Source: Treponema sp. (GTDB lineage Bacteria; Spirochaetota; Spirochaetia; Treponematales; Treponemataceae). Taken from it: 64,000 bases of DNA. A program made the translations under genes and the position numbers. How positions within the stretch are numbered: the first letter of the stretch is position 1; each line of letters opens with the position of its first letter. Location: positions 902-64,901 of the forward strand of contig JAILCM010000181.1 in assembly GCA_024680155.1 (NCBI GenBank), written 5' to 3'. Of this stretch, positions 1 to 64,000 are shown piece by piece. A model generated the notes under the pieces. That model was given only the letters and a program-made list of their open reading frames with translations. It was not told where the DNA came from and did no database searches.

Positions 1-329
1 GCAGAATTTACAAAACCAACATCATTACTAACCGCAAAACCCGCAATAAAACGGTTACCGGTAGTAAAAAGCTTTTTTATATCCTTATAATATGCAGCAA
101 AATTCGGTTTAATTCGGAAATAATCCTTAGAATAAGCCAACTGACATCCGCCCTTCCCCGAAAAAAGATACCAGTCAAACTCACATTCCGGATTCATCAC
201 AACATCTTCAGATTCAATAACGTTCAATTCATCATCACAAAGCACATACCCAAGCGAACAGATTTTACCAACGCCTTCAAAAGTATTCGCGCATTCACAG
301 TCAAAAAAAACAAAATTCTTGTGGTTCAT
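1..329 (-). CDS. DEDD-type 3'-5' exonuclease (DnaQ-like), partial, runs off the left edge
   Basis: Not in the ORF track. Hand translation from ATG at 329 gives MNHKNFVFFDCECANTFEGVGKICSLGYVLCDDELNVIESEDVVMNPE...IAGFAVSND, with an ExoI-like DxE motif and an ExoII-like segment. TATAAT lies 6 nt upstream. Confidence 0.7.
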   Translation of the reverse strand, partial: MNHKNFVFFDCECANTFEGVGKICSLGYVLCDDELNVIESEDVVMNPECEFDWYLFSGKGGCQLAYSKDYFRIKPNFAAYYKDIKKLFTTGNRFIAGFAVSNDVGFVNS

Positions 330-352
330 GATTTTATTATATAGATTTTTAG

Positions 353-540
353 AAGGAGGGGGAATGCCTTCCCCCTGGGGTTCAAGCATTGCTTTCACCC
401 ACACCCCCTTCTCCTAAGGGCTCTGCCCTTAAAAACCCGTGAAAGAAACAAAAACGGAAGTGCAAGCGACATAAGTTGTAATTATAAATCCAACAGAAGC
501 TAGCACTCCCCCCTAAGGGCGCGCTACCCTTAAAAACACG
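353..540 (+). repeat. GC-rich dispersed palindromic repeat, copy 1 (composite)
   Basis: AAGGAGGGGGAA-TGCC-TTCCCCCT...CACCCCCTTCTCCTAAGGG-CTCTG-CCCTTAAAAACCCG, then a stem around a 31-nt loop and a second AAGGG..CCCTTAAAAAC unit. Motifs are shared with 8366-8548 and 14214-14291. Confidence 0.7.
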
Positions 541-543
541 GAA

Positions 544-1743
544 TTAAAATTTATAAGGAGTCTTTATAAGTTTAAAATGTGCATAGTGCCAAGCCCTTCC
601 TTCTTCTGTACAAGTACAATTAGAATCCTCCCAAATTGTTCCTGTGCAATCACCAAAATACTGAATAAAATAAGTATCAGGATCTGGTGAATACGAAACA
701 GAGCTACATTCGGATTTAATATAATCACCTAAAGTATAAACATTTCCCTTTGAATCAAGCCGTATATATTTCGACTGTAATTCCTCGACTGTGTACGCTT
801 TATCTACGATATTATCTGAATTAATTGTCTTTTCAATCTTGCCATCCAAAAGAATCCACAGAGAAGAATCTATACTACCATAAGTATAAAAATTTCCTTC
901 GCCAGAAAAATTATCAGAAATCACAGTATTAGAACTTGAATAAGTTTTTATCCAAGAAAAGATTGTATCAGAAAAACCAATATCTTCCTTATAATCTTCT
1001 TTTACGCTTGTAGTTAAAGAAAACGAATACGAATCTCCAACTTTTCCTACAAGAAGCGAGAAATCAATTTTTGAAAGTGGAATTTTTCCAAAGGCGTAAG
1101 GAAAGAAGTCATTTTCATTATAATCAACTTTTCCATTTGCAAGCAGTTTTATTGTAGTATCAAGTTTATCAACAGGTCTTACAAAACGTATTGTATGAAC
1201 TGGTGAACTTTCATCATCACCTACCCACGAAATTGAAACGCCAACATCGGCAGTCTGAGTTTTAATTTTTGGAACCAGATAGAAAATTACAAATTCAGCA
1301 GTTGCAAAAGAAAGCTGTTTAGAAGCAGAATCTTCGGCAATAACTTCTTCACCGCAATAAGCAGTACATTTAAAATAGTAAGTACCTTCGTTATCAAAAA
1401 CCATAGTCTTTGAAGTATATGAATCTTCTTTAGAAATCTTAAGTGTAGAAATCATATTATCATCAGTCATAGTTGTATCAGACACATCTTCTTTATCAAG
1501 TGCACCAAGGTACCAAACTGAAATCTGATAAAAATCAACATCATGTTTTGAATAGTAAGTAATAGTTCGGGCATCAAATCTTGTAGAATCTTTAAAAGGA
1601 TTACTAATCACTACACCTGTTTTATCAGCCGGAATAACAGTGTTTAACTGCTCAAGTTTTGTTCCAACATCAGAACAAGACACCAACAATGTTGAAAGTG
1701 CAAAAAATAAAGCACCCAACATTACACCTACATTTTTTTTCAT
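544..1743 (-). CDS. Hypothetical lipoprotein
   Basis: Signal peptide II MKKNVGVMLGALFFALSTLLVS-C. The AGGAGA SD supports a start at 1743 rather than 1770. Confidence 0.75.
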   Translation of the reverse strand: MKKNVGVMLGALFFALSTLLVSCSDVGTKLEQLNTVIPADKTGVVISNPFKDSTRFDARTITYYSKHDVDFYQISVWYLGALDKEDVSDTTMTDDNMISTLKISKEDSYTSKTMVFDNEGTYYFKCTAYCGEEVIAEDSASKQLSFATAEFVIFYLVPKIKTQTADVGVSISWVGDDESSPVHTIRFVRPVDKLDTTIKLLANGKVDYNENDFFPYAFGKIPLSKIDFSLLVGKVGDSYSFSLTTSVKEDYKEDIGFSDTIFSWIKTYSSSNTVISDNFSGEGNFYTYGSIDSSLWILLDGKIEKTINSDNIVDKAYTVEELQSKYIRLDSKGNVYTLGDYIKSECSSVSYSPDPDTYFIQYFGDCTGTIWEDSNCTCTEEGRAWHYAHFKLIKTPYKF

Positions 1744-1916
1744 TTTAATTCTCCTAAGATTTTTTTTCATAGGCAGGACAAAAGAAGTAACAAATTATTA
1801 TAACCACCATCCAAGTCAGATGTCAATTTTTATTTTTTTTAATATATTTTACCGCTTCTTGCCCATCAATCCACCTAGTAAATAGGTAATTTTTTCAACA
1901 CACTACGCAAATTATA

Positions 1917-1945
1917 TTGTCGACACCCCGAATTTTCAGTATATT
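1917..1945 (+). promoter_or_regulatory. sigma70-type promoter of sufC (probably leaderless)
   Basis: TTGTCG-17 nt-TATATT, ATG 6 nt downstream, no SD. Confidence 0.55.
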
Positions 1946-1951
1946 TACAGT

Positions 1952-2689
1952 ATGTTGTTAGATGTAAAAAACTTAAACGCAGGTCTTGAAGACGGCAAAC
2001 AGATTCTTAATGACCTGAATATACAAATTGGACAGGGCGAAACTCACGTTCTGATGGGACCAAACGGAGCCGGAAAATCTTCTCTTGGCAATGCCTTAAT
2101 GGGAAATCCTGTTTACAAAATTACAAGCGGAAAAATCATTTTTAAGGACACCGACATTACAGAAGAAAGTACCGATAAGCGAGCAAAACTTGGCATGTTC
2201 ATGTCTTTCCAGAGTCCACTCGAAGTTCCGGGAATCAGTCTTGAAGCTTTTATTCGTTCTGCAATTCAGCAGAAAACAGGCGAACACGTAAAATTATTCC
2301 AGTTCCAGAAAGAACTTAAACGCTGCATGGAACTTTTGAATATGAATCCAGATTACGCCCGCCGCGACCTGAACGTTGGTTTTTCTGGTGGAGAGCGCAA
2401 AAAGAGCGAAATCTTACAGCTTCTTATGCTTAAACCAGATTTTGCAATCCTTGACGAAACAGACTCAGGTCTTGACGTAGATGCTATCCGTTTTGTTGCC
2501 AAAGGAATTGAAGAATACCGCAAAATGACAAACGGCTCCCTTCTTATCATCACTCATACTACAAAAATTCTGGAAGGTCTTGCCGTAGATAAAACACACA
2601 TTCTTGTAAAAGGCCACATAGTTAAAACAGGCGACGGACAGTTATTCAAGGAAATAAACGAAAAAGGTTTTGAGGAATTTATAAAATAA
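1952..2689 (+). CDS. sufC: Fe-S cluster assembly ATPase SufC
   Basis: GPNGAGKS Walker A, FSGGERKK signature, LDETDSGLDVDA. Directly upstream of sufB. Confidence 0.95.
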   Translation: MLLDVKNLNAGLEDGKQILNDLNIQIGQGETHVLMGPNGAGKSSLGNALMGNPVYKITSGKIIFKDTDITEESTDKRAKLGMFMSFQSPLEVPGISLEAFIRSAIQQKTGEHVKLFQFQKELKRCMELLNMNPDYARRDLNVGFSGGERKKSEILQLLMLKPDFAILDETDSGLDVDAIRFVAKGIEEYRKMTNGSLLIITHTTKILEGLAVDKTHILVKGHIVKTGDGQLFKEINEKGFEEFIK

Positions 2690-2693
2690 CTTT

Positions 2694-4106
2694 ATGGAAG
2701 AAAAAACAAATATACAGGACATCAACCGAGAATTCTACGATTTCCGCTACGAAGAAACAGAAAAGGATTTTTACCGTATTGAAAGCGGGCTTACTCCAGA
2801 CATCGTAGCAAAAATCAGTGAAGAAAAAGGCGACCCACAATGGATGCGCAAATTCCGCTTAAAATCGCTGGAACTTTATAATCAGCTTAAAGTGCCAAAA
2901 TGGGGACCTTCTATTGACGGTTTGAATATAGATAACATTGCAACCTACGTTCGCCCAAAAACCCAAATGAGCGGAAAATGGGAAGACGTTCCAGATGATA
3001 TAAAAGAAACTTTTGAAAAGCTTGGAATTCCTGAAGCAGAAAGAAAATCTCTTGCGGGTGTTGGCGCTCAATACGATTCAGAACTTGTTTACCACAACGT
3101 CCAGGAAGAAGTTGCAAAACAGGGCGTTGTTTATATGGGCTTTGAAGAAGCATTAAAAAGCGAAGAATGGGGCCCAATGGTAAAAGAATATTTTATGACA
3201 CTCATTACTCCAAAAGACCACAAATTTGCCGCTTTACACGGAGCTGTCTGGTCAGGAGGAAGCTTTGTTTATGTTCCAAAAGGCGTTCATCTTTCGTTCC
3301 CGTTGCAATCTTACTTCCGTTTGAATGCGCGTGGAGCTGGTCAGTTTGAACATACACTTATTATCGTAGACGAAGGAGCAGATTTACACTTTATCGAAGG
3401 TTGTTCTGCACCAAAATATAACGAAGCAAACCTACACGCGGGTGCCGTTGAACTTTTTGTAAAAAAAGGCGCTCACTTACGCTACTCTACAATCGAAAAC
3501 TGGTCTAAAAACATGTACAATCTGAACACAAAACGTGCAAAGGTTGAAGAAGATGCCAGCATTGAATGGGTAAGCGGTTCGTTCGGTTCACACGTAAGCT
3601 ATCTCTACCCGGAAAGTGATTTGGTTGGAAGACGTGCAAAATCAGAGTTTACAGGAATTACCTTTGCAGGTAACGGACAGGAACTGGACACTGGTGCAAA
3701 AATGGTTCATCTTGCGCCGGACACAACAAGCCTTATTTCTACAAAGTCAATTTCTAAAGGTGGCGGAGTAAGCATTTACCGTTCTGCAGTTTACATAGAC
3801 AAAAATGCAACAGGAAGTAAAACAAGTGTTTCTTGTGAAAGTTTAATGCTCGATTCAGAAAGCCGTTCAGACACAATTCCTGCTATGGTAATTAAAACCG
3901 ACGAATGTGATGTAGGCCACGAAGCAAAAATCGGCCGCATTTCAAACGACGCAATTTTCTATTTAATGAGCCGCGGAATCCCAGAAGACGAAGCGAGAAG
4001 CATGATAGTAAGCGGATTTGCAAATCCTGTAAGCAAAGAGTTACCTTTGGAATACGCCGTTGAGATGAATAATTTGATTAAGCTCGAGATGAAAGGTTCA
4101 ATGTAG
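2694..4106 (+). CDS. sufB: Fe-S cluster assembly protein SufB
   Basis: LAGVGAQYDSE, HGAVWSGGSF, GQFEHTLII, HEAKIG and FYLMSRGI motifs. Confidence 0.95.
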   Translation: MEEKTNIQDINREFYDFRYEETEKDFYRIESGLTPDIVAKISEEKGDPQWMRKFRLKSLELYNQLKVPKWGPSIDGLNIDNIATYVRPKTQMSGKWEDVPDDIKETFEKLGIPEAERKSLAGVGAQYDSELVYHNVQEEVAKQGVVYMGFEEALKSEEWGPMVKEYFMTLITPKDHKFAALHGAVWSGGSFVYVPKGVHLSFPLQSYFRLNARGAGQFEHTLIIVDEGADLHFIEGCSAPKYNEANLHAGAVELFVKKGAHLRYSTIENWSKNMYNLNTKRAKVEEDASIEWVSGSFGSHVSYLYPESDLVGRRAKSEFTGITFAGNGQELDTGAKMVHLAPDTTSLISTKSISKGGGVSIYRSAVYIDKNATGSKTSVSCESLMLDSESRSDTIPAMVIKTDECDVGHEAKIGRISNDAIFYLMSRGIPEDEARSMIVSGFANPVSKELPLEYAVEMNNLIKLEMKGSM

Positions 4107-4139
4107 CAATTCTTTAACATTTACCTTTGGAGGTTTGTA

Positions 4140-5201
4140 ATGGAACAAAAGTTAGATATAAATCCAATTCCATATCTTACTTGGACTTGGCTTAAAATAA
4201 ATAAAGACTCTATTGAAGTACCTGTGTTCGCTGGTGAAAATACAGGTTGTGAAGTACAGATTCCAGACGGAGTAACAATCAGCAGCGGAAAATCTATAAA
4301 AACAGAACTTCCAGAACCAGAAAATGCAATCGGTTCACAAGCCGCAGATCTTATTACACAAAGTGCCGCCGAAGGAAAAATTTACACTTTTGAGCGCGGA
4401 AAAGCTGGCGACGACACAAAACCTTTAATCATAAGAATATCTGCTGACCAAAATAATGCAACTCATCAAATCATACACGCAAAAACAGGAGTTACTGCAA
4501 AAGTAATTATTGTATACGATGGCGGTACAGATAAATCATCACTTTCTGGCATTATTACAAAAGTTTATGCAGAAGATGATTCTAACATTTACATTACAAA
4601 AGTTCAGCTTTGCGGTAAAAACGTAAATCAAATTGATAACACTTCCGTAGTTTGCGGCGAACGAGCAAAAGTAAGCCTTACTCAGATTGAACTTGGTGGC
4701 TCTCATATTGACGCAAGTTTTCATACTACACTCGCAGGTTATCAGTCTCAGTTTACGTCAGATACAGCATATATTTGCCGCGGAACACAATATCTGGATA
4801 TGAATCAGGTTGTAGTTCATAAAGGAAAAAAGACAGTCTGTAACATGAAAACCGACGGAACTGTAAAAGATGAAACTACAAAAACATATCGTGGAACAAT
4901 CGACCTCGTAAAAGGATGTACCGGCTCAAAAGGAAACGAAATAGAAACGACCCTTCTTTTGTCTCCAAAGGCTGTGGTAAAAGCCGCTCCAATTATTCTT
5001 TGTGGTGAAGAAGATATTTCTGCAGAACACGGTTCTACAATTGGAAAACTTTCTAACGAAATGCTTTTCTACATGAACAGCCGCGGAATTGACCAGAAAA
5101 CTGCCGAAGACCTTTTGACACGAGCAAAAATAACCGCTGCTGCAGCAAACATCCCAGATGAAGGTGTACATGAAGAAATAGAAAACTGGTTGGAAAAATA
5201 A
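4140..5201 (+). CDS. sufD: Fe-S cluster assembly protein SufD
   Basis: Beta-helix SufBD family with C-terminal HGSTIG...FYMNSRGI. Follows sufB. Confidence 0.9.
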   Translation: MEQKLDINPIPYLTWTWLKINKDSIEVPVFAGENTGCEVQIPDGVTISSGKSIKTELPEPENAIGSQAADLITQSAAEGKIYTFERGKAGDDTKPLIIRISADQNNATHQIIHAKTGVTAKVIIVYDGGTDKSSLSGIITKVYAEDDSNIYITKVQLCGKNVNQIDNTSVVCGERAKVSLTQIELGGSHIDASFHTTLAGYQSQFTSDTAYICRGTQYLDMNQVVVHKGKKTVCNMKTDGTVKDETTKTYRGTIDLVKGCTGSKGNEIETTLLLSPKAVVKAAPIILCGEEDISAEHGSTIGKLSNEMLFYMNSRGIDQKTAEDLLTRAKITAAAANIPDEGVHEEIENWLEK

Positions 5202-5278
5202 GATTGTCGGGTCAAGTCCTGCGATGTCTGCGAAGTAAACTCGGTCAACAATGACAGAACGCCCCGCCCGACAATGAC
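5202..5278. repeat. REP-like palindromic element between convergent sufD and the ABC gene
   Basis: Perfect inverted arms ATTGTCGGG (5203-5211) and CCCGACAAT (5267-5275). GGTCAA and ACAATGAC each occur twice, giving degenerate units of a GATTGTCGGGTCAAGCCCGACAATGAC-type palindrome. Confidence 0.6.
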
Positions 5279-5279
5279 C

Positions 5280-7007
5280 TCATTTCTGGGCAGCCCGCAA
5301 TTTGTAGTATTCACCGCGTTTTGCCATTAATTCATCGTGTGTTCCCATTTCTACAATACCGTGGTCATTTACTACGGCAATTTTATCGGCATTTTTTATT
5401 GTAGAAAGACGATGCGCAATTACAAGCGTTGTTCGCCCTTTTGAAAGTTCATCAAATGAATGCTGAATTTTAATTTCGGTAGTTGTGTCCAGAGCCGAAG
5501 TTGCTTCATCCAAAATTAAAATCGGCGGATTTTTTAAGAAACATCTTGCAATAGAAACACGCTGTTTTTGGCCCCCGCTAAGTTTAATTCCGCGCTCACC
5601 TACAATTGAATCATAACCGTTTGGCATTTTCATAATATCATCATGAATTTCTGCGCGGCGGGCTGCCTTTTCAATTTCTTCATCAGTTGCATCAGGCTTT
5701 CCGTACGCAATATTTTCGCGGATTGTTCCTGCAAACAAAAATACATCCTGCTGAACAATTCCAATCTGCCCTCTAAGAGAACTTTTTTTAATCTTTCGAA
5801 TATCAATTCCATCAAGACTAATCTGCCCGCCGGTAATTTCATAAAAACGAGGAATCAAATTGCAGATTGTAGATTTTCCGCCACCACTCGCCCCAACAAG
5901 AGCAAATTTTTCTCCAGCATGAATATCAAAGTTCACATCACTTAAAACAGGAAAATCCTGAGTATAAGAAAAATCTACATTTTTAAAGCTGATATTTCCA
6001 CGCGCAGAAAGTACATCCACAGCATCAGCTTCATCAGCTGGCTCCGGCTTGGTACGCATAATTTCCATAAAACGCTGAAAACCCGCCATTCCGGTTGCAA
6101 ACTGTTCTACAAAGTTTGTCAATTTACGAATTGGGGCTGTAAAACTTGCAATAAAAAGATTAGCCGCAATCAAATCTGGCAGAGTCATCTTTCCTTTCAT
6201 AATAAAAAATCCGCCAACAGCAAGCACCAGAAGCGAAAGCATATTATTACAAATATCAATGTTTGAATGAAAAAAGGCCATATAACGGAAGCGAACCTGC
6301 TTTGCCGCACTGTATTCCCTGTTGTGATGAGCAAAACGCTGGCGTTCAAAATCTTCGTTACAAAATCCCTTAGTAACACGAATGCCGGAAATACTTGATT
6401 CAAGACTTGCATTTACTTCGGCAGTAGCTTCTTTTACACGAATTGATGTTCGCGAAAAATTACGTCGCGAAGAAATTACAATAAAAACCATAACAGGAAG
6501 GGCTACAATCACAATAAGGGCAAGTTCCCAGCGAATTTTCAAAAGCAGAACAAAAGAGCCTATCAAAGTAAGAATTGCAATAGAAAAATCTTCCGGCCCA
6601 TGGTGAGCAAGTTCAGTAATATCAAAAAGGTCGGTTGTTGCACGTGACATGATTTTTCCAGTACGGTGAGTATCGTAAAAACTGAACGGAAGCTTTTCAA
6701 GATGATCAAAAACATCACGGCGCATATCCTGTTCAACACGGTTTCCAAAAATATGTCCCCAATAACCGACAAACCAGTTACAAAGATAGCGAAGACAAAA
6801 GCCTGCAAAAAGAACAGCAATCAGAATTACAAAAGTTCTCAGCTGAAAGTTTGGAATAAGCGTATTCAATGCATAACGAGAAAACATAGGGAAAGCAACA
6901 TCAATTGCCGCAATAAAAACGGCACAAATCATATCTGTAATAAAAAGTGCAAGATGAGGCTTATAATAACATAAAAAAATTTTTAAAGGTCGGTTTGAAA
7001 AATCCAT
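5280..7007 (-). CDS. ABC exporter, fused permease plus ATPase (MsbA/Sav1866-like)
   Basis: N-terminal TM domain, GASGGGKS, LSGGQKQR, LDEATSALD, IAHRLST. Start placed at MDFSN (7007), with TATAAT 6 nt upstream. Confidence 0.92.
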   Translation of the reverse strand: MDFSNRPLKIFLCYYKPHLALFITDMICAVFIAAIDVAFPMFSRYALNTLIPNFQLRTFVILIAVLFAGFCLRYLCNWFVGYWGHIFGNRVEQDMRRDVFDHLEKLPFSFYDTHRTGKIMSRATTDLFDITELAHHGPEDFSIAILTLIGSFVLLLKIRWELALIVIVALPVMVFIVISSRRNFSRTSIRVKEATAEVNASLESSISGIRVTKGFCNEDFERQRFAHHNREYSAAKQVRFRYMAFFHSNIDICNNMLSLLVLAVGGFFIMKGKMTLPDLIAANLFIASFTAPIRKLTNFVEQFATGMAGFQRFMEIMRTKPEPADEADAVDVLSARGNISFKNVDFSYTQDFPVLSDVNFDIHAGEKFALVGASGGGKSTICNLIPRFYEITGGQISLDGIDIRKIKKSSLRGQIGIVQQDVFLFAGTIRENIAYGKPDATDEEIEKAARRAEIHDDIMKMPNGYDSIVGERGIKLSGGQKQRVSIARCFLKNPPILILDEATSALDTTTEIKIQHSFDELSKGRTTLVIAHRLSTIKNADKIAVVNDHGIVEMGTHDELMAKRGEYYKLRAAQK

Positions 7008-7051
7008 AGAATTATTATATAGGAAAAACAACGTATTATAATAGTAAATAA

Positions 7052-7080
7052 TTGCACAAATCCTGAAAATCCTCTAAAAT
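7052..7080 (+). promoter_or_regulatory. sigma70-type promoter for sufS
   Basis: TTGCAC-17 nt-TAAAAT. Confidence 0.5.
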
Positions 7081-7116
7081 GTGGCGTAATTACACATAAA
7101 CTTAGTAGGTAAAACA

Positions 7117-8361
7117 ATGGAAAATAAATACAGAAAGGATTTCCCTTTTTTTAAGGCAATTGATGAAAACGAAGCTGGAGAAAACAAAGGTCTCATTTAT
7201 TTTGATACAGCAGCAACTGCTCAGCGCCCGTTTATTGTCTTAAATGCAATGACTCACTTTTATGCAACAGAAAATGCAAACCCGTTGCGTGGACTTTATT
7301 CTTTGAGTGAACGTGCAACTCTTGCATACGAAAATGCGCGTGAGACAACCGCCCGCTTTATAAACGCACATGAAGCCGCAGAAGTTGTATTTACCCGCAA
7401 TGCTTCCGAAAGCCTTAATCTTGTTGCCTACAGCTGGGGCTTGAACAACCTGAAAGCCGGAGACGAAATTTGTGTAACTATAATGGAACATCATTCAAAT
7501 ATTGTTCCATGGCAAATGGTCTGCAAAAAGACTGGCGCAAAGCTTGTTTTTATGGAATGTGACAAAGAAACCGGCATTATAAGTGATGAAGAAATTGCTG
7601 CAAAAATTACAGAACGAACAAAAATTGTTTCTGTTGTACACGTAAGCAATGTAATGGGAGTTACAAATCCTGTTAAAAAAATTGGAGAAGCTGCACACGC
7701 AGTTGGAGCAATTTTTATTGTTGATGGAGCACAGTCTGCACCACACATGAAAGTTGATGTTCAGGATATAAACGCCGACTTTTTTGCAATGAGCGGACAC
7801 AAACTCTGCGGTCCAATGGGAATTGGTGCTCTTTACGGTAAACGCGAACTTTTAGAACAAATGGAACCGTTCCTTCGTGGCGGCGAAATGATTGAATACG
7901 TTACCCGCGATACTGCAACCTGGGCCGAAGTTCCACATAAATTTGAAGCAGGAACAGTCAGTGCGGGAGATGCAGTTGGAATGGCAGCCGCAATCCGCTA
8001 TATAAGTTCAATCGGGCTTGAAAATATCGAAAAACATGATGCAGAACTTGCATGCCGTATTATAGAAGGAATGAAAAATATCCCACACGTTAATATCATT
8101 GGAAGTAAAGACGGAAACAAACGCTGCGGAATTGTTACCTTCACTGTAGACGGCGTTCACCCGCATGATGTTGCAACTCTTCTTAGCGAAGAACATATTG
8201 CTATCCGTGCAGGACATCATTGTGCGCAGCCACTTGGTCAATATCTTGGTCAAACTGCAACTGCCCGTGCAAGCCTGTATTTTTACAATACCGAAGAAGA
8301 AGCCGATAAATTCCTTGAAAAACTTAGCCATCTTCGTGAATGGAGCGGCTTTAAGGATTAG
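7117..8361 (+). CDS. sufS: Cysteine desulfurase SufS
   Basis: DGAQS, SGHK PLP lysine, group II RAGHHCAQP catalytic motif. Confidence 0.95.
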   Translation: MENKYRKDFPFFKAIDENEAGENKGLIYFDTAATAQRPFIVLNAMTHFYATENANPLRGLYSLSERATLAYENARETTARFINAHEAAEVVFTRNASESLNLVAYSWGLNNLKAGDEICVTIMEHHSNIVPWQMVCKKTGAKLVFMECDKETGIISDEEIAAKITERTKIVSVVHVSNVMGVTNPVKKIGEAAHAVGAIFIVDGAQSAPHMKVDVQDINADFFAMSGHKLCGPMGIGALYGKRELLEQMEPFLRGGEMIEYVTRDTATWAEVPHKFEAGTVSAGDAVGMAAAIRYISSIGLENIEKHDAELACRIIEGMKNIPHVNIIGSKDGNKRCGIVTFTVDGVHPHDVATLLSEEHIAIRAGHHCAQPLGQYLGQTATARASLYFYNTEEEADKFLEKLSHLREWSGFKD

Positions 8362-8365
8362 GATA

Positions 8366-8548
8366 AAGGAGGGGCGCCTGCCCCTCGTTCCCAAGCAAGT
8401 CGCTTCGCTTTGTTGCTTGTCCACTACCCCCTCGCCTAAGTGGGAAATTCAATTTCAGCAGTTTTTGCAGAGCAAAAACTGCTGGCGCAAGTAGAATGAA
8501 TTAACAATAAGGTTCACACAGAAACTTGCGCCCCCCTTAAAAACCCCG
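8366..8548 (+). repeat. GC-rich dispersed palindromic repeat, copy 2 (composite)
   Basis: AAGGAGGGGC-GCCT-GCCCCTC...CTACCCCCTCGCCTAAG, a perfect 13-bp hairpin at 8456-8484, a GGCGCAAGT/ACTTGCGCC stem around a 31-nt loop, then CCCCTTAAAAACCCCG. Confidence 0.7.
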
Positions 8549-8598
8549 TCACAATCAAAGTTGAAACCAACGTCTTTTTATTGTATATTATTTAAATT

Positions 8599-9027
8599 AT
8601 GGACACAAAGGAATTATATCGCGAAATTTTAAACGAACATAACATAAACCCAACTCACAAAACCAACATGGACTCACCTACTTTTTGTCTTGAAGGCGTG
8701 AACCCTAGCTGCGGCGACCAGATTACCCTGCAGATGAAACTTAGTGACGACGGAAAAATTACCGACGCAAGTTTTACAGGAAGCGGATGTGCAATCAGCC
8801 AGGCAAGTGTTGATATGATGGCAGATTTAGTTATTGGAAAAACAAAAGAAGAAGCTTTAGAACTTGCTGATATTTTTGATCGCATGATTAAAGATAAAGT
8901 TACCGAAGAAGATTTGGAACGCCTTGATGAAGCTGCCGCTTTGCAGGATATTTCGCACATGCCTGCCCGCGTAAAATGTGCAATGCTTGGCTGGCGAACA
9001 ATGAAAGAAATGCTTGGTACTAAATAA
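8599..9027 (+). CDS. sufU: Fe-S scaffold / sulfur transfer protein SufU
   Basis: NPSCGD, GCAISQAS and PARVKCA motifs. Has its own TTGAAA-17-TATATT promoter at 8561-8589. Confidence 0.93.
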   Translation: MDTKELYREILNEHNINPTHKTNMDSPTFCLEGVNPSCGDQITLQMKLSDDGKITDASFTGSGCAISQASVDMMADLVIGKTKEEALELADIFDRMIKDKVTEEDLERLDEAAALQDISHMPARVKCAMLGWRTMKEMLGTK

Positions 9028-9090
9028 GAAAAATAAATATATAGTCGGAATTTTATAACATATAAATTAAAAAACAGGCTTGTACACCGC

Positions 9091-9119
9091 TTGAAACAAA
9101 TCTAATTTTGTGATATATT
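9091..9119 (+). promoter_or_regulatory. sigma70-type promoter of tRNA-Arg
   Basis: TTGAAA-17 nt-TATATT, 11 nt before the tRNA 5' end. Confidence 0.6.
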
Positions 9120-9130
9120 ATTTCTACTTC

Positions 9131-9204
9131 GGCGCTTTAGCTCAGCTGGATAGAGCAACTGCCTTCTAAGCAGTAGGTCGACAGTTCGATTCTGCCAAGC
9201 GTCA
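9131..9204 (+). tRNA. tRNA-Arg (anticodon UCU)
   Basis: Acceptor stem GGCGCTT/AAGCGTC, D arm GCTC..GAGC with A20, anticodon arm ACTGC-CTTCTAA-GCAGT, T loop TTCGATT. One A-C mismatch in the T stem. CCA is not encoded. Confidence 0.95.
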
Positions 9205-9206
9205 CT

Positions 9207-9238
9207 AAGAGTTCCTTAAACAGGAGCTCTTTTTTTTT
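9207..9238 (+). terminator. Intrinsic terminator after the tRNA
   Basis: AAGAGTTCCT-TAAAC-AGGAGCTCTT followed by a long T run. Confidence 0.75.
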
Positions 9239-9298
9239 GCAAAAATCTATTTACATAAAAACTTGTACAACAAAAAAAAGTCATAAATTGAAAAAAAC

Positions 9299-10084
9299 TT
9301 AATTATCTACAGAAGTTGCATCAATAGTAACAGCACCTAAATACAAAACGTTGCTGTAGTTCAAAGAAAAGCTGTTATCGCGGGCTACCCCAACTGCAAA
9401 AAGCTGAACATACCATTTTCCAGTTTCTGTTGCAGTAGAAGAATATTTTACATCAATATCTGTTTCTAAAGGTTCTGAGTTTGTGTCGCCATCCCTGCCA
9501 AAATCAAATGTACGAATACTTCCACTTTCTGTTGTTCTTAACGGAACTCCCAAATACCCATCTTTACCTGCTACAATTTCTTTTCCTCCAATTGCAATCC
9601 TTGCCGAGAAAGATGAATCATCCTGATAATTAGAAAGCCTAATATAAACCTGTCGATTTTTATTATCAGAAGAAGAAGGAATTGAAACTGAACTTTTTCT
9701 TGAAAATAAAAGCGGCTGATAACCATACGAAGAAATCATTCGGTCGGCAGAATTTGCACTTGTAGTTGAACTTGCTAAAGATTCCAAAGTAGAACGCTCG
9801 CTCGACATTGTACTTACGTTATTGTAGATTTTGTAATATATTTCCGTACCTAAAAAAACATAATTAGCCAAAGTAAAATTCTCATTTGTCTGGAAATTAA
9901 AATACTTTTCAAAAGAGTCTTCGGTATTGTAATCAGGTTGATGGATTAAACTGGTTGGTGAAGGAATAACTTCATAAACATCAAGACCACAGGAAATAAA
10001 AGAAAATATAAATAAAAAAAGACATCCTGCTCCAAGGATAAAAGTTCTTCTTTTTAGCATAGATGTCTTTTTCATAATAAACAA
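9299..10084 (-). CDS. Hypothetical lipoprotein
   Basis: Hydrophobic signal ending FIS-C. Exact start among the upstream Mets is uncertain. Confidence 0.7.
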   Translation of the reverse strand: MFIMKKTSMLKRRTFILGAGCLFLFIFSFISCGLDVYEVIPSPTSLIHQPDYNTEDSFEKYFNFQTNENFTLANYVFLGTEIYYKIYNNVSTMSSERSTLESLASSTTSANSADRMISSYGYQPLLFSRKSSVSIPSSSDNKNRQVYIRLSNYQDDSSFSARIAIGGKEIVAGKDGYLGVPLRTTESGSIRTFDFGRDGDTNSEPLETDIDVKYSSTATETGKWYVQLFAVGVARDNSFSLNYSNVLYLGAVTIDATSVDN

Positions 10085-10093
10085 AATCCTGAA

Positions 10094-10771
10094 TTACTGA
10101 ATTTTATTTTCTACAGATAAAGCAATAAGTCTTGTTTTAGCAAGCTGAGCCCATCTGTCATCAGGTGAATTGTCGTTCAATTCTGTATAAGCAGCAGCAG
10201 CTTCTGCATATTTTCCCTGAGTTTCAAGAACGCGTCCATAGCTGAATTTAGCATGATTTTTCATAACGTAATCTTCAAAATCAGCGGCAACTTTATATGC
10301 TTTAGCGGCTTCATCAAGATTTCCAATCTGTTCGTAGCAAACTGCTTTGTTAAAACTTGCGATTGGAGCTGTATAATATTCTGCACCTTTTGTTTCTGCA
10401 TTATTCCAATAAGTAATTGCATTAGAATAATCTTTTTTCTGGAATGAAAGCTCAGCACAAATAAGATTTGCACGTACGCCTACAATTCCACCTTTAGTAG
10501 TATAAGGAGTAAGTTTTTCAATAAATTCAACACGTTTTGCTTCAAGTTCTGCATCTCCAAGCTGATCTGAACCTTGTGTCATCTGGTAGAACACAGAATC
10601 AATTGCAGCAAGATTCTTATTTGTTGTCGAAGATTTTACAACTTCAAAAATAAGGAATCCAACCAGAAAAACAATTACAACTGTTGAGAATGCAAAAACA
10701 TATTTTCTGTTTTTTTCAAGAAACTCATTCAGTTTTGTACTTGTAGTATTCTTTTCTTCTTTTTCTGACAT
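10094..10771 (-). CDS. Single-TM tetratricopeptide repeat protein (YfgM-like)
   Basis: N-terminal TM helix followed by TPR-pattern helices (A..Y..A, G..EA...Y). Confidence 0.75.
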   Translation of the reverse strand: MSEKEEKNTTSTKLNEFLEKNRKYVFAFSTVVIVFLVGFLIFEVVKSSTTNKNLAAIDSVFYQMTQGSDQLGDAELEAKRVEFIEKLTPYTTKGGIVGVRANLICAELSFQKKDYSNAITYWNNAETKGAEYYTAPIASFNKAVCYEQIGNLDEAAKAYKVAADFEDYVMKNHAKFSYGRVLETQGKYAEAAAAYTELNDNSPDDRWAQLAKTRLIALSVENKIQ

Positions 10772-10794
10772 ATTATTATCCTCAAAAAGTATTT

Positions 10795-11712
10795 CTATTT
10801 TTTACGAATATCCAATTCGTTTATTAATTTTATCACATAAGTACGTTGTATTCCAAGTACCTGCGCAGTTTTTGTTTGATTCCAGCCATTTTCTTCAAGA
10901 ATCTTTGTAATATATTCTCGCTTAAAAGAATCTATTGCAGTTTTTAAGGTTTTATCTTCGGTAACCAGTTCTAATTCACCTTGAATAAGATTTCCCGAAG
11001 ATGAGGAACGAATAATTCCTAAATCAGAAGCCTTTATCTGTTCACTTCTGCAAAGAATCACTGCTCTCTCAACTGCATTTCTTAACTCAGAAATATTTCC
11101 TGGCCAAAAATAATTTTGCATTTCGTTTTTGGCTGAATCCGAAAATACAGAAACAGAACTTCCATGCTCTTTCTTAAACTGATTCAAAAAGTAATCCGAA
11201 AGAACAGAAATATCTTCTTTTCGATTCCGCAATGGTATGATGTTTACACAAAGCGTACTCATACAATAGAACAATTCTTTTAGAAAAGTTCCTTTTTCAA
11301 CGGATTCTTCAATCGAATTTTCTGCACCAAAAACAAAACGAATATCAAACTGCTGTCTGCGTACCGATTTTATAAATTCCAACAATTCTAACTGAATGGA
11401 AGAAGAAAGTTTTTCTGACTGCCCAATATAAACAGTCATTTTTTTTGCTTCAATGCCATTCTTTTTTATAAAATCTATAAAATCAACAGGAATATGTTCA
11501 CTAAAATCACAGGAATTAACTGCAAAAAAGCCATCTTGATATTGGGAACTGCTAAAATGAAGGAATTGCGCAAACTTTTTTTTTCCGGAACCTCTTTCAC
11601 CAGTTACAAGAACAGATGCAGTATTACTTTTTACCGAAGAAACAACCTTCCTAATATCATCTGCAAAACTGCCGCTTCCAATAAAAGCACCAAAATCCGT
11701 ATAAAAGCTCAA
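10795..11712 (-). CDS. Degenerate sigma54-activator-type AAA domain plus Fis HTH regulator
   Basis: VLVTGERGSGKK, IIPLRNRKEDI, WPGNISELRNAVERA and a C-terminal NQTKTAQVLGI HTH. No GAFTGA loop and no Walker B DE. TTG start. Confidence 0.8.
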   Translation of the reverse strand: MSFYTDFGAFIGSGSFADDIRKVVSSVKSNTASVLVTGERGSGKKKFAQFLHFSSSQYQDGFFAVNSCDFSEHIPVDFIDFIKKNGIEAKKMTVYIGQSEKLSSSIQLELLEFIKSVRRQQFDIRFVFGAENSIEESVEKGTFLKELFYCMSTLCVNIIPLRNRKEDISVLSDYFLNQFKKEHGSSVSVFSDSAKNEMQNYFWPGNISELRNAVERAVILCRSEQIKASDLGIIRSSSSGNLIQGELELVTEDKTLKTAIDSFKREYITKILEENGWNQTKTAQVLGIQRTYVIKLINELDIRKK

Positions 11713-11832
11713 TTCTACACCTTAACTTTTATTAATTTCTTGTGTTTCCGTAAACAAAACGCATTGCAGTCCTATTTCTAAAACATACAATGCGCTCACT
11801 TGGTTTATCGAAAAATGTAAAAGCTAAACAAA

Positions 11833-13551
11833 TTAGCTGTTTTTCTGATTTTTCATAAAGTCGCCCAGTGTATATGCACCGTCGTCATTATCATTTGCAG
11901 AAGACATATACTGTGAAATTTCATCACGCTGCTGCTTTCTCTTATATTCACGTACAGAGAAACCAACCTTTTCTTTTTCTGCATTAACGTCAACAACATA
12001 TACATTAAGCTTATCGCCAACTTTGTACTTAGCTACAGCTTCTTCAAAAGGAACATCCTTTTCATCGCTCAAATTAGCTTTGTTTACAAGACCTTCAATT
12101 CCGTTTGGAGCTTTTACAAAAACACCAAAGTCTGTAATTGAAGTAATTTCACCTTCCAAAGTTGAACCAACCTGATATTCCTGAGCAAAAGCAACCCAAG
12201 GATTATCAGTAACCTGCTTCATACCAACTCTAATTTTATGAGCTTCAGAATCGCATTCAAGAATAACAGCTTCAATTTCCTGATCTACAGAAAGTTCACT
12301 GCCTGGATGCTTAATCTTCTTTGTCCAAGAAATGTCGTCAGCATGGAGGAAAGCATCAATACCTTCTTCAAGAGAAACAAATGCACCAATATTTGTAATC
12401 TTAACAATCTTTCCCTTTACTTTTGTTCCAACTGCATAACGGTCAGCAATTGTATCCCATGGATTTTCGGTTGTCTGCTTGAATCCCAAAGAAACACGTC
12501 CAGCCTGAATGTCGTAGCCAAGAATCATAGCTTCAACTTCCTGACCAACAGAAACCATGTCACCAGGTTTGTTTACTTTCTTTGTCCAAGAGAATTCGCT
12601 GATATGAACAAGACCTTCGATTCCTTTTTCAAGTTCAACGAATGCACCGAATTCAGTAAGTTTTGTAACCTTACCTTTTACAACATCATTTACATGATAT
12701 TTTTCTTCAAAATGTACCCAAGGATCTTCTGAGAAGTGCTTGAGAGAAAGATTAATTCTTTTTTCAGCAGGATCAAGACGGATAACTTTAAGTTCAATTT
12801 CCTGACCTTTCTTGACAAAATCCTTTGGACGTGCAACGTGTCCCCAGCTCATATCATTGATGTGAAGAAGACCGTCAAAACCACCCAAGTCGATGAATGC
12901 ACCAAAACTTGTAAAGCTCTTTACAGTTCCTTTTACGGTGTCACCAATCTGAATGTTATTGAAGAATGCATCACGTTTTGTATCGATTTCTTCTTCAAGA
13001 TATTTACGGCGATTAACAACCGGATTCAATTTATTGTCTGAATAAAGACGCTCGATATAGAATTTAGACTTCAAACCAAGCAATGATTCAGGTTTTTCAA
13101 TCTTATCGCTGTCAGCCTGGCTAATAGGCAAGAATGCTGCACGGTCAATTCCAAGATTAACTTCGTAACCGCTCTTAACAACTTTAGAAATTACACCATC
13201 AACCGGTGTCTTATCTTTCCATGCCTGCTGAATTTCTTTGAGATAACGTTTTGAATCAGCTTTTCTTTTTGAAAGAACAGGCCCCATTGAATTATGGCCT
13301 GTCAACAACGCCTGAACAGTATCCCCTTCTTTCGGCAACTCTTCGGCTGCGAACTCCTCTCTAGGGATTAATCCCTCTGACTTGTCTCCAATGTCAACAT
13401 AAACATAATCATTTGTAATCTGAACAACTGTTCCTTCCACCATCTGACCAGTCTGAGGTGCATTGAATTCCTTCAGAGACTCCTCTAATTGTGCCTGAAA
13501 GTCTCCCTTGGAGTTCTGGGATCCTTCCTTTTCCACTTCCATTTCGTCCAT
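11833..13551 (-). CDS. rpsA: 30S ribosomal protein S1
   Basis: Six S1 repeats (FGAFIDLGGFDGLLHI, FGAFVELEKGIEGLVHISE etc.). Confidence 0.97.
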   Translation of the reverse strand: MDEMEVEKEGSQNSKGDFQAQLEESLKEFNAPQTGQMVEGTVVQITNDYVYVDIGDKSEGLIPREEFAAEELPKEGDTVQALLTGHNSMGPVLSKRKADSKRYLKEIQQAWKDKTPVDGVISKVVKSGYEVNLGIDRAAFLPISQADSDKIEKPESLLGLKSKFYIERLYSDNKLNPVVNRRKYLEEEIDTKRDAFFNNIQIGDTVKGTVKSFTSFGAFIDLGGFDGLLHINDMSWGHVARPKDFVKKGQEIELKVIRLDPAEKRINLSLKHFSEDPWVHFEEKYHVNDVVKGKVTKLTEFGAFVELEKGIEGLVHISEFSWTKKVNKPGDMVSVGQEVEAMILGYDIQAGRVSLGFKQTTENPWDTIADRYAVGTKVKGKIVKITNIGAFVSLEEGIDAFLHADDISWTKKIKHPGSELSVDQEIEAVILECDSEAHKIRVGMKQVTDNPWVAFAQEYQVGSTLEGEITSITDFGVFVKAPNGIEGLVNKANLSDEKDVPFEEAVAKYKVGDKLNVYVVDVNAEKEKVGFSVREYKRKQQRDEISQYMSSANDNDDGAYTLGDFMKNQKNS

Positions 13552-13564
13552 TGTAAACCCTTTT

Positions 13565-14197
13565 TTATGAAATTTGTTTTAATATTATCTCACAAACATT
13601 GTCAATCGTCAAGTTAGAAGTATCTATATATAGTGCATCTGGAGCGATTTTTAACGCACCTTCCTTCTTATTTCTGTCCATTTCGTCACGTTTTTCGATT
13701 GCAGCCTTAATTTCTTCCAGAGTCATGTCACTTACACCCTGGTCAAAACGTCTTTTTGCACGAACTTCTGCACTTGCATCAAGATAAACTTTATATTCAG
13801 CATTCGGAAAAACAACCGTAGTCATATCACGGCCTTCACAAACAATGCTCAACGATTTTGTAATTTCACGCATAAGTTCATTTATATAATGTCGCAGCGG
13901 AACATTTGAACTAACCTGAGACGCATTTGCAGTAACTTTGTCATCATGCAAGTGTTCGGTAATATCAGTTCCATTCAAAATAAAATGACTTTCTTTAGTA
14001 TATTCAATTTTCTGCCTTTTACAGAATTCTAATGTTGCAGCTTCATCCGTGTAATCAACTCCAGCTTGCAAAACAGCATAAGTCATAGTACGGTAAAATC
14101 CTCCGCTATTCAAAAAAGTAATATTCAGTTTTTCTGCAATCATAGAAGCGATTGTACTTTTTCCAGTTCCAGCTGGCCCGTCAATTGCTATAATCAT
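13565..14197 (-). CDS. cmk: Cytidylate kinase
   Basis: IAIDGPAGTGKST and EGRDMTTVVFP. GGAGG SD supports a start at 14197; the ORF-track extension runs through a repeat. Confidence 0.95.
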   Translation of the reverse strand: MIIAIDGPAGTGKSTIASMIAEKLNITFLNSGGFYRTMTYAVLQAGVDYTDEAATLEFCKRQKIEYTKESHFILNGTDITEHLHDDKVTANASQVSSNVPLRHYINELMREITKSLSIVCEGRDMTTVVFPNAEYKVYLDASAEVRAKRRFDQGVSDMTLEEIKAAIEKRDEMDRNKKEGALKIAPDALYIDTSNLTIDNVCEIILKQIS

Positions 14198-14213
14198 TTT
14201 TTCCTCCGTTTTT

Positions 14214-14291
14214 AAAGAGGGGAAAGCATTCCCCTCGCTCGCACTTTGTTGCTCGCTACCCCTTCCAGCGGGGACACCCCGCAACGCCCCG
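14214..14291 (+). repeat. GC-rich dispersed palindromic repeat, copy 3
   Basis: AAAGAGGGGAA-AGCA-TTCCCCTCG...CTTTGTTGCTCGCTACCCCTT...GCGGGG-ACA-CCCCGC. Shares CTTTGTTGCT and CTACCCC with copy 2. Confidence 0.7.
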
Positions 14292-14305
14292 AATATTTTT
14301 CAAAA

Positions 14306-15136
14306 TTATTTACACAAATCCAAAAGCACCTGAACTTCTTGCTCAGTAAGTTCTCTGTGGTCACCTGGATGCAGTTCATCAAGATTTACATTTCCAATAC
14401 GAACACGAACCAGAGATTTTGTACCAATATTCTGACTTTCGAGCATTTTTCGTATTTCCCGGTTTTTACCTTCAATAAGAACAATCCGTATTTTTTTTGG
14501 CTTTAATACATCACAGCGAACGCATTTATAAAACACATTATCAACACGAACTCCATGCTCAAAAAGTCTTGCAGTTTCTTCCGTAACAATCTGACTGGTT
14601 TCTACAATATATTCTTTTTCAATCTGACTGGAAGGATGACTGAGTTTTGCGGCAAAATCACCGTCATTTGTAAAAAGGATTGCCCCCTTGCTGTACATAT
14701 CAAGACGCCCTACATTGTAAAGACGCTCTTTATAACTGTCACGTAAAAGATCAGCAGCAACCTGACGGCCTTTTTCATCACTGGAAGAACAGACAAAACC
14801 AGCAGGCTTATTCAAAAGAACATATCGTTTTTTCTGCTCAAGATGAACCGATTTTCCGTCCACCAGAACTTCGTCAGCGGCAGAAACTTTTGTTCCAAGT
14901 TCGGTAACAACTTTTCCGTTTACACTTACACGTCCATCAAGAATAATCTGTTCACATGCCCGGCGGCTTGCAACTCCACAATGTGCCAAGAAGGCCTGCA
15001 AACGCACTGGTTCCGACTTTTCTGTTTTTACAAAAGACGCTGCAGATTTTTTCTTTTTAAAGTCTGTATTCGTAAATTTTTCGGCAGATGGTCTGGACTT
15101 TGGCTTTTTATCACCATCCTTCAACCATTTTTTCAT
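14306..15136 (-). CDS. rluB: rRNA pseudouridine synthase, RluB/RsuA family with S4 domain
   Basis: RLQAFLAHCGVASRR S4 domain, NKPAG, VGRLD, EGKNREIR. Follows scpB. Start placed at MKKW. Confidence 0.88.
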   Translation of the reverse strand: MKKWLKDGDKKPKSRPSAEKFTNTDFKKKKSAASFVKTEKSEPVRLQAFLAHCGVASRRACEQIILDGRVSVNGKVVTELGTKVSAADEVLVDGKSVHLEQKKRYVLLNKPAGFVCSSSDEKGRQVAADLLRDSYKERLYNVGRLDMYSKGAILFTNDGDFAAKLSHPSSQIEKEYIVETSQIVTEETARLFEHGVRVDNVFYKCVRCDVLKPKKIRIVLIEGKNREIRKMLESQNIGTKSLVRVRIGNVNLDELHPGDHRELTEQEVQVLLDLCK

Positions 15137-15143
15137 AAAATCG

Positions 15144-15683
15144 TTAGCGGGCAAGTTCAAATCTCTCCTGATCATCTTCATCAAGTTTAGGTAATTCCGA
15201 AATTGAATTTAAGCGGAACAATTTTAAGAATTCTTTTGTAGTTCCAAAAAGAGTTGGTCTTCCAGGTGCTTCTTTTTTACCAACTTCCTTAATCAAATTT
15301 CTATCCAAAAGCAGACGAATCATATTATCAACGCCAACACCACGAATCGATTCAATTTCTGCACGAGTAATAGGCTGAGAATAAGCAATAATTGCAAGTG
15401 TTTCCATTGCAGATTTAGAAAGTCTTCCCTCTTTTTTTGAACCGTATAATTCTTTTAAAACTGTCCAGTATTCTTTTTTAGGAATAAGACACCAGCCGCC
15501 GGTAATCATCGAAAGTTCAATTCCGCTGCTTTCGCTGGCATATTTTTCTTTTAAATTTTCAATACACTGCTCCACAACTTCTTCCGAAAGCTGGGCACGG
15601 TTTGAAAGCACTTTTACACTTAACGGTTCGCTCTCCAAAAAAAGAACGGTTTCCAAAAGTGCTGTTTCTTTATTAAAGTCCAT
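15144..15683 (-). CDS. scpB: SMC-Scp complex subunit ScpB
   Basis: LSKSAMETLAIIAYSQPITRAEIESIRGV and PGRPTLFGTTKEFL. Confidence 0.95.
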   Translation of the reverse strand: MDFNKETALLETVLFLESEPLSVKVLSNRAQLSEEVVEQCIENLKEKYASESSGIELSMITGGWCLIPKKEYWTVLKELYGSKKEGRLSKSAMETLAIIAYSQPITRAEIESIRGVGVDNMIRLLLDRNLIKEVGKKEAPGRPTLFGTTKEFLKLFRLNSISELPKLDEDDQERFELAR

Positions 15684-15722
15684 AATTTATTTTTATTCCT
15701 TTTATAAATTTTCTGTCAAAAT

Positions 15723-16538
15723 TTAATTCGTCGTCAAATCTTCTTCGGTCGGCACGTAATTATCTGAATCTTCGCGCAAACAAATCTTTATATCGCCAAA
15801 AAGCTTATTCTGCAAAATTCTTATCATTCTGAATTTTACTGCTTCCAGAATTGCCATGAACGCACAAATTACATCCATTTCATTTCCGGGACGAGTAAGC
15901 AGGTCTGTAAACATACACTCTTTTTTATCTTCAATCAACTCATTCATAAGGGTGATTTTCTCGTTTACAGAAATTTCTTCATACATATTAAGGATTTTTT
16001 CATTTGAATACTGACCCATCATGTTTTTAAAGAGGGTCTGCATCTGCTGAAGTAAATCCCAGGTATCAATTTCTTCCCACATTGAATCGGCTTCGTCAAA
16101 TGGAAGTACACGCTGAATCTTTTTGCGTTCAAAATTCCATTCAGAATCATCTTCCTGATCTTCCATCAAAGAAGAAAGTTTCTTAAATTTCTGATATTCA
16201 ATCAATTTATCTACAAGTTCCTGACGAGGATCCTCAATTTCGTCATCTTCGTAGGTAAATTCAACAGGAAGAAGCATTCGGCTTTTAATATAGATAAGTT
16301 TTGCTGCCCAGCTGTAAAATTCAGAAAGGTCACCAAGGTCGGTTTGAACAGCATAATCAAGATATTCAAGATACTGTTCTGTAATCTGCGCAATAGGAAT
16401 ATCGTAAATATTAACTTTACTTTCGCGAATCAAAGCCCAGAGCAAATCAAGAGGACCTTCAAATTCCCCTGCCCTGTATTCGTGATGTTTTGTTGCAACC
16501 GCTACACCAGCTTCAGTTTTTTCTACAATCTGTTCCAT
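15723..16538 (-). CDS. scpA: Segregation/condensation protein ScpA
   Basis: FEGPLDLL, IKSRMLLP, DPRQELV and FMAILE motifs. Confidence 0.95.
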   Translation of the reverse strand: MEQIVEKTEAGVAVATKHHEYRAGEFEGPLDLLWALIRESKVNIYDIPIAQITEQYLEYLDYAVQTDLGDLSEFYSWAAKLIYIKSRMLLPVEFTYEDDEIEDPRQELVDKLIEYQKFKKLSSLMEDQEDDSEWNFERKKIQRVLPFDEADSMWEEIDTWDLLQQMQTLFKNMMGQYSNEKILNMYEEISVNEKITLMNELIEDKKECMFTDLLTRPGNEMDVICAFMAILEAVKFRMIRILQNKLFGDIKICLREDSDNYVPTEEDLTTN

Positions 16539-17089
16539 TTTTTTTCTTCCACCTGCAGAGAAAGCAGTTTTTCTGAGCTCATAAAAAAAGCAATATCATC
16601 GGCTTTTCCATCCGACTTTAAGTTTCCAAGACTTACAGAATATCTTTCTCTTTCTATTTTCTCGGCATTTTCAGGTAAAATCTCAAGGGCTGGAACTAAA
16701 ACAAACGCCCTTTCTTGCATTCTTGGGTGCGGAATCTGCAGTTTTTCCGTATTAATTACTTCGTCGCCAAAAAGCTCAATATCAATATCAAGGCTTCTCG
16801 GTCCAAAACGAATTTCTTTACTGCGGTCACGCCCATATTTAGCTTCAATTGAATTTATATAATGCAAAAAATCCAGCGCATTAGTATCGTCGGGCACAAA
16901 ACCATAAACAGCCATATTGTAAAAATCTTCCTGATTTTCTACATACATTGCCTTAGTTTTGTACACCGACGAAAAAAGGGGACTGAATATGTTTTCTGTC
17001 AGTTCTAAACAGGCTTTTCGCAAAAGTTCTACAGGAGAATTACCGGCAAAACTTTTGTTAGAACCTAATCCCAATAAAATACGCTTCAT
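16523..17089 (-). CDS. folK: 2-amino-4-hydroxy-6-hydroxymethyldihydropteridine diphosphokinase
   Basis: LGLGSN, GPRSLDIDI and IPHPRMQERAFVLVP. Confidence 0.93.
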   Translation of the reverse strand: MKRILLGLGSNKSFAGNSPVELLRKACLELTENIFSPLFSSVYKTKAMYVENQEDFYNMAVYGFVPDDTNALDFLHYINSIEAKYGRDRSKEIRFGPRSLDIDIELFGDEVINTEKLQIPHPRMQERAFVLVPALEILPENAEKIERERYSVSLGNLKSDGKADDIAFFMSSEKLLSLQVEEKKWNRL

Positions 17090-17124
17090 TTACTAAAATC
17101 GTCTTACAACAACCTTATTACAAA

Positions 17125-18339
17125 TTAAAACAAACCGTCTGCCAAATCATCTACAGGAGCCGCTTTTTTAGCACTAGAACTACTTTTTGTACCAGCCCCA
17201 GCAGCATCAGCGCCCGCAACACCAGTGTTAGTACCAGTACCAGTATCAACTTTTGCAGTTTTAGATTCTTTAGCAGCCTTATTTACAGGAACACCTTCTT
17301 TAGTTTTAAGAACCTGTCCTGGAAAAACTTCCGATCTGATTTTGTCTTCAATTTCTTTTGCAAGCTCAGGATTGTCTTCAATATACTTTACGGCATTTTC
17401 CTTACCCTGACCGATTTTAATTTCGCCCATTGTAAACCATGCTCCACGTTTATCAACAATTCCGTGCTTAACAGCAGAATCCAAAAGACTTGCAGTTGCA
17501 GAAATTCCCTTTCCAAAGTAAATATCAAGTTCACACTTTCTGAATGGAGGTGCAACCTTATTCTTAACAACCTTAACTCGTACTCTGTTTCCAAGAGCAT
17601 CATCATCGCCTTTAGAATCGATAGTTTCAATTTTTCGAATTTCAAGACGAACCGAAGCATAGAATTTCAATGCCTGTCCACCGGTAGTAGTTTCCGGATT
17701 TCCGAACATAACACCAATTTTCATACGAATCTGGTTAATAAAAATAACGATACAGTTAGACTTTCCAATAATCGCTGTAAGTTTTCTCAAGGCCTGACTC
17801 ATCAAACGAGCCTGCATACCCATAACAGCATCACCCATTTCACCTTCAATTTCTTTCTGCGGTGTAAGAGCAGCAACAGAGTCAACTACAACAACATCGA
17901 CAGCTCCACTTCTTACAAGATTTTCTGTAATTTCAAGAGCCTGTTCTCCAGTATCCGGTTGAGAAACCCAAAGTTCATCAATATTTACACCAAGATTCTT
18001 AGCATAAACAGGATCAAGAGCATGTTCAGCATCAACAAACGCAGCAATTCCACCCAATTTCTGAGCTTCTGCAATCGCATGTAACGCCAAAGTCGTCTTA
18101 CCAGAACTTTCAGGACCGTACATTTCAATTACACGTCCACGCGGGTAACCACCAATTCCAAGCGCTTCATCCAAGAGTAACGAACCAGACGGAATAATAT
18201 CTATTCCGGCAGCATCCGCCTTATCTCCCAACTTCATCAAGGCACCCTGTCCAAATTGCTTTTCAATCTGCAACCTGGCCGCTTCAAGAGCCTTCATCTT
18301 TTCCGACGTATCCATCGGAGTTGAACTAACATTTGACAT
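17125..18339 (-). CDS. recA: Recombinase RecA with a low-complexity C-terminal tail
   Basis: [37 protein letters not shown]. Start at MSNV preferred. Confidence 0.98.
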
Positions 18340-18430
18340 AATCAGCCACCTTCCTCCCTGCATATAATATGGCTTTATTTATTCGATTTCGGACCAAATT
18401 CCGCGAACTATTTACAAATATAACATATTT

Positions 18431-19537
18431 TTATAAAAGACCATCATTTACACTCTGGTAAACGGCCCTTCCACGCAAAATTACCTTTTTATCTTCGGTT
18501 GTAATTCTTCCAAGAATTTTAACCGGCTGATCAGGTTGAATTTGCGGTGTAGAATCAAATTTTACAGTAACAATACCAAGAACCTGTTCTCCAGTTTCAT
18601 ATCCTACAAGAAGCTGGCAGGAATAAGAACCATCAGCATAATTAATTGCATTAGTAATTTTTCCGCCCCAGATTACGTAACAATCCATATACAAATACGG
18701 ATCAGCTTCAACTGCGGTATAAGTTGGATTATCGGTTAGAGTATCAAAAGTTGGAGTTTCAAGATAATTCATTACAGTCTGAGATTTTGTTCTTATTGAT
18801 AAAGACGCATTAGAATTAAGAATTCTGTTTATTTCAATCTGGGCTTTATTATCGCGGTGAGACTGAAAATAATCCATTACATCAACATAAGCCTGATTAA
18901 TTTCTTTATCTGACAAAATATACCTGAAACTTTGAGAAGACAAATCTTTTTCCTGAGGATTACGCTTTTCATCATCAGAAAGAGAAAGTTCTGTTAAATC
19001 CATTCTTTGGCCAACCGCAGGATTCCTGTTTCCACGAGCCACAAAACAAAGAACAAGTCCAACTCCAAGCATAAAAGCAGCACAAGGAATTACAAAACGA
19101 GCAATTTTCTGCGGATTCGGTCCAAGAGGCGGATAAAAAGCTTCAATTCTTCCAGTATCAACATAACGGCAGATTGTATCATAATCCCCGTGAGTTCTTA
19201 TAAATTCCATCGCAGCATTTGCAGTTTTATTTGCAGGGTCATTTTCTTTTACATCCATATAATATTGAAGAGCCCTGTCTGTATCGCCACGACGTAAAAA
19301 AATTGCAGCCTGACCAAGTAAAAGTCTTGTATCGGTAAGTTTTATGTGACGTGCACGCTGAAAATATGAAGAAGCCGAGCCAATATCACCAACGTAAAGA
19401 CACGAAATTCCAAGGAGAAGATTATATTCAAAATTCTCCTCGTAAATTTCTGAGCGTCCTTCCATTAATTTGATTGCACTGGCAAACTTACGACGCTGCA
19501 TATAGCTCCAGGCAATACTTAAAACGTCACGTGCCAT
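18431..19537 (-). CDS. TPR-containing single-TM protein with a probable C-terminal OB-like fold
   Basis: N-terminal TPR helices, central TM segment, beta-rich C-terminus. Confidence 0.6.
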   Translation of the reverse strand: MARDVLSIAWSYMQRRKFASAIKLMEGRSEIYEENFEYNLLLGISCLYVGDIGSASSYFQRARHIKLTDTRLLLGQAAIFLRRGDTDRALQYYMDVKENDPANKTANAAMEFIRTHGDYDTICRYVDTGRIEAFYPPLGPNPQKIARFVIPCAAFMLGVGLVLCFVARGNRNPAVGQRMDLTELSLSDDEKRNPQEKDLSSQSFRYILSDKEINQAYVDVMDYFQSHRDNKAQIEINRILNSNASLSIRTKSQTVMNYLETPTFDTLTDNPTYTAVEADPYLYMDCYVIWGGKITNAINYADGSYSCQLLVGYETGEQVLGIVTVKFDSTPQIQPDQPVKILGRITTEDKKVILRGRAVYQSVNDGLL

Positions 19538-19538
19538 C

Positions 19539-21083
19539 TTACTGCCTTAAAGCTTCCAGAATTGCATCAAGCTCGGCATTAAGTTGAAGAAGTTCGCTTC
19601 TATTTACTGCTTCTCCACTTTCTTCCAAAGCGGCAATTCTATTTAAAAGATTCTGTATATACTCATCCGAAAGCTGATATTTTGAAGGTGCTGCAACATC
19701 AAATTTTACATCAGATTTTGGATTATAAATATTCTGTTCGTAAGAAGGAGTTTCTTTTGCTTTTAAAACTTCAACTTCGGCAGGAGGAAGCTTAAATTCA
19801 TCCTGAGCATCTTTATTCTGAAATTTTACACTCGAAGCATCAGCAAGTCCTTCATCCCTGTTTTTCTGAGCTTCATCATGGAAATCATAAGTTTTCTTTT
19901 CTGTTTCCTGCTGTTTAGGCTCATTAAAAATAAACGGATTTTCAGGGAATTCCGGCTGAATCACTTTACGATCTGGCAAAGATTCATTTTTTGAAGCAAT
20001 TTTATCATTTTTATTATTTTCTGCGGCATAAACAAACTGTTCACCAGCAGGTTTATTATCACCTGTAGAAAATGCAAGATAAAATATTGATGATTTTTTT
20101 TCTGTAGAAGCAATTTTAGCATCTGGCCAAATTATACAAACTGCAGAGTTATTATAGGAAAGAACTGTATCAAAAGCTCTGTACGAAAGCATATCAGGTT
20201 CCCAGGTTGTATTCTGGAAAGTTCCAAGATTTCCGAGTGCAAAAAGAGTAGGTGTTGTTGTATCAGCCCCGTAAGGTAAAATTTGCATGGTAGCATTACC
20301 ATTTCTGGAAACAAACCATTTTTCATCATCAACAGTTCTAAGTCCAAGCTCATTTCTTACAGGATTATTCTCGTTGTCGTAAAAATGATGACGGTCAATT
20401 TCACCAAGAACAGTATCAAGAACAACTTTTAGCGCAAAATCACCTTTTTTGCTTCCTGTATTAATAACTTCCGAAGAAATTTTAAGCATATCAATATCAT
20501 TTTCTGGAATTGAACGCATTGCGGCAAACGAAACTTTTACATCTGCAACATTTGGAATTGAATAAGTTAAAAGAACAATTTTTTGGTCGTAATTAACTTC
20601 GGCACTGCATTTTACAGATGAATTTTCATTAAGTTTGTATATTTTTTTTCCGCATCTAAGATAAAACGAACTAGAAACATATTCATTTGCAGTTGCTAGA
20701 ACCGGAATTGATTTATCCATACTATTAGTTACAGAAATATTAAAAAGACCGTAATTTGGCTTTACTTTTATTCTGATAATTCCAAACGAAACATCAAGGT
20801 TTTTATTTTTTGCTTTTACCCAACCGTCATTTTCTTCAACTGGTTCTTCTTTAGGTTCTTCCTTTTTGGATTTTTTCTTTTTTTTGTCTTTTTTAGATTC
20901 TTCAACTTTTTCTGGAACTTCTTCCGGTGCAGTTTCAACCTGTTCAGCAAAAGCTACAGCATCAGGTTCGGCACCTTCTTCATATTCAACAATAGGAGCA
21001 TTAGTTGCACACGAAAACAAAAACAAAGCTCCAGCAAGCGAACAAAGAATTATATTTATTTTTTTGTTAATTTTCATAACCAA
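19539..21083 (-). CDS. Hypothetical lipoprotein
   Basis: Lipobox LFS-C, K/E-rich linker, beta-rich core. Confidence 0.65.
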   Translation of the reverse strand: MVMKINKKINIILCSLAGALFLFSCATNAPIVEYEEGAEPDAVAFAEQVETAPEEVPEKVEESKKDKKKKKSKKEEPKEEPVEENDGWVKAKNKNLDVSFGIIRIKVKPNYGLFNISVTNSMDKSIPVLATANEYVSSSFYLRCGKKIYKLNENSSVKCSAEVNYDQKIVLLTYSIPNVADVKVSFAAMRSIPENDIDMLKISSEVINTGSKKGDFALKVVLDTVLGEIDRHHFYDNENNPVRNELGLRTVDDEKWFVSRNGNATMQILPYGADTTTPTLFALGNLGTFQNTTWEPDMLSYRAFDTVLSYNNSAVCIIWPDAKIASTEKKSSIFYLAFSTGDNKPAGEQFVYAAENNKNDKIASKNESLPDRKVIQPEFPENPFIFNEPKQQETEKKTYDFHDEAQKNRDEGLADASSVKFQNKDAQDEFKLPPAEVEVLKAKETPSYEQNIYNPKSDVKFDVAAPSKYQLSDEYIQNLLNRIAALEESGEAVNRSELLQLNAELDAILEALRQ

Positions 21084-21110
21084 TTCTCCTATTCCATCAA
21101 TTCTACAAAA

Positions 21111-22052
21111 TTATTCAGCACCATTCTGGTCGTTTTTATCAATCATATACTGAATCTGAATAAGTTTAGCCTTTAAAAGAGCAAGAATTTCATCAGATGA
21201 TTCAAATTCCGTAACATCAGGAAGATTTGTTCCTCCAGAAGTCTTTTTCTTTCCAGCATCAGGTGGAAGTTTACCTCCGTTAGCCTTTAAAAGCGAAATC
21301 TGATCTTCCAATTCTTTTATCTGATCTTCCAATTCCTTGTTTTTCTGCTCGGAATTTTCCAATTTTTCGCGGGTGGTACTCAAGGTTTCGGAATTATACA
21401 TTTTAAGCTGACGTTCATAATCTTCTTTTGCAGAAAGATATTCTTCGCCAGTCTGTTTTAAAAGATAAAGAAGTTTTTCTTCGCGTGAACGCTGTGCAAT
21501 CGATTCAATTCTGAACTGAGCAGTAGGAGCTTTATCGCATTCCGGATAATCGGTGATAATTCTCTCGTAGATTGTTTCTGCTTCGTCGTATTTATATGCG
21601 GCATAAAGAGCTTCGGCAATGTAAAAAAGTGCGGAAGGATAAAGTTCGTCATTTTCGTACTGATGGCAAAAATCGCTGAATTCAATAATTGATTTTTCGT
21701 ATTCGCCAAGAGAAAACATTGCTTTGCCTTTCATGTATTTTACACGCGCGGTATAAAGATTTTCCGGGTAATTATTCAAGAAAAAGTCGCAGTCTGTAAG
21801 TGCAGATTCAAAGTCCTGAGCGTACATTTCGGCAGCAACAAGCATATAGTAAGTATCGGGTGTATCATTTACAGCATAGGCAGAAGCTTTTCTAAGCATG
21901 ATTACAGCAGAATTCCAGTCGCCGCTCGAAAAAGCCTTGCAGCCTTCAACAAAAGCAACGGTTCCAGAATCCTGAGCAAAAGCCCCGAAACCTTGTGCAG
22001 AAAAAAGTGCCAGCGCAGAGAGAAAAACTACTTTTTTTAAAAATGCGCGCAT
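21111..22052 (-). CDS. Exported TPR protein (BamD/CpoB-like) with coiled coil
   Basis: Signal peptide, TPRs with YP/YPE turns, C-terminal heptad repeats. Confidence 0.7.
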   Translation of the reverse strand: MRAFLKKVVFLSALALFSAQGFGAFAQDSGTVAFVEGCKAFSSGDWNSAVIMLRKASAYAVNDTPDTYYMLVAAEMYAQDFESALTDCDFFLNNYPENLYTARVKYMKGKAMFSLGEYEKSIIEFSDFCHQYENDELYPSALFYIAEALYAAYKYDEAETIYERIITDYPECDKAPTAQFRIESIAQRSREEKLLYLLKQTGEEYLSAKEDYERQLKMYNSETLSTTREKLENSEQKNKELEDQIKELEDQISLLKANGGKLPPDAGKKKTSGGTNLPDVTEFESSDEILALLKAKLIQIQYMIDKNDQNGAE

Positions 22053-22064
22053 CCAAAAACCTCT

Positions 22065-22700
22065 CTATTCACATTTCCAGTTCAAACTGCCGTCAAAGAA
22101 AGCCGAACCCGATACTACAATATCAGTTCCTGCATCTAAAACAGAATCCAGAGTTTTGGAATTAACTCCACCGTCTACAGAAATTTTATAGGAATATCCC
22201 TTTTCTTCCCGTATTTTTTTAAGTTCACGAACTTTTTCTACACAGGAAGGAATAATTTTCTGTCCGCCCCACCCCGGATTCACAGTCATTACTAATATAA
22301 TATCGGCACATTCCAGAATTTCCGACAAAATTGAAACAGGAGTAGCAGGACAAATTGCAACTCCGGCCTTTTTACCAAGTTCGTGAATATATTGAATTAC
22401 GCGGTGTGTGTGATTTGTTGCTTCGTAGTGGAAAGTAATCCAGTCGGCTCCAGCTTTTGCAAAACTTTCTACATGAAGTTCAGGCTTTTCAACCATAAGA
22501 TGAACATCAAAGGCAAGCTTTGTAAGAGGACGAACAGAGCGGATTACAGGCTCTCCATAAGTAATTTCCGGCACAAAAGAACCGTCCATAACATCAATAT
22601 GAACTGCAGAACCAGAATCATTTTCTATTTTTTTAATTGCCGCTCCAAGATTAGAAAAATCTGCGGACAGCAAAGATGGTGCTAAAATTGGTGTTTTCAT
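22065..22700 (-). CDS. rpe: Ribulose-phosphate 3-epimerase
   Basis: APSLLSADF, HIDVMDG, DVHLMV, MTVNPGWGGQ, VDGG. Promoter TTGTAA-17-TATAAT lies just upstream. Confidence 0.96.
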   Translation of the reverse strand: MKTPILAPSLLSADFSNLGAAIKKIENDSGSAVHIDVMDGSFVPEITYGEPVIRSVRPLTKLAFDVHLMVEKPELHVESFAKAGADWITFHYEATNHTHRVIQYIHELGKKAGVAICPATPVSILSEILECADIILVMTVNPGWGGQKIIPSCVEKVRELKKIREEKGYSYKISVDGGVNSKTLDSVLDAGTDIVVSGSAFFDGSLNWKCE

Positions 22701-22855
22701 TTGCAAATATTATAGTTGTATTTTGTTCATTTTACAATAAGACAAATTCAATATATAAAACAAAACTAAAACCTCATTCAGAAAACGGACATATATAACA
22801 ATAAATTCAGAATATCCGTTTTGCCCATGCGAAAAATTAAGTTATAATATTTTTT

Positions 22856-24109
22856 ATGCCAGATACAAATATCAAAGACGCATCAAATACAGAAAAATAC
22901 AAAAAAGAATTTTCTTCTGATGATAAGCTGATGCTTCTACTTGCAAAAGTTGTTTCTCTTACTATGTTTATGCTTGGAATGATAATGGCAGTTACAACCT
23001 ACATCGAAGGCAATAAAGCAATGATTATTGTAAGCCTTACGTACGGTCCTCTTTTTCTTTTATCACTCATCATTACTATAATTTCTAAAAAACCGACATT
23101 CTTTCTTATTTTAGGCTACACGCTCAGTTTCTTAATGGAAATGGTATTTTTAATAACAGGCGGCCAGGAAGGATTCGGCATTTTCTGGATGTGCATAATC
23201 ACGCTTTTTACATTTTTCTCTTCTCACAAGAGAATGTTTTTTATTGTAAATTCGCTTTATCTTCTTCTTATAATTCTTGGATTCTGGACACCGCTTTCTA
23301 AATTCTGCTATCAGTTTTCCGATACAATGCGGGTTCGTTTTCCGTTGCTTTTTATAATTGAATTTATTTTTACAACCATAATTAAGATTCGCTTTTCCAA
23401 AATCGAAACAAACCGAAACAATCTTTTTAAAAATCTGCTTGACCTCCAGAACAGTTTGCAGCAGCAGGTAGAAGAAAGAACAAAAGAACTTGAAAAAGAA
23501 AAAAATAATTCTGAAAAACTTTTGATTGAACTTACACAGGCACTAGCCACAACAATTGATGCAAAAGACACTTATACGAGCGGACATTCAAGACGAGTTG
23601 CCCAATATTCAAAAATGCTCGCGGCCGCTCTTGGTAAAGATGAAAAAGAACAGCAGGATATTTATCTTATTGCCCTCCTGCATGATATTGGAAAAATTGG
23701 AATTCCAGACTGGATTATAAACAAACGAGACTCACTTACAGAAGAAGAATATGCCGAAGTAAAAAAGCATCCCGAAATTGGCTATGAAATTCTAAAAAAC
23801 ATTACGATTTTGCCTAATCTTGGAACAGGAGTACGCTGGCACCACGAAAGAATGGACGGAAAAGGTTACCCGGATGGTCTTGACGGAGAAAAAATACCGG
23901 AATACGCAAGAATTATCAGTGTTGCAGACGCTTATGATGCAATGACCTCCAACCGCAGTTACCGTGAAGCTTTGCCTCAAAACGTTGTTCGTCAGGAAAT
24001 TGTAAAAGGTTCAGGTACTCAGTTTGCACCGGAAATTGCAGAAAAGATGATTGAAATTATAGATGCTGACACAGAATACAAACTGAAAGAACAGACGGAA
24101 TTAAAATAA
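22856..24109 (+). CDS. Membrane-anchored HD-GYP phosphodiesterase
   Basis: About six TM helices, a coiled coil, then HSRRV, LHDIGK, HHERMDGKGYP, DAYDAM. Confidence 0.9.
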   Translation: MPDTNIKDASNTEKYKKEFSSDDKLMLLLAKVVSLTMFMLGMIMAVTTYIEGNKAMIIVSLTYGPLFLLSLIITIISKKPTFFLILGYTLSFLMEMVFLITGGQEGFGIFWMCIITLFTFFSSHKRMFFIVNSLYLLLIILGFWTPLSKFCYQFSDTMRVRFPLLFIIEFIFTTIIKIRFSKIETNRNNLFKNLLDLQNSLQQQVEERTKELEKEKNNSEKLLIELTQALATTIDAKDTYTSGHSRRVAQYSKMLAAALGKDEKEQQDIYLIALLHDIGKIGIPDWIINKRDSLTEEEYAEVKKHPEIGYEILKNITILPNLGTGVRWHHERMDGKGYPDGLDGEKIPEYARIISVADAYDAMTSNRSYREALPQNVVRQEIVKGSGTQFAPEIAEKMIEIIDADTEYKLKEQTELK

Positions 24110-24256
24110 AAGCTGTCAATACTAATAATAAAATATTTCTAAAAAAAAAACTTGACAGATAAGGGGAATAGGTGTATAAATCTTGCCCCAATTTTTCTAA
24201 AATTTTATAAAATGATTGACTTAAATCCCCAATCTCTTATATATTTTACTTAGGCT

Positions 24257-25189
24257 ATGGATATTCAGACTGAAACCGAGTTAAAAGAGGCTCTCAAACA
24301 GCTTGAGGCGGGAAATCCGTCTGGTGCGTATGAAATTACAAGCAAACTGTTTGAACGCGACTTGGAAAGCAAAGAGCTTAGCTACACGAACCGCTGCTGC
24401 ATTTTCTGGATAGACATTTCAAACAGAATCAGTAAAATCAGTGATTCTTTTGAACAGGGCGAACGAATTCTTTACGAATGGAAGGCATTCCAGTCATTTA
24501 TTTCAAGAGAAAAGTTCGTTTATGAACCGGCCCTATACAGTATGCAAAAAGGATTTTTTACAAAGGCACTTGCGCATTACAACAAATTCCTTGATGAAAA
24601 AGATCCTTTAAGAAGGGCTGAAAATTATAAAAAAGCGGGAATCTGTTATAAGAAACTCGGAAACTTTGAAAATGCAAGGTACTGTCTTTCCGAAGCAAAC
24701 GACATCTACCCTAATCTTGCACCGGTACTTGCCGAACTTGCAGACTGTTATTCACTTTGCGGAGAAGATAAATACGGAAAAGTGCTTTTTCGGGAAGCAT
24801 TTTTTCTTGCACCAGAAAGTATAGACATTGACTTTTTGGATTCAGAGCTTATCAAATGTCTTATAAATAAAACATCCGCAAAAGGATATTCAGGAAGAAT
24901 TCTTCTTAACTGGATTCCTGTTTACGGAGTACTTGGAGGAGTATTCAACGTAAGAAGGGAACTGAATTCTCAGGAAGTTGGACGACTAAAACAAAGCATT
25001 TATGCAATGGAAAATGAATACAAAGATCCATCTTGCAATGCAGAAGTCCTTACCCCTCGCCTGTTGAATTATTATTTTTGGCTCATTGACCATTACGTGC
25101 TTACACACGAGAATGTAACAAAAATCAATGAGGTTTTGCTTAAAATTAAAATTTTGGATTCATCTATCTACGAAATGTACGTTAAATGA
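24257..25189 (+). CDS. TPR-containing protein upstream of greA
   Basis: TPR pattern (AGICYKKLGNFENARYCLSEA). Apparently co-transcribed with greA. Confidence 0.7.
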   Translation: MDIQTETELKEALKQLEAGNPSGAYEITSKLFERDLESKELSYTNRCCIFWIDISNRISKISDSFEQGERILYEWKAFQSFISREKFVYEPALYSMQKGFFTKALAHYNKFLDEKDPLRRAENYKKAGICYKKLGNFENARYCLSEANDIYPNLAPVLAELADCYSLCGEDKYGKVLFREAFFLAPESIDIDFLDSELIKCLINKTSAKGYSGRILLNWIPVYGVLGGVFNVRRELNSQEVGRLKQSIYAMENEYKDPSCNAEVLTPRLLNYYFWLIDHYVLTHENVTKINEVLLKIKILDSSIYEMYVK

Positions 25190-25249
25190 TTTATCTATTT
25201 TGAAAATTTTATTCCGCTCGGTAACGGAATTCTTATAGGAGTCAGAAAA

Positions 25250-27976
25250 ATGGCAGAAAATTTGGTTCAATCAGTTCAGGAAATGCTGAAAGAAGAAACA
25301 TGGACAAGAGCAACTATCAGCAACTACACACAGAACAATCTTAAGGAATTGTCAGAAATCGTAGAAAAAGCACATCAGGAAAATTGTGTAAAAGAAATTC
25401 TTGAAATTTGTGATGAGCATCTTTCTCATACAAAAGACAGTATCATTGCTCTTTATCTTTCGGGAATTCTTTCTTTGCAGAATGGAGCCCTTGATAATTC
25501 AGCTTTGGAAACTTTTGTAGACATTTTCCAGAAAAACCATAAGGAAGCCGTTGTAAAATATCTTTGTGAAGGTATTCTCGAAGATGATCCAAACAACAAA
25601 TTTGCACTCAGAACTTTGGCTGCTTGCTATCTCGCAGAAAACAATCCTAAAGTTTGGGATTTGTACATAACACTTGTACGCATTGATTTTTCTGAAGCAG
25701 GACTTGCAAAAACTCTCGCTGAACATTTTGAAGCAGAAGGTGACACAGAAACTGCAATTGAATACTACAAAAAAGCAATTTTGCGCTATGTAAACGGAGC
25801 CAACTACACTTCAAGCAAGGAAATCTGGTCAAAACTCGTTCATTTTATTCCAGAACAGATTGATTTCTTCCAGCTCATCCGCAGAAAGATGGCAAAAACC
25901 TTTGGCGAAATCAAAACAACAATCCTTATGCAGGAACTTTACACATGGTATAAGGATAATGCAGAAGCTGAACCTTCAAGATGGGACATTGCTATTGATA
26001 TTCTTAAACAGAATCTTGAAATTGAACCAAAAGATACCTGGGCAAGAAAAGAACTTGCAGACTGTTACCGCGGAAAATATAAGAATCATTCACATCTTGA
26101 AGATTACATCAAATCATCTAACCTTACACAGTCTTACCGAAACGTTTTTGAAGCAATTAACGACTTTGAAAAACACATTGCATTCGATAAAGGAAGCTTT
26201 GTATTCCACAGAAACTGGGGCGTTGGTATTATCCGCAAACTTCAGAACGATACACTTACTATCAACTTTGGAAAACCAGCTGGAATTCGTGAAATGTCGC
26301 TCAAAATGGCAGTTACAGCATTAAAACCTCTTTCAAAAGAGCACATCTGGGTTCTTAAAGCACTTGGTTCAGTTGATGTTGACGGTAAAAAAGTTCCACT
26401 TGCACAGAAAGTTAAACAGGATAAAGAATGGACACTCAAAACAATCATCAAGAGTTTTGATAACAACTGCGACCTTAAAAGAATTAAAGCAGAACTTGTT
26501 CCTTCTATTCTTACAACTGGCGAATGGACAACATGGAACTCTGCCGCTAAAAAAGAACTTGAATCAAATGCAATTTTTGGCGTAAATCCAAACGACATTA
26601 ATATGTACACAGTTCGCGACAAGGAAATTACAGCTGAAGAAAAATTCTCAAATGAATTCAAAGCTCAGAAACAGTTCTTTGCTCGAATTGATATTTTGAT
26701 GAAATTCTTTAATAACGAAGAAGCTGACAAAACAAGTGAACTTTTTGACGAAATGTATTCTTACTTTACAGGTTACCTCAAGAACATTTCTAAAGTAAAT
26801 GAACAGGTTCTTGCTTCTTACCTTGTTGTAAAACACATTGGTGCAATCGACAAACAGTTTGCATTCCCTGTAAAAGAAACTTTCGCAGACATTTACAGAA
26901 GAATTGAAAATCCTCGCGAAATTTACGATTTGCTCAAAGATACAAAAAATACATCTCTCAAACGCGATTTCCTTACTTACATCAAAATGCTTCCTAACTG
27001 GAGCGAAGAATATATCCGCTTGTTCCCAACTGTACTTGATATGAGTTTGCTCGATACTCTTGTAAAAGAAGGACACACAGCTGATATTCAGAAACTTGTA
27101 CGCACAAGCTTTGAAGCATTTAAAGATTACAGAGATACAGTTTTATTCTTCTTTAAGGAATGCCAGGAAAAAGACTGGTACAAAGAAGCTGGCGTAACTT
27201 ACGAAAAACAGCTTATCACACTTATTAACATAATTGAACTTACATTCCGCGAAATTAACAACCACGTTAATTCAACTGAAAACAAAAAAATCAACAAAAT
27301 TGCAACTACCCTTCTTAGCCAGGATCAGGCTTTCAACTTTATGTTTGCCGGTGACGAACCAATGGCTAAAAAGATGTACACACTCGTTGATGATATTCCA
27401 GAATTTGATCCAACATTCAAATCTAAGGCTCGAAACAAGATTCTTGAAAAATTCCCAGACTTTAAGTTTAGAGTTTCTGAAGAAAAGAAAGTTCAGCCTA
27501 GAGGTATGATTGTTACTGCTAAAAAACTTGAAGAAAAGAAAGCTGAAGCAGACAGAATTCAGAATGTTGAACTTCCTGCAAATGCAAAAGATGTTGCAGA
27601 TGCACGTGCTAAGGGTGACTTAAAAGAAAATGCTGAATACAAGGCAGCAAGAGAGCAGCAGCACTACTTGAACCTTACTCTTACAAAACTTCAGGAAGAA
27701 ATCAACCGCGCAGAAGTATTCGATCCAACTACAATTACAACATCTGTTGTTTCATTTGCAACTTTGGTTACACTTACAAACAACGAAACAGGAAAAGATG
27801 AAGAATACACAATTCTTGGACCATGGGAATCTGATCCGGACAACAACATTATTTCTTACATGTCTCCATTCGGAAATGCAATCATGGACAAAAAAGCTGG
27901 AACTTCTGTTCAGTTTACAATCAACGAACACAAATACAGCTACACAATTAAGGCTATTAAAAAAGCTAACGTGTAA
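25250..27976 (+). CDS. greA: Transcription elongation factor GreA, long spirochete-type form
   Basis: C-terminal ARAKGDLKENAEYKAA and ISYMSPFG GreA motifs after a ~750-aa helical N-terminal extension. Confidence 0.93.
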   Translation: MAENLVQSVQEMLKEETWTRATISNYTQNNLKELSEIVEKAHQENCVKEILEICDEHLSHTKDSIIALYLSGILSLQNGALDNSALETFVDIFQKNHKEAVVKYLCEGILEDDPNNKFALRTLAACYLAENNPKVWDLYITLVRIDFSEAGLAKTLAEHFEAEGDTETAIEYYKKAILRYVNGANYTSSKEIWSKLVHFIPEQIDFFQLIRRKMAKTFGEIKTTILMQELYTWYKDNAEAEPSRWDIAIDILKQNLEIEPKDTWARKELADCYRGKYKNHSHLEDYIKSSNLTQSYRNVFEAINDFEKHIAFDKGSFVFHRNWGVGIIRKLQNDTLTINFGKPAGIREMSLKMAVTALKPLSKEHIWVLKALGSVDVDGKKVPLAQKVKQDKEWTLKTIIKSFDNNCDLKRIKAELVPSILTTGEWTTWNSAAKKELESNAIFGVNPNDINMYTVRDKEITAEEKFSNEFKAQKQFFARIDILMKFFNNEEADKTSELFDEMYSYFTGYLKNISKVNEQVLASYLVVKHIGAIDKQFAFPVKETFADIYRRIENPREIYDLLKDTKNTSLKRDFLTYIKMLPNWSEEYIRLFPTVLDMSLLDTLVKEGHTADIQKLVRTSFEAFKDYRDTVLFFFKECQEKDWYKEAGVTYEKQLITLINIIELTFREINNHVNSTENKKINKIATTLLSQDQAFNFMFAGDEPMAKKMYTLVDDIPEFDPTFKSKARNKILEKFPDFKFRVSEEKKVQPRGMIVTAKKLEEKKAEADRIQNVELPANAKDVADARAKGDLKENAEYKAAREQQHYLNLTLTKLQEEINRAEVFDPTTITTSVVSFATLVTLTNNETGKDEEYTILGPWESDPDNNIISYMSPFGNAIMDKKAGTSVQFTINEHKYSYTIKAIKKANV

Positions 27977-28010
27977 GAGCAATAATAGAGTCCGTATATA
28001 AATGGACTCT

Positions 28011-28063
28011 AAAAAAAAATCGTTCTGTTGGTGCTATTGGTACCGGCAGAACGATTTTTTTTT
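28011..28063. terminator. Bidirectional intrinsic terminator between greA and deoC
   Basis: A-tract-TCGTTCTGTTGGTGC-loop-GTACCGGCAGAACGA-T-tract between convergent genes. Confidence 0.8.
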
Positions 28064-28089
28064 ACAAAATTACTTGTAATACGTCCTTT

Positions 28090-28824
28090 TTACGAAAGCA
28101 TCACCTTATAATCTTCATCCCAATTTTCAATAATACTTACGCCGCTGGAAGTTCCAATTCTACTGGCTCCGGCTTCTAACATAGCAATTGCCATTTTTGC
28201 AGAACGAATTCCACCAGAAGCTTTAATTTTCATCGTACTTCCAACTGTTTTTCGCATTAAATTTACGTGATGTTCACTAGCTCCGTTTGGCAGAAGATTT
28301 CCATCAATTCCTTTTGGAGTTGCAAATCCTGTTGAAGTTTTTACAAAGTCTGCACCCGCTTTTTGGGCAGAAAGACAGGCATTTACAATCTGAGCATCTG
28401 TAAGAAGGCAAGTTTCAAGAATGACTTTTACAATTATTTTTTTGCCAAGTTTCTCACCTTCTTTGACAGCAACTTTTACAACCGCCGAAATATCAGAAGT
28501 TACAGCCGCAAACCGACCTTCTTTAGCAGCTCCAATATTTATTACCATATCAACTTCGTCTGCACCATTTTTTATTGCATCTTTAGTTTCTGCCGCTTTT
28601 ATTTTAGAAGAGTTGGCCCCCAAAGGAAATCCGATTACAGTACAAACTTTTACATCACAGTCAGCAAGTTCAGTTGCAGCAATTTTTACATAACAAGGAT
28701 TAACACAAACAGAAGCAAATCCATATTTTTTAGCTTCCAGACAAAGCTGAGCAATCTGTTTTTTTCCAGCCTCTGGAGCCAAAAGTGTGTGATCAATATA
28801 TGAAGCAATTTCTTTTAAAGTCAT
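28090..28824 (-). CDS. deoC: Deoxyribose-phosphate aldolase
   Basis: [40 protein letters not shown]. Confidence 0.96.
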
Positions 28825-28935
28825 AATTTTATTATACGCACGATTTTTCCATTTTACAAGTTCTTTTACTTGAAGAATTACAATGAGTAATGTATTATAT
28901 CCAAAGTATATATATTTTTTTTATAGGAGAATAAC

Positions 28936-29106
28936 ATGGCATTTAAAATTAATGACCAGTGTGTAAATTGCGGAACTTGTGAGCCAGACTGCCCAGTTGG
29001 AGCAATTTCTGAACAGAACGACAAAAGAGTAATTGATGCAGACAAATGTATCAGTTGTGGATCTTGTGCAGCAGAATGTCCTGCAGAAGCCATCATTGAA
29101 GAATAA
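28936..29106 (+). CDS. 2[4Fe-4S] ferredoxin, 56 aa (below the ORF-track cut-off)
   Basis: MAFKINDQCVNCGTCEPDCPVGAISEQNDKRVIDADKCISCGSCAAECPAEAIIEE* has two CxxCxxCxxxCP motifs. AGGAGA SD present. Confidence 0.95.
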   Translation: MAFKINDQCVNCGTCEPDCPVGAISEQNDKRVIDADKCISCGSCAAECPAEAIIEE

Positions 29107-29125
29107 GCATTTTTGCGTTTTGCTT

Positions 29126-29175
29126 AAACAGGTTTCTGATATACAAAAGTATACACAGAAGCCTGTTTTTTTTTT
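29126..29175 (+). terminator. Intrinsic terminator after the ferredoxin gene
   Basis: AAACAGGTTTCTG...CAGAAGCCTGTTT plus a T run. Confidence 0.7.
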
Positions 29176-29245
29176 ACTTTTCTAAATTTTTGTGATTTTT
29201 TAGGAAACAAGTATAAAATAAAATTCATATATAGTTGGTATTAGT

Positions 29246-29647
29246 ATGGAAAATAAAAATCGTTCAGGAGCACAGAGACATTTTGGTTCTGTAATAAGAC
29301 TTTTTCTTTTGATTGCGCTTTGCGTTGCTTCTTCACTTATTCTAGTATGGCCTTTGTGGAAATTTTCAACATCATTTCCAAAAGTTTACACGGTGATTGT
29401 TCTTGCACTTATTGGTGGAGCGGCAATATTTTTTGCAGTAAAGAAAATCATTAAAAGCGATAAAATTTCCGTAATTCGATTTTTTGTTAATTTGATTTTA
29501 ATTGCCCTCACCATTATATTATGCGTCAGCTTTATTCTTGGTGGAAACAGACTTTTGGGATTAATCATATTTTTGGCAGGAATCGCTTTAGAAATTCTTG
29601 CAAACATCATTTTTTCAAAAATTTCGCAGGCAAAAAACAGGAGCTAA
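29246..29647 (+). CDS. Small four-TM membrane protein
   Basis: Four hydrophobic segments. Confidence 0.7.
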   Translation: MENKNRSGAQRHFGSVIRLFLLIALCVASSLILVWPLWKFSTSFPKVYTVIVLALIGGAAIFFAVKKIIKSDKISVIRFFVNLILIALTIILCVSFILGGNRLLGLIIFLAGIALEILANIIFSKISQAKNRS

Positions 29648-29657
29648 AAATCAGGGC

Positions 29658-30608
29658 ATGAATAAAAAAACTTGGATTTTAACATTCATATTTTTTTCAC
29701 TTTTTACGACCATTTTTTGTCAGACGCCTGATGAAAAAACTTTGCCGCAGAAAATTGATTTTGAACGCCTTGTAGAAATCCCCGAACTTGAATCAAAAAA
29801 TCCGATTTTTAAAGAATATTCATTCATTGTAGAAGGAAATTACAAACTTTCGGCAGCCGGAAAAACCACCGAAAAACTGTTTTTCAAATATACAGTCAAA
29901 CAAAAAAGAAGCACAATCTTTACAATAGCCGCCCGCTGCAACATTCCTTATGACGCAATTGCAACTTTAAATGGCATGGAAAGTTCTGGCGACGAATTAC
30001 TTGGAAAAACGCTGGTTCTTCCAACAGTTCCAGGCATTTTTATAAAAAGAGACAATCCTCAGACTTCAATAGAAATTTTACTTCATGAAAACTACAACAA
30101 CGAAACCTTAACAAAAGAAAATATTTATTATATAATGGCTGACGACGTTTTTGTATTCCTTGAAAACAAACGTTTTACACCAACGGAACGGGCTTATTTT
30201 CTTGATTCCGCGCTAAGACTTCCGCTCGATAACGGCAGTTTTTCAATTTCGTCAGATTTTGGAAAAAGAAAAAATCCGTTTTCGGGAGAATGGAAAAATC
30301 ACAACGGAATAGATTTAGCGGCTCTAGAAGGAACTCCTGTTCATGCTATAAAAGATGGTTCTGCAGCGTACTGCTTTACCGGCGATGAAACTTTTGGAAA
30401 TTACGTCATCCTTTCTCACGACAAGGGAAAAATGACAAGTGTTTATGCGCATCTTTCAGAAATTAATGTTGATCAATATTCAACTGTAAAGAAAGGTGAT
30501 GTTATTGGTTATGTAGGACAAACTGGACTTGCAACAGGACCGCACCTGCATTTTGAAATACGGCAAGGGGGACAAGCCCTTAATCCAAGGGATAAACTGA
30601 ATTTTTAG
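29658..30608 (+). CDS. LysM plus M23 family metallopeptidase
   Basis: Signal peptide from MNKK, LysM-like YTVK..TIFTIA segment, HNGID, YAHL, TGPHLHFE. Confidence 0.9.
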   Translation: MNKKTWILTFIFFSLFTTIFCQTPDEKTLPQKIDFERLVEIPELESKNPIFKEYSFIVEGNYKLSAAGKTTEKLFFKYTVKQKRSTIFTIAARCNIPYDAIATLNGMESSGDELLGKTLVLPTVPGIFIKRDNPQTSIEILLHENYNNETLTKENIYYIMADDVFVFLENKRFTPTERAYFLDSALRLPLDNGSFSISSDFGKRKNPFSGEWKNHNGIDLAALEGTPVHAIKDGSAAYCFTGDETFGNYVILSHDKGKMTSVYAHLSEINVDQYSTVKKGDVIGYVGQTGLATGPHLHFEIRQGGQALNPRDKLNF

Positions 30609-31607
30609 ATGAACGTTTTACTCAATAATTTAAAATCTAAAAAAATCCTCTCGCTTTTTCTGATTGCATTGGGAACTTCGATTTATGCAGAAACTTTCAG
30701 AATTTCTGACCTTACAATTGCAAATTTAAAACAGGAACCAGAATACGAAGAAATTCTAAAACTAGGCCTTAGCGATGCAGCCGTAATTTTTTTACCGGAA
30801 GATAAAACTTTTCTTGAAGGCATAGAAATTAAAATGGATATCCCAGAAAACGTTGCAATGTGGCGTAACACACTGGCATGTTCTATTTATGATAAAATCA
30901 CGCCGTACCCAAGTAAAGACCAGATTGATTATTCGGGAACTTGTTTTTACCATGGACTTGTTCCTGCAAAACTTTCGTGGATTGTTCAAATTCCATTTTC
31001 TGCAAATACAAATATCAAGACAAATCAATATATTAAAAAAGTTGAAGGTTACCCTGATTTATCTAAGAATTTTCTTTACTTCCGCCTCTACCCTGCCATG
31101 AAAGGCATTTCAGACGATATTCTTGATTCGATTATAACTGTTACAGTAAAACCGCTCCTTTCTGATAAAGGCAAATTAAATTTTTCGCTTAAAACTGCAG
31201 AAAGTGAATTGCATCCATGTTCTGTTTTTATTGATGATACCGCTTATGATTTTACCGACAAAAAATCAATTCTTCTTGATACCGGAGTTCACAATATTTC
31301 TGTAATTTCTGAATTTTACAGAACCGAAGTTCGTACAGTAAGAATTGACCAGGCAAAAGTAACCGATTTAGAAATTGAAATGAAGAGCATAGAACCAACA
31401 ATGATGATTACTGCACCGGAAGGAACAAAAGTTCTTCTTGATGAAGTTGATTTTACCACTTTTGGCAAAGAATTTATCATTTCTGAAGGTGAACACAAAC
31501 TTCATTTTTCAATTGGTGATTACGAAATTATCCGCTCTATTACAGCAATAAAAGGCAAAACTTACAAAATCAATTTCCTTATGGATTTACAGATTTCCGA
31601 AGAATAA
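30609..31607 (+). CDS. Exported hypothetical protein with PEGA-like C-terminal domains
   Basis: Signal peptide, then VFIDD...GVHNISV and PEGTKVLLD...GEHKL PEGA-type patterns. Confidence 0.6.
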   Translation: MNVLLNNLKSKKILSLFLIALGTSIYAETFRISDLTIANLKQEPEYEEILKLGLSDAAVIFLPEDKTFLEGIEIKMDIPENVAMWRNTLACSIYDKITPYPSKDQIDYSGTCFYHGLVPAKLSWIVQIPFSANTNIKTNQYIKKVEGYPDLSKNFLYFRLYPAMKGISDDILDSIITVTVKPLLSDKGKLNFSLKTAESELHPCSVFIDDTAYDFTDKKSILLDTGVHNISVISEFYRTEVRTVRIDQAKVTDLEIEMKSIEPTMMITAPEGTKVLLDEVDFTTFGKEFIISEGEHKLHFSIGDYEIIRSITAIKGKTYKINFLMDLQISEE

Positions 31608-31698
31608 AGCAAGAGTTTGCCCACACTCTCTCTCTACAAAAAAAACACGCTATATTCAAAAAAAATTAAAAAAAAATCACAAATTTTTTATATTGCAT

Positions 31699-31726
31699 TA
31701 AAGTTTTTGGCACTATACGACGATAT
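31699..31726 (+). promoter_or_regulatory. sigma28 (FliA/SigD)-like promoter
   Basis: TAAAGTTT start; TAAA-16 nt-GACGATAT against the consensus TAAA-N15/16-GCCGATA(A/T). Confidence 0.5.
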
Positions 31727-31732
31727 TTTAAA

Positions 31733-31813
31733 TACCGGGGACATTTTCCCCTCCCACCCATGTTCCCGGTTGCCTGATGGGCATGGCACGGTTAATTCCG
31801 TGCCTTTTTTTTT
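31733..31813 (+). ncRNA. Candidate small RNA with a C-rich loop and intrinsic terminator
   Basis: 11-bp stem ACCGGGGACAT/ATGTTCCCGGT with loop TTTCCCCTCCCACCC, a small TGCC/GGCA hairpin, then terminator GGCACGG-TTAATT-CCGTGCC-T9. GC-rich within an AT-rich spacer. Confidence 0.55.
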
Positions 31814-31885
31814 GCCCAATCAATTATAGCGGCAATTGCTTATATTGTAGATTTTGATTATAATAGTATAAATTGGTATAAAAAT

Positions 31886-34453
31886 ATGGCAAAAATAAAG
31901 AAATCTGCAATTGTTACTATAAGCCTTTTTTTCTGTTTTTCAATTCTTTTGGGGGCAGGTTTGGGCTGGGCACTTTCAGAAACTAGAAATATAAAAAACA
32001 CAGAATACTTTACAGAATTTGACACTGCGCTTCCAACAAAACTTTTGGATATAAACGGCGAAATCATTACAGAATTTTCTTCTGATGAAAAACGCGAAAT
32101 CATTTCTTATAACAAACTTCCACAGCATCTTATCGACGCTCTCATTTCACGCGAAGACAAAATCTTCTTTTCTCATAAGGGATTCAGTTTTAAAGCCCTT
32201 ATGCGTGCCGTTGTTGGAAAACTTACAGGAAAATCTCTTGGTGGCGGTTCAACTCTTACTCAGCAGATTGCGGGAACCTTGTACTGCGACCGAACCGATA
32301 TGTCTTATACACGTAAACTTAAGGAACTTTGGTGGGCAATTCAAATGGAACGACGCTACTCCAAAAACGAAATCCTTGAGCTTTATTTGAACAAAATCTA
32401 TTTTGGAGGCGGAACTTACGGTGTTAATGCGGCATCTAAATATTATTTTGGTCATTCAGTAACAGAAATTTCACCGGCAGAAGCAGCAATTCTCGTAATT
32501 CAGCTTTCAAACCCGGCTTTTTATAATCCATTTGATCATCCAGACCGCGCAATGACACGTCAAAAAACAGTTCTTGCTTCTATGGTTGATTTAGGCTACA
32601 TCACACAACAGCAGGCAGATGACTCTTTTGATGAATATTGGGCTCATTTTGACTACACAAGAACTTCGGCATCGGCATACATGATGCGTGATGATAAAGC
32701 TCCTTGGTTTAGTGAATACGTTCGTCGTGAACTTGGAAATATGATTTACGGTTCGCAGGACATTTATACAGGCGGATTTACAGTAAATACAACACTTAAT
32801 CTTGAACATCAGGCTGCAGCACAGGAAGTAATGGAAAAATATATTGCAAGAGCGAATACACTTTATAAGGACGAACATTCAACCCGTTCAAATCTTGCCT
32901 TTAACACTTACATTCCTATGACAGAAATTCTTGCGCTTTTATTTAATATTCCGCAATTAAAACTTAGTGAACAGCGTTCAGAATATGTTGCAACTTCAAC
33001 TTATTCAAGCCAGATAAATCCTGTTCTTGATGTAATTTCGCTTTTAACAGGAACTGATTCACTTAAAGTTGGAATTATTAACCGTGCAACTGCAATTTCT
33101 AAAAAAGAAGATGAAAAAACAACAATTGAAGGCACAATGATTGCGCTTGAACCGGAAACTGGTTATATAGATGCTCTTGTTGGCGGAAGTAAGTTTGACC
33201 AGGAAAATCAGTTTATCCGCGCAGTACAGGCAAAAGTTCAGCCGGGTTCTACATTCAAACCTCTTTATTATTCTGCCGCAATTGATTCACGAAAATTTAC
33301 ACCTACAACTCAAATTTCAGACACTCCTGTTGTTTTCCATACAGCTGATGGTCGTCCTTACATTCCGCAAAATTTCCGCGGTGAATGGGAAGGAAACGTT
33401 TCTTTGTATTATGCGCTCATTCATTCCATGAACGTTCCTTCACTTAAAATTCTTGACGGTGTTGGTTTTGAAGATGCAATTAACCGTGCCGTTGCTTTAC
33501 TTGGAATTTCGGAAGAAGAACTTCCTAGCCGAGCGTTTGTTCCGGGCTACCCTATTGGACTTGGTGTTTGTTCAGTTCGTCCTATAGAAATGGCTCGTGC
33601 TTATGCAATTTTTGCTAACGGTGGAAAAGAAGTTACCCCAATGGCAATCCGCACTGTAGAAGACAAAAACGGCAACGTAATAATGACGCCAGAACTTGAT
33701 ATTCGCAAAGCACAGGCTGCAAAAGGTGATGCAATTCAGGTTATTTCGCCACAAACAGCATACGTAATGGTAAAACTTTTGGAACAGACAGTAAATGGCG
33801 GCGGTACACTTGCAGGCCAATCATGGAAGTTTGACTTTAAGAATGAAAAAGGACGTTCCTATAGAATTGCAGCAGGCGGTAAAACTGGTACAACTCAAAA
33901 CTGGGCAGATGCATGGACTTGTGGATTTACTCCATATTATGCGGCAGCTTTCTGGTTCGGATTTGACAGACCTGGACAATCACTTGGTTTAAAGATTACT
34001 GGTTCTACTCTTGCGGGTTATGCCTGGGGTGATTACTTTAGAAAAGTTCATACAGGACTTCCAGGTAAAGAATTCCAGAAACCGCTTGAAGGTGTAATAG
34101 AAGTTACAGTTTGTTCTACAAGTGGTCAGCTCCTTACAGATGCCTGTGGCGATCATAAAACAACACAATGGTTTCTTGCTGGTACCGAGCCAACTGAAGT
34201 TTGCCAGGTTCATTCAAATCAGACAAATTCTATAATTGCAATTTCGCGTCTTGAAAGAGAAATGTATAAATCTGGACAGCACTGGACTTACGCAATTGAT
34301 ACAAGTCCTCTAGTTTTGGATTTGAATTTTTCTGCAGAAGATCTTGAAGGCTACACTTCTGAAATTAATTTTGAAGATGAAAATTTTTCTTCAGAAGGCA
34401 ATAATTTTGTTTCACCAAAAGAAGATTTGGATTATAATTATCTTATTGAATAG
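31886..34453 (+). CDS. Class A penicillin-binding protein (PBP1A)
   Basis: Transglycosylase motifs ED..F..H.G, GGSTLTQQ, RKLKE; transpeptidase motifs STFK, SMN, KTG. Confidence 0.95.
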   Translation: MAKIKKSAIVTISLFFCFSILLGAGLGWALSETRNIKNTEYFTEFDTALPTKLLDINGEIITEFSSDEKREIISYNKLPQHLIDALISREDKIFFSHKGFSFKALMRAVVGKLTGKSLGGGSTLTQQIAGTLYCDRTDMSYTRKLKELWWAIQMERRYSKNEILELYLNKIYFGGGTYGVNAASKYYFGHSVTEISPAEAAILVIQLSNPAFYNPFDHPDRAMTRQKTVLASMVDLGYITQQQADDSFDEYWAHFDYTRTSASAYMMRDDKAPWFSEYVRRELGNMIYGSQDIYTGGFTVNTTLNLEHQAAAQEVMEKYIARANTLYKDEHSTRSNLAFNTYIPMTEILALLFNIPQLKLSEQRSEYVATSTYSSQINPVLDVISLLTGTDSLKVGIINRATAISKKEDEKTTIEGTMIALEPETGYIDALVGGSKFDQENQFIRAVQAKVQPGSTFKPLYYSAAIDSRKFTPTTQISDTPVVFHTADGRPYIPQNFRGEWEGNVSLYYALIHSMNVPSLKILDGVGFEDAINRAVALLGISEEELPSRAFVPGYPIGLGVCSVRPIEMARAYAIFANGGKEVTPMAIRTVEDKNGNVIMTPELDIRKAQAAKGDAIQVISPQTAYVMVKLLEQTVNGGGTLAGQSWKFDFKNEKGRSYRIAAGGKTGTTQNWADAWTCGFTPYYAAAFWFGFDRPGQSLGLKITGSTLAGYAWGDYFRKVHTGLPGKEFQKPLEGVIEVTVCSTSGQLLTDACGDHKTTQWFLAGTEPTEVCQVHSNQTNSIIAISRLEREMYKSGQHWTYAIDTSPLVLDLNFSAEDLEGYTSEINFEDENFSSEGNNFVSPKEDLDYNYLIE

Positions 34454-34471
34454 TTTTATAAGGAGATTTGG

Positions 34472-34876
34472 GTGCTCATTCCTATAAAAGACATAAAGGT
34501 AAAAAAAAGAGTCCGCAAAGATTTAGGCAACCTTGATGATTTAAAAGATTCATTGAGGATTTATGGTCTTTTAAACCCAATTACTTTAAACAGAAAGAAC
34601 GAGCTTATTGCTGGTGAACGTCGTCTTGAAGCTGCAAAACAAATCGGCTGGACAAATATTAATGCAAATATAATTGATAATATTTCTGATATTGAACAGC
34701 TTGAAATAGAAATTGAAGAAAATAATCAGCGCAAGGAATTTACCGAAGAAGAATTACTGGAAGGATACAAACGACTTGAACGCTTACGAAATCCTGGCTT
34801 TTTCTATAGAATATATCTTTTCTTTAAGCGTCTGTTCCAGAAGATTCACGATTTTTTTGTCGGAAAAAAGAAGTAA
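34472..34876 (+). CDS. ParB N-terminal (ParBc) domain protein, short
   Basis: GLLNPI, LIAGERRLEA and EENNQR motifs; no HTH or C-terminal dimerisation domain. Confidence 0.85.
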   Translation: MLIPIKDIKVKKRVRKDLGNLDDLKDSLRIYGLLNPITLNRKNELIAGERRLEAAKQIGWTNINANIIDNISDIEQLEIEIEENNQRKEFTEEELLEGYKRLERLRNPGFFYRIYLFFKRLFQKIHDFFVGKKK

Positions 34877-35774
34877 GAAAATCTACGGCTTCCTGTGCAT
34901 TTTCTTTTAACATCCACGGAGCATTTAGAACAAGCATTCCGCTTCCATACAAACGAGGCGGATTTTTTTTGTCTTGAGAAAGATTTTCGAGCAAGTTTTC
35001 TGTGTGTGAATCTTTTTCATAAACTTCCAGACGAATATCACAAGTTTCTATATTTGGATTAAGGGATTTTGCATCAGAAAGAATTCCGTCAATCATGCTT
35101 TCAATCTGTGCACTGCGGTAATTTAAAAGCGGATACCAGAGCATTATAATTCCATTGTTCCATTTTTTTAATACGGCAGAAATTGTTTTGTGTGCATTTT
35201 CGTAATCAGAAAGTTCTTCATAGCTTGGATCTATTAAAACTGCTCCTCTCTTTGTTTTTGGTGGTGTAAGAGCCTGAATCATTTCCCAGCCACTTCTGTT
35301 ATGGATTTGTACAGTTGCAGAATCCTGTTTTTTGAAAAGCGGCTTTTTTTGTAAGTTTAAGCGCAGATTTTCAATTTCCTGAGGATGAAGTTCGGAAAGA
35401 ACAAGAAAGTCAGATTTACGAAGGAGCTGGCGTTCAATTTCTGGGGAACCTGGATAAAAATTTTTATCGATGTATTGTTTTACAAGTTTAAAGTATGGAT
35501 TCAAGTATTGGGGGATTGAATTGTCCTTGTGCAAAAATGAATCACTTCCATCAGAATTTACTGAATCAAACAAGGTAAGAATGCCCTTCTCTGCTTCACC
35601 AGTTTTTAGGCTTCGGCTGTCGGTTAAATCATATAATCCGCTTCCTGAATGAGTGTCAAAAAATGTGTAAGGAGCAGGCTTTTTGTTTAAATATTCAATC
35701 ACATAAGAAAGCACAAAATGCTTAAGAATATCGGCGTGATTTCCTGCGTGGTATGCGTGCTGATACGAAAGCAT
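34824..35774 (-). CDS. rlmJ: 23S rRNA (adenine-2030-N6)-methyltransferase RlmJ
   Basis: MLSYQHAYHAGNHADILKH, DTHSGSG, YPGSP, ELHPQE, IDPSYE, WYP. Confidence 0.92.
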   Translation of the reverse strand: MLSYQHAYHAGNHADILKHFVLSYVIEYLNKKPAPYTFFDTHSGSGLYDLTDSRSLKTGEAEKGILTLFDSVNSDGSDSFLHKDNSIPQYLNPYFKLVKQYIDKNFYPGSPEIERQLLRKSDFLVLSELHPQEIENLRLNLQKKPLFKKQDSATVQIHNRSGWEMIQALTPPKTKRGAVLIDPSYEELSDYENAHKTISAVLKKWNNGIIMLWYPLLNYRSAQIESMIDGILSDAKSLNPNIETCDIRLEVYEKDSHTENLLENLSQDKKNPPRLYGSGMLVLNAPWMLKENAQEAVDFLTSFFRQKNRESSGTDA

Positions 35775-37777
35775 TACTTAAGTTCCTCAACTTCTTTAAG
35801 CCAGATTGCCGCACTTGCATCACTAGGCATTCTCCAATCCCCGCGTGGTGAGAGATTAATTGTACCAACTTTTGCTCCATCTGGAAGACATGAACGCTTA
35901 AACTGCTGGCTGAAGAAGCGTCGGTAAAAGTTTTTGAGCCATTTTAAAATTGTTTTGTCGTCGTATGGAAGAGCGGCCTTTTTTGCAAGAAAATAAATCT
36001 TTGCAGGAGAAAATCCAAATCTAAGTAAATAATAAAGGAAAAAATCGTGCAATTCGTATGGGCCAACTAAATCTTCAGTAACCTGCGAAATTACTCCATC
36101 CTGCGGCGGTAAAAGTTCCGGGCTTACTGGAGTTTCGAGAATATCCTTAAGAACGGAAGAAAAATCCTTGTGACCGTGCTCAACTTCATCATCACTAAAC
36201 CATTCTACAAGATAACGCACCAGAGTTTTTGGAACAGAAGAATTTACGCCGTACATGGACATATGATCTCCGTTGTAAGTACACCAGCCAAGAGCAAGTT
36301 CAGACAAATCGCCGGTTCCAATTACAATTCCGCTAACCTTATTTGCATAATCCATCAAAACCTGAGTTCGTTCGCGGGCCTGTCCGTTTTCGTAAGTTAC
36401 ATCGTGAAGGCTTTCATCATGACCTAAATCCTTATAATGCTGACGAACTGAATCTGCAATAGGAATTTCTTTTAAGGTAACGCCACATTCTTTTGCAAGA
36501 AGACATGCATTATTATAAGTTCTATCAGTTGTTCCAAAACAAGGCATTGTAATTGCAGTAATTCCTTTACGGTCAAAACCACACAAATCAAAAGCACGAG
36601 CCGTAACTAAAAGAGCAAGAGTTGAATCAAGACCTCCAGAAAGTCCTATTACAGTATTTTTGCAGTTTATATGACGGAGCCTTTTTGCAAGACCTTCTGC
36701 CTGAAGAGTTATTACTTCGTTAGAGCGCTCTTTTCGTTCAGTTGTATTTTCCGGTACAAAAGGATGAGGAGGAACAAAGCGGAAGAAATCTGCCCCCGAT
36801 ACTAGTTGTGCGTTCTTCTTTTTTGTAGCCCCGTTTGAAGAAGCATCACCGTAATTAATTCCGCCAATAAGGTCAATTTGAATTTTGGTGTAAGAATCAT
36901 TTTTATAAGCGGAAATTGAATCATAAAAAGAAGTTGTGCGTCGGCGTTCCTGGCAAAGTCGTTCTACATCGATATCTGCATAAATTGTTTGGCCAGAAAA
37001 AAGCTTTGATTCAGCAAGCAAAGTTCCGTTTTCACAAATCAAATTATGGGAAGCAAAAACCATATCCTGAGTTGATTCACCGTGGCCAGCATTTGCATAC
37101 AAATAAGCACAAAGAGAATGCGCACTGTGACTTTTTACAAGATTACGCCTGTACGAAGCCTTTCCAATGATTTCGTTACCAGCAGAAAGATTTGCAATAA
37201 TTGTAGCTCCATTTAAAATATGACGAGATGACGGTGGAACTGGAACCCACAAATCTTCGCAAAGTTCACAAGCTAGACAAAAAGATGAATCGTTTTTATC
37301 ACAAATAAGGATGTCTGTACCAAAAGGAATATTCTTAAAGCCAGCCGCATCAACAAAACGAGTTTCTTCATTCTGCTTAAAAGAAACAAACTGGCGACGC
37401 TCGTAGAATTCACCGTAGTTTGGAAGAAAAGATTTTGCTACAAGAGCTAAAAGTTCACCTTTAAAAATTACAGCGGCACAATTGTAAATGCCTTCGTTCT
37501 GAGCAAAAGGAAGTCCAACAAAAATTAACGAGTCCACACCAGCAGTTTGCTTTATAATAAAAAAAAGCTCATTCAATGCCGAGTTCTGAAGCGTTTTCTG
37601 AAAAAATAAATCACCGCAAGTATAACCTGTAATACAAAGCTCTGGAAAAACAATGATTTTGGCTCCTTTAGCAGAAGCGTCCAGAGCTGATTCAACTATT
37701 TTTTGTGCATTTGAATGGCAATCCGCAACAACAACGTCAGGACTGACACACGCAGCACGTATAAATCCGTAATTCAT
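35774..37777 (-). CDS. nadE: Glutamine-dependent NAD+ synthetase
   Basis: Nitrilase domain (FPEL, EFYE, CEDLW) plus synthetase domain (GLSGGLDS, ENGQARER). Confidence 0.96.
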   Translation of the reverse strand: MNYGFIRAACVSPDVVVADCHSNAQKIVESALDASAKGAKIIVFPELCITGYTCGDLFFQKTLQNSALNELFFIIKQTAGVDSLIFVGLPFAQNEGIYNCAAVIFKGELLALVAKSFLPNYGEFYERRQFVSFKQNEETRFVDAAGFKNIPFGTDILICDKNDSSFCLACELCEDLWVPVPPSSRHILNGATIIANLSAGNEIIGKASYRRNLVKSHSAHSLCAYLYANAGHGESTQDMVFASHNLICENGTLLAESKLFSGQTIYADIDVERLCQERRRTTSFYDSISAYKNDSYTKIQIDLIGGINYGDASSNGATKKKNAQLVSGADFFRFVPPHPFVPENTTERKERSNEVITLQAEGLAKRLRHINCKNTVIGLSGGLDSTLALLVTARAFDLCGFDRKGITAITMPCFGTTDRTYNNACLLAKECGVTLKEIPIADSVRQHYKDLGHDESLHDVTYENGQARERTQVLMDYANKVSGIVIGTGDLSELALGWCTYNGDHMSMYGVNSSVPKTLVRYLVEWFSDDEVEHGHKDFSSVLKDILETPVSPELLPPQDGVISQVTEDLVGPYELHDFFLYYLLRFGFSPAKIYFLAKKAALPYDDKTILKWLKNFYRRFFSQQFKRSCLPDGAKVGTINLSPRGDWRMPSDASAAIWLKEVEELK

Positions 37778-37822
37778 AAAATTATAATATCACAATTCCG
37801 AAAAATACTGTATACTAAAAAT

Positions 37823-38734
37823 ATGAATTACACGATTGAAAATGACTTTTTTAAAGCCGAAATAAGTACGATGGGTGCTGAAATCCAAAAATTCATAAGA
37901 AAAAAGGATAACGCCCAGATTATTTGGAACGGAGACAGCTCTGTTTGGAAGAACCATGCGCCGATTTTGTTTCCGTTTGTTGCAAGATGCCTTGGCGGAT
38001 ATTTTATGATTGACGGAAAAAAATGTGAATATTCCAGAAATCATGGATTTATGCGCGATTTGGAAAGCAAGATGATTTTAAAGGAAAAGGACAAAATCAT
38101 TTTTGAACTTACCGAAAGTGAACAGACGCTTTTTAGATTCCCGTATAAGTTTTCGCTGCAGACAGAATACGTTTTAACAAACGAAGGCTTAAACTGGAAA
38201 ATCACTGTAAAAAACACCGATTCAAAGGCATTCAAATTTTCAACAGGTACACACGCCGCTTTTGCATGCCCGTTAAACAGCGATTCACCAGATACAAAAT
38301 TTACAGATTACGAAATTATTTTTGAAAAATCAGAACCTTTGACTTCGGTTTTGTGTACTCCAGACGGATACATTGCCTGTGATAAAGATGGAAAAATTCC
38401 TGTTACAAAACCTTATGGCGAAGAAAAGAGCGGAACAATTCCACTTACAGAAGCAGGATTTGGAAACGGTCATCTTTTTACAAGATTCAGTTCGGAATGG
38501 GTTGGATTACGCAACAAAAAAACTGGCTCACTTGTAAAAATTCAAACAAAAGGATTCCCTTATTGTATGATTTGGCAAAACACAAGCGGACCAGCTCAAT
38601 TTGTTTGTATTGAACCTTGGCACGGCATTCCAGATGCAGAAAACACAAGTCACATTTGGGAAGAAAAAGCCGGCCTGATTGAATTACAACCACAAACCAG
38701 CTTTTCTTGCAACCAAAATATCACTGTAGAATAA
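37823..38734 (+). CDS. Aldose 1-epimerase family protein (LacX-like)
   Basis: W...APILFP, HGFMRD, HAAF, FVCIEPWHG. Start MNYT with TATACT 6 nt upstream. Confidence 0.88.
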   Translation: MNYTIENDFFKAEISTMGAEIQKFIRKKDNAQIIWNGDSSVWKNHAPILFPFVARCLGGYFMIDGKKCEYSRNHGFMRDLESKMILKEKDKIIFELTESEQTLFRFPYKFSLQTEYVLTNEGLNWKITVKNTDSKAFKFSTGTHAAFACPLNSDSPDTKFTDYEIIFEKSEPLTSVLCTPDGYIACDKDGKIPVTKPYGEEKSGTIPLTEAGFGNGHLFTRFSSEWVGLRNKKTGSLVKIQTKGFPYCMIWQNTSGPAQFVCIEPWHGIPDAENTSHIWEEKAGLIELQPQTSFSCNQNITVE

Positions 38735-38765
38735 AAGCACATATCATCAAATTACAATAATACTA

Positions 38766-38798
38766 TCGGGGCTTCCGCATTTTTGCGGAAGCCCCGTA
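38766..38798. terminator. Hairpin terminator between the convergent epimerase and clpB genes
   Basis: CGGGGCTTCCGCA-TTTT-TGCGGAAGCCCCG perfect stem. Confidence 0.75.
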
Positions 38799-38809
38799 TT
38801 CATTATATG

Positions 38810-41425
38810 CTATTTTTTCTGGACATTGAATTCAAGCCCGGAACCATCTGCTGCAACCTTTGTTTTTACAGTGCAATTTTCGCTGATTTCGCCGGATAAA
38901 AGCACCTTTGCAAGCGTGTTTTCCACATAAGTTTGAATTGCACGCTTGATAGGACGAGCTCCCATTGCAGGATCGTAACCGTGTACACACAAAAAGTCGA
39001 TTACATCTTCCGAGAACTCAAGTTTTATGCGGCGACTTTCAAGCCTCTTCTGCACATGTTCAAGCTGCAGTTTTATAATGTCAGAAATACAGTCTTTTGA
39101 AAGCTGCTGGAACATTACAATTTCGTCGATTCGGTTCAAGAATTCCGGACGGAAAGTATGGAACAAAAGCTCCTTGATTTTTACTTTCACGGAATCCGGA
39201 ATTTCACCGCCACTTTCCGCAACGCTGGCACTTTCCAAAATCAAATCGCTTCCCAAATTGCTGGTCATGATGATAATTGTATTTTTAAAATCAACTACCC
39301 TTCCCTGACCATCGGTAAGACGACCATCATCAAGCACCTGGAGCAAAACATTAAAAACATCTGGATGAGCTTTTTCAACTTCATCAAACAAGATTACGCT
39401 GTAAGGACGACGACGAACGGCTTCTGTAAGCTGGCCGCCTTCATCATAACCAACGTATCCTGGAGGCGCTCCAATTAAGCGGGTCACACTAAATTTTTCC
39501 ATGTATTCGCTCATATCAATTCGGGTGAGTGCCTTTTCATCATTAAATAGAAAATCTGCAAGAGTTTTTGCAAGCTCTGTTTTACCAACACCTGTAGGTC
39601 CAATAAAAAGGAAGCTTCCAAGAGGACGGTTAGGATCATTCAAGCCGCTGCGATTACGACGAATTGCATCAGAAACTACAGTTACAGCTTCATTCTGACC
39701 AATTACACGCTTATGAAGAACATTTTCAAGCTCAAGATACTTTTGTTTTTCGCCTGCAAGCATTTTTGCAACAGGAATGCCTGACCAGCTGCTTACAACC
39801 TTTGCAATGTCTTCTTCTGTAACCGACTGACGAAGCAAGGAATCTGCCTGCTGTTCATTTTGTTTTTCTTCATTTTCCTGCGCTTTTTTAAGTTCAGTCT
39901 CAAGATTAGGAATTACGCTGTATTTTAATTCGGCAGCTTTTTCAAGATTTCCTTCGCGAACATATTTTTCTTCATCACTGCGGGCCTTTTCAAGCTGTTC
40001 CTTAATTTTTCTTGCGGCATCAATTTTATTTTTTTCATTATGCCACTGAAGTTTCATTGCATCACGTTTTGCAGAAATTTCAGCAAGTTCTTTTTCAAGT
40101 TTTGCAAGACGCTCTTTACTGGCCTGGTCATCTTCTTTAGAAAGCGACTGTTTTTCAATCTGAAGCTGAAGAATCTTTCGTTCAACCTGATCAAGTTCTG
40201 TCGGCTGACTTTCAATTTCCATTTTTAATCGGCTTGCGGCTTCATCCACAAGGTCAATTGCTTTATCAGGCAAAAATCTTGTTGTAATATAACGGTTAGA
40301 AAGAGTGGCAGCGGCAACTAAAGCTTCATCTTCAATTCTAACTCCGTGATGGATTTCATATTTTTCGCGCAAACCTCGCAAAATTGCAATTGTATCTTCT
40401 ACAGAAGGCTCGGCACAATAAACCTGCTGGAATCGTCGTTCAAGAGCGGCATCTTTTTCTATATATTTGCGAAATTCGTTTAAAGTTGTAGCACCAATTG
40501 CACGAAGTTCTCCACGCGCAAGAGCAGGCTTTAGTAAGTTAGAAGCATCAGTTGAACCTTCTGCAGCACCCGCCCCTACTAGGGTATGAATTTCATCAAT
40601 AAACAAGATGATTTGTCCATCACTTTTTTGAACCTCTTTTATAAGGGCTTTAAGACGCTCTTCAAATTCCCCACGGAATTTTGCACCAGCAACAAGAGCA
40701 CCAATATCCAATGAAAGAACACGTTTATTTTTAAGGCTTTCCGGAACATCTCCACTTGCAATTCGGCGGGCAAGACCTTCTACAACGGCAGTCTTTCCAA
40801 CACCCGGTTCACCAATAATTACAGGATTATTTTTTGTACGTCGGCACAAAACCTGCATTACACGTCGGATTTCTTCATCACGGCCAATTACAGGGTCAAT
40901 TTTATCCTGTAAGGCAAGGGCTGTTAAATCTCGGCAATATTTTTCAAGAGTTCGCATAGAATCTTCCGGATTTTGTGAATCAACTTTCTGGTTACCGCGG
41001 ATTGATTTTAGCGCTTTTAAAATTGAATCATGAGTAATTCCAAGTTTTTTTAGTAAATCGGCACAACGCCCTTCTGAAAGAGAAATCGCAAGGAAAATAT
41101 GCTCGGTTGAAAGGAACTGGTCGCCCAATTTTTCCATTTCACCTTCAGATTTTGCAAGAATGCGCTGAAACTCCTGAGAAAACTGAATGCTTGCATTTCC
41201 ACTTACCTTTGGATTTGAATCTATGAGTTCTTTTGTTTTTTGAATAAGAGCAGAAGATGAAACTCCAATATTTTCAACTACTGGAGAAATCAACCCATCC
41301 TGCTGTTCAAGTAAGGCAAGAAGCACGTGTTCAGTTGAAATTTCTGAGCAGTCGTTTTTAAGAGCGATTGACGAGGCTTCCTGAAGGGCTTCCTGGGTTT
41401 TGATTGTAAATTTTTCGTAATTCAT
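38810..41425 (-). CDS. clpB: ATP-dependent chaperone ClpB
   Basis: Clp N repeats, NBD1 GEPGVGKT, coiled-coil M domain, NBD2 GPTGVGKT with GYVG loop. GGAGG SD supports a start at MNYEK. Confidence 0.97.
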
Positions 41426-41537
41426 AATTGCCTCCACTTTGTAAAAACAATTTAGCTATCAATTATAAATTACGAATAAAAAATGAAATCGGCAAGAAAA
41501 ATATTCAGTCAAATTTGAAAAATACTTTCAAATGCCT

Positions 41538-42713
41538 CTAAACTGTACCTTCTTCGGTGTGACCGAATTCACATACAGCTTTTGTAATTTTTGCGTATTC
41601 AATCTGTTCAAGATCGTTTCGGATTCGTTTAAAAAGTTTGATTTCGCCAACTCCGGTTCCAGTCTGAACAACACTCATAACTTTGCGGTTACCTTCTGGA
41701 GCTTCGAGAGTACGATTATACAAATCTTTAATACGACAGAACAAATCAATATCAATTACCCAAAGTTTACTGTTAATGCTTACCGACCAATGGAGCTTAT
41801 TTTCATCCATATCTTCTGATTCGGGCGTTTGAATACAACTGAAAACCGTAGAATAACGGCGTTTAGAAGAATCAGCGGTAAATACAATTTCGGAACCTTC
41901 AAAATCAGAAATAAACGAAACTCTGTCTTCAAAAGTTCCCTGAACTGCAAAACTAGAATTAAAAAGAGTTTTTCCCGAAATCAAACTGCTCATAGTTGTA
42001 GAAGAAATATGGAACCATTCATCAGGATAAGATTTTGTCCAATAACGTTCGGTATAACCAAAGCCCTTCTTTGAATCAATAATGTATTCTGCGCCATCAA
42101 AACTTACTACACCCGAAAAAAGCGTTTTAATTCCAAAAGGGAACCACACTTCAGTTTTCTGATTATAGCCTTCTTTAAAATCCTTTTGAATTTCGTAAGA
42201 TAAATCCCATTTTGCAAAACCACTTTCGCTAAAAAATTCTGGATGCTTCTGCATTTCTTCTTCCGAAATATTTATAAAACCAGAAAGTTTATTTTCCGAA
42301 AAGATTTTATTTCCAACCTGCATAGAAAATGGCTTAGGAGTTATTGAAATTTCATCCTGACTATGGTAGGCACAAAGCTGTTTTGGAGAATTTCCAATAA
42401 TTCCAATTCTTACTACCGTATATGAAGGTTGTACAATTTGTTCTGAAACAAGATTTTCAGCAGACTGAGTTCCGGCAAGCGCATACTGTAAATCATCTGC
42501 CGAAATATTTATTCTAGGTTTAAAGCCGAGCTGAACTTCTGAAGGCGAATTCCACGGATTCAGCATTTCCATTTCTAAAAAAAACTTTGTTTCTGTCCCC
42601 GAAATTCGCTCAATTCCATTAAAGAAGAATCGCCATCTATTAAGATTTGCCTTTTTTTTGGAGTTTGTATATCCAAACCGGCTCTTTTTTATAATGCTTT
42701 TAGATACTGCCAT
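41538..42713 (-). CDS. Tocopherol cyclase-like beta-barrel protein
   Basis: W.L....., G.V.FDG.EY and GYTERYWTKSYPDEWFHI resemble the GY.EKNWG.SFP..WFW motif of tocopherol cyclase-like proteins. Confidence 0.55.
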   Translation of the reverse strand: MAVSKSIIKKSRFGYTNSKKKANLNRWRFFFNGIERISGTETKFFLEMEMLNPWNSPSEVQLGFKPRINISADDLQYALAGTQSAENLVSEQIVQPSYTVVRIGIIGNSPKQLCAYHSQDEISITPKPFSMQVGNKIFSENKLSGFINISEEEMQKHPEFFSESGFAKWDLSYEIQKDFKEGYNQKTEVWFPFGIKTLFSGVVSFDGAEYIIDSKKGFGYTERYWTKSYPDEWFHISSTTMSSLISGKTLFNSSFAVQGTFEDRVSFISDFEGSEIVFTADSSKRRYSTVFSCIQTPESEDMDENKLHWSVSINSKLWVIDIDLFCRIKDLYNRTLEAPEGNRKVMSVVQTGTGVGEIKLFKRIRNDLEQIEYAKITKAVCEFGHTEEGTV

Positions 42714-42734
42714 CCCACAACACCTTATAAATTT

Positions 42735-43343
42735 CTACATTTGATTTTCGGCATTCTGGAATAAATTGTTAGGAAAAAATGAAGAACAATCCATTTCAAG
42801 GCAATTATATTTAGAATCGCCTGACGAAATAAAAAGTTTTTTATCATTTATTATAAAAATCCATTCAGGCTCTTTTGAAAAAACTTTTTGGTACGAATGA
42901 TTAAAAACTAACTCCTTTTTTAACTCTGAAAGTTTTTTGTCAGATAAAAGAAAATTGTATAAAGAAGTATAAATAATCTGAAATATACCCGAAAAAAAGT
43001 TGATTCCAAAAATAGGTTGTATATTAAAAAAAGTAAGAAAAATTAAATTCATCCAAATAAAAAACAAAAATTGAAGCCCCATAAAAATAAAAATCAAGAT
43101 TGGAATAAATGCCGAAATATTCCTATTCAACTTACCCCTGATAAACGAAAATAGAATCATGGCAGTTGCAACACAATTCGAAAAACAATAAATTCCCGCA
43201 GAACACACACATAGAACGTTTTTAGAAAACAAAATAATTAATGAAGTGGAAATATTCATAACATGAGTAATACAAAAAAATACAAACAAAATAATTCTCA
43301 AATTTTCGCAAATCTTAAATAATTTATCTTTCATCATAATCAC
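42735..43343 (-). CDS. Hypothetical multi-TM membrane protein (island)
   Basis: About four TM segments; very AT-rich. Confidence 0.6.
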   Translation of the reverse strand: MIMMKDKLFKICENLRIILFVFFCITHVMNISTSLIILFSKNVLCVCSAGIYCFSNCVATAMILFSFIRGKLNRNISAFIPILIFIFMGLQFLFFIWMNLIFLTFFNIQPIFGINFFSGIFQIIYTSLYNFLLSDKKLSELKKELVFNHSYQKVFSKEPEWIFIINDKKLFISSGDSKYNCLEMDCSSFFPNNLFQNAENQM

Positions 43344-43353
43344 AAATCCAAAA

Positions 43354-43701
43354 TTAAAAAATCAAATCGTCCAAACAAAGTAAAAACAAACAGAAGGAAA
43401 ATAAAAATGCTGAAAAAATCATAGAGAAAGCTAGTAGCCTTAACTTCCATATTGTTCTGAATGAACATTCATATAAATGGTAGCCTTTACAAATATCACA
43501 TTTTTTATATATAAGTTTCTTGAATTTTGAATTATTTTTCTTTACTTTCTTTGCATCTTCTTTTGAAAAAACAGGCCTTACAACATAAAATAAATCCCCC
43601 TGATTTTTGACCTTTTGGTCTTCTTTAAAAAAAATATATCGGCATGTTTCAAATTTTTCCTTCACAGTTTTATGATTTGATTTATTCATATTTTCACCCA
43701 T
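43354..43701 (-). CDS. Hypothetical basic protein with a CxxC-xxx-H motif and C-terminal TM
   Basis: YKKCDICKGYHL followed by a hydrophobic C-terminus. Confidence 0.55.
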   Translation of the reverse strand: MGENMNKSNHKTVKEKFETCRYIFFKEDQKVKNQGDLFYVVRPVFSKEDAKKVKKNNSKFKKLIYKKCDICKGYHLYECSFRTIWKLRLLAFSMIFSAFLFSFCLFLLCLDDLIF

Positions 43702-43793
43702 AAAATATCCACAATTGTTTTATTTTCTTATTCTATTTATATAACTAAACAAATAAAAAAGTTGACACTTCATGATGAAAAAATAAGTAAATC

Positions 43794-43802
43794 TGTTATA
43801 AT
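43794..43802 (+). promoter_or_regulatory. Extended -10 promoter (leaderless) for the CARF-sigma pair
   Basis: TGTTATAAT (TGn-TATAAT), ATG exactly 6 nt downstream. Confidence 0.6.
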
Positions 43803-43808
43803 GAAATT

Positions 43809-44441
43809 ATGATAATTATATTTGTTGATATTTCGATGAAAGATGATTTAACGGCTGTATGCTATAAAGAAACTGGAAATGCCTGTTGTAAATATGACAA
43901 ACCGGTTTACTACCCTATAAATGCTATTCTTTTCGAAAAAATGAAAAAAAATGATGACGTAAAAGTTGTTATGATTCAAACAAAAAGCAATGAAGAAAGA
44001 GTTTGCAAAAATACTCAAATTTTTAAGGAAGAATTAAACGAAATAAATGAATCGATTGGTGCAAAAATAAATTATATAGAAGTAAGTGCAGATTATAACG
44101 AAGCCAAGGAAAATCACGAAAAACGAATTCTAGCAATTCTGGAGCAGATAGAAAAAGGCTCCGAACTTTACGGTGATATAACATTTGGTCCGCGTACAGT
44201 TCCAATGGTAATGCTTTGTGCATTTGCTTTTGCCGAAAAATTTTATGATGCAGATATTAAAAAAATTGTTTATGGAAAAGTTGATTGGATAAGAAATCCA
44301 GAAACAAACAAAAGTGAGCCAAAAAATCCAGAACTTTTTGACGTAACATCATTGTATTATTTAAATTCACTTACTTACAATATGCAGTCCGAATCCGCAG
44401 AAAAAGCAATTAAATCTATGAAAACATTTTTTTCCCTTTAG
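43809..44441 (+). CDS. Stand-alone CARF-domain protein, TM1812/DxTHG (Csx1 N-terminal-like) family
   Basis: LYGDITFGPRTVP is the DxT[H/F]GxRxxP motif, followed by IVYG and FDVTSLYYL as in DxTHG CARF domains. 210 aa, no HEPN. Confidence 0.7.
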   Translation: MIIIFVDISMKDDLTAVCYKETGNACCKYDKPVYYPINAILFEKMKKNDDVKVVMIQTKSNEERVCKNTQIFKEELNEINESIGAKINYIEVSADYNEAKENHEKRILAILEQIEKGSELYGDITFGPRTVPMVMLCAFAFAEKFYDADIKKIVYGKVDWIRNPETNKSEPKNPELFDVTSLYYLNSLTYNMQSESAEKAIKSMKTFFSL

Positions 44442-44454
44442 GAATGCTTTAGGT

Positions 44455-45213
44455 ATGCAAAATATTCATGGAAACTTATTCTATAAAAAAATAAACAACC
44501 TCTATGCACAAATAATCGCAGAAAAAAATCCTCAAGATAAACGAAATCTTGAACAAAAACTTATTGTTGAAGTTTGGAATCAGACAAAAAGAAAGAATAA
44601 GAATGCCCCGGAAACAGAATGGGAACTACATGCAGATATTGTTACTGCAACAATAAAAAAATGCCTTGCTCCAGATTCAAAATTCGATAGAACAAAAAGT
44701 ACTTTTTCGCAATATTTACTAAAATCAATAAAAAAGAATATTAATAAAGCAATTAAAAATGAAAACAAAAAGAAATCAAAAGACACTCCCCTTGAGCAGC
44801 AAAATGATAATGGTGAAAGCTATTTTTTACCAGATATAATTACTCATACAAATCCAGAAATAATGATAACAGAAATTCAGAAAGTCCTTATGATTGAAGA
44901 ACTTAGAGACGATTTTAACAAAATTGAAAATGCCTTCTTACAGGAAAAAGAAAATCAAGCAGCAAAATCAACATTTATAACACGTGATATAATTTACATA
45001 CTAAAAAAACAGGCTTCTGATTTACTTAAAGATGAAAAAATATTTTTACTTGGAAATAAATACAGTTTTTTAGAAAAAAAACTTTGGAACAATTATTTTT
45101 TCGTTAGTGATGAATTACCGACACAGGAACTTTTGGCCGCATCTATGGGGATAAAAAAATCAAACGCTAGCAAAATGATAAGCCGTTTTTATCAACGGTT
45201 AAAAAATTTTTAA
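44455..45213 (+). CDS. Orphan sigma70-family-like factor
   Basis: Region 2-like FDRTKSTFSQYLLKSIKKNI, a DTPLEQ..D.G...LPDI..NPE linker, and a region 4.2-like HTH TQELLAASMGIKKSNASKMISR. Starts 13 nt after the CARF gene. Confidence 0.65.
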   Translation: MQNIHGNLFYKKINNLYAQIIAEKNPQDKRNLEQKLIVEVWNQTKRKNKNAPETEWELHADIVTATIKKCLAPDSKFDRTKSTFSQYLLKSIKKNINKAIKNENKKKSKDTPLEQQNDNGESYFLPDIITHTNPEIMITEIQKVLMIEELRDDFNKIENAFLQEKENQAAKSTFITRDIIYILKKQASDLLKDEKIFLLGNKYSFLEKKLWNNYFFVSDELPTQELLAASMGIKKSNASKMISRFYQRLKNF

Positions 45214-45265
45214 CGAAAATGAATGAATTTTTAGTTATCTTTGCTATTTCTGTGTATATTTTCAT

Positions 45266-45294
45266 TTGATAAAATTACAAATGTATAGTACAAT
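45266..45294 (+). promoter_or_regulatory. sigma70 promoter (leaderless) of the Abi gene
   Basis: TTGATA-17 nt-TACAAT, ATG 6 nt downstream. Confidence 0.6.
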
Positions 45295-45300
45295 TTTAAC

Positions 45301-46293
45301 ATGTACAGTCTGAAAGATTTATCGGAACATCTAAATACAAAACATAATCTTCCAGTCCAGGAAAACCAGATTCAAGATTTAAGAAATATTGGTTATTATC
45401 ATGGTTATAAAGGATATAGGTTTATACGAAAAGCTGGCAATTTGATTAATTTTACTGCATTTGGTCAGATTGTTGACTTGAATAATTTTGACATGCAGCT
45501 AAAGGGACTTTTCTACCCTAATTTGATGTTTATTGAAAATGCACTTAAAAGTTATGTTTTAGAAGCAATAAGTAATGAGTGTCCCGATGAAAAACTTAAT
45601 AGTGTATATATACACGCATTAACCCACTATAAAGATAATTTTCAGATTGGAAGCAATAACTATAAAAAAGAATTCAAGAAGCGAATGGACTTAGAGATGA
45701 AAATCAATTCAGCTTTGATCCGTGATTATATGCAAGGGAAAGACTTTATAAATCATTATTACAATCAAGATCGAGAAATTCCAATTTGGGCAGCTTTTGA
45801 AAGTCTAACTCTTGGTGAATTCGGAACATTTTATTCCTGTTCTGGCGAAAAAATTAGAACTGAAGTTTCAAAAACTCTAAAACTTCCTTCAAATCTAGAT
45901 TCAGATGGCTTTTTACTCGCTGATATAATTTTCTGCCTTAAAGATTTAAGAAATGCAATTGCACATAACGGAATTATTTTTGATACAAGATTCGCAAATG
46001 CAAAAATTCCAGACCGAGTAGTTAAATTAATCGAACAGGAATTAAAAATAAATAATCTGAATTTTGATTATATTATTGCCTATATCGCATTAGTAGTTTA
46101 CGTTTTAAATAACATGGGAGAAAGAAAACGTTGCAAGAGTTTTATCAACGAATTTCTTACACTTCATGGAATACTTAAAAATCTACCAAAAGACTGCAAA
46201 ATGAAAATAGAAGGAACACAAGAAAAACTCATAGTTTCGGCTCTTGGAAATTTATTAAAAGTTGACTTTTCAAAGAATTTACAGTATCTTTAA
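45301..46293 (+). CDS. Abi family (Abi_2 / AbiD-AbiF) HEPN RNase
   Basis: LRNIGYYH..KGY, FD..LK, IE.ALKS, IPIWAAFESLTLGE and the HEPN motif LRNAIAHN (RxxxxH). Confidence 0.88.
   Translation: MYSLKDLSEHLNTKHNLPVQENQIQDLRNIGYYHGYKGYRFIRKAGNLINFTAFGQIVDLNNFDMQLKGLFYPNLMFIENALKSYVLEAISNECPDEKLNSVYIHALTHYKDNFQIGSNNYKKEFKKRMDLEMKINSALIRDYMQGKDFINHYYNQDREIPIWAAFESLTLGEFGTFYSCSGEKIRTEVSKTLKLPSNLDSDGFLLADIIFCLKDLRNAIAHNGIIFDTRFANAKIPDRVVKLIEQELKINNLNFDYIIAYIALVVYVLNNMGERKRCKSFINEFLTLHGILKNLPKDCKMKIEGTQEKLIVSALGNLLKVDFSKNLQYL
46262..46290 (+). promoter_or_regulatory. sigma70 promoter embedded in the last codons of the Abi gene
   Basis: TTGACT-17 nt-TATCTT, ending immediately before the TAA stop. Confidence 0.6.
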
Positions 46294-46296
46294 AAA

Positions 46297-46366
46297 AGAT
46301 TGCGGTGGAGCCTTCGGGCGACACTTTAGGATTGGAGCTGATACGTTCGGCTCCTTTCATTTTTTT
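46297..46366 (+). ncRNA. Candidate abiF-type antitoxin RNA
   Basis: GTG-GA-GCC-TTCG-GGC-GA-CAC hairpin (UUCG tetraloop, GA/GA internal loop), then terminator GGAGCTGA-TACGT-TCGGCTCC plus a U tract. Has its own promoter and abuts an Abi_2 gene. Confidence 0.6.
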
Positions 46367-46369
46367 AAA

Positions 46370-47371
46370 TCAATCAGCCGACGATTGAAATTTTACCTTT
46401 TTCAAAATCATTTCTTTCACATCTTCTAGATTTTTAATTTCTTTATTGATTATTGAGAGTTGTTCTTCTATATCAGACTTTCTTGAAAAGATATTTGTTA
46501 TATCCAATTCTTTCCTATATGATTCTAATTCATAGAATCTTTTTTCAATCTCATTTAAAATCAGTGAAGTTCTATTTTGTACCTCAGAACTCAACTTTGA
46601 AACCACAGTCGATTTCTGAACTTCTTTTGAACAAAGTTCTATTGTTTCATAAAGACTACTAATCAGAGTATACAAAGGTTCCATTAACTCAAGCTTACGT
46701 TGATGCCTTTTTATGGAAGCTAAATAATCCTCATAATCGTCGAAAAGATTTCTATTATAATCTTCTTCCCCCCAATAATCATCCATATTTATTATGGGAA
46801 AAAGATCTTTTACAAAAATATTTGAAATATCAGATAAATATACGGTATCTCGACCATTCAACAATGCACTTACTTGCAAAATATGAACAATACCTTGCCA
46901 TTTTGTATCTACGTATTCAGTCCGATTAAATAAAATCAATCTTTTTACACCATCGCTTAACCTGACTTTCTGTGATTCTGTCTGCAACATAGACACTTCT
47001 GAACTCGTTAAACGAAGATTTTTTTGCTCATCTGTAGTTTCAAGCATAGGAAAATCAGCAGTTATAAAATCAAAGAAATTTGATTCAGCAATCTCTGGAA
47101 CATCTATTTCTTTTACAAAACCGCTTTTATTATAAGGCACAGTTTTAGGATCAAGAGGAGAAATCATTTGCAATGCATACTTTACTCTATCACAAATCTC
47201 ATTTTGTAAAAGTACATCATTTCCTTTTAGTTCAATTTTCCCATATGCATATGAAAAGAGTACGAGTTGTTTTATTACATATTCCTGGCCATATAAACCT
47301 TGTGTCAAATACTCTAAGAGCTTTTTGATTCTGTTTGGATAATCTTTTTTGTCAATTTCACTTATATGCAT
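46370..47371 (-). CDS. RavA/MoxR-derived protein lacking the ATPase core, with C-terminal coiled coil
   Basis: RIKKLLEYLTQGLYGQEYVI resembles the RavA N-terminus and W..IV.ILQVSALLNGRDTV...D resembles the RavA lid. No GPPGxxK Walker A and no DE Walker B. GGAGA SD supports a start at 47371. Confidence 0.55.
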   Translation of the reverse strand: MHISEIDKKDYPNRIKKLLEYLTQGLYGQEYVIKQLVLFSYAYGKIELKGNDVLLQNEICDRVKYALQMISPLDPKTVPYNKSGFVKEIDVPEIAESNFFDFITADFPMLETTDEQKNLRLTSSEVSMLQTESQKVRLSDGVKRLILFNRTEYVDTKWQGIVHILQVSALLNGRDTVYLSDISNIFVKDLFPIINMDDYWGEEDYNRNLFDDYEDYLASIKRHQRKLELMEPLYTLISSLYETIELCSKEVQKSTVVSKLSSEVQNRTSLILNEIEKRFYELESYRKELDITNIFSRKSDIEEQLSIINKEIKNLEDVKEMILKKVKFQSSAD

Positions 47372-47398
47372 TTTTTCTCCTTTCAAATGTATTTTAGA

Positions 47399-47971
47399 TT
47401 ACATAAACGGCCATCCGTTGCTCAATATATCTTTTTCTGAAACAAGAATCTCCATTGTATGTTCCTTTCTTTCATATTCAACTCCATTTTTATATCTATC
47501 AGATAAAAAAATGACTTTCTGATTTTTTGAACCTACCCAATCACGTTCCGTATCAGGCTGAGTTTTATCATATAAGCCGTCAATAAGAATATCAGTGTTC
47601 AATAAAAGTTTTTCAATAAACAAATCTTCAAATTTTAAGAGGGATTCATACAAAAATCCAGTAAATAACAATACCGATAGATTGTTATTTTGACACCATT
47701 CCGCAATAAAACTCAAACCTTCGGCTTGCAAAACTGGTTCTCCACCAATGAATGAAACACCTTCAATATCAAAATCATCTTTTGATTTCTGAATAAGATG
47801 TATTAAATCTTCTACTTCCACTACATGAGATTGCTTAAATTCTTGCATTTGCTGATTACAGCAATCAGGGCATCGTTGCTTACAGCCCTGTACCCACAAA
47901 GCAAATCGTTTTCCAGGTCCCTCGGATTCTGTACAAAGTCTGACTGCCGCAAGATTCAAAAATGTTTTCAT
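47399..47971 (-). CDS. NrdG-like radical SAM (glycyl-radical activase family) protein
   Basis: GPGKR..LWVQGC, CxxxCxxC (CKQRCPDC), GGEP, DILIDG, GSKNQ. No nrdD in the window. Confidence 0.88.
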   Translation of the reverse strand: MKTFLNLAAVRLCTESEGPGKRFALWVQGCKQRCPDCCNQQMQEFKQSHVVEVEDLIHLIQKSKDDFDIEGVSFIGGEPVLQAEGLSFIAEWCQNNNLSVLLFTGFLYESLLKFEDLFIEKLLLNTDILIDGLYDKTQPDTERDWVGSKNQKVIFLSDRYKNGVEYERKEHTMEILVSEKDILSNGWPFM

Positions 47972-47974
47972 AAT

Positions 47975-49798
47975 TTACACAAAATCAAATTCAAAAATTG
48001 GCTTTTTAAGAGTAATTTTTATTCGTCGCCCTTCTACCATATCAGAACGCATAAAAATCCATTCAGCAAGAGGATTTACTATATAAGTTTCTATAGTATT
48101 TAAAAGACCACGACCACCATTTGCAATTCCAGCCTTTTGTGAAATAAATGTAAAGGATTCATCTTCATTATCAAATTCCAAAGTTGCCTTGTATTTTTCT
48201 TTGACAAAATTTTCAACGGCAACGAATTTGGCTTTAGCAATCTGAACAAATACATTTGAATCATTGATAAAGTTGAAAGCAACAATATTATCACCAATAC
48301 GATTCAAAAGTTCCGGGCGCTTTAACTCGTTCACAAAATGCTCTTTTACCTTTAAAACAAAAGTATCGCGAATTTGTTTTTCATTCATGCCACTTGGATT
48401 TACATCTGCCGCACCAATATTAGATGTAAAAATAATAATTGTCTCCGCAAAAGAAACTGTTTCGCCCTTTCCATCAGTAAGTCGTCCGTCTTCCAGAATT
48501 TGCAAAAACTTATCAAGAATACGACCATGCGCTTTTTCAATTTCATCAAACAAGATTACGCAGAAAGGCTTTTCTTTTACAGCATTTGTAAGCTGACCGC
48601 CAGCTTCATACCCGACATATCCCGGAGGCGCACCAACAAGCCTCTGATCGCTCTGCTCATGGTTATACTCAGACATATCAAAACGAATACAAGCATTTTC
48701 ATCACCAAAAACGAATTCTGCAAGAGCTTTAGCAAGTTCTGTTTTACCAACGCCTGTAGGTCCTACAAAAAATAATGTGCCCTTAGGTTTCTTTTGTTTT
48801 GCCGAATGTTGTAAACCAGAAAAGCCTGTATAAGCACGGATAATTACATCTTTTACTTTTTCGATTGCCTGTGACTGACCTTTTACTCTTTCAGAAAGTC
48901 GTTCTTCCACCTGAGTTAGTTTTTCTTTTGAAAGTTCTTCCCAAGGACTAACCTTTTCGCCATATTTGTAAAGATTTATCAGTTTTTCAAAACTCATTGA
49001 TTCTTTATTCTGTCGGGAAAGTTTCATAAGTTGAGCAATTTCTTTGAGAGTAAAACTATCAAGTGCATCAATCAAATCATCAAATATTTTCTTATCATCA
49101 ATATTTTGACAAATATTTAGACAAGTCTTGTTTTCTGAAACAAAGCTCTCTCTCTCGTTTCTACTTGGAAGCGGAATATTCACAGAACTCACAAGAGGAT
49201 TGTTCAAATAATAAGAAGGAGGAATCATTGCATTATTCTTTGTAACAAGGATAACTATATTTTCTACAGCAGCAAATGTTTCCGAAAGCATATCATATGA
49301 TTGAGAATCTTTGAGCGTTTTACCTAAAGTTGTAAGATACTGTCGTTCCGCATCAGTAAGAGAGTTTGCATTTCCAAAGATAAAATCAGAATAATCAAGA
49401 ATAAATGCAGTTTTTCCTGTACCACCTTTTATTGCATGCAACATAAAAGGAAAAAATTCACCAGGTTCAGGATAAGTATTTGAAGATTCCGATTCATCTT
49501 CAAAATCATCTCCCAAATCGTAAGAACTTTCACTAAGCTGCGAATCATCAATTAAATTACTAATTTCGATTTTATCAGAAAGTTTTTCATCTATTCCATT
49601 TACCCTATCCCATTTTACGACTTTTTCGTACCCTTTTTTTTTCAAATTTCTAATTAGTAGCTCTACAAGATTTCCATATTTTCCGCTATTCAATGAATCG
49701 AAATAAATGTCATCTGTGTTGCCAAAAATGATTATTGACGATTTTATTCCAGAATCGCGGTTAAACCTTTCAAGCCAAGCCATTTTATTCTCTGCCAT
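47975..49798 (-). CDS. AAA+ ATPase with a degenerate N-terminal AAA-like domain and an active ClpB-D2-like domain
   Basis: C-terminal [36 protein letters not shown]. The N-terminal half has IIIFGN/FILDY strands but no P-loop. No Clp N repeats and no M domain. Confidence 0.88.
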   Translation of the reverse strand: MAENKMAWLERFNRDSGIKSSIIIFGNTDDIYFDSLNSGKYGNLVELLIRNLKKKGYEKVVKWDRVNGIDEKLSDKIEISNLIDDSQLSESSYDLGDDFEDESESSNTYPEPGEFFPFMLHAIKGGTGKTAFILDYSDFIFGNANSLTDAERQYLTTLGKTLKDSQSYDMLSETFAAVENIVILVTKNNAMIPPSYYLNNPLVSSVNIPLPSRNERESFVSENKTCLNICQNIDDKKIFDDLIDALDSFTLKEIAQLMKLSRQNKESMSFEKLINLYKYGEKVSPWEELSKEKLTQVEERLSERVKGQSQAIEKVKDVIIRAYTGFSGLQHSAKQKKPKGTLFFVGPTGVGKTELAKALAEFVFGDENACIRFDMSEYNHEQSDQRLVGAPPGYVGYEAGGQLTNAVKEKPFCVILFDEIEKAHGRILDKFLQILEDGRLTDGKGETVSFAETIIIFTSNIGAADVNPSGMNEKQIRDTFVLKVKEHFVNELKRPELLNRIGDNIVAFNFINDSNVFVQIAKAKFVAVENFVKEKYKATLEFDNEDESFTFISQKAGIANGGRGLLNTIETYIVNPLAEWIFMRSDMVEGRRIKITLKKPIFEFDFV

Positions 49799-50923
49799 TT
49801 ACATATTCCTCCTTATTGTATTACTTGAAGTTTCTTGAGTTCGTGAAAGTCTATCGGGATTTTCCCAAATAACACGCTCATCAGAGAATTTTACTGAATA
49901 GATTTTTTTTAAATCAACATTGAATTTTTCTATATCCTTAAGACATGTCATTCCTTCGTACTTGTCAAAGCGGTAATTAAGCTTTCCTTCAAGGCTGATT
50001 TTACAAGTTGCCTGTTTTCCAGAATGCTTTTTAGCCTTAATAAGAACATATGAATCTTTATCAAGCCCAACTAAATCCCATGATACATCAAACCCCTGAT
50101 TTTTTAATTCCCTGACAATTGCTTTTGCAGTTTCACGACGGACTTCTTCATCAATCAAAGAATTATCAACAGAAGAACGAATTGTATCGAGTTTTTCTGC
50201 AACTTCAGATTCTGAAGATTCAGAAGTAAGAGAATCTCTTAAAGCTTGCATTTCATTGAGAATTTTATTCTTGTTATCTGCGATTTCAAATTTTTCATTT
50301 TCGGTTGATTTGATAGCAGAATCTATTTGAGCAGAAAGAATTGCAATTTTTTCTGCAGCAAGTTTTTCTTCTTTCCATTTTTTTGCCTTTTTGTCAGCTA
50401 AATCACAAACTGTTTTGATTTGTTGTTTCAGTTCTTCTTCTGAGGAAATATTTTCGTTTTGGATTTTTGATTTTATGTTTTCTAATTCTTGAACAGCAAA
50501 ATTTGCTACAGCAGGACTTTTGATTTGTGACAACTGCTCATAAAAAAAATCTTCAAGTTTAGATTTTGCCTCGGCTTTCTGCCGTTGTATTTCTTCATAC
50601 CTAATCCGTTCTTGTCTTGCAAATTCTTCTTTTGCTGAACGAACAAGAAAATCCATTGAACTCAAGGAATTTTGTACTTGATAACACAATCTGCGTGCTT
50701 CAAAAACATCTGTCTGCAAAAGATTAGCAATAGATTTCATATTCCGGCCAAGCTCGCCCATCTCATCGGGAATGTAAGTATCGTATTCTGCAGCTTTCAT
50801 TTCCGAAAAACATGCAGTAATTTCTTTGAAGGCTCTTTCTGAAAATTCTTTAGCCCGATTGCGTTCTAATTCCTCACGACGTTTACGTTCAAGCGCATAT
50901 CTCGCATCATATTCGTGGCTCAT
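49799..50923 (-). CDS. Coiled-coil protein with a small alpha/beta C-terminal domain
   Basis: Long heptad helices, then LKNQGF.V...ISLEGKLNYRFDKYEGMTCLKDI...WENPD. GGAGGA SD and an ATGA overlap set the start at 50923. Confidence 0.75.
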   Translation of the reverse strand: MSHEYDARYALERKRREELERNRAKEFSERAFKEITACFSEMKAAEYDTYIPDEMGELGRNMKSIANLLQTDVFEARRLCYQVQNSLSSMDFLVRSAKEEFARQERIRYEEIQRQKAEAKSKLEDFFYEQLSQIKSPAVANFAVQELENIKSKIQNENISSEEELKQQIKTVCDLADKKAKKWKEEKLAAEKIAILSAQIDSAIKSTENEKFEIADNKNKILNEMQALRDSLTSESSESEVAEKLDTIRSSVDNSLIDEEVRRETAKAIVRELKNQGFDVSWDLVGLDKDSYVLIKAKKHSGKQATCKISLEGKLNYRFDKYEGMTCLKDIEKFNVDLKKIYSVKFSDERVIWENPDRLSRTQETSSNTIRRNM

Positions 50924-52869
50924 ATGTTCTTTCCTCCATTGTTTGTTTTTTTCAATTCCGCAATTCTGGAATTTATCTGACAATTATATTTTTCCACAAT
51001 TTCTATAGTTCCATAACAGTTCTTTAGATTCCCGAAATTAGTTTTCCATGTATTCAAAGCGTCCTTTAATTTCTTTTCATCACTTTCGGAATTTATTTTT
51101 TTCAGTAAAGAAGCAAAATCCAATGCTCTTTTCTCTAAATCGCAGTGTGAACCTTCAAGTTTTTCTGAAAACGCTTTTTTAAATACATCGTTTTTTGCCT
51201 GTTCTGAATACAATTTCCCGATAACTCTCTGCTTATCAAGAAAGCCAACAGAATCAAAAGATATATTCTTAATAAATTCAATCAATTTCCAAATTTCTTC
51301 GACAGAATCTGTTGGTTGGAGAGATTCAAGCACTATTTTTAGAAAATCCCGTAAAACCTGATTTTTAACAATAGAAATTGAAGAATAATATTCTATAATC
51401 TTCCTTGCTGAAGAAAAATCCGTAACACTCTGCTTGATTTGTTCCTTGTTGATAATCAGATTGAACACAATTTCATCAGAAACACATTTTTTGCCAGTCA
51501 GATTGAAACTGCGCTGATTCAGTTCATTGATTTTCTCGGATTTGTCTTTTACAGAACCATTTGAGACAAGTTTTTCAAAATATGAATTGAATTCATTCTT
51601 AAAGCCATTCTCTTCATTCAAAAGGAGCAGGACACTCGGCTCGGTTCTAAAATATTTTTCCACGAGTGGCAGAATGAAATTCTTGGTATTTGGCTTTACG
51701 TTTTTGGGAAGATATGCAAAAGTCAATTCTTTTGAAACGTCTCCAGCTTTTACAGGAAATTTTTCGACATTTAGTGAAAAAGTTTCGTTCATAAAAATAA
51801 TATTCGGCGGCAATATTCTTTCTGGAACAGACAAAACGAAAATTGCGTTTTCGGAAGAAATTGAAAAATTCTGTGAATTTGACAAAATAACAATTCTTAA
51901 GGACTGTTTTTTATCGCTTTTTTTATTTTTCGTGTCTGATTTTTTCACAAGTTTTTCTTTATCAAAAAGAGAGCTTTCGATTAAAAAAGTTTTATAGGTA
52001 TCATTTTTCAGATAAGATTGAATACGATTATTCAAATCATTAAACAAGATTATCTGCTGAATCTGCTCATCAGGCTTAGAGATTTCAGTTAAAGGACATT
52101 TCACAAGGCTTTCTAGTGGAGTATTCTCAAAATTTTCCAAGCTTGACTCTTCAAGTTCCGTAACCTTATTGCCTTCGATTTTCCAAATAAGTCCGTCTTT
52201 TAACTGCACCTTACAGGAAATATTGTCAAAGCAAGTTTCTATTTTTATTGGCAGAACAGAATCAATTTCCGTGTTGTTTTTCAGCCAATCAAGTTTTTTC
52301 TGCTTTTTTTTCTTTCCTTTTCCTTGTTCTGAGTTTTCTAGATTTTCATTTTTAGGTCTTTGGGATTCAATATATTCACGGACAAGCCTTTTTGGGAAAG
52401 GCGTTTCCTCAACAGAAACATAATTACCTTCTGCTTCATCACTAAATTTTTCCCTATCCCAAATCAACTTATTTTTAGAAACATCATAGACAACATCAAG
52501 CATATCATTTGAATGCTCACCAGGCAAAAGCCCTTTCTGCTGCATTTCTCTTCCAAGAGAAAGAACTTCAACATCTTTCAGAGTAAGTTCAGAAAGGAGA
52601 ATATCATCGGTCAGTTTGGGACAGGTAACTGCCTGTAAATCATATAGTTTTTTCAGAATCGGCTTTATGAGTTTTTCAGGATTTTCAATATGAAAATAAT
52701 TCTTGAAAAAATCTTCTAAATTTTCATTCTGAAATTCAGTTCCGCTCGATTTTATCAAGATTTCCAAAAAGAGCCATTCAAATGCTGTTGAATTTCGCGA
52801 TGTTACATGAGAAACATTCACTTTATATTTTACAAACGGATATGAAATTATTTCTTCACAAACTTCCAT
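50920..52869 (-). CDS. Hypothetical helicase partner protein (649 aa), possible N-terminal winged helix
   Basis: Starts 9 nt after the helicase stop with an AGGAG SD. N-terminal R..T.FEWLFLE...LIKPILKKL...LGREM pattern. No HKD or PD-(D/E)xK motif recognised. Confidence 0.7.
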   Translation of the reverse strand: MEVCEEIISYPFVKYKVNVSHVTSRNSTAFEWLFLEILIKSSGTEFQNENLEDFFKNYFHIENPEKLIKPILKKLYDLQAVTCPKLTDDILLSELTLKDVEVLSLGREMQQKGLLPGEHSNDMLDVVYDVSKNKLIWDREKFSDEAEGNYVSVEETPFPKRLVREYIESQRPKNENLENSEQGKGKKKKQKKLDWLKNNTEIDSVLPIKIETCFDNISCKVQLKDGLIWKIEGNKVTELEESSLENFENTPLESLVKCPLTEISKPDEQIQQIILFNDLNNRIQSYLKNDTYKTFLIESSLFDKEKLVKKSDTKNKKSDKKQSLRIVILSNSQNFSISSENAIFVLSVPERILPPNIIFMNETFSLNVEKFPVKAGDVSKELTFAYLPKNVKPNTKNFILPLVEKYFRTEPSVLLLLNEENGFKNEFNSYFEKLVSNGSVKDKSEKINELNQRSFNLTGKKCVSDEIVFNLIINKEQIKQSVTDFSSARKIIEYYSSISIVKNQVLRDFLKIVLESLQPTDSVEEIWKLIEFIKNISFDSVGFLDKQRVIGKLYSEQAKNDVFKKAFSEKLEGSHCDLEKRALDFASLLKKINSESDEKKLKDALNTWKTNFGNLKNCYGTIEIVEKYNCQINSRIAELKKTNNGGKNI

Positions 52870-52878
52870 TATAGGCTC

Positions 52879-55800
52879 CTATTTTACACTCGATTCTTTG
52901 TATTCTTCCAAAATTACCTTTTCTAAATCAGCCGAAATTAATTTTGAAGATCGTGCAAAACAACCTCGACGTTTTAAATCATCGATAATAGTCTCATAAA
53001 CAGGAAGGGTTATCTCGCCCTCGCTGTCCATCTTTGGAATTGTGATTTTCTGCCTTCTATAAGTATGCTCCGCTCCTACAATAAATAAAAGATTCTGCGC
53101 ACGAGAAAATGCAACATTTATTCGCTCATAAGTAACAACATGCTTTGAGGCATTTCCAAATTTATTATTTCTAACAAGGCTCGTAATGATGATGTTTTTC
53201 TCTTTGCCTTGAAATCTGTCTACAGTGTTCACATCAACATCAATAGATTCAAAATCAGACTTGAATTCTTTTGCAGTGCGGATTTTCTTTACTTCAGTCC
53301 GAATTTCATTAACCTGTCGCTGATAAAAACTGATTACACCGACAGAAACAGGATTGTCTTTAGTTCCGAACAAAACTTTTTCACCTTTATCATTTATTCC
53401 CTCATAAGGATTTTTCTTGTAATAAGTGGCAATCTTTTTCAAGAGCTCTACAATCAGATATTTTTCAAGAATATTGCAAGCTGAAGTACTGTTTTCAATA
53501 AAAGTTTCATTTATAGGAGTTCCGCTCGGCAAAAATGAAGAATTAATCCAGTAAACATGATTCATCGGCTGAATGAAAGAAGATCCGTCAATTCCGTCAA
53601 TCTTAAGATTATGGGCTTTTTCCCAGGCTTCTTCCCCTGTTGAAAGTCCATTCCGCAATCTGCCGTCATAAAAACGGTTGATTACATTCATAATATCGGA
53701 GTGCATACGATACTGTGTCAGAAGCGAATGTTTGATTTTTTCATCAGCCTTTTCAAAATACGATTTAAAAAGAGAGGCTGTTACCATATTCTTATATTTA
53801 TTGAAATTCTCTTCTGTTAAAACAGCCCTTAACTCTTCTTCGTCATCACTCAAATCATCAATCATCTCTTTGTATGATTTCTCGTGTTCCTCAAACATCG
53901 GCGGAAGCTGACGATGGTCGCCAACAAGAATAACTTTTCCAGCCTTCATAAGCGGTATAAGCAGTTCCGGTGGAGTTGCCTTACTTACCTCATCAATTAT
54001 AACTACATCAAAATTGTCAAAACCTTTTTGAGTAAGTTTTATCATATTGTTGGTACAGGAAATACCGACTACATTGCAGGAATTTATGTAATCATCAATA
54101 AAAAACTCATTGTCGTACTTAAAAGTATTTTCGTCGTCAAGTTTTTTACAGAATTTCTGCATTGTGTCACCAAAGATTGAGCGGATAAGTTTTGAGTTTT
54201 CCTGCTCATTCTGCAATTCTTTTAGACGAGAGTTTATTGTTTCTGACAGGTCAATATCATTAGTATCTTCCGAAGCGTTATATCTTGAACGAAGTTCACG
54301 GATTTGTTTTTGCTTTGAGTTACTCTGATTCTGCTTATCAGAACGTTCCTGTTTGAGAACTGTGATTTTCCCTTCAAGTAAGTGTTTTTGTTCTGTAAGT
54401 GCATTAAATTCTTCTGCTGATTCAGAACGGAGCAAATCCTGCATTTTACTCTGTGCGGAATAAACTGCGGCATTCCATTCGCTGCAAATAGATTCAAGTA
54501 GGGAAACCACAGAATTTTTGTCATCTTTACAGCGGTTCTGCAAATCCTCCGAAAATGAGTTTTGTATATTAGTAGATAATTCTAATCCACCTGAGATTTG
54601 AAGTTTATCTTTTTTCAGTTTCAGTTCTTTAAGTTCTTTTTTCTTTGCACGGCTTTTTTCGAAATCATCGGACTCAAATGCCTCTGACATTTCCTTTCTG
54701 CACAATTCAATTCTTGCATTAAGATTTGAAAGTTCAGAATTTGCAGTGTTTGAAGAAACCGATTTATTTAAATTTTCAATTAAATTCTTGATTTCTTTTG
54801 TGATAAGCTGATGTGCCAAAATAAAGTTTTCAGGAATTGATATTCCACTGACACTTGAAAAAGTTTTGATATTTTCCAATTCTTTTACGAGAATTGAATC
54901 AAATTCATCTGGAAGAACTTCATACGCTTTACCACCTTTTATAAAAATTTTGAAAGTCTCGAACTTTCTACGTAGATTTTCCTTGTCAGATTCAGCGTCT
55001 TCAATTTTTTTAATTCTGTCTTCAACATGGCTATAATTAGAATTTGCAGAATCTAGTTCTTTTTGTTTTTCCATAATCTGACTGCGAAGAGAATTCAAAT
55101 CATCTTGCAAAAGAGAAATATCGCGTGCATCTTTCTTGCATTGGGCAAGTTCTTCGTCAGATTTTTTCCAGTTATCAAGGAACTTTGAAGAAATAGACTC
55201 CGAAAGCGACTTGTAATAATACTTCAAGGCATCTTTTTCAATGTATTTACAGTCCTGCTCCTCACCGTTCTTCTTTTTCTTTTTCCCACCACGACCACCA
55301 AGACGAATAGCACGGATAGAAGGATTGTTTGCAAGCCTGTCCAAAGCGTTATCAACTGCATCGTTAGACTGCGAAGAAACAAGAACACGAAGCCCTTTTC
55401 GAGTAAACTGATATATTATCTCAGCGATTACAGTTGTTTTTCCAGTTCCAGGCGGTCCTTGTAACAAAAACAATTCTTCTGCATTTAAGGCCTTTTCTAC
55501 AGCACGTCTCTGGTTTTCATTTTCTGCAATTTTAGGATTCGCCCAATCTGTTATCTGAGGTGCTTCATTTACAGGAACAGAAGCGTTTTTTACATTAAAA
55601 AGCCAGTTTATAAGAGTCTGTGAATAGCAGTTTCCTTCACGTAAATCATTTATCGCATTTTCAAAACGTCTGATAAGAGCAAATTCGCCTGCTGCAGAAA
55701 GTGCAATAAAACCATTTTTCGGAATGTCTGAAAGATATTTTTCAATATCTAGGTCATCTTCTTCGGGAAGTTTATAAGAAGAATAAACAACATAAGCACA

Positions 55801-56721
55801 TTTGAACTGATTTTTCAAATCCTCTTCCGAAAAAGATTCTTTGCTTGAAGCAATAATTTCCTTGTCTTTTTCAGGTGACTTCGGATGTTCATGAACAGCA
55901 TTAGGATTTTCTTCTGAAATTCCTTTTAATTCATGTTCATTTGAAAAAGAAGTATTTTCAGAAGATTTCTGGAAAGAGCCTAACTCAACTCTATCAATAA
56001 AACGTAAATCTCTATCGTATTTAAAATTCCAAAAATCAAGCGAAATCAAGTTGTTATAAACACAAGCATTGCTTTTTTGTAGATAACGATTTTCTCTTTC
56101 AAATACAGCTTTGGATTCAAAAATCAAACCAAAAGTAAGTGTATTATTTTCATTGTCAAATTTAAAATCAAAATATTTTGCGCCATGAATCTGTTTATTC
56201 GCAATTTCCCGTCGCCACCGAAGATAAAGTTGCCATTCCTGAAGATTTTTGACGGTTGCAGCACGAAGTGAATCAAGAGAAGCAACACAATCCACAAAAG
56301 TTTCGTCACTGGGATTAGGTCTAGGTATTACAAGAATTTCAGTCTCTCTCTCATAATCTTGTATATCAGTTTTTTGCACAATTTGTATAGAGTCAATTAT
56401 AGCACATCCATTATAACGATGTCCGACAAACAGGAACGTTTCATTAGCACCAAGATAACGTTCGCAAAAATCCCCTTCTTCATGAACAGAACGGAGCCCA
56501 AAAGCAATTCTTTCACTTGAAGCAGAAAGATTACGAACAAAAATATGTTTTGGCAAACCTACAGGAAAAACTTCTTTAATAACCGAGTCAAGAAGATTAT
56601 TTGTTCCTAAATCTCTTAATTTAGGACAACGAGTTAACAAATCTTTTATATTTTCTTTTCGTTTTTGTTCATCACGATTTCCAACATTTAGTCTGATGCA
56701 AATTTTTACTCGATCTACCAT
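52879..56721 (-). CDS. Superfamily 1 helicase, DNA2/NAM7(Upf1)-like, with a large coiled-coil insertion
   Basis: QGPPGTGKT, SSQSNDAVDN, IIDEVSK, VGDHRQLPP, LTQYRMH, TVDRFQGKEK and RINVAFSRA are all intact. Confidence 0.92.
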   Translation of the reverse strand: MVDRVKICIRLNVGNRDEQKRKENIKDLLTRCPKLRDLGTNNLLDSVIKEVFPVGLPKHIFVRNLSASSERIAFGLRSVHEEGDFCERYLGANETFLFVGHRYNGCAIIDSIQIVQKTDIQDYERETEILVIPRPNPSDETFVDCVASLDSLRAATVKNLQEWQLYLRWRREIANKQIHGAKYFDFKFDNENNTLTFGLIFESKAVFERENRYLQKSNACVYNNLISLDFWNFKYDRDLRFIDRVELGSFQKSSENTSFSNEHELKGISEENPNAVHEHPKSPEKDKEIIASSKESFSEEDLKNQFKCAYVVYSSYKLPEEDDLDIEKYLSDIPKNGFIALSAAGEFALIRRFENAINDLREGNCYSQTLINWLFNVKNASVPVNEAPQITDWANPKIAENENQRRAVEKALNAEELFLLQGPPGTGKTTVIAEIIYQFTRKGLRVLVSSQSNDAVDNALDRLANNPSIRAIRLGGRGGKKKKKNGEEQDCKYIEKDALKYYYKSLSESISSKFLDNWKKSDEELAQCKKDARDISLLQDDLNSLRSQIMEKQKELDSANSNYSHVEDRIKKIEDAESDKENLRRKFETFKIFIKGGKAYEVLPDEFDSILVKELENIKTFSSVSGISIPENFILAHQLITKEIKNLIENLNKSVSSNTANSELSNLNARIELCRKEMSEAFESDDFEKSRAKKKELKELKLKKDKLQISGGLELSTNIQNSFSEDLQNRCKDDKNSVVSLLESICSEWNAAVYSAQSKMQDLLRSESAEEFNALTEQKHLLEGKITVLKQERSDKQNQSNSKQKQIRELRSRYNASEDTNDIDLSETINSRLKELQNEQENSKLIRSIFGDTMQKFCKKLDDENTFKYDNEFFIDDYINSCNVVGISCTNNMIKLTQKGFDNFDVVIIDEVSKATPPELLIPLMKAGKVILVGDHRQLPPMFEEHEKSYKEMIDDLSDDEEELRAVLTEENFNKYKNMVTASLFKSYFEKADEKIKHSLLTQYRMHSDIMNVINRFYDGRLRNGLSTGEEAWEKAHNLKIDGIDGSSFIQPMNHVYWINSSFLPSGTPINETFIENSTSACNILEKYLIVELLKKIATYYKKNPYEGINDKGEKVLFGTKDNPVSVGVISFYQRQVNEIRTEVKKIRTAKEFKSDFESIDVDVNTVDRFQGKEKNIIITSLVRNNKFGNASKHVVTYERINVAFSRAQNLLFIVGAEHTYRRQKITIPKMDSEGEITLPVYETIIDDLKRRGCFARSSKLISADLEKVILEEYKESSVK

Positions 56722-56727
56722 AATCTT

Positions 56728-56736
56728 ATTATATCA
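56728..56736 (-). promoter_or_regulatory. Extended -10 promoter (leaderless) of the six-gene operon
   Basis: TGATATAAT on the minus strand, ATG 6 nt downstream, no SD. Confidence 0.55.
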
Positions 56737-56797
56737 CCGTTTATTTCAAAAGTTGACAAAAAAAACGCTTAAAAAAATCATACATCATCTACTAACT

Positions 56798-56832
56798 AAA
56801 AAAGGCTTCTTTCAGTGTGAAAGAAGCCTTTG
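56798..56832 (-). terminator. Intrinsic terminator insulating the island from the upstream core operon
   Basis: AAAGGCTTCTTTCA-GTG-TGAAAGAAGCCTTT with an A-tract on the left (U-tract on the minus strand). Confidence 0.75.
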
Positions 56833-56856
56833 ATGCAATATTGTCTTTGGGAATTT

Positions 56857-57078
56857 CTATTTATCCAACAACTTATCAATAGATTTTGTAAGTTCAGCCT
56901 GCTCTTTTGGGAAGTTGGCGTTTAAAAATTCAAAACATTCAACTGCAGAGCGCTGAGCGTGTTCGTACCAGATTGAATAAAGTTCGGTTGTAATTTCACC
57001 ACCGGGAAAAGGAGCTCCCTGAATGGCAGAGACCAGTCCGCGCATCATTTTTACACATTCTTTTGTCTTTTTATCCAT
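56857..57078 (-). CDS. Small hypothetical protein
   Basis: AAGGAG SD, 73-aa ORF, followed by a terminator. Confidence 0.7.
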   Translation of the reverse strand: MDKKTKECVKMMRGLVSAIQGAPFPGGEITTELYSIWYEHAQRSAVECFEFLNANFPKEQAELTKSIDKLLDK

Positions 57079-57118
57079 AAAATAATACTCCTTTTTGACT
57101 CTCGATTTTGTTCTATAA

Positions 57119-60100
57119 TTATAAAGGTATTTTTATAAAATTGCCACTAAAATTAGTTAATTTATCGCAAAATATAGCTTTTGAACACTCATTTTTTGCG
57201 TTTTCGCTCAATCTTTGGGCTGCAAGTTTTACATCGGCGGAAGTTACTGCAAAAAGTCTCTTTATTCTGAGCCGGCGTAATTCCTGTGGATTTGCATAAA
57301 GCATACTCATAAGCCCGCGTTCACCTTTATCTTTTGGAGTCGCAGGGGTAATTGCATCCCCATAAATAGAAACGATTGTTTTTTCTATATCATCTGCCGG
57401 AATATCGATTTTTGAAAGTTCATCCAAAGAATCCACATAAACTTGCAGAGATTTATCTGGTGTAGGATCGCGGTAAGTGTACATTAAAAATGAATTTTCA
57501 CCACTGTCTGTCCAAGTTCCTGCTCCATAAGCTCCACCCGAAGTTCTGATTTTATCCCACAAAGTATGCATGCTGAACCAGCTTGAAAAAACCTGTTCTG
57601 CGGCAGACTCTTTTGTAAGATAATTTGAAGATTTAATTCTGCTTGCGGCATATCCAGTTTGTGAATCAACTTGAAGAATCTGACATTCCGGCGAAGTTAC
57701 AGTCTGATATTCGTAAACAAATGGCAGCAATTCTTCAAGCGTGAGTTTTTTTGCAGGAACAAGCTTTTTAATTTTTGCTTCAACGGCAAATTTCTGTACA
57801 AAAGGCATCATCGTTTTTAAGGAATCTTCATCGGCGGTAATGTGAATAATTCCACCGTTTGCAAGACAAGCTTCGTAAATCTGTTTGAATGTTTTTAAAA
57901 TTTTGGAATAATCCTTCTTTATATATGAATCTATTGTCTGCAGCTGGGTCAATCCCCACATAATTTCGTTCAAAGCCTGATTAGCAGACGAACCTGCACG
58001 AACACGTTTTATAGCATAATCTCTTCCGCTGTTTATAAGGTTCGCTTTTTTTTCGGATTTAACTTCCTGCACAAGAGTATCGAAACGTTTTTTATCATCA
58101 AAACTCATGCCGTTTATAATTTCGGCCATAAGTTCAAAAGTTTCCTGAACACGTTCAGTTAAAGCTTTGCAAGAAAGTCCAAGCCAGTTTCTTCCGCAAA
58201 TATTCAAATCTTCATATTTTTTTGCAAATTCGCGGCATTCAGGAACATCAATTACAGTGCCGCATAAAGTTCTTCCCCAAACATCGCCCATAATTCGTGA
58301 AGATTCAATAACACATTCATCCCATTTTTTGCCGTTCCAGCCCATATTTGTAATTACGTCAGAAAGCATTGGAACATATTTATACAGTGAAGGTTCAAGC
58401 GTATCAAACGGGAAAAGAACATCCATATAAAAAATGCCGTTTGTATTTTCTTTGCTTATAAAAAGCGGAACATTAACGTCACCCTCGCCTTTTACAAATT
58501 CAAGTTTTGTTTCTATAAGTTCAACATTTTCGTCCAAAGAAGAAAGTTTTGTTGTTGGAATACATTTTGTTTCTTCAGGAGTTTCAATTTTCTGCTGATA
58601 AGTGTGGAGTTCATCAAGCTGCTGCTGCAATTTCTGGCGATCAAGTCCAACTGATTTTTGTTCAATCAATTTTTTTTCGGCTTCCTGTCGATTTTTTAAG
58701 AATTCCGCACTTGGTTCCTGAATAACTTTGATTGTAACAGGATTATCTATAAAATATTTTTTAATCAGTTTTTTTGTAAAATCTTTATCTTCTTTTAGTT
58801 TTTGCTTTAATTTTACAAATTCTGAAATTGGAGAAAGACACATTGAACAGGCATTTCCGTTACACCAGCCTTTAAGCGCGTTTTCCATAAGAACAATCGA
58901 AAAAGGTCCCCAGTAACGATGAGTTTCCCTAAGTTGAAAATCCAGGCCCATCACGGCAGATTCAATTTCTTTCTGGCTGAATCCATTTTTATAAACCTGA
59001 TTTATGATTTTCTGCACAAGTTCAATGACTTTTTTTTCTTTTCCTTTTTTTACGCCCCACAAACCTGCATAAAAGAATTCTTCTTCAAACTGGCCAAAGT
59101 TTCCGCTTGCAACGTCATCACCAAGTCCTGATTCAATTAATCCTTTGTGTAAAGGCGCACTGTCATTTCCGCAAAGAACTTCCATCAAACACATTTTTTC
59201 TATATTAGTTTTGCCTGTGTACCAGCTTAAAGAAACATAACTTCCTGTAGCTCCAGTTTCGGGTGCAAAACCTTTTATTTCAGCTGATTGAGTACGCTTT
59301 TTAAGAACTGCAAGATTTTTGATTTCTGGTTTTATAAGCGGCAGTTTTGATTCAGCATTTGGAATATCGGCAGTGCAATTATATTTTTGTTCTAGCCGGC
59401 TGATAAATCGTTCTGCAAAAAAATCAATCTGACGGTCGGTTGGTAAATTTCCGCATAAAAACAAAAGACAATTATCTGGACTGTAAAATTTCTGATGAAA
59501 AGCAAGAAATTCTTCGTAAGTCATTGTTGGAATTTCAAGAGGATCTCCACCCGATTCATAAAATGGAAAACTATCCGGGAACATTGCCGCAAGATGATTA
59601 GAAAATGCAACCTGATTAAAAGTTGAATAAGGAGCCTTCATTTCGTTATAAACAACGCCCTGAATGCTTACATTGCCCTTTTCGTCTAGTTCAAGCCGGT
59701 GCCCTTCCTGAATAAAGGTCTGATAATCAAGTTTTGGGAAGAAAACAGCATCGGCATAAACGTCCATCATCGTAAAATAATCGTCTGGAACAACGGAGGC
59801 TCCAGGATAGACAGTTTTATCTGGGTAAGTAAACGCGTTCAAAAATGTGTTTAAGCTTGTTGCCGCAAGTGTATTAAACGGCTCTTTTAAAGGATATTTT
59901 TCGGACCCGCAAAGAACGGAATGTTCCATAATATGGGCAAAACCTTTGGAATTCTTTTCTACAGTGCGGAATGCAAACGCAAAAGTATTTTCTTTATCAT
60001 CATTTACAATATGGTAAACTTCTAAACCAGTACGTTTGTGGCGAAGATAAACGCCCTTTGCCTTAAAATCAGACAAATCATCCACAGCAAGCAGAATAAA

Positions 60101-60151
60101 GTCCTTATAAGACTTGCCGACATTTTGTGAGTCCAAAAAATTAAATGACAT
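57119..60151 (-). CDS. M16C (insulinase/PreP-like) zinc metallopeptidase
   Basis: HIMEH inverted zincin motif, NAFTYPDKTVYP, GVVYNEMK, IRTSGGAYGA, YRDP. Confidence 0.93.
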   Translation of the reverse strand: MSFNFLDSQNVGKSYKDFILLAVDDLSDFKAKGVYLRHKRTGLEVYHIVNDDKENTFAFAFRTVEKNSKGFAHIMEHSVLCGSEKYPLKEPFNTLAATSLNTFLNAFTYPDKTVYPGASVVPDDYFTMMDVYADAVFFPKLDYQTFIQEGHRLELDEKGNVSIQGVVYNEMKAPYSTFNQVAFSNHLAAMFPDSFPFYESGGDPLEIPTMTYEEFLAFHQKFYSPDNCLLFLCGNLPTDRQIDFFAERFISRLEQKYNCTADIPNAESKLPLIKPEIKNLAVLKKRTQSAEIKGFAPETGATGSYVSLSWYTGKTNIEKMCLMEVLCGNDSAPLHKGLIESGLGDDVASGNFGQFEEEFFYAGLWGVKKGKEKKVIELVQKIINQVYKNGFSQKEIESAVMGLDFQLRETHRYWGPFSIVLMENALKGWCNGNACSMCLSPISEFVKLKQKLKEDKDFTKKLIKKYFIDNPVTIKVIQEPSAEFLKNRQEAEKKLIEQKSVGLDRQKLQQQLDELHTYQQKIETPEETKCIPTTKLSSLDENVELIETKLEFVKGEGDVNVPLFISKENTNGIFYMDVLFPFDTLEPSLYKYVPMLSDVITNMGWNGKKWDECVIESSRIMGDVWGRTLCGTVIDVPECREFAKKYEDLNICGRNWLGLSCKALTERVQETFELMAEIINGMSFDDKKRFDTLVQEVKSEKKANLINSGRDYAIKRVRAGSSANQALNEIMWGLTQLQTIDSYIKKDYSKILKTFKQIYEACLANGGIIHITADEDSLKTMMPFVQKFAVEAKIKKLVPAKKLTLEELLPFVYEYQTVTSPECQILQVDSQTGYAASRIKSSNYLTKESAAEQVFSSWFSMHTLWDKIRTSGGAYGAGTWTDSGENSFLMYTYRDPTPDKSLQVYVDSLDELSKIDIPADDIEKTIVSIYGDAITPATPKDKGERGLMSMLYANPQELRRLRIKRLFAVTSADVKLAAQRLSENAKNECSKAIFCDKLTNFSGNFIKIPL

Positions 60152-60196
60152 TTTAAGTTCCTTTTAGCCCAAATTTCTAGAATGCAAATTTTAAGC

Positions 60197-62026
60197 CTAG
60201 CGTTTTATTCTAAAGAACTGGAAATCTCCCGGAATAAGTCGAGAACGGAAAACAGCTTCTTCTTCCTTGCTTTTCCAATCCAGTGGATGCACGTAAAGCG
60301 GAGGAATTTCTGATGGGCGGAATTTTGGAACTTCCGGACTATCGTTTATAAATTCAAGCGCACTCACCTTATCTTTAATATGAATATCAAAATCTACAGG
60401 TGAACATCCATCACTAGTATAACAATATACGCCAAAAGTGTCATTGTCATAAGTAAATAAAGATACGCCATTTGTACCAGAAATCCAGACTTTACCGCTG
60501 CCCAAAAGCTCATAACGGATTGAAGTAAGAACATCTTGAGGAAGGTCTTTGATTTTACTTGGAACGTCAGGAAGATTTATAACTTCAAAAATGCCCTCGC
60601 CGTAAGTGTCGAACATGATGATGCTTTCATGGTATTCGCCGTGGCCTGCGTTTACTTTTGACCAGGTTGCATTATTTCTGTGTTCCAAAAGCGGGAACGA
60701 AATTAAACTGCTGCTTTTTACGTAAGACCTTCCATACAAGCCCTGCACGGTAACCTGGAATTCATCTGCATCGAGCCTGCGACCATTGTAACGGATGGAT
60801 GTAAGTTCTGTAATTTGCGGATATTTTTCTAAAGCGCCAATCATAAAGCCTGATGTAACGATTACTTTTCCACCTTTTTCTACAAAGGCACGTACTTTTT
60901 CTACAATTTGAGTGTCTTTTAAGGCAGCCGCAGTAAGGAAAACTGAGCAGGATTTTTGTGAGGCATCTTTACTAGAGCCGGAATCTTTTTTGCCCACCAC
61001 AGAAGATGCTGAAGGAAAATCTGGGGTTGGTTCAAAAGGCACTCCAATCATTCCAAGATAATCTTCAAGATGATCTTCTCCCTGCGAATTAAACGGAATG
61101 TAAACCGGAAGCCCAACAGGATTTCCACACTGCCCCAAAATGTAGTCCAATTTTTGATACTGGAAGCCAAGCGGAGTTGCGCGTTTATTATTGTAAATTG
61201 CACTCCAGCAAAACATCATAATTTCTTTTGATTTTGCAAAAGCTGTAAGGTATGCCTGTTCAAGATAAGAGTCTATTCTGTCACATTCAAAAGGATCAAA
61301 CCAGCCGCCGCCATTTCTGTCTGGAGCAACATTTTCCATATAACGCGGCAAAGAATAGCTTAAATAACGTGGCAAATGCTGATCCTGCTGAGCTCCGTGA
61401 CGAGTTTCTGTTCCAGTATAGATTGAATCAAAAATATTACGCTGTTCACCAGGATTGTATCCTGTTTCCTGGTAGCTTTCACGCCAGTTAGGGTATTTTA
61501 TAATGATTTTTACGTTCGGATTTACCTTTTTTGCAGGCTTAATAATCAGGTTTTCAGAAACTTCCATCATTTTTGCAAGACGGAATTCTTCCCAGAAACG
61601 ATTTCCCTTTTCGCGGCGGCAATCTTCGCACATACATTGTGTAAAGAAAAAGTCGTCAATAATAAATTCGTCAAAAAGAGAAGCCGTAAACTCGCTCACT
61701 TCTTTTAAGCGTGCACGCATTGGTTCGTTACAATAGCAGAAAGTTTCAAAAAGGCGGTGACGTTTTTTATCGCTTTCGTTCAAGTCTGGGGTAACTGTTG
61801 TAATTCCACCGCTAACTTCAATTCCGTATTCAGAAAGTACACACTTAATCATCTGAATTTGCTCTTTTGAGGCAAAATTTCCGCGGTAAGTTTCAAGATA
61901 GACTTTATCTATTCCAACATATTTTTGAAGCCATTCTGTTTCATGGCGTAATTTTTCTTCTGTAACATGAGCTGCCCATTGAGCAACACAATATGTAACC
62001 GATTTAAAATTTTTGTAATATGACAT
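60197..62026 (-). CDS. Putative glycoside hydrolase-like protein (TIM barrel plus GATase-like trimerisation domain)
   Basis: IIDDFFFTQCMCEDC (CxCxxC as in GH42-like families) and FVEKGGKVIVT (class-I GATase-like GG motif). No signal peptide. Confidence 0.45.
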   Translation of the reverse strand: MSYYKNFKSVTYCVAQWAAHVTEEKLRHETEWLQKYVGIDKVYLETYRGNFASKEQIQMIKCVLSEYGIEVSGGITTVTPDLNESDKKRHRLFETFCYCNEPMRARLKEVSEFTASLFDEFIIDDFFFTQCMCEDCRREKGNRFWEEFRLAKMMEVSENLIIKPAKKVNPNVKIIIKYPNWRESYQETGYNPGEQRNIFDSIYTGTETRHGAQQDQHLPRYLSYSLPRYMENVAPDRNGGGWFDPFECDRIDSYLEQAYLTAFAKSKEIMMFCWSAIYNNKRATPLGFQYQKLDYILGQCGNPVGLPVYIPFNSQGEDHLEDYLGMIGVPFEPTPDFPSASSVVGKKDSGSSKDASQKSCSVFLTAAALKDTQIVEKVRAFVEKGGKVIVTSGFMIGALEKYPQITELTSIRYNGRRLDADEFQVTVQGLYGRSYVKSSSLISFPLLEHRNNATWSKVNAGHGEYHESIIMFDTYGEGIFEVINLPDVPSKIKDLPQDVLTSIRYELLGSGKVWISGTNGVSLFTYDNDTFGVYCYTSDGCSPVDFDIHIKDKVSALEFINDSPEVPKFRPSEIPPLYVHPLDWKSKEEEAVFRSRLIPGDFQFFRIKR

Positions 62027-62189
62027 AAAAACCTCTCAAAATTGATGACCGCCGCCACCACAATAATTTAATTATACAGCGGGATTTTAAATAAAAGAGA
62101 TTTAAATCTATCTAAAAATTGTAAAAATCTTTACAAAAAGGCAAAGAGCGACAACACGAATAATTGATTAGGTGAACAATACAATAAGT

Positions 62190-63566
62190 CTACACAAAAA
62201 CATCGTCGTTGCGGTCTTTGATGATTAAATGGCCTGTTTCGTAGGCGCGACGGAGCACACTGTAAAATTGAGAAGTTATTCGTTCACAGTCAGAACGTCG
62301 CATTGGTTTTAAAATATCTTCCTGAGAAAGCACTTCACTTCGGCGGCCACTGGATATATTATCCAAAACTTTACTTCTAAAATCATCAGGCTTTCCGGCA
62401 ATTAAATAGGCAATATCAATTTCTGTCATTTCACGGAGCTTTTCCTGAACAAAACGGTCATCAGCTTTAATTACATCGTCCATTGTAAACAGACGGCTTC
62501 TTAAATCCTGGCCTAAATCCGGGTCGTCTTCCGACAAATAAGAAAGAATATCGTTTTCGGCGCTTACATCCATTTTTTTGAGGATTTGAGCAAGGGCATT
62601 TCTTCCGTCTATATTTTCTGCTTTTTCTGTAGTTTGTGTAAGCGATTTTTCGTGCATTGCCTGATCCACACGGCGGATAATATCGGGATTCACAGGTTCC
62701 ATTTTTGCAAGCCGCATTACAACTTCTCTTTTTTCATCAGCCTTCATCTGATTTATAACTGCAGCAGCTTTTTTTGGTTCCAGATGAGAAAGTACCATCG
62801 ACTGAACACCAACATTTTCATCTTTTAAGAGAAGATAAATTCGTTCCGCGTCTGCATCGTTCAGATAATCAAAAGGCTTTTTACCTTCAAGCGGCATTGT
62901 TTTTTTAATCATCTCGTCGGCACGTTTTTTACCGTAAGCCTTTACAAGCATTTCGCGTGCAGTTTCTACACCACCGTTTTGACGAGACTTTTCCAGAAGT
63001 GAATTAAATTCCGCAAGAATTACCGACGCTTCTTCTTTACTTACAGTTCTGATTGAAGCAATTTCCGGAATGATTTTTTCTATTTGAGTTTCGGAAAGAT
63101 GAGGAAGGATTTTTGCCGCTTCATCTTCACCAATTAAAAGAAGGAATTTTGCAACGCGACGATAAACCGAATCTGAACCATCCGGCTTGCTTTCTTCAAC
63201 AGGAACTTTTATAAGTCCGCCGCTTTTTAAGAAATCAGTTGCATTTTCAAGACGAACAGAATTTGGAGTCTCTGATTTTGATTGAGAGATGTCAGATGAA
63301 GTCATTTTTGTAAAGGAAGATTTTCCATCAGAACCAGTTGTAGCGCCCGCCCCTGTTCCAATTCTATTTGACTCTGTTCCAATTCCGTTTGCACCACTTC
63401 CAACGCCTGCTCCAACGCCAGCCACATCATCTTTATAAAATCTTTGCGGCATAAACGGCTTTACAGTTTTTGCAGAATTTATTGAACTGTCAATTTTTTT
63501 TGAAGAACCACTACCTTCCTTACCAGTCTGACTGTAAGCGTTCGCCCTTAAATCGTTGTAATTCAT
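62190..63566 (-). CDS. FliG-like flagellar switch paralog with a low-complexity N-terminus
   Basis: VAKFLLLIGEDEAAKIL, GGVETAREML, PFDYL, LFTMDD FliG-type motifs. Located outside any flagellar operon. Confidence 0.8.
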   Translation of the reverse strand: MNYNDLRANAYSQTGKEGSGSSKKIDSSINSAKTVKPFMPQRFYKDDVAGVGAGVGSGANGIGTESNRIGTGAGATTGSDGKSSFTKMTSSDISQSKSETPNSVRLENATDFLKSGGLIKVPVEESKPDGSDSVYRRVAKFLLLIGEDEAAKILPHLSETQIEKIIPEIASIRTVSKEEASVILAEFNSLLEKSRQNGGVETAREMLVKAYGKKRADEMIKKTMPLEGKKPFDYLNDADAERIYLLLKDENVGVQSMVLSHLEPKKAAAVINQMKADEKREVVMRLAKMEPVNPDIIRRVDQAMHEKSLTQTTEKAENIDGRNALAQILKKMDVSAENDILSYLSEDDPDLGQDLRSRLFTMDDVIKADDRFVQEKLREMTEIDIAYLIAGKPDDFRSKVLDNISSGRRSEVLSQEDILKPMRRSDCERITSQFYSVLRRAYETGHLIIKDRNDDVFV

Positions 63567-64000
63567 TTTTGTTCAGCATCCAGAATTGAAGAAATAGTTT
63601 CGCACACTTCTTTAAGTTTGATTGGCTTTGTAAGATAACCATTCATTCCATACTCAAACGCCTTAAACCTGTCTTCTATGAACGCATTTGCAGTAAGAGC
63701 TACAATTGGAATTTCGGCAAGATCTTTATTTTCAAACGAACGGATAATTGTAGTTGCTTTGTAACCGTCCATAAGCGGCATTTGAATATCCATAAGAACT
63801 AAATCATAATAGCCTTTTTTAGAAACACGAACTTTTTCTATAGCGTAAGTTCCATCGGTAGCTTCGTCAACAATAAAACCAACACTTTGCAAAAGTTCTG
63901 TAGCAACTTCGCGGTTAAAGTCATTATCTTCAACAAGAAGAACGCGTTTTCCTGTAAAATCAATCTTTTTACCTTCCGAAATTACAGCTTCTGGAACAGC
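63563..64000 (-). CDS. C-terminal receiver domain of a hybrid sensor kinase/response regulator, partial
   Basis: The frame stays open to the window edge: ...GKRVLLVEDNDFNREVATELL...DLVLMDIQMPLMDG...ALTANAF...GMNGYLTKP. Confidence 0.88.
   Translation of the reverse strand, partial: AVPEAVISEGKKIDFTGKRVLLVEDNDFNREVATELLQSVGFIVDEATDGTYAIEKVRVSKKGYYDLVLMDIQMPLMDGYKATTIIRSFENKDLAEIPIVALTANAFIEDRFKAFEYGMNGYLTKPIKLKEVCETISSILDAEQK

Follow-up and report, generated by a model that had tools for sequence, protein, structure and literature searches.

The window, by which we mean the whole 64,000-nucleotide stretch of the Treponema sp. contig analysed here, was found to possess a minus-strand operon in which five genes constitute a widespread unit that is likely an anti-phage system and for which no name was found. 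A role of the operon in defence is, taken by itself, quite probable. Our preferred reading goes further, and we give it a probability of roughly 45%: genes 1–5 would form an RNA-targeting anti-phage operon, in which a helicase and its adaptor are switched by an unfoldase whose substrate is the gene 3 protein, once this has been bound and modified by a radical SAM enzyme, and the present lineage, which is without the PIN RNase of its relatives, possibly uses a neighbouring Abi_2 protein. A full-text literature search returned no description of the five-gene system; it covers subscription papers thinly and preprint supplements might list the neighbourhood, leaving absence from the literature unproven.

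Table 1. Features of the operon and its surroundings (positions within the window).
Feature	Position	Strand	Remarks
Terminator-like hairpin	56801..56831	(-)	14-pair stem and T run; separates the operon from an upstream small ORF
Extended -10 box (TG-A-TATAAT)	56728..56736	(-)	6 nt 5' of the helicase ATG; left boundary of the swappable slot; likely leaderless promoter
Gene 1, Upf1/DNA2-like SF1 helicase, 1280 aa	52879..56721	(-)	AAA_11/AAA_12 and motifs
Gene 2, CnuE-like adaptor, 649 aa	50920..52869	(-)	N-terminal winged helix; C-terminal PIN deleted in frame
Gene 3, helical/coiled-coil protein, 374 aa	49799..50923	(-)	DUF2997-like C-terminus; Y322-x-G324-x-x-C327, W353-x-N-P-D
Gene 4, AAA+, 607 aa	47975..49798	(-)	Degenerate N-terminal module and intact ClpB-D2-like module
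Gene 5, NrdG/PFL-activase-type radical SAM, 190 aa	47399..47971	(-)	Fer4_12; C-terminal extension absent from NrdG
Gene 6, ATPase-dead RavA derivative	46370..47371	(-)	Passenger; without the Lcl_C (DUF1566) domain of five homologues
Promoter-like site (TTGACT-17-TATCTT) and two-hairpin RNA with U-run end	46262..46362	(+)	Downstream of Abi; right boundary of the slot
Abi_2 (AbiD/F family) HEPN RNase	45301..46293	(+)	115 bits; RNAIAH motif (217) intact; candidate trans-acting output
Sigma-70 ECF-like protein, flanking block	44455..45213	(+)	TIGR02937 below cut-off; adjoins Abi in 6/21 Abi loci
Stand-alone CARF protein, flanking block	43809..44441	(+)	PADLOC CARF2, 252 bits

The original prediction described six co-oriented ORFs, and both their coordinates and their intergenic gaps of 9, -4 (ATGA), 0, 3 and 27 nt were confirmed, with gene 3 starting at 50923 in the ATGA overlap with gene 2. 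The motifs claimed for an intact helicase, a GYVG pore loop and a radical SAM CxxxCxxC were all located, and the expected Abi and CARF neighbours gave profile matches (Table 1). The G+C content of the operon is 0.34 compared with 0.37 for the genome. A leaderless promoter at the extended -10 box is plausible, since the spacing between box and ATG is the same in three other loci (L001, L002, and L088). It differs in L003 and L014, however, and a generic promoter scan stayed at chance level (63 sites vs. 52.4 ± 7.9).

By locus comparison, the conserved unit comprises genes 1–5, with gene 6 outside it. The predicted multi-gene system therefore stood for five genes and not for six: gene 6 was absent from all other loci (0/74 genome loci and 0/2 metagenome loci), closest relatives included. 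It had been taken for an ATPase-less RavA derivative, in agreement with which it possesses no GxxxxGK[ST] and matches the RavA lid only. The gene is inserted at the stop codon of gene 5, where relatives run directly into the terminator, and is truncated compared with all five homologues; in L122, a full-length homologue stands third in a RavA-ViaA operon. With the queries used, no RavA or ViaA was detected elsewhere in the 82%-complete genome. The slot extending from the -10 box to the small-RNA terminator was found to be exchanged exactly for RavA-ViaA, at both ends in the L002/L122 pair (where identity stops just beyond the -10 box) and at the terminator end in L001/L121, and of ten operon-free Abi loci that were extended, seven carry RavA-ViaA in it. 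Such exact cassette exchange shows a mode by which the island is rebuilt. On these alignments gene 6 is a truncated passenger from a RavA-ViaA cassette of the kind that sister genomes carry in this chromosomal slot. A machine of six genes, in which the dead RavA is a working subunit, would agree with the orientation of gene 6, its good ribosome-binding site and its position inside the likely transcript, but is extremely unlikely given its absence from 74/74 genome and 2/2 metagenome loci, its truncation, the complete copy in L122 and its insertion at the gene 5 stop.

The helicase, the gene 3 coiled coil, the ClpB-D2-like ATPase and the radical SAM enzyme occur together in 36/39 fully visible non-mycoplasma loci belonging to many phyla, and helicase and gene 3 in 17/17 fully visible mycoplasma loci, two distant loci (L073 and L074, E about 1e-26) being excluded from these counts. 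Within the genus the operon is present in 6/301 genomes, and it was found on 10 plasmid records, a defence-like distribution. As the original prediction expected, no named system was matched. An "anaerobic" machine had also been proposed. This is unsupported, because the five genes are also found in Acinetobacter, Microbacterium, and Corallococcus, which are aerobes. Defence neighbours across the loci include BREX, CARF-Lon, PDC-S01, SoFic, viperin, McrC, and RnlA. Their predicted enrichment around the operon was observed but is weak: 10/128 flanking proteins scored at least 200 bits on defence models vs. 0/38 window controls (one-sided p = 0.068), at a threshold picked post hoc with the data already seen and with 31/159 flanking proteins omitted for size.

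Gene 1 carries the complete SF1 motif set (GPPGTGKT at 422, DEVSK at 910, and RINVAFSRAQ at 1200), has a dN/dS of 0.13–0.14 and is predicted to be an RNA helicase; the corresponding helicase of L007 carries S1 domains. About 480 aa separate Walker A from Walker B, and the AAA_11 match falls in two stretches, which is a CnuH-like layout. Together, genes 1 and 2 are reminiscent of the CoCoNuT helicase-nuclease pair CnuH-CnuE, the likeness of gene 1 being one of layout. According to the CoCoNuT paper (Bell et al., 2024; PMC11090510), the Type II/III module likewise has a UPF1-like SF1 helicase in which Walker A is followed by a large insertion, a wHTH-effector gene comes after CnuH-family helicases, and CnuE, like the gene 2 family, is the product of the next gene and joins a wHTH N-terminus to a variable C-terminal nuclease. 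Unlike CoCoNuTs, the window locus is without a McrB-type GTPase (CnuB) and McrC (CnuC) pair, its gene 2 is without the fused nuclease of CnuE, and the other proteins encoded with the pair are a coiled coil that has a DUF2997 tail, a ClpB-D2-like ATPase and a radical SAM enzyme. The terms "radical SAM" and "ClpB" do not occur in the available text of that paper, nor do Fer4_12, NrdG, ClpA, DUF2997, or PIN_4 in four supplements (PMC11090510). No McrB or McrC match was obtained in the six genes and their neighbours or, with PADLOC, in 38 other window proteins, and McrC was found before the helicase in a single case (L070) when 41 flanking proteins were scanned.

Mokosh consists of a kinase fused to a helicase together with a PLD nuclease. 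Gene 1 matches the PADLOC model of MkoA with 367 bits over residues 287–1226, i.e., the helicase part only, and MkoA profile positions 1–516 are unmatched. The likeness to Mokosh (MkoA/MkoB, MkoC) is thus confined to this helicase part; kinase and PLD are absent here and three additional genes are present. No Pfam kinase or PLD match was obtained for any of the six genes, as the original prediction had also noted, and the sole HxKxxxxD string belongs to a variable helicase loop.

For gene 2, the structure model (pLDDT 87) has a winged helix at residues 25–114, a stretch similar to numerous proteins of that fold (best Z 7.7, rmsd 2.8, 70 aligned), a Z below 8 indicating the fold class only. Foldseek searches with the gene 2 and gene 3 models returned nothing at E 0.001 or better, and the ESM Atlas returned unnamed clusters only. 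The closest relatives of gene 2 carry a C-terminal PIN_4; in the window copy this region is a clean gap in the alignment, and no PIN, RxxxxH or HKD was found. Among 26 non-mycoplasma copies, PIN was identified in eight and NYN in one, while 16 have no Pfam domain, including myxobacterial and planctomycete copies without a nearby Abi. RNxxxH is present in 5/19 mycoplasma ORFs at the gene 2 position, these being assigned by position alone because the gene 2 N-terminal profile reached no mycoplasma ORF. The PIN-less copies form one clade within the PIN-bearing ones, and dN/dS values (0.17–0.24 for gene 2; 0.06–0.24 for PIN-less copies overall) indicate purifying selection. By this tree, the PIN RNase was lost once, in this Treponema lineage, and gene 2 is still under selection. 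The nuclease-less lineage offers a natural experiment on output swapping in defence systems. Neither the deleted RNase domain nor the DUF2997-like end of gene 3 could be seen by the earlier reader.

Gene 4 possesses Walker A (346), GYVGY (393), Walker B (417), R-finger (494) and sensor 2 (561) motifs, with Walker A and the pore loop kept in 65/65 homologues, and is predicted to be a protein-unfolding motor; it has no [LIV]G[FL] tripeptide. ClpB combines Clp_N with two active AAA modules, whereas gene 4 has one active module (285 vs. 1232 bits). It shares a ClpB-like core with Dodola DolB and PADLOC PDC-M37B (78 and 117 bits, ATPase core only). However, the housekeeping ClpB of the window outscores it on both models (113 and 127 bits), no DolA or PDC-M37A match was found and no partner-gene model was matched.

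Gene 5 has its CxxxCxxC at 30, and this motif together with GGEP is kept in 40/40 homologues. Its score on the NrdG model (95.8 bits) is below the cut-off of 126.1, among solved structures PFL-AE comes closest (E 1e-16), and the operon clade is unseparated from NrdG in the radical SAM tree. The protein keeps (D/E)GxGxR, which we take to be the peptide-binding motif of glycyl-radical activases. Activase-type radical SAM enzymes switch on metabolic enzymes. No RVSGY-like motif was found in any operon protein, the NrdD of the genome is on another contig, and NrdD is adjacent in two related loci only (L008 and L119). The gene 5 tail was considered as a DUF2997 mimic and rejected (probability 0.3). 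To our knowledge, the radical SAM immune enzymes known so far (viperins) act on nucleotides, and a protein-directed radical step, if true, would add a new kind of chemistry to immunity. The enzyme could alternatively make a modified nucleotide or small inhibitor in the manner of viperin, with the other genes controlling it, and a true viperin does follow the AAA+ gene in the mycoplasma-type locus L051 (209 bits); in several copies from gut bacteria the flanking genes are of kinase, HAD, carbamoyltransferase, and radical SAM types. We regard this as very unlikely, since the viperin (pVip) profiles cover residues 28–104 of gene 5 only (20 bits, E 9e-5; NF038283 at 18.7 vs. a cut-off of 180), in line with the earlier failure to recognise viperin-type features, and the size of the enzyme, its nearest structure and the retained (D/E)GxGxR point away from it.

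The C-terminus of gene 3 aligned with DUF2997 in HHalign (probability 92, E 5e-7, score 39.7 over 49 columns, G-x-x-C included), compared with at most 14.2 for 20 column shuffles and at most 17.4 for six other alignments; the DUF2997 alignment held only 12 sequences. The Pfam model PF11211 matched 1/26 gene 3 C-terminal fragments (14.3 bits vs. a cut-off of 24.1) and none in G000. The gene 3 family comprises 449 or more clusters at 50% identity, with no annotation. VIA returned generic helical bundles for gene 3 and, for residues 261–358, KA1/spermine-synthase-N-like folds (Z 7.5–9.2, not specific). The match to DUF1257 was not significant (probability 2.8; a poor seven-row alignment including two spurious antisense ORFs), and a search of 121 Bacillota genomes for DUF2997 found none. 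The cysteine is kept in 147/147 gene 3 sequences and the glycine in 141/147. Loci with the radical SAM gene keep WxNP in 41/43 cases and the glycine in 41/43, vs. 1/21 and 11/21, respectively, for loci without it; this co-variation may be a single event, because the latter are nearly all from one clade, the mycoplasmas. Stand-alone DUF2997 proteins also keep G-x-x-C and 6/8 of them have no such radical SAM within 1.5 kb, for which reason the motif may be structural.

The radical SAM enzyme and gene 3 residues 245–374 were predicted to form a complex with a score of 0.42, vs. 0.01 for the best control; runs share at least 64% of contacts and partner pLDDT is at least 57. The mark used is reached by 116/157 solved and 2/215 mismatched pairs, with 18/157 solved pairs and both mismatches at or below 0.60. 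This is a weak prediction that the C-terminal domain of gene 3 binds the radical SAM enzyme, lending slight weight to the original idea that the AAA+ and radical SAM proteins act on the coiled-coil protein; that gene 3 is the protein partner of the enzyme we put at even odds. The DUF2997 link provides a candidate substrate residue pair (G324 and C327). It also makes testable an unexplained cluster of Ycf46-type AAA+, DUF1257 (Ycf35), DUF2997 and NrdG-like radical SAM, with whose DUF2997 the gene 3 end aligns and for which no reported function was found. Two Brachyspira-type loci combine a stand-alone DUF2997 with the same extended radical SAM (157 bits, full profile) and an AAA+ gene. Unlike in the Ycf46/Ycf35 cluster, the DUF2997 here forms one protein with a long coiled coil, the ATPase has a ClpB-D2-like module as its active one and a helicase-adaptor pair is attached.

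These features would also suit a stress or RNA quality-control module, for rescue or decay of damaged ribonucleoprotein, in which the DUF2997 cysteine and the Fe-S enzyme serve as a redox or iron sensor and immunity plays no part. Eukaryotic nonsense-mediated decay has an Upf1-like helicase and PIN at its core, the gene 3 cysteine is invariant even in loci without radical SAM, and the enrichment of defence neighbours is weak. In cyanobacteria, DUF2997 and ycf35 are placed next to the ferredoxin gene fed7 (PMC4284462). The operon, however, is very patchy (2% of the genus) and plasmid-borne, gene 2 tails are swappable and the cassette is exchanged next to a toxin, and we consider such a module improbable.

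Under the preferred reading of an RNA-targeting anti-phage operon, genes 1 and 2 would form a complex through wHTH and helical insertion, as has been modelled for CnuH-CnuE, and gene 3 would keep this complex off or tether it to the AAA+ ring. The radical SAM enzyme would dock on the C-terminal domain of gene 3 and equip the YxGxxC loop with a radical or a cross-link that arms or marks the protein. Upon infection, the AAA+ would thread gene 3 through its GYVG pore, freeing the helicase, which could then feed RNA to a PIN, NYN or HEPN domain where gene 2 carries one; in the PIN-less lineage it might strip the small RNA off the Abi_2 RNase. A broader version is unlikely: DUF2997, AAA+ and radical SAM would make up a general protein switch of bacterial conflict systems, in which a coiled-coil guard receives a radical or cross-link at its YxGxxC loop from an activase-type enzyme that has no target in metabolism. 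An unfoldase would recognise this mark, and the RNA helicase, once released, would trigger an RNase. In this Treponema lineage, where the nuclease of the helicase has been given up, the helicase would instead trigger a type III toxin encoded separately, from which it strips an RNA antitoxin of a new class.

Abi_2 and a conserved small RNA adjoin the operon in all five PIN-less genomes found. RNxxxH is kept in 6/6 Abi_2 proteins checked, and the protein had no sequence match in the PDB. The small RNA (66 nt, z -4.1) shows compensatory change in 10/15 pairs, its pattern recurs in 18/21 Abi loci, and it is a candidate RNA antitoxin. It had no Rfam match, RF03085 being above cut-off in 0/5 genomes (150 candidates scored per genome). 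The arrangement is like that of the AbiF type III toxin-antitoxin system, in which, according to the available parts of two accounts, an Abi_2 HEPN RNase with RxxxxH adjoins a separately promoted structured RNA (10.1101/2025.04.15.648962; PMC12737573). It differs in that the RNA is not the Rfam abiF RNA RF03085 and lies downstream of the toxin gene, vs. upstream for RCd22; those parts report no link to a helicase system (10.1101/2025.04.15.648962; PMC12737573).

That Abi_2 is the output of the operon in the PIN-less lineage is possible but doubtful. Abi is adjacent in 5/5 PIN-less genomes vs. present in 16/296 others, and the corresponding p of 1e-6 is an overstatement because the five genomes are kin; the Abi profile found none in the other 70 operon loci. 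A nuclease-free gene 2 needs no Abi_2, because the myxobacterial and planctomycete copies without a Pfam domain have no Abi nearby. The RavA-ViaA genes that fill the slot in most of the extended operon-free Abi loci offer a simpler account of the adjacency. The five genes could instead be a self-contained defence with a nuclease-free output here (e.g., a helicase-adaptor complex that stalls RNA or ribosomes), Abi being an independent toxin-antitoxin that marks an island hotspot. Such independence, which we likewise hold to be a tentative option only, accords with the exact exchange of the slot for RavA-ViaA in sister genomes, with the many non-Treponema gene 2 copies that also have no recognisable nuclease, with the promoter-like site and RNA that Abi has of its own, and with the Abi tree, where operon-linked genes fall on five separate branches, each nearest an operon-free copy. 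Against it, gene 1 has no lineage-specific insertion of at least 12 columns able to stand in for PIN, the only copy of the genus that possesses PIN (G028) is without Abi, and the adjacency of Abi is kept in both orientations (co-directional in L014) and at several distinct chromosomal sites.

The five genes from the SF1 helicase (gene 1) to the activase-type radical SAM enzyme (gene 5) were found to form a real and mobile system. Species-representative genomes were scanned with gene 4, the ClpB-D2-like AAA+ ATPase, which yielded 74 loci (L-numbers denote loci extracted from other genomes), two of them distant and set aside. Among the 50 non-mycoplasma loci, 39 extend far enough for both sides to be visible; the helicase, the coiled-coil protein (gene 3) and the radical SAM enzyme were all present in 36 of these. 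The exceptions were L018, lacking the radical SAM gene, L019, lacking the helicase, and L054, with the ATPase alone; genes 3 and 5 are inverted in L020. The hosts include Spirochaetota, Bacillota, Actinomycetota, Planctomycetota, Myxococcota, Bacteroidota, Campylobacterota, Pseudomonadota and one archaeon. Mycoplasma and Ureaplasma (22 loci) possess a four-gene form, with the helicase and gene 3 in 17/17 fully visible loci and the radical SAM gene in 0/20. The ATPase gene was identified on 10 plasmid records, with the same five-gene order in both records opened, and gene 2, the CnuE-like adaptor, is present in 6 of 301 genomes of the window's genus. The six-gene system of the original prediction is therefore a conserved multi-gene unit as far as genes 1–5 are concerned, excluding gene 6, which was detected in none of the 74 genome loci, neither of the metagenome loci and none of 60 relatives. 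No name for the five-gene system was found in the literature searched. The L042 contig, a MAG labelled Klebsiella pneumoniae, groups with Myxococcota in both trees and is possibly mis-binned.

As predicted, the six ORFs are co-oriented on the minus strand with gaps of 9, -4, 0, 3 and 27 nt, the catalytic motifs of the helicase, AAA+ ATPase and radical SAM enzyme are complete, and Walker A is absent from gene 6, a RavA derivative. An extended -10 box lies 6 nt upstream of the first ATG of the operon, a spacing kept in three of the five related Treponema loci checked. G+C is lower in the operon than in the genome (0.34 vs 0.37), and the nearest relatives of the operon are Treponema records.

Gene 6 is a truncated passenger. 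Its homologues (n = 5) are ~150 aa longer with Lcl_C at the end, and in L122 one of them occupies the third position in a RavA-ViaA operon. In relatives a terminator directly follows the radical SAM stop; in the window, gene 6 is placed at the stop codon of gene 5, which gains one residue. Common flanks of 85–90% identity are found in L002, carrying the five-gene operon, and L122 (RavA-ViaA-dead RavA), with identity stopping just past the -10 box and restarting at the last stop codon; the right-hand boundary is the same in L001 vs L121. When operon-free Abi loci were extended (n = 10), RavA-ViaA was found beside Abi in seven and a CBASS pair in one. On the basis of these shared boundaries and neighbors, the operon is one of several cassettes swapped beside the CARF/sigma-like/Abi block, and slot exchange explains gene 6. 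RavA-ViaA pairs, several with a RavA-Lcl_C fusion, occur as exchangeable cassettes adjoining Abi, CARF and sigma-like genes in L121–L125 and L127–L129, and a conflict role of such MoxR-vWA pairs is suggested; no paper on this role was found in the literature searched. Cas10, a possible ligand source for CARF, has one marginal match in the window's genome (27.7 vs 27 bits).

In gene 1, ~480 residues separate Walker A from Walker B, and the model of gene 2 (pLDDT 87) has a winged helix at its N-terminus. Bell et al. (PMC11090510) state that a CnuH-family helicase usually has a wHTH gene, variable in its nuclease, after it, and genes 1 and 2 match this CnuH/CnuE arrangement in layout. A Pfam scan of 26 non-mycoplasma gene 2 proteins gave a C-terminal PIN in eight, NYN in one, a Ppx-like domain in one and no match in 16, and the HEPN-type motif RNxxxH is present in 5/19 mycoplasma ORFs at this position. 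Over its entire length, gene 2 of the window can be aligned with relatives that bear PIN, and it is missing only their final helices and PIN domain; the PIN-less Treponema copies in the tree (n = 6) form a single clade amid PIN-bearing ones. The dN/dS values are 0.06–0.24 for all five genes, where dS was measurable. From these comparisons, PIN loss is old, with the rest of gene 2 maintained. No insertion able to replace the nuclease was gained in the helicase.

The gene 3 model has a helical part of ~275 residues followed by a small C-terminal alpha/beta domain, which resembles DUF2997 (probability 92, score 39.7, shuffles ≤14.2) at a level under the Pfam cut-off. In 149 distant family members the YxGxxC motif retains Cys in 147/147 aligned and Gly in 141/147. 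Two of eight stand-alone DUF2997 loci have a radical SAM enzyme matching the gene 5 profile over its full length, including the C-terminal extension that NrdG lacks. WxNP of gene 3 is present in 41/43 loci with the radical SAM gene vs 1/21 without, and the Gly of YxGxxC in 41/43 vs 11/21, 20 of the 21 being mycoplasmas. Complex prediction for gene 5 and residues 245–374 of gene 3 gave 0.42, the highest of three controls reaching 0.01 (contact agreement ≥64%, partner pLDDT ≥57), where passing scores ≤0.60 came from 18/157 solved complexes and both passing mismatches (2/215); the model weakly suggests that the two may bind. A glycyl-radical enzyme motif is absent from all proteins of the operon, which leaves gene 3 as the best candidate substrate of gene 5. 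Walker A and the pore loop of the ATPase are kept in 65/65 homologues and no ClpP-docking tripeptide was detected in the window's ATPase, so gene 4 likely remodels and does not degrade. Mycoplasma gene 3 proteins (L050–L072) have MSH as their first residues, and in nearly all of them the conserved cysteine is part of H-x-C, possibly a metal site replacing the radical SAM interaction.

An Abi_2 gene adjoins the operon end in all seven PIN-less loci (window, L001–L003, L014, L087, L088), and a profile search detected Abi in none of the 70 other loci of the gene 4 scan. Within the genus, Abi is present in 5/5 PIN-less genomes, 0/1 PIN-bearing and 16/296 others overall. Its accompanying two-hairpin RNA (z = -4.1) shows compensatory change in 10/15 pairs, the promoter and two-hairpin pattern recurs in 18/21 Abi-carrying genomes of the genus, and in L014, where Abi is flipped, the RNA is still downstream of it. 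It fits an RNA antitoxin of the AbiF type III toxin-antitoxin kind, as described in two reports (10.1101/2025.04.15.648962; PMC12737573). It is not Rfam abiF and belongs to no Rfam family; it is a candidate new type III antitoxin. Abi genes linked to the operon fall on five separate branches of the tree, which would fit either repeated selection for the pairing or an operon that merely keeps landing in this slot.

A defence role of the five-gene operon is indicated indirectly by its patchiness, plasmid carriage, swappable RNase tails, MkoA match and neighbors. BREX, CARF-Lon, PDC-S01, SoFic, viperin, McrC and RnlA genes occur near operon loci; the defence-island enrichment raised by the original prediction is weak (10/128 flanking proteins vs 0/38 window controls, p = 0.068, threshold set afterwards). 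Identity of gene 4 with Dodola DolB or PDC-M37B was rejected, these matches being generic since housekeeping ClpB scores higher on both. By the features tested, the operon falls outside CoCoNuT, Mokosh, Dodola and viperins. Its most likely function is RNA-targeting defence of the CnuH/CnuE type, with a new module for control, the mechanism beyond gene content being putative. PIN-bearing copies are often flanked by small biosynthesis-like sets (nucleotide kinase, HAD, carbamoyltransferase, extra radical SAMs), downstream in L004, L009, L010, L012, L015, L017 and L160 and upstream in L159.

Coordinates of features in the window and in loci of other genomes
Feature	Locus	Position	Strand	Remark
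Promoter-like site and two-hairpin RNA	Window	46262-46362	+	Downstream of Abi_2; also L099-L117
Stand-alone CARF and sigma-like gene pair	Window	43809-45213		Also L001, L002, L003, L087, L121, L124, L125, L129
73-aa ORF	Window	56857-57078	-	Between M16 peptidase gene and upstream terminator of operon
CARF-Lon protease gene	L018	979-2472		Planctomycete; directly upstream of helicase; gene 2 without recognised nuclease
CARF-Lon protease gene	L020	2455-3999		As in L018
McrC	L070	635-2230		Metamycoplasma spumans; immediately upstream of four-gene operon; CoCoNuT and AAA+ types in one locus
Patatin and CD-NTase (CBASS)	L129	5889-8415		Immediately past Abi and its RNA
926-aa weak AAA_5 and 1186-aa DUF2357 proteins	L121	11770-18110		Upstream of CARF; resembles a CoCoNuT-like pair (coiled-coil McrBC)
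Short NrdD (559-565 aa)	L008	12992-14689		Adjoins radical SAM gene of operon; has NrdG-like gene of its own
Short NrdD (559-565 aa)	L119	103-1782		Adjoins radical SAM gene of operon
Prokaryotic viperin	L051	11497-12384		Ureaplasma-labelled; after AAA+ gene; activase-type radical SAM absent
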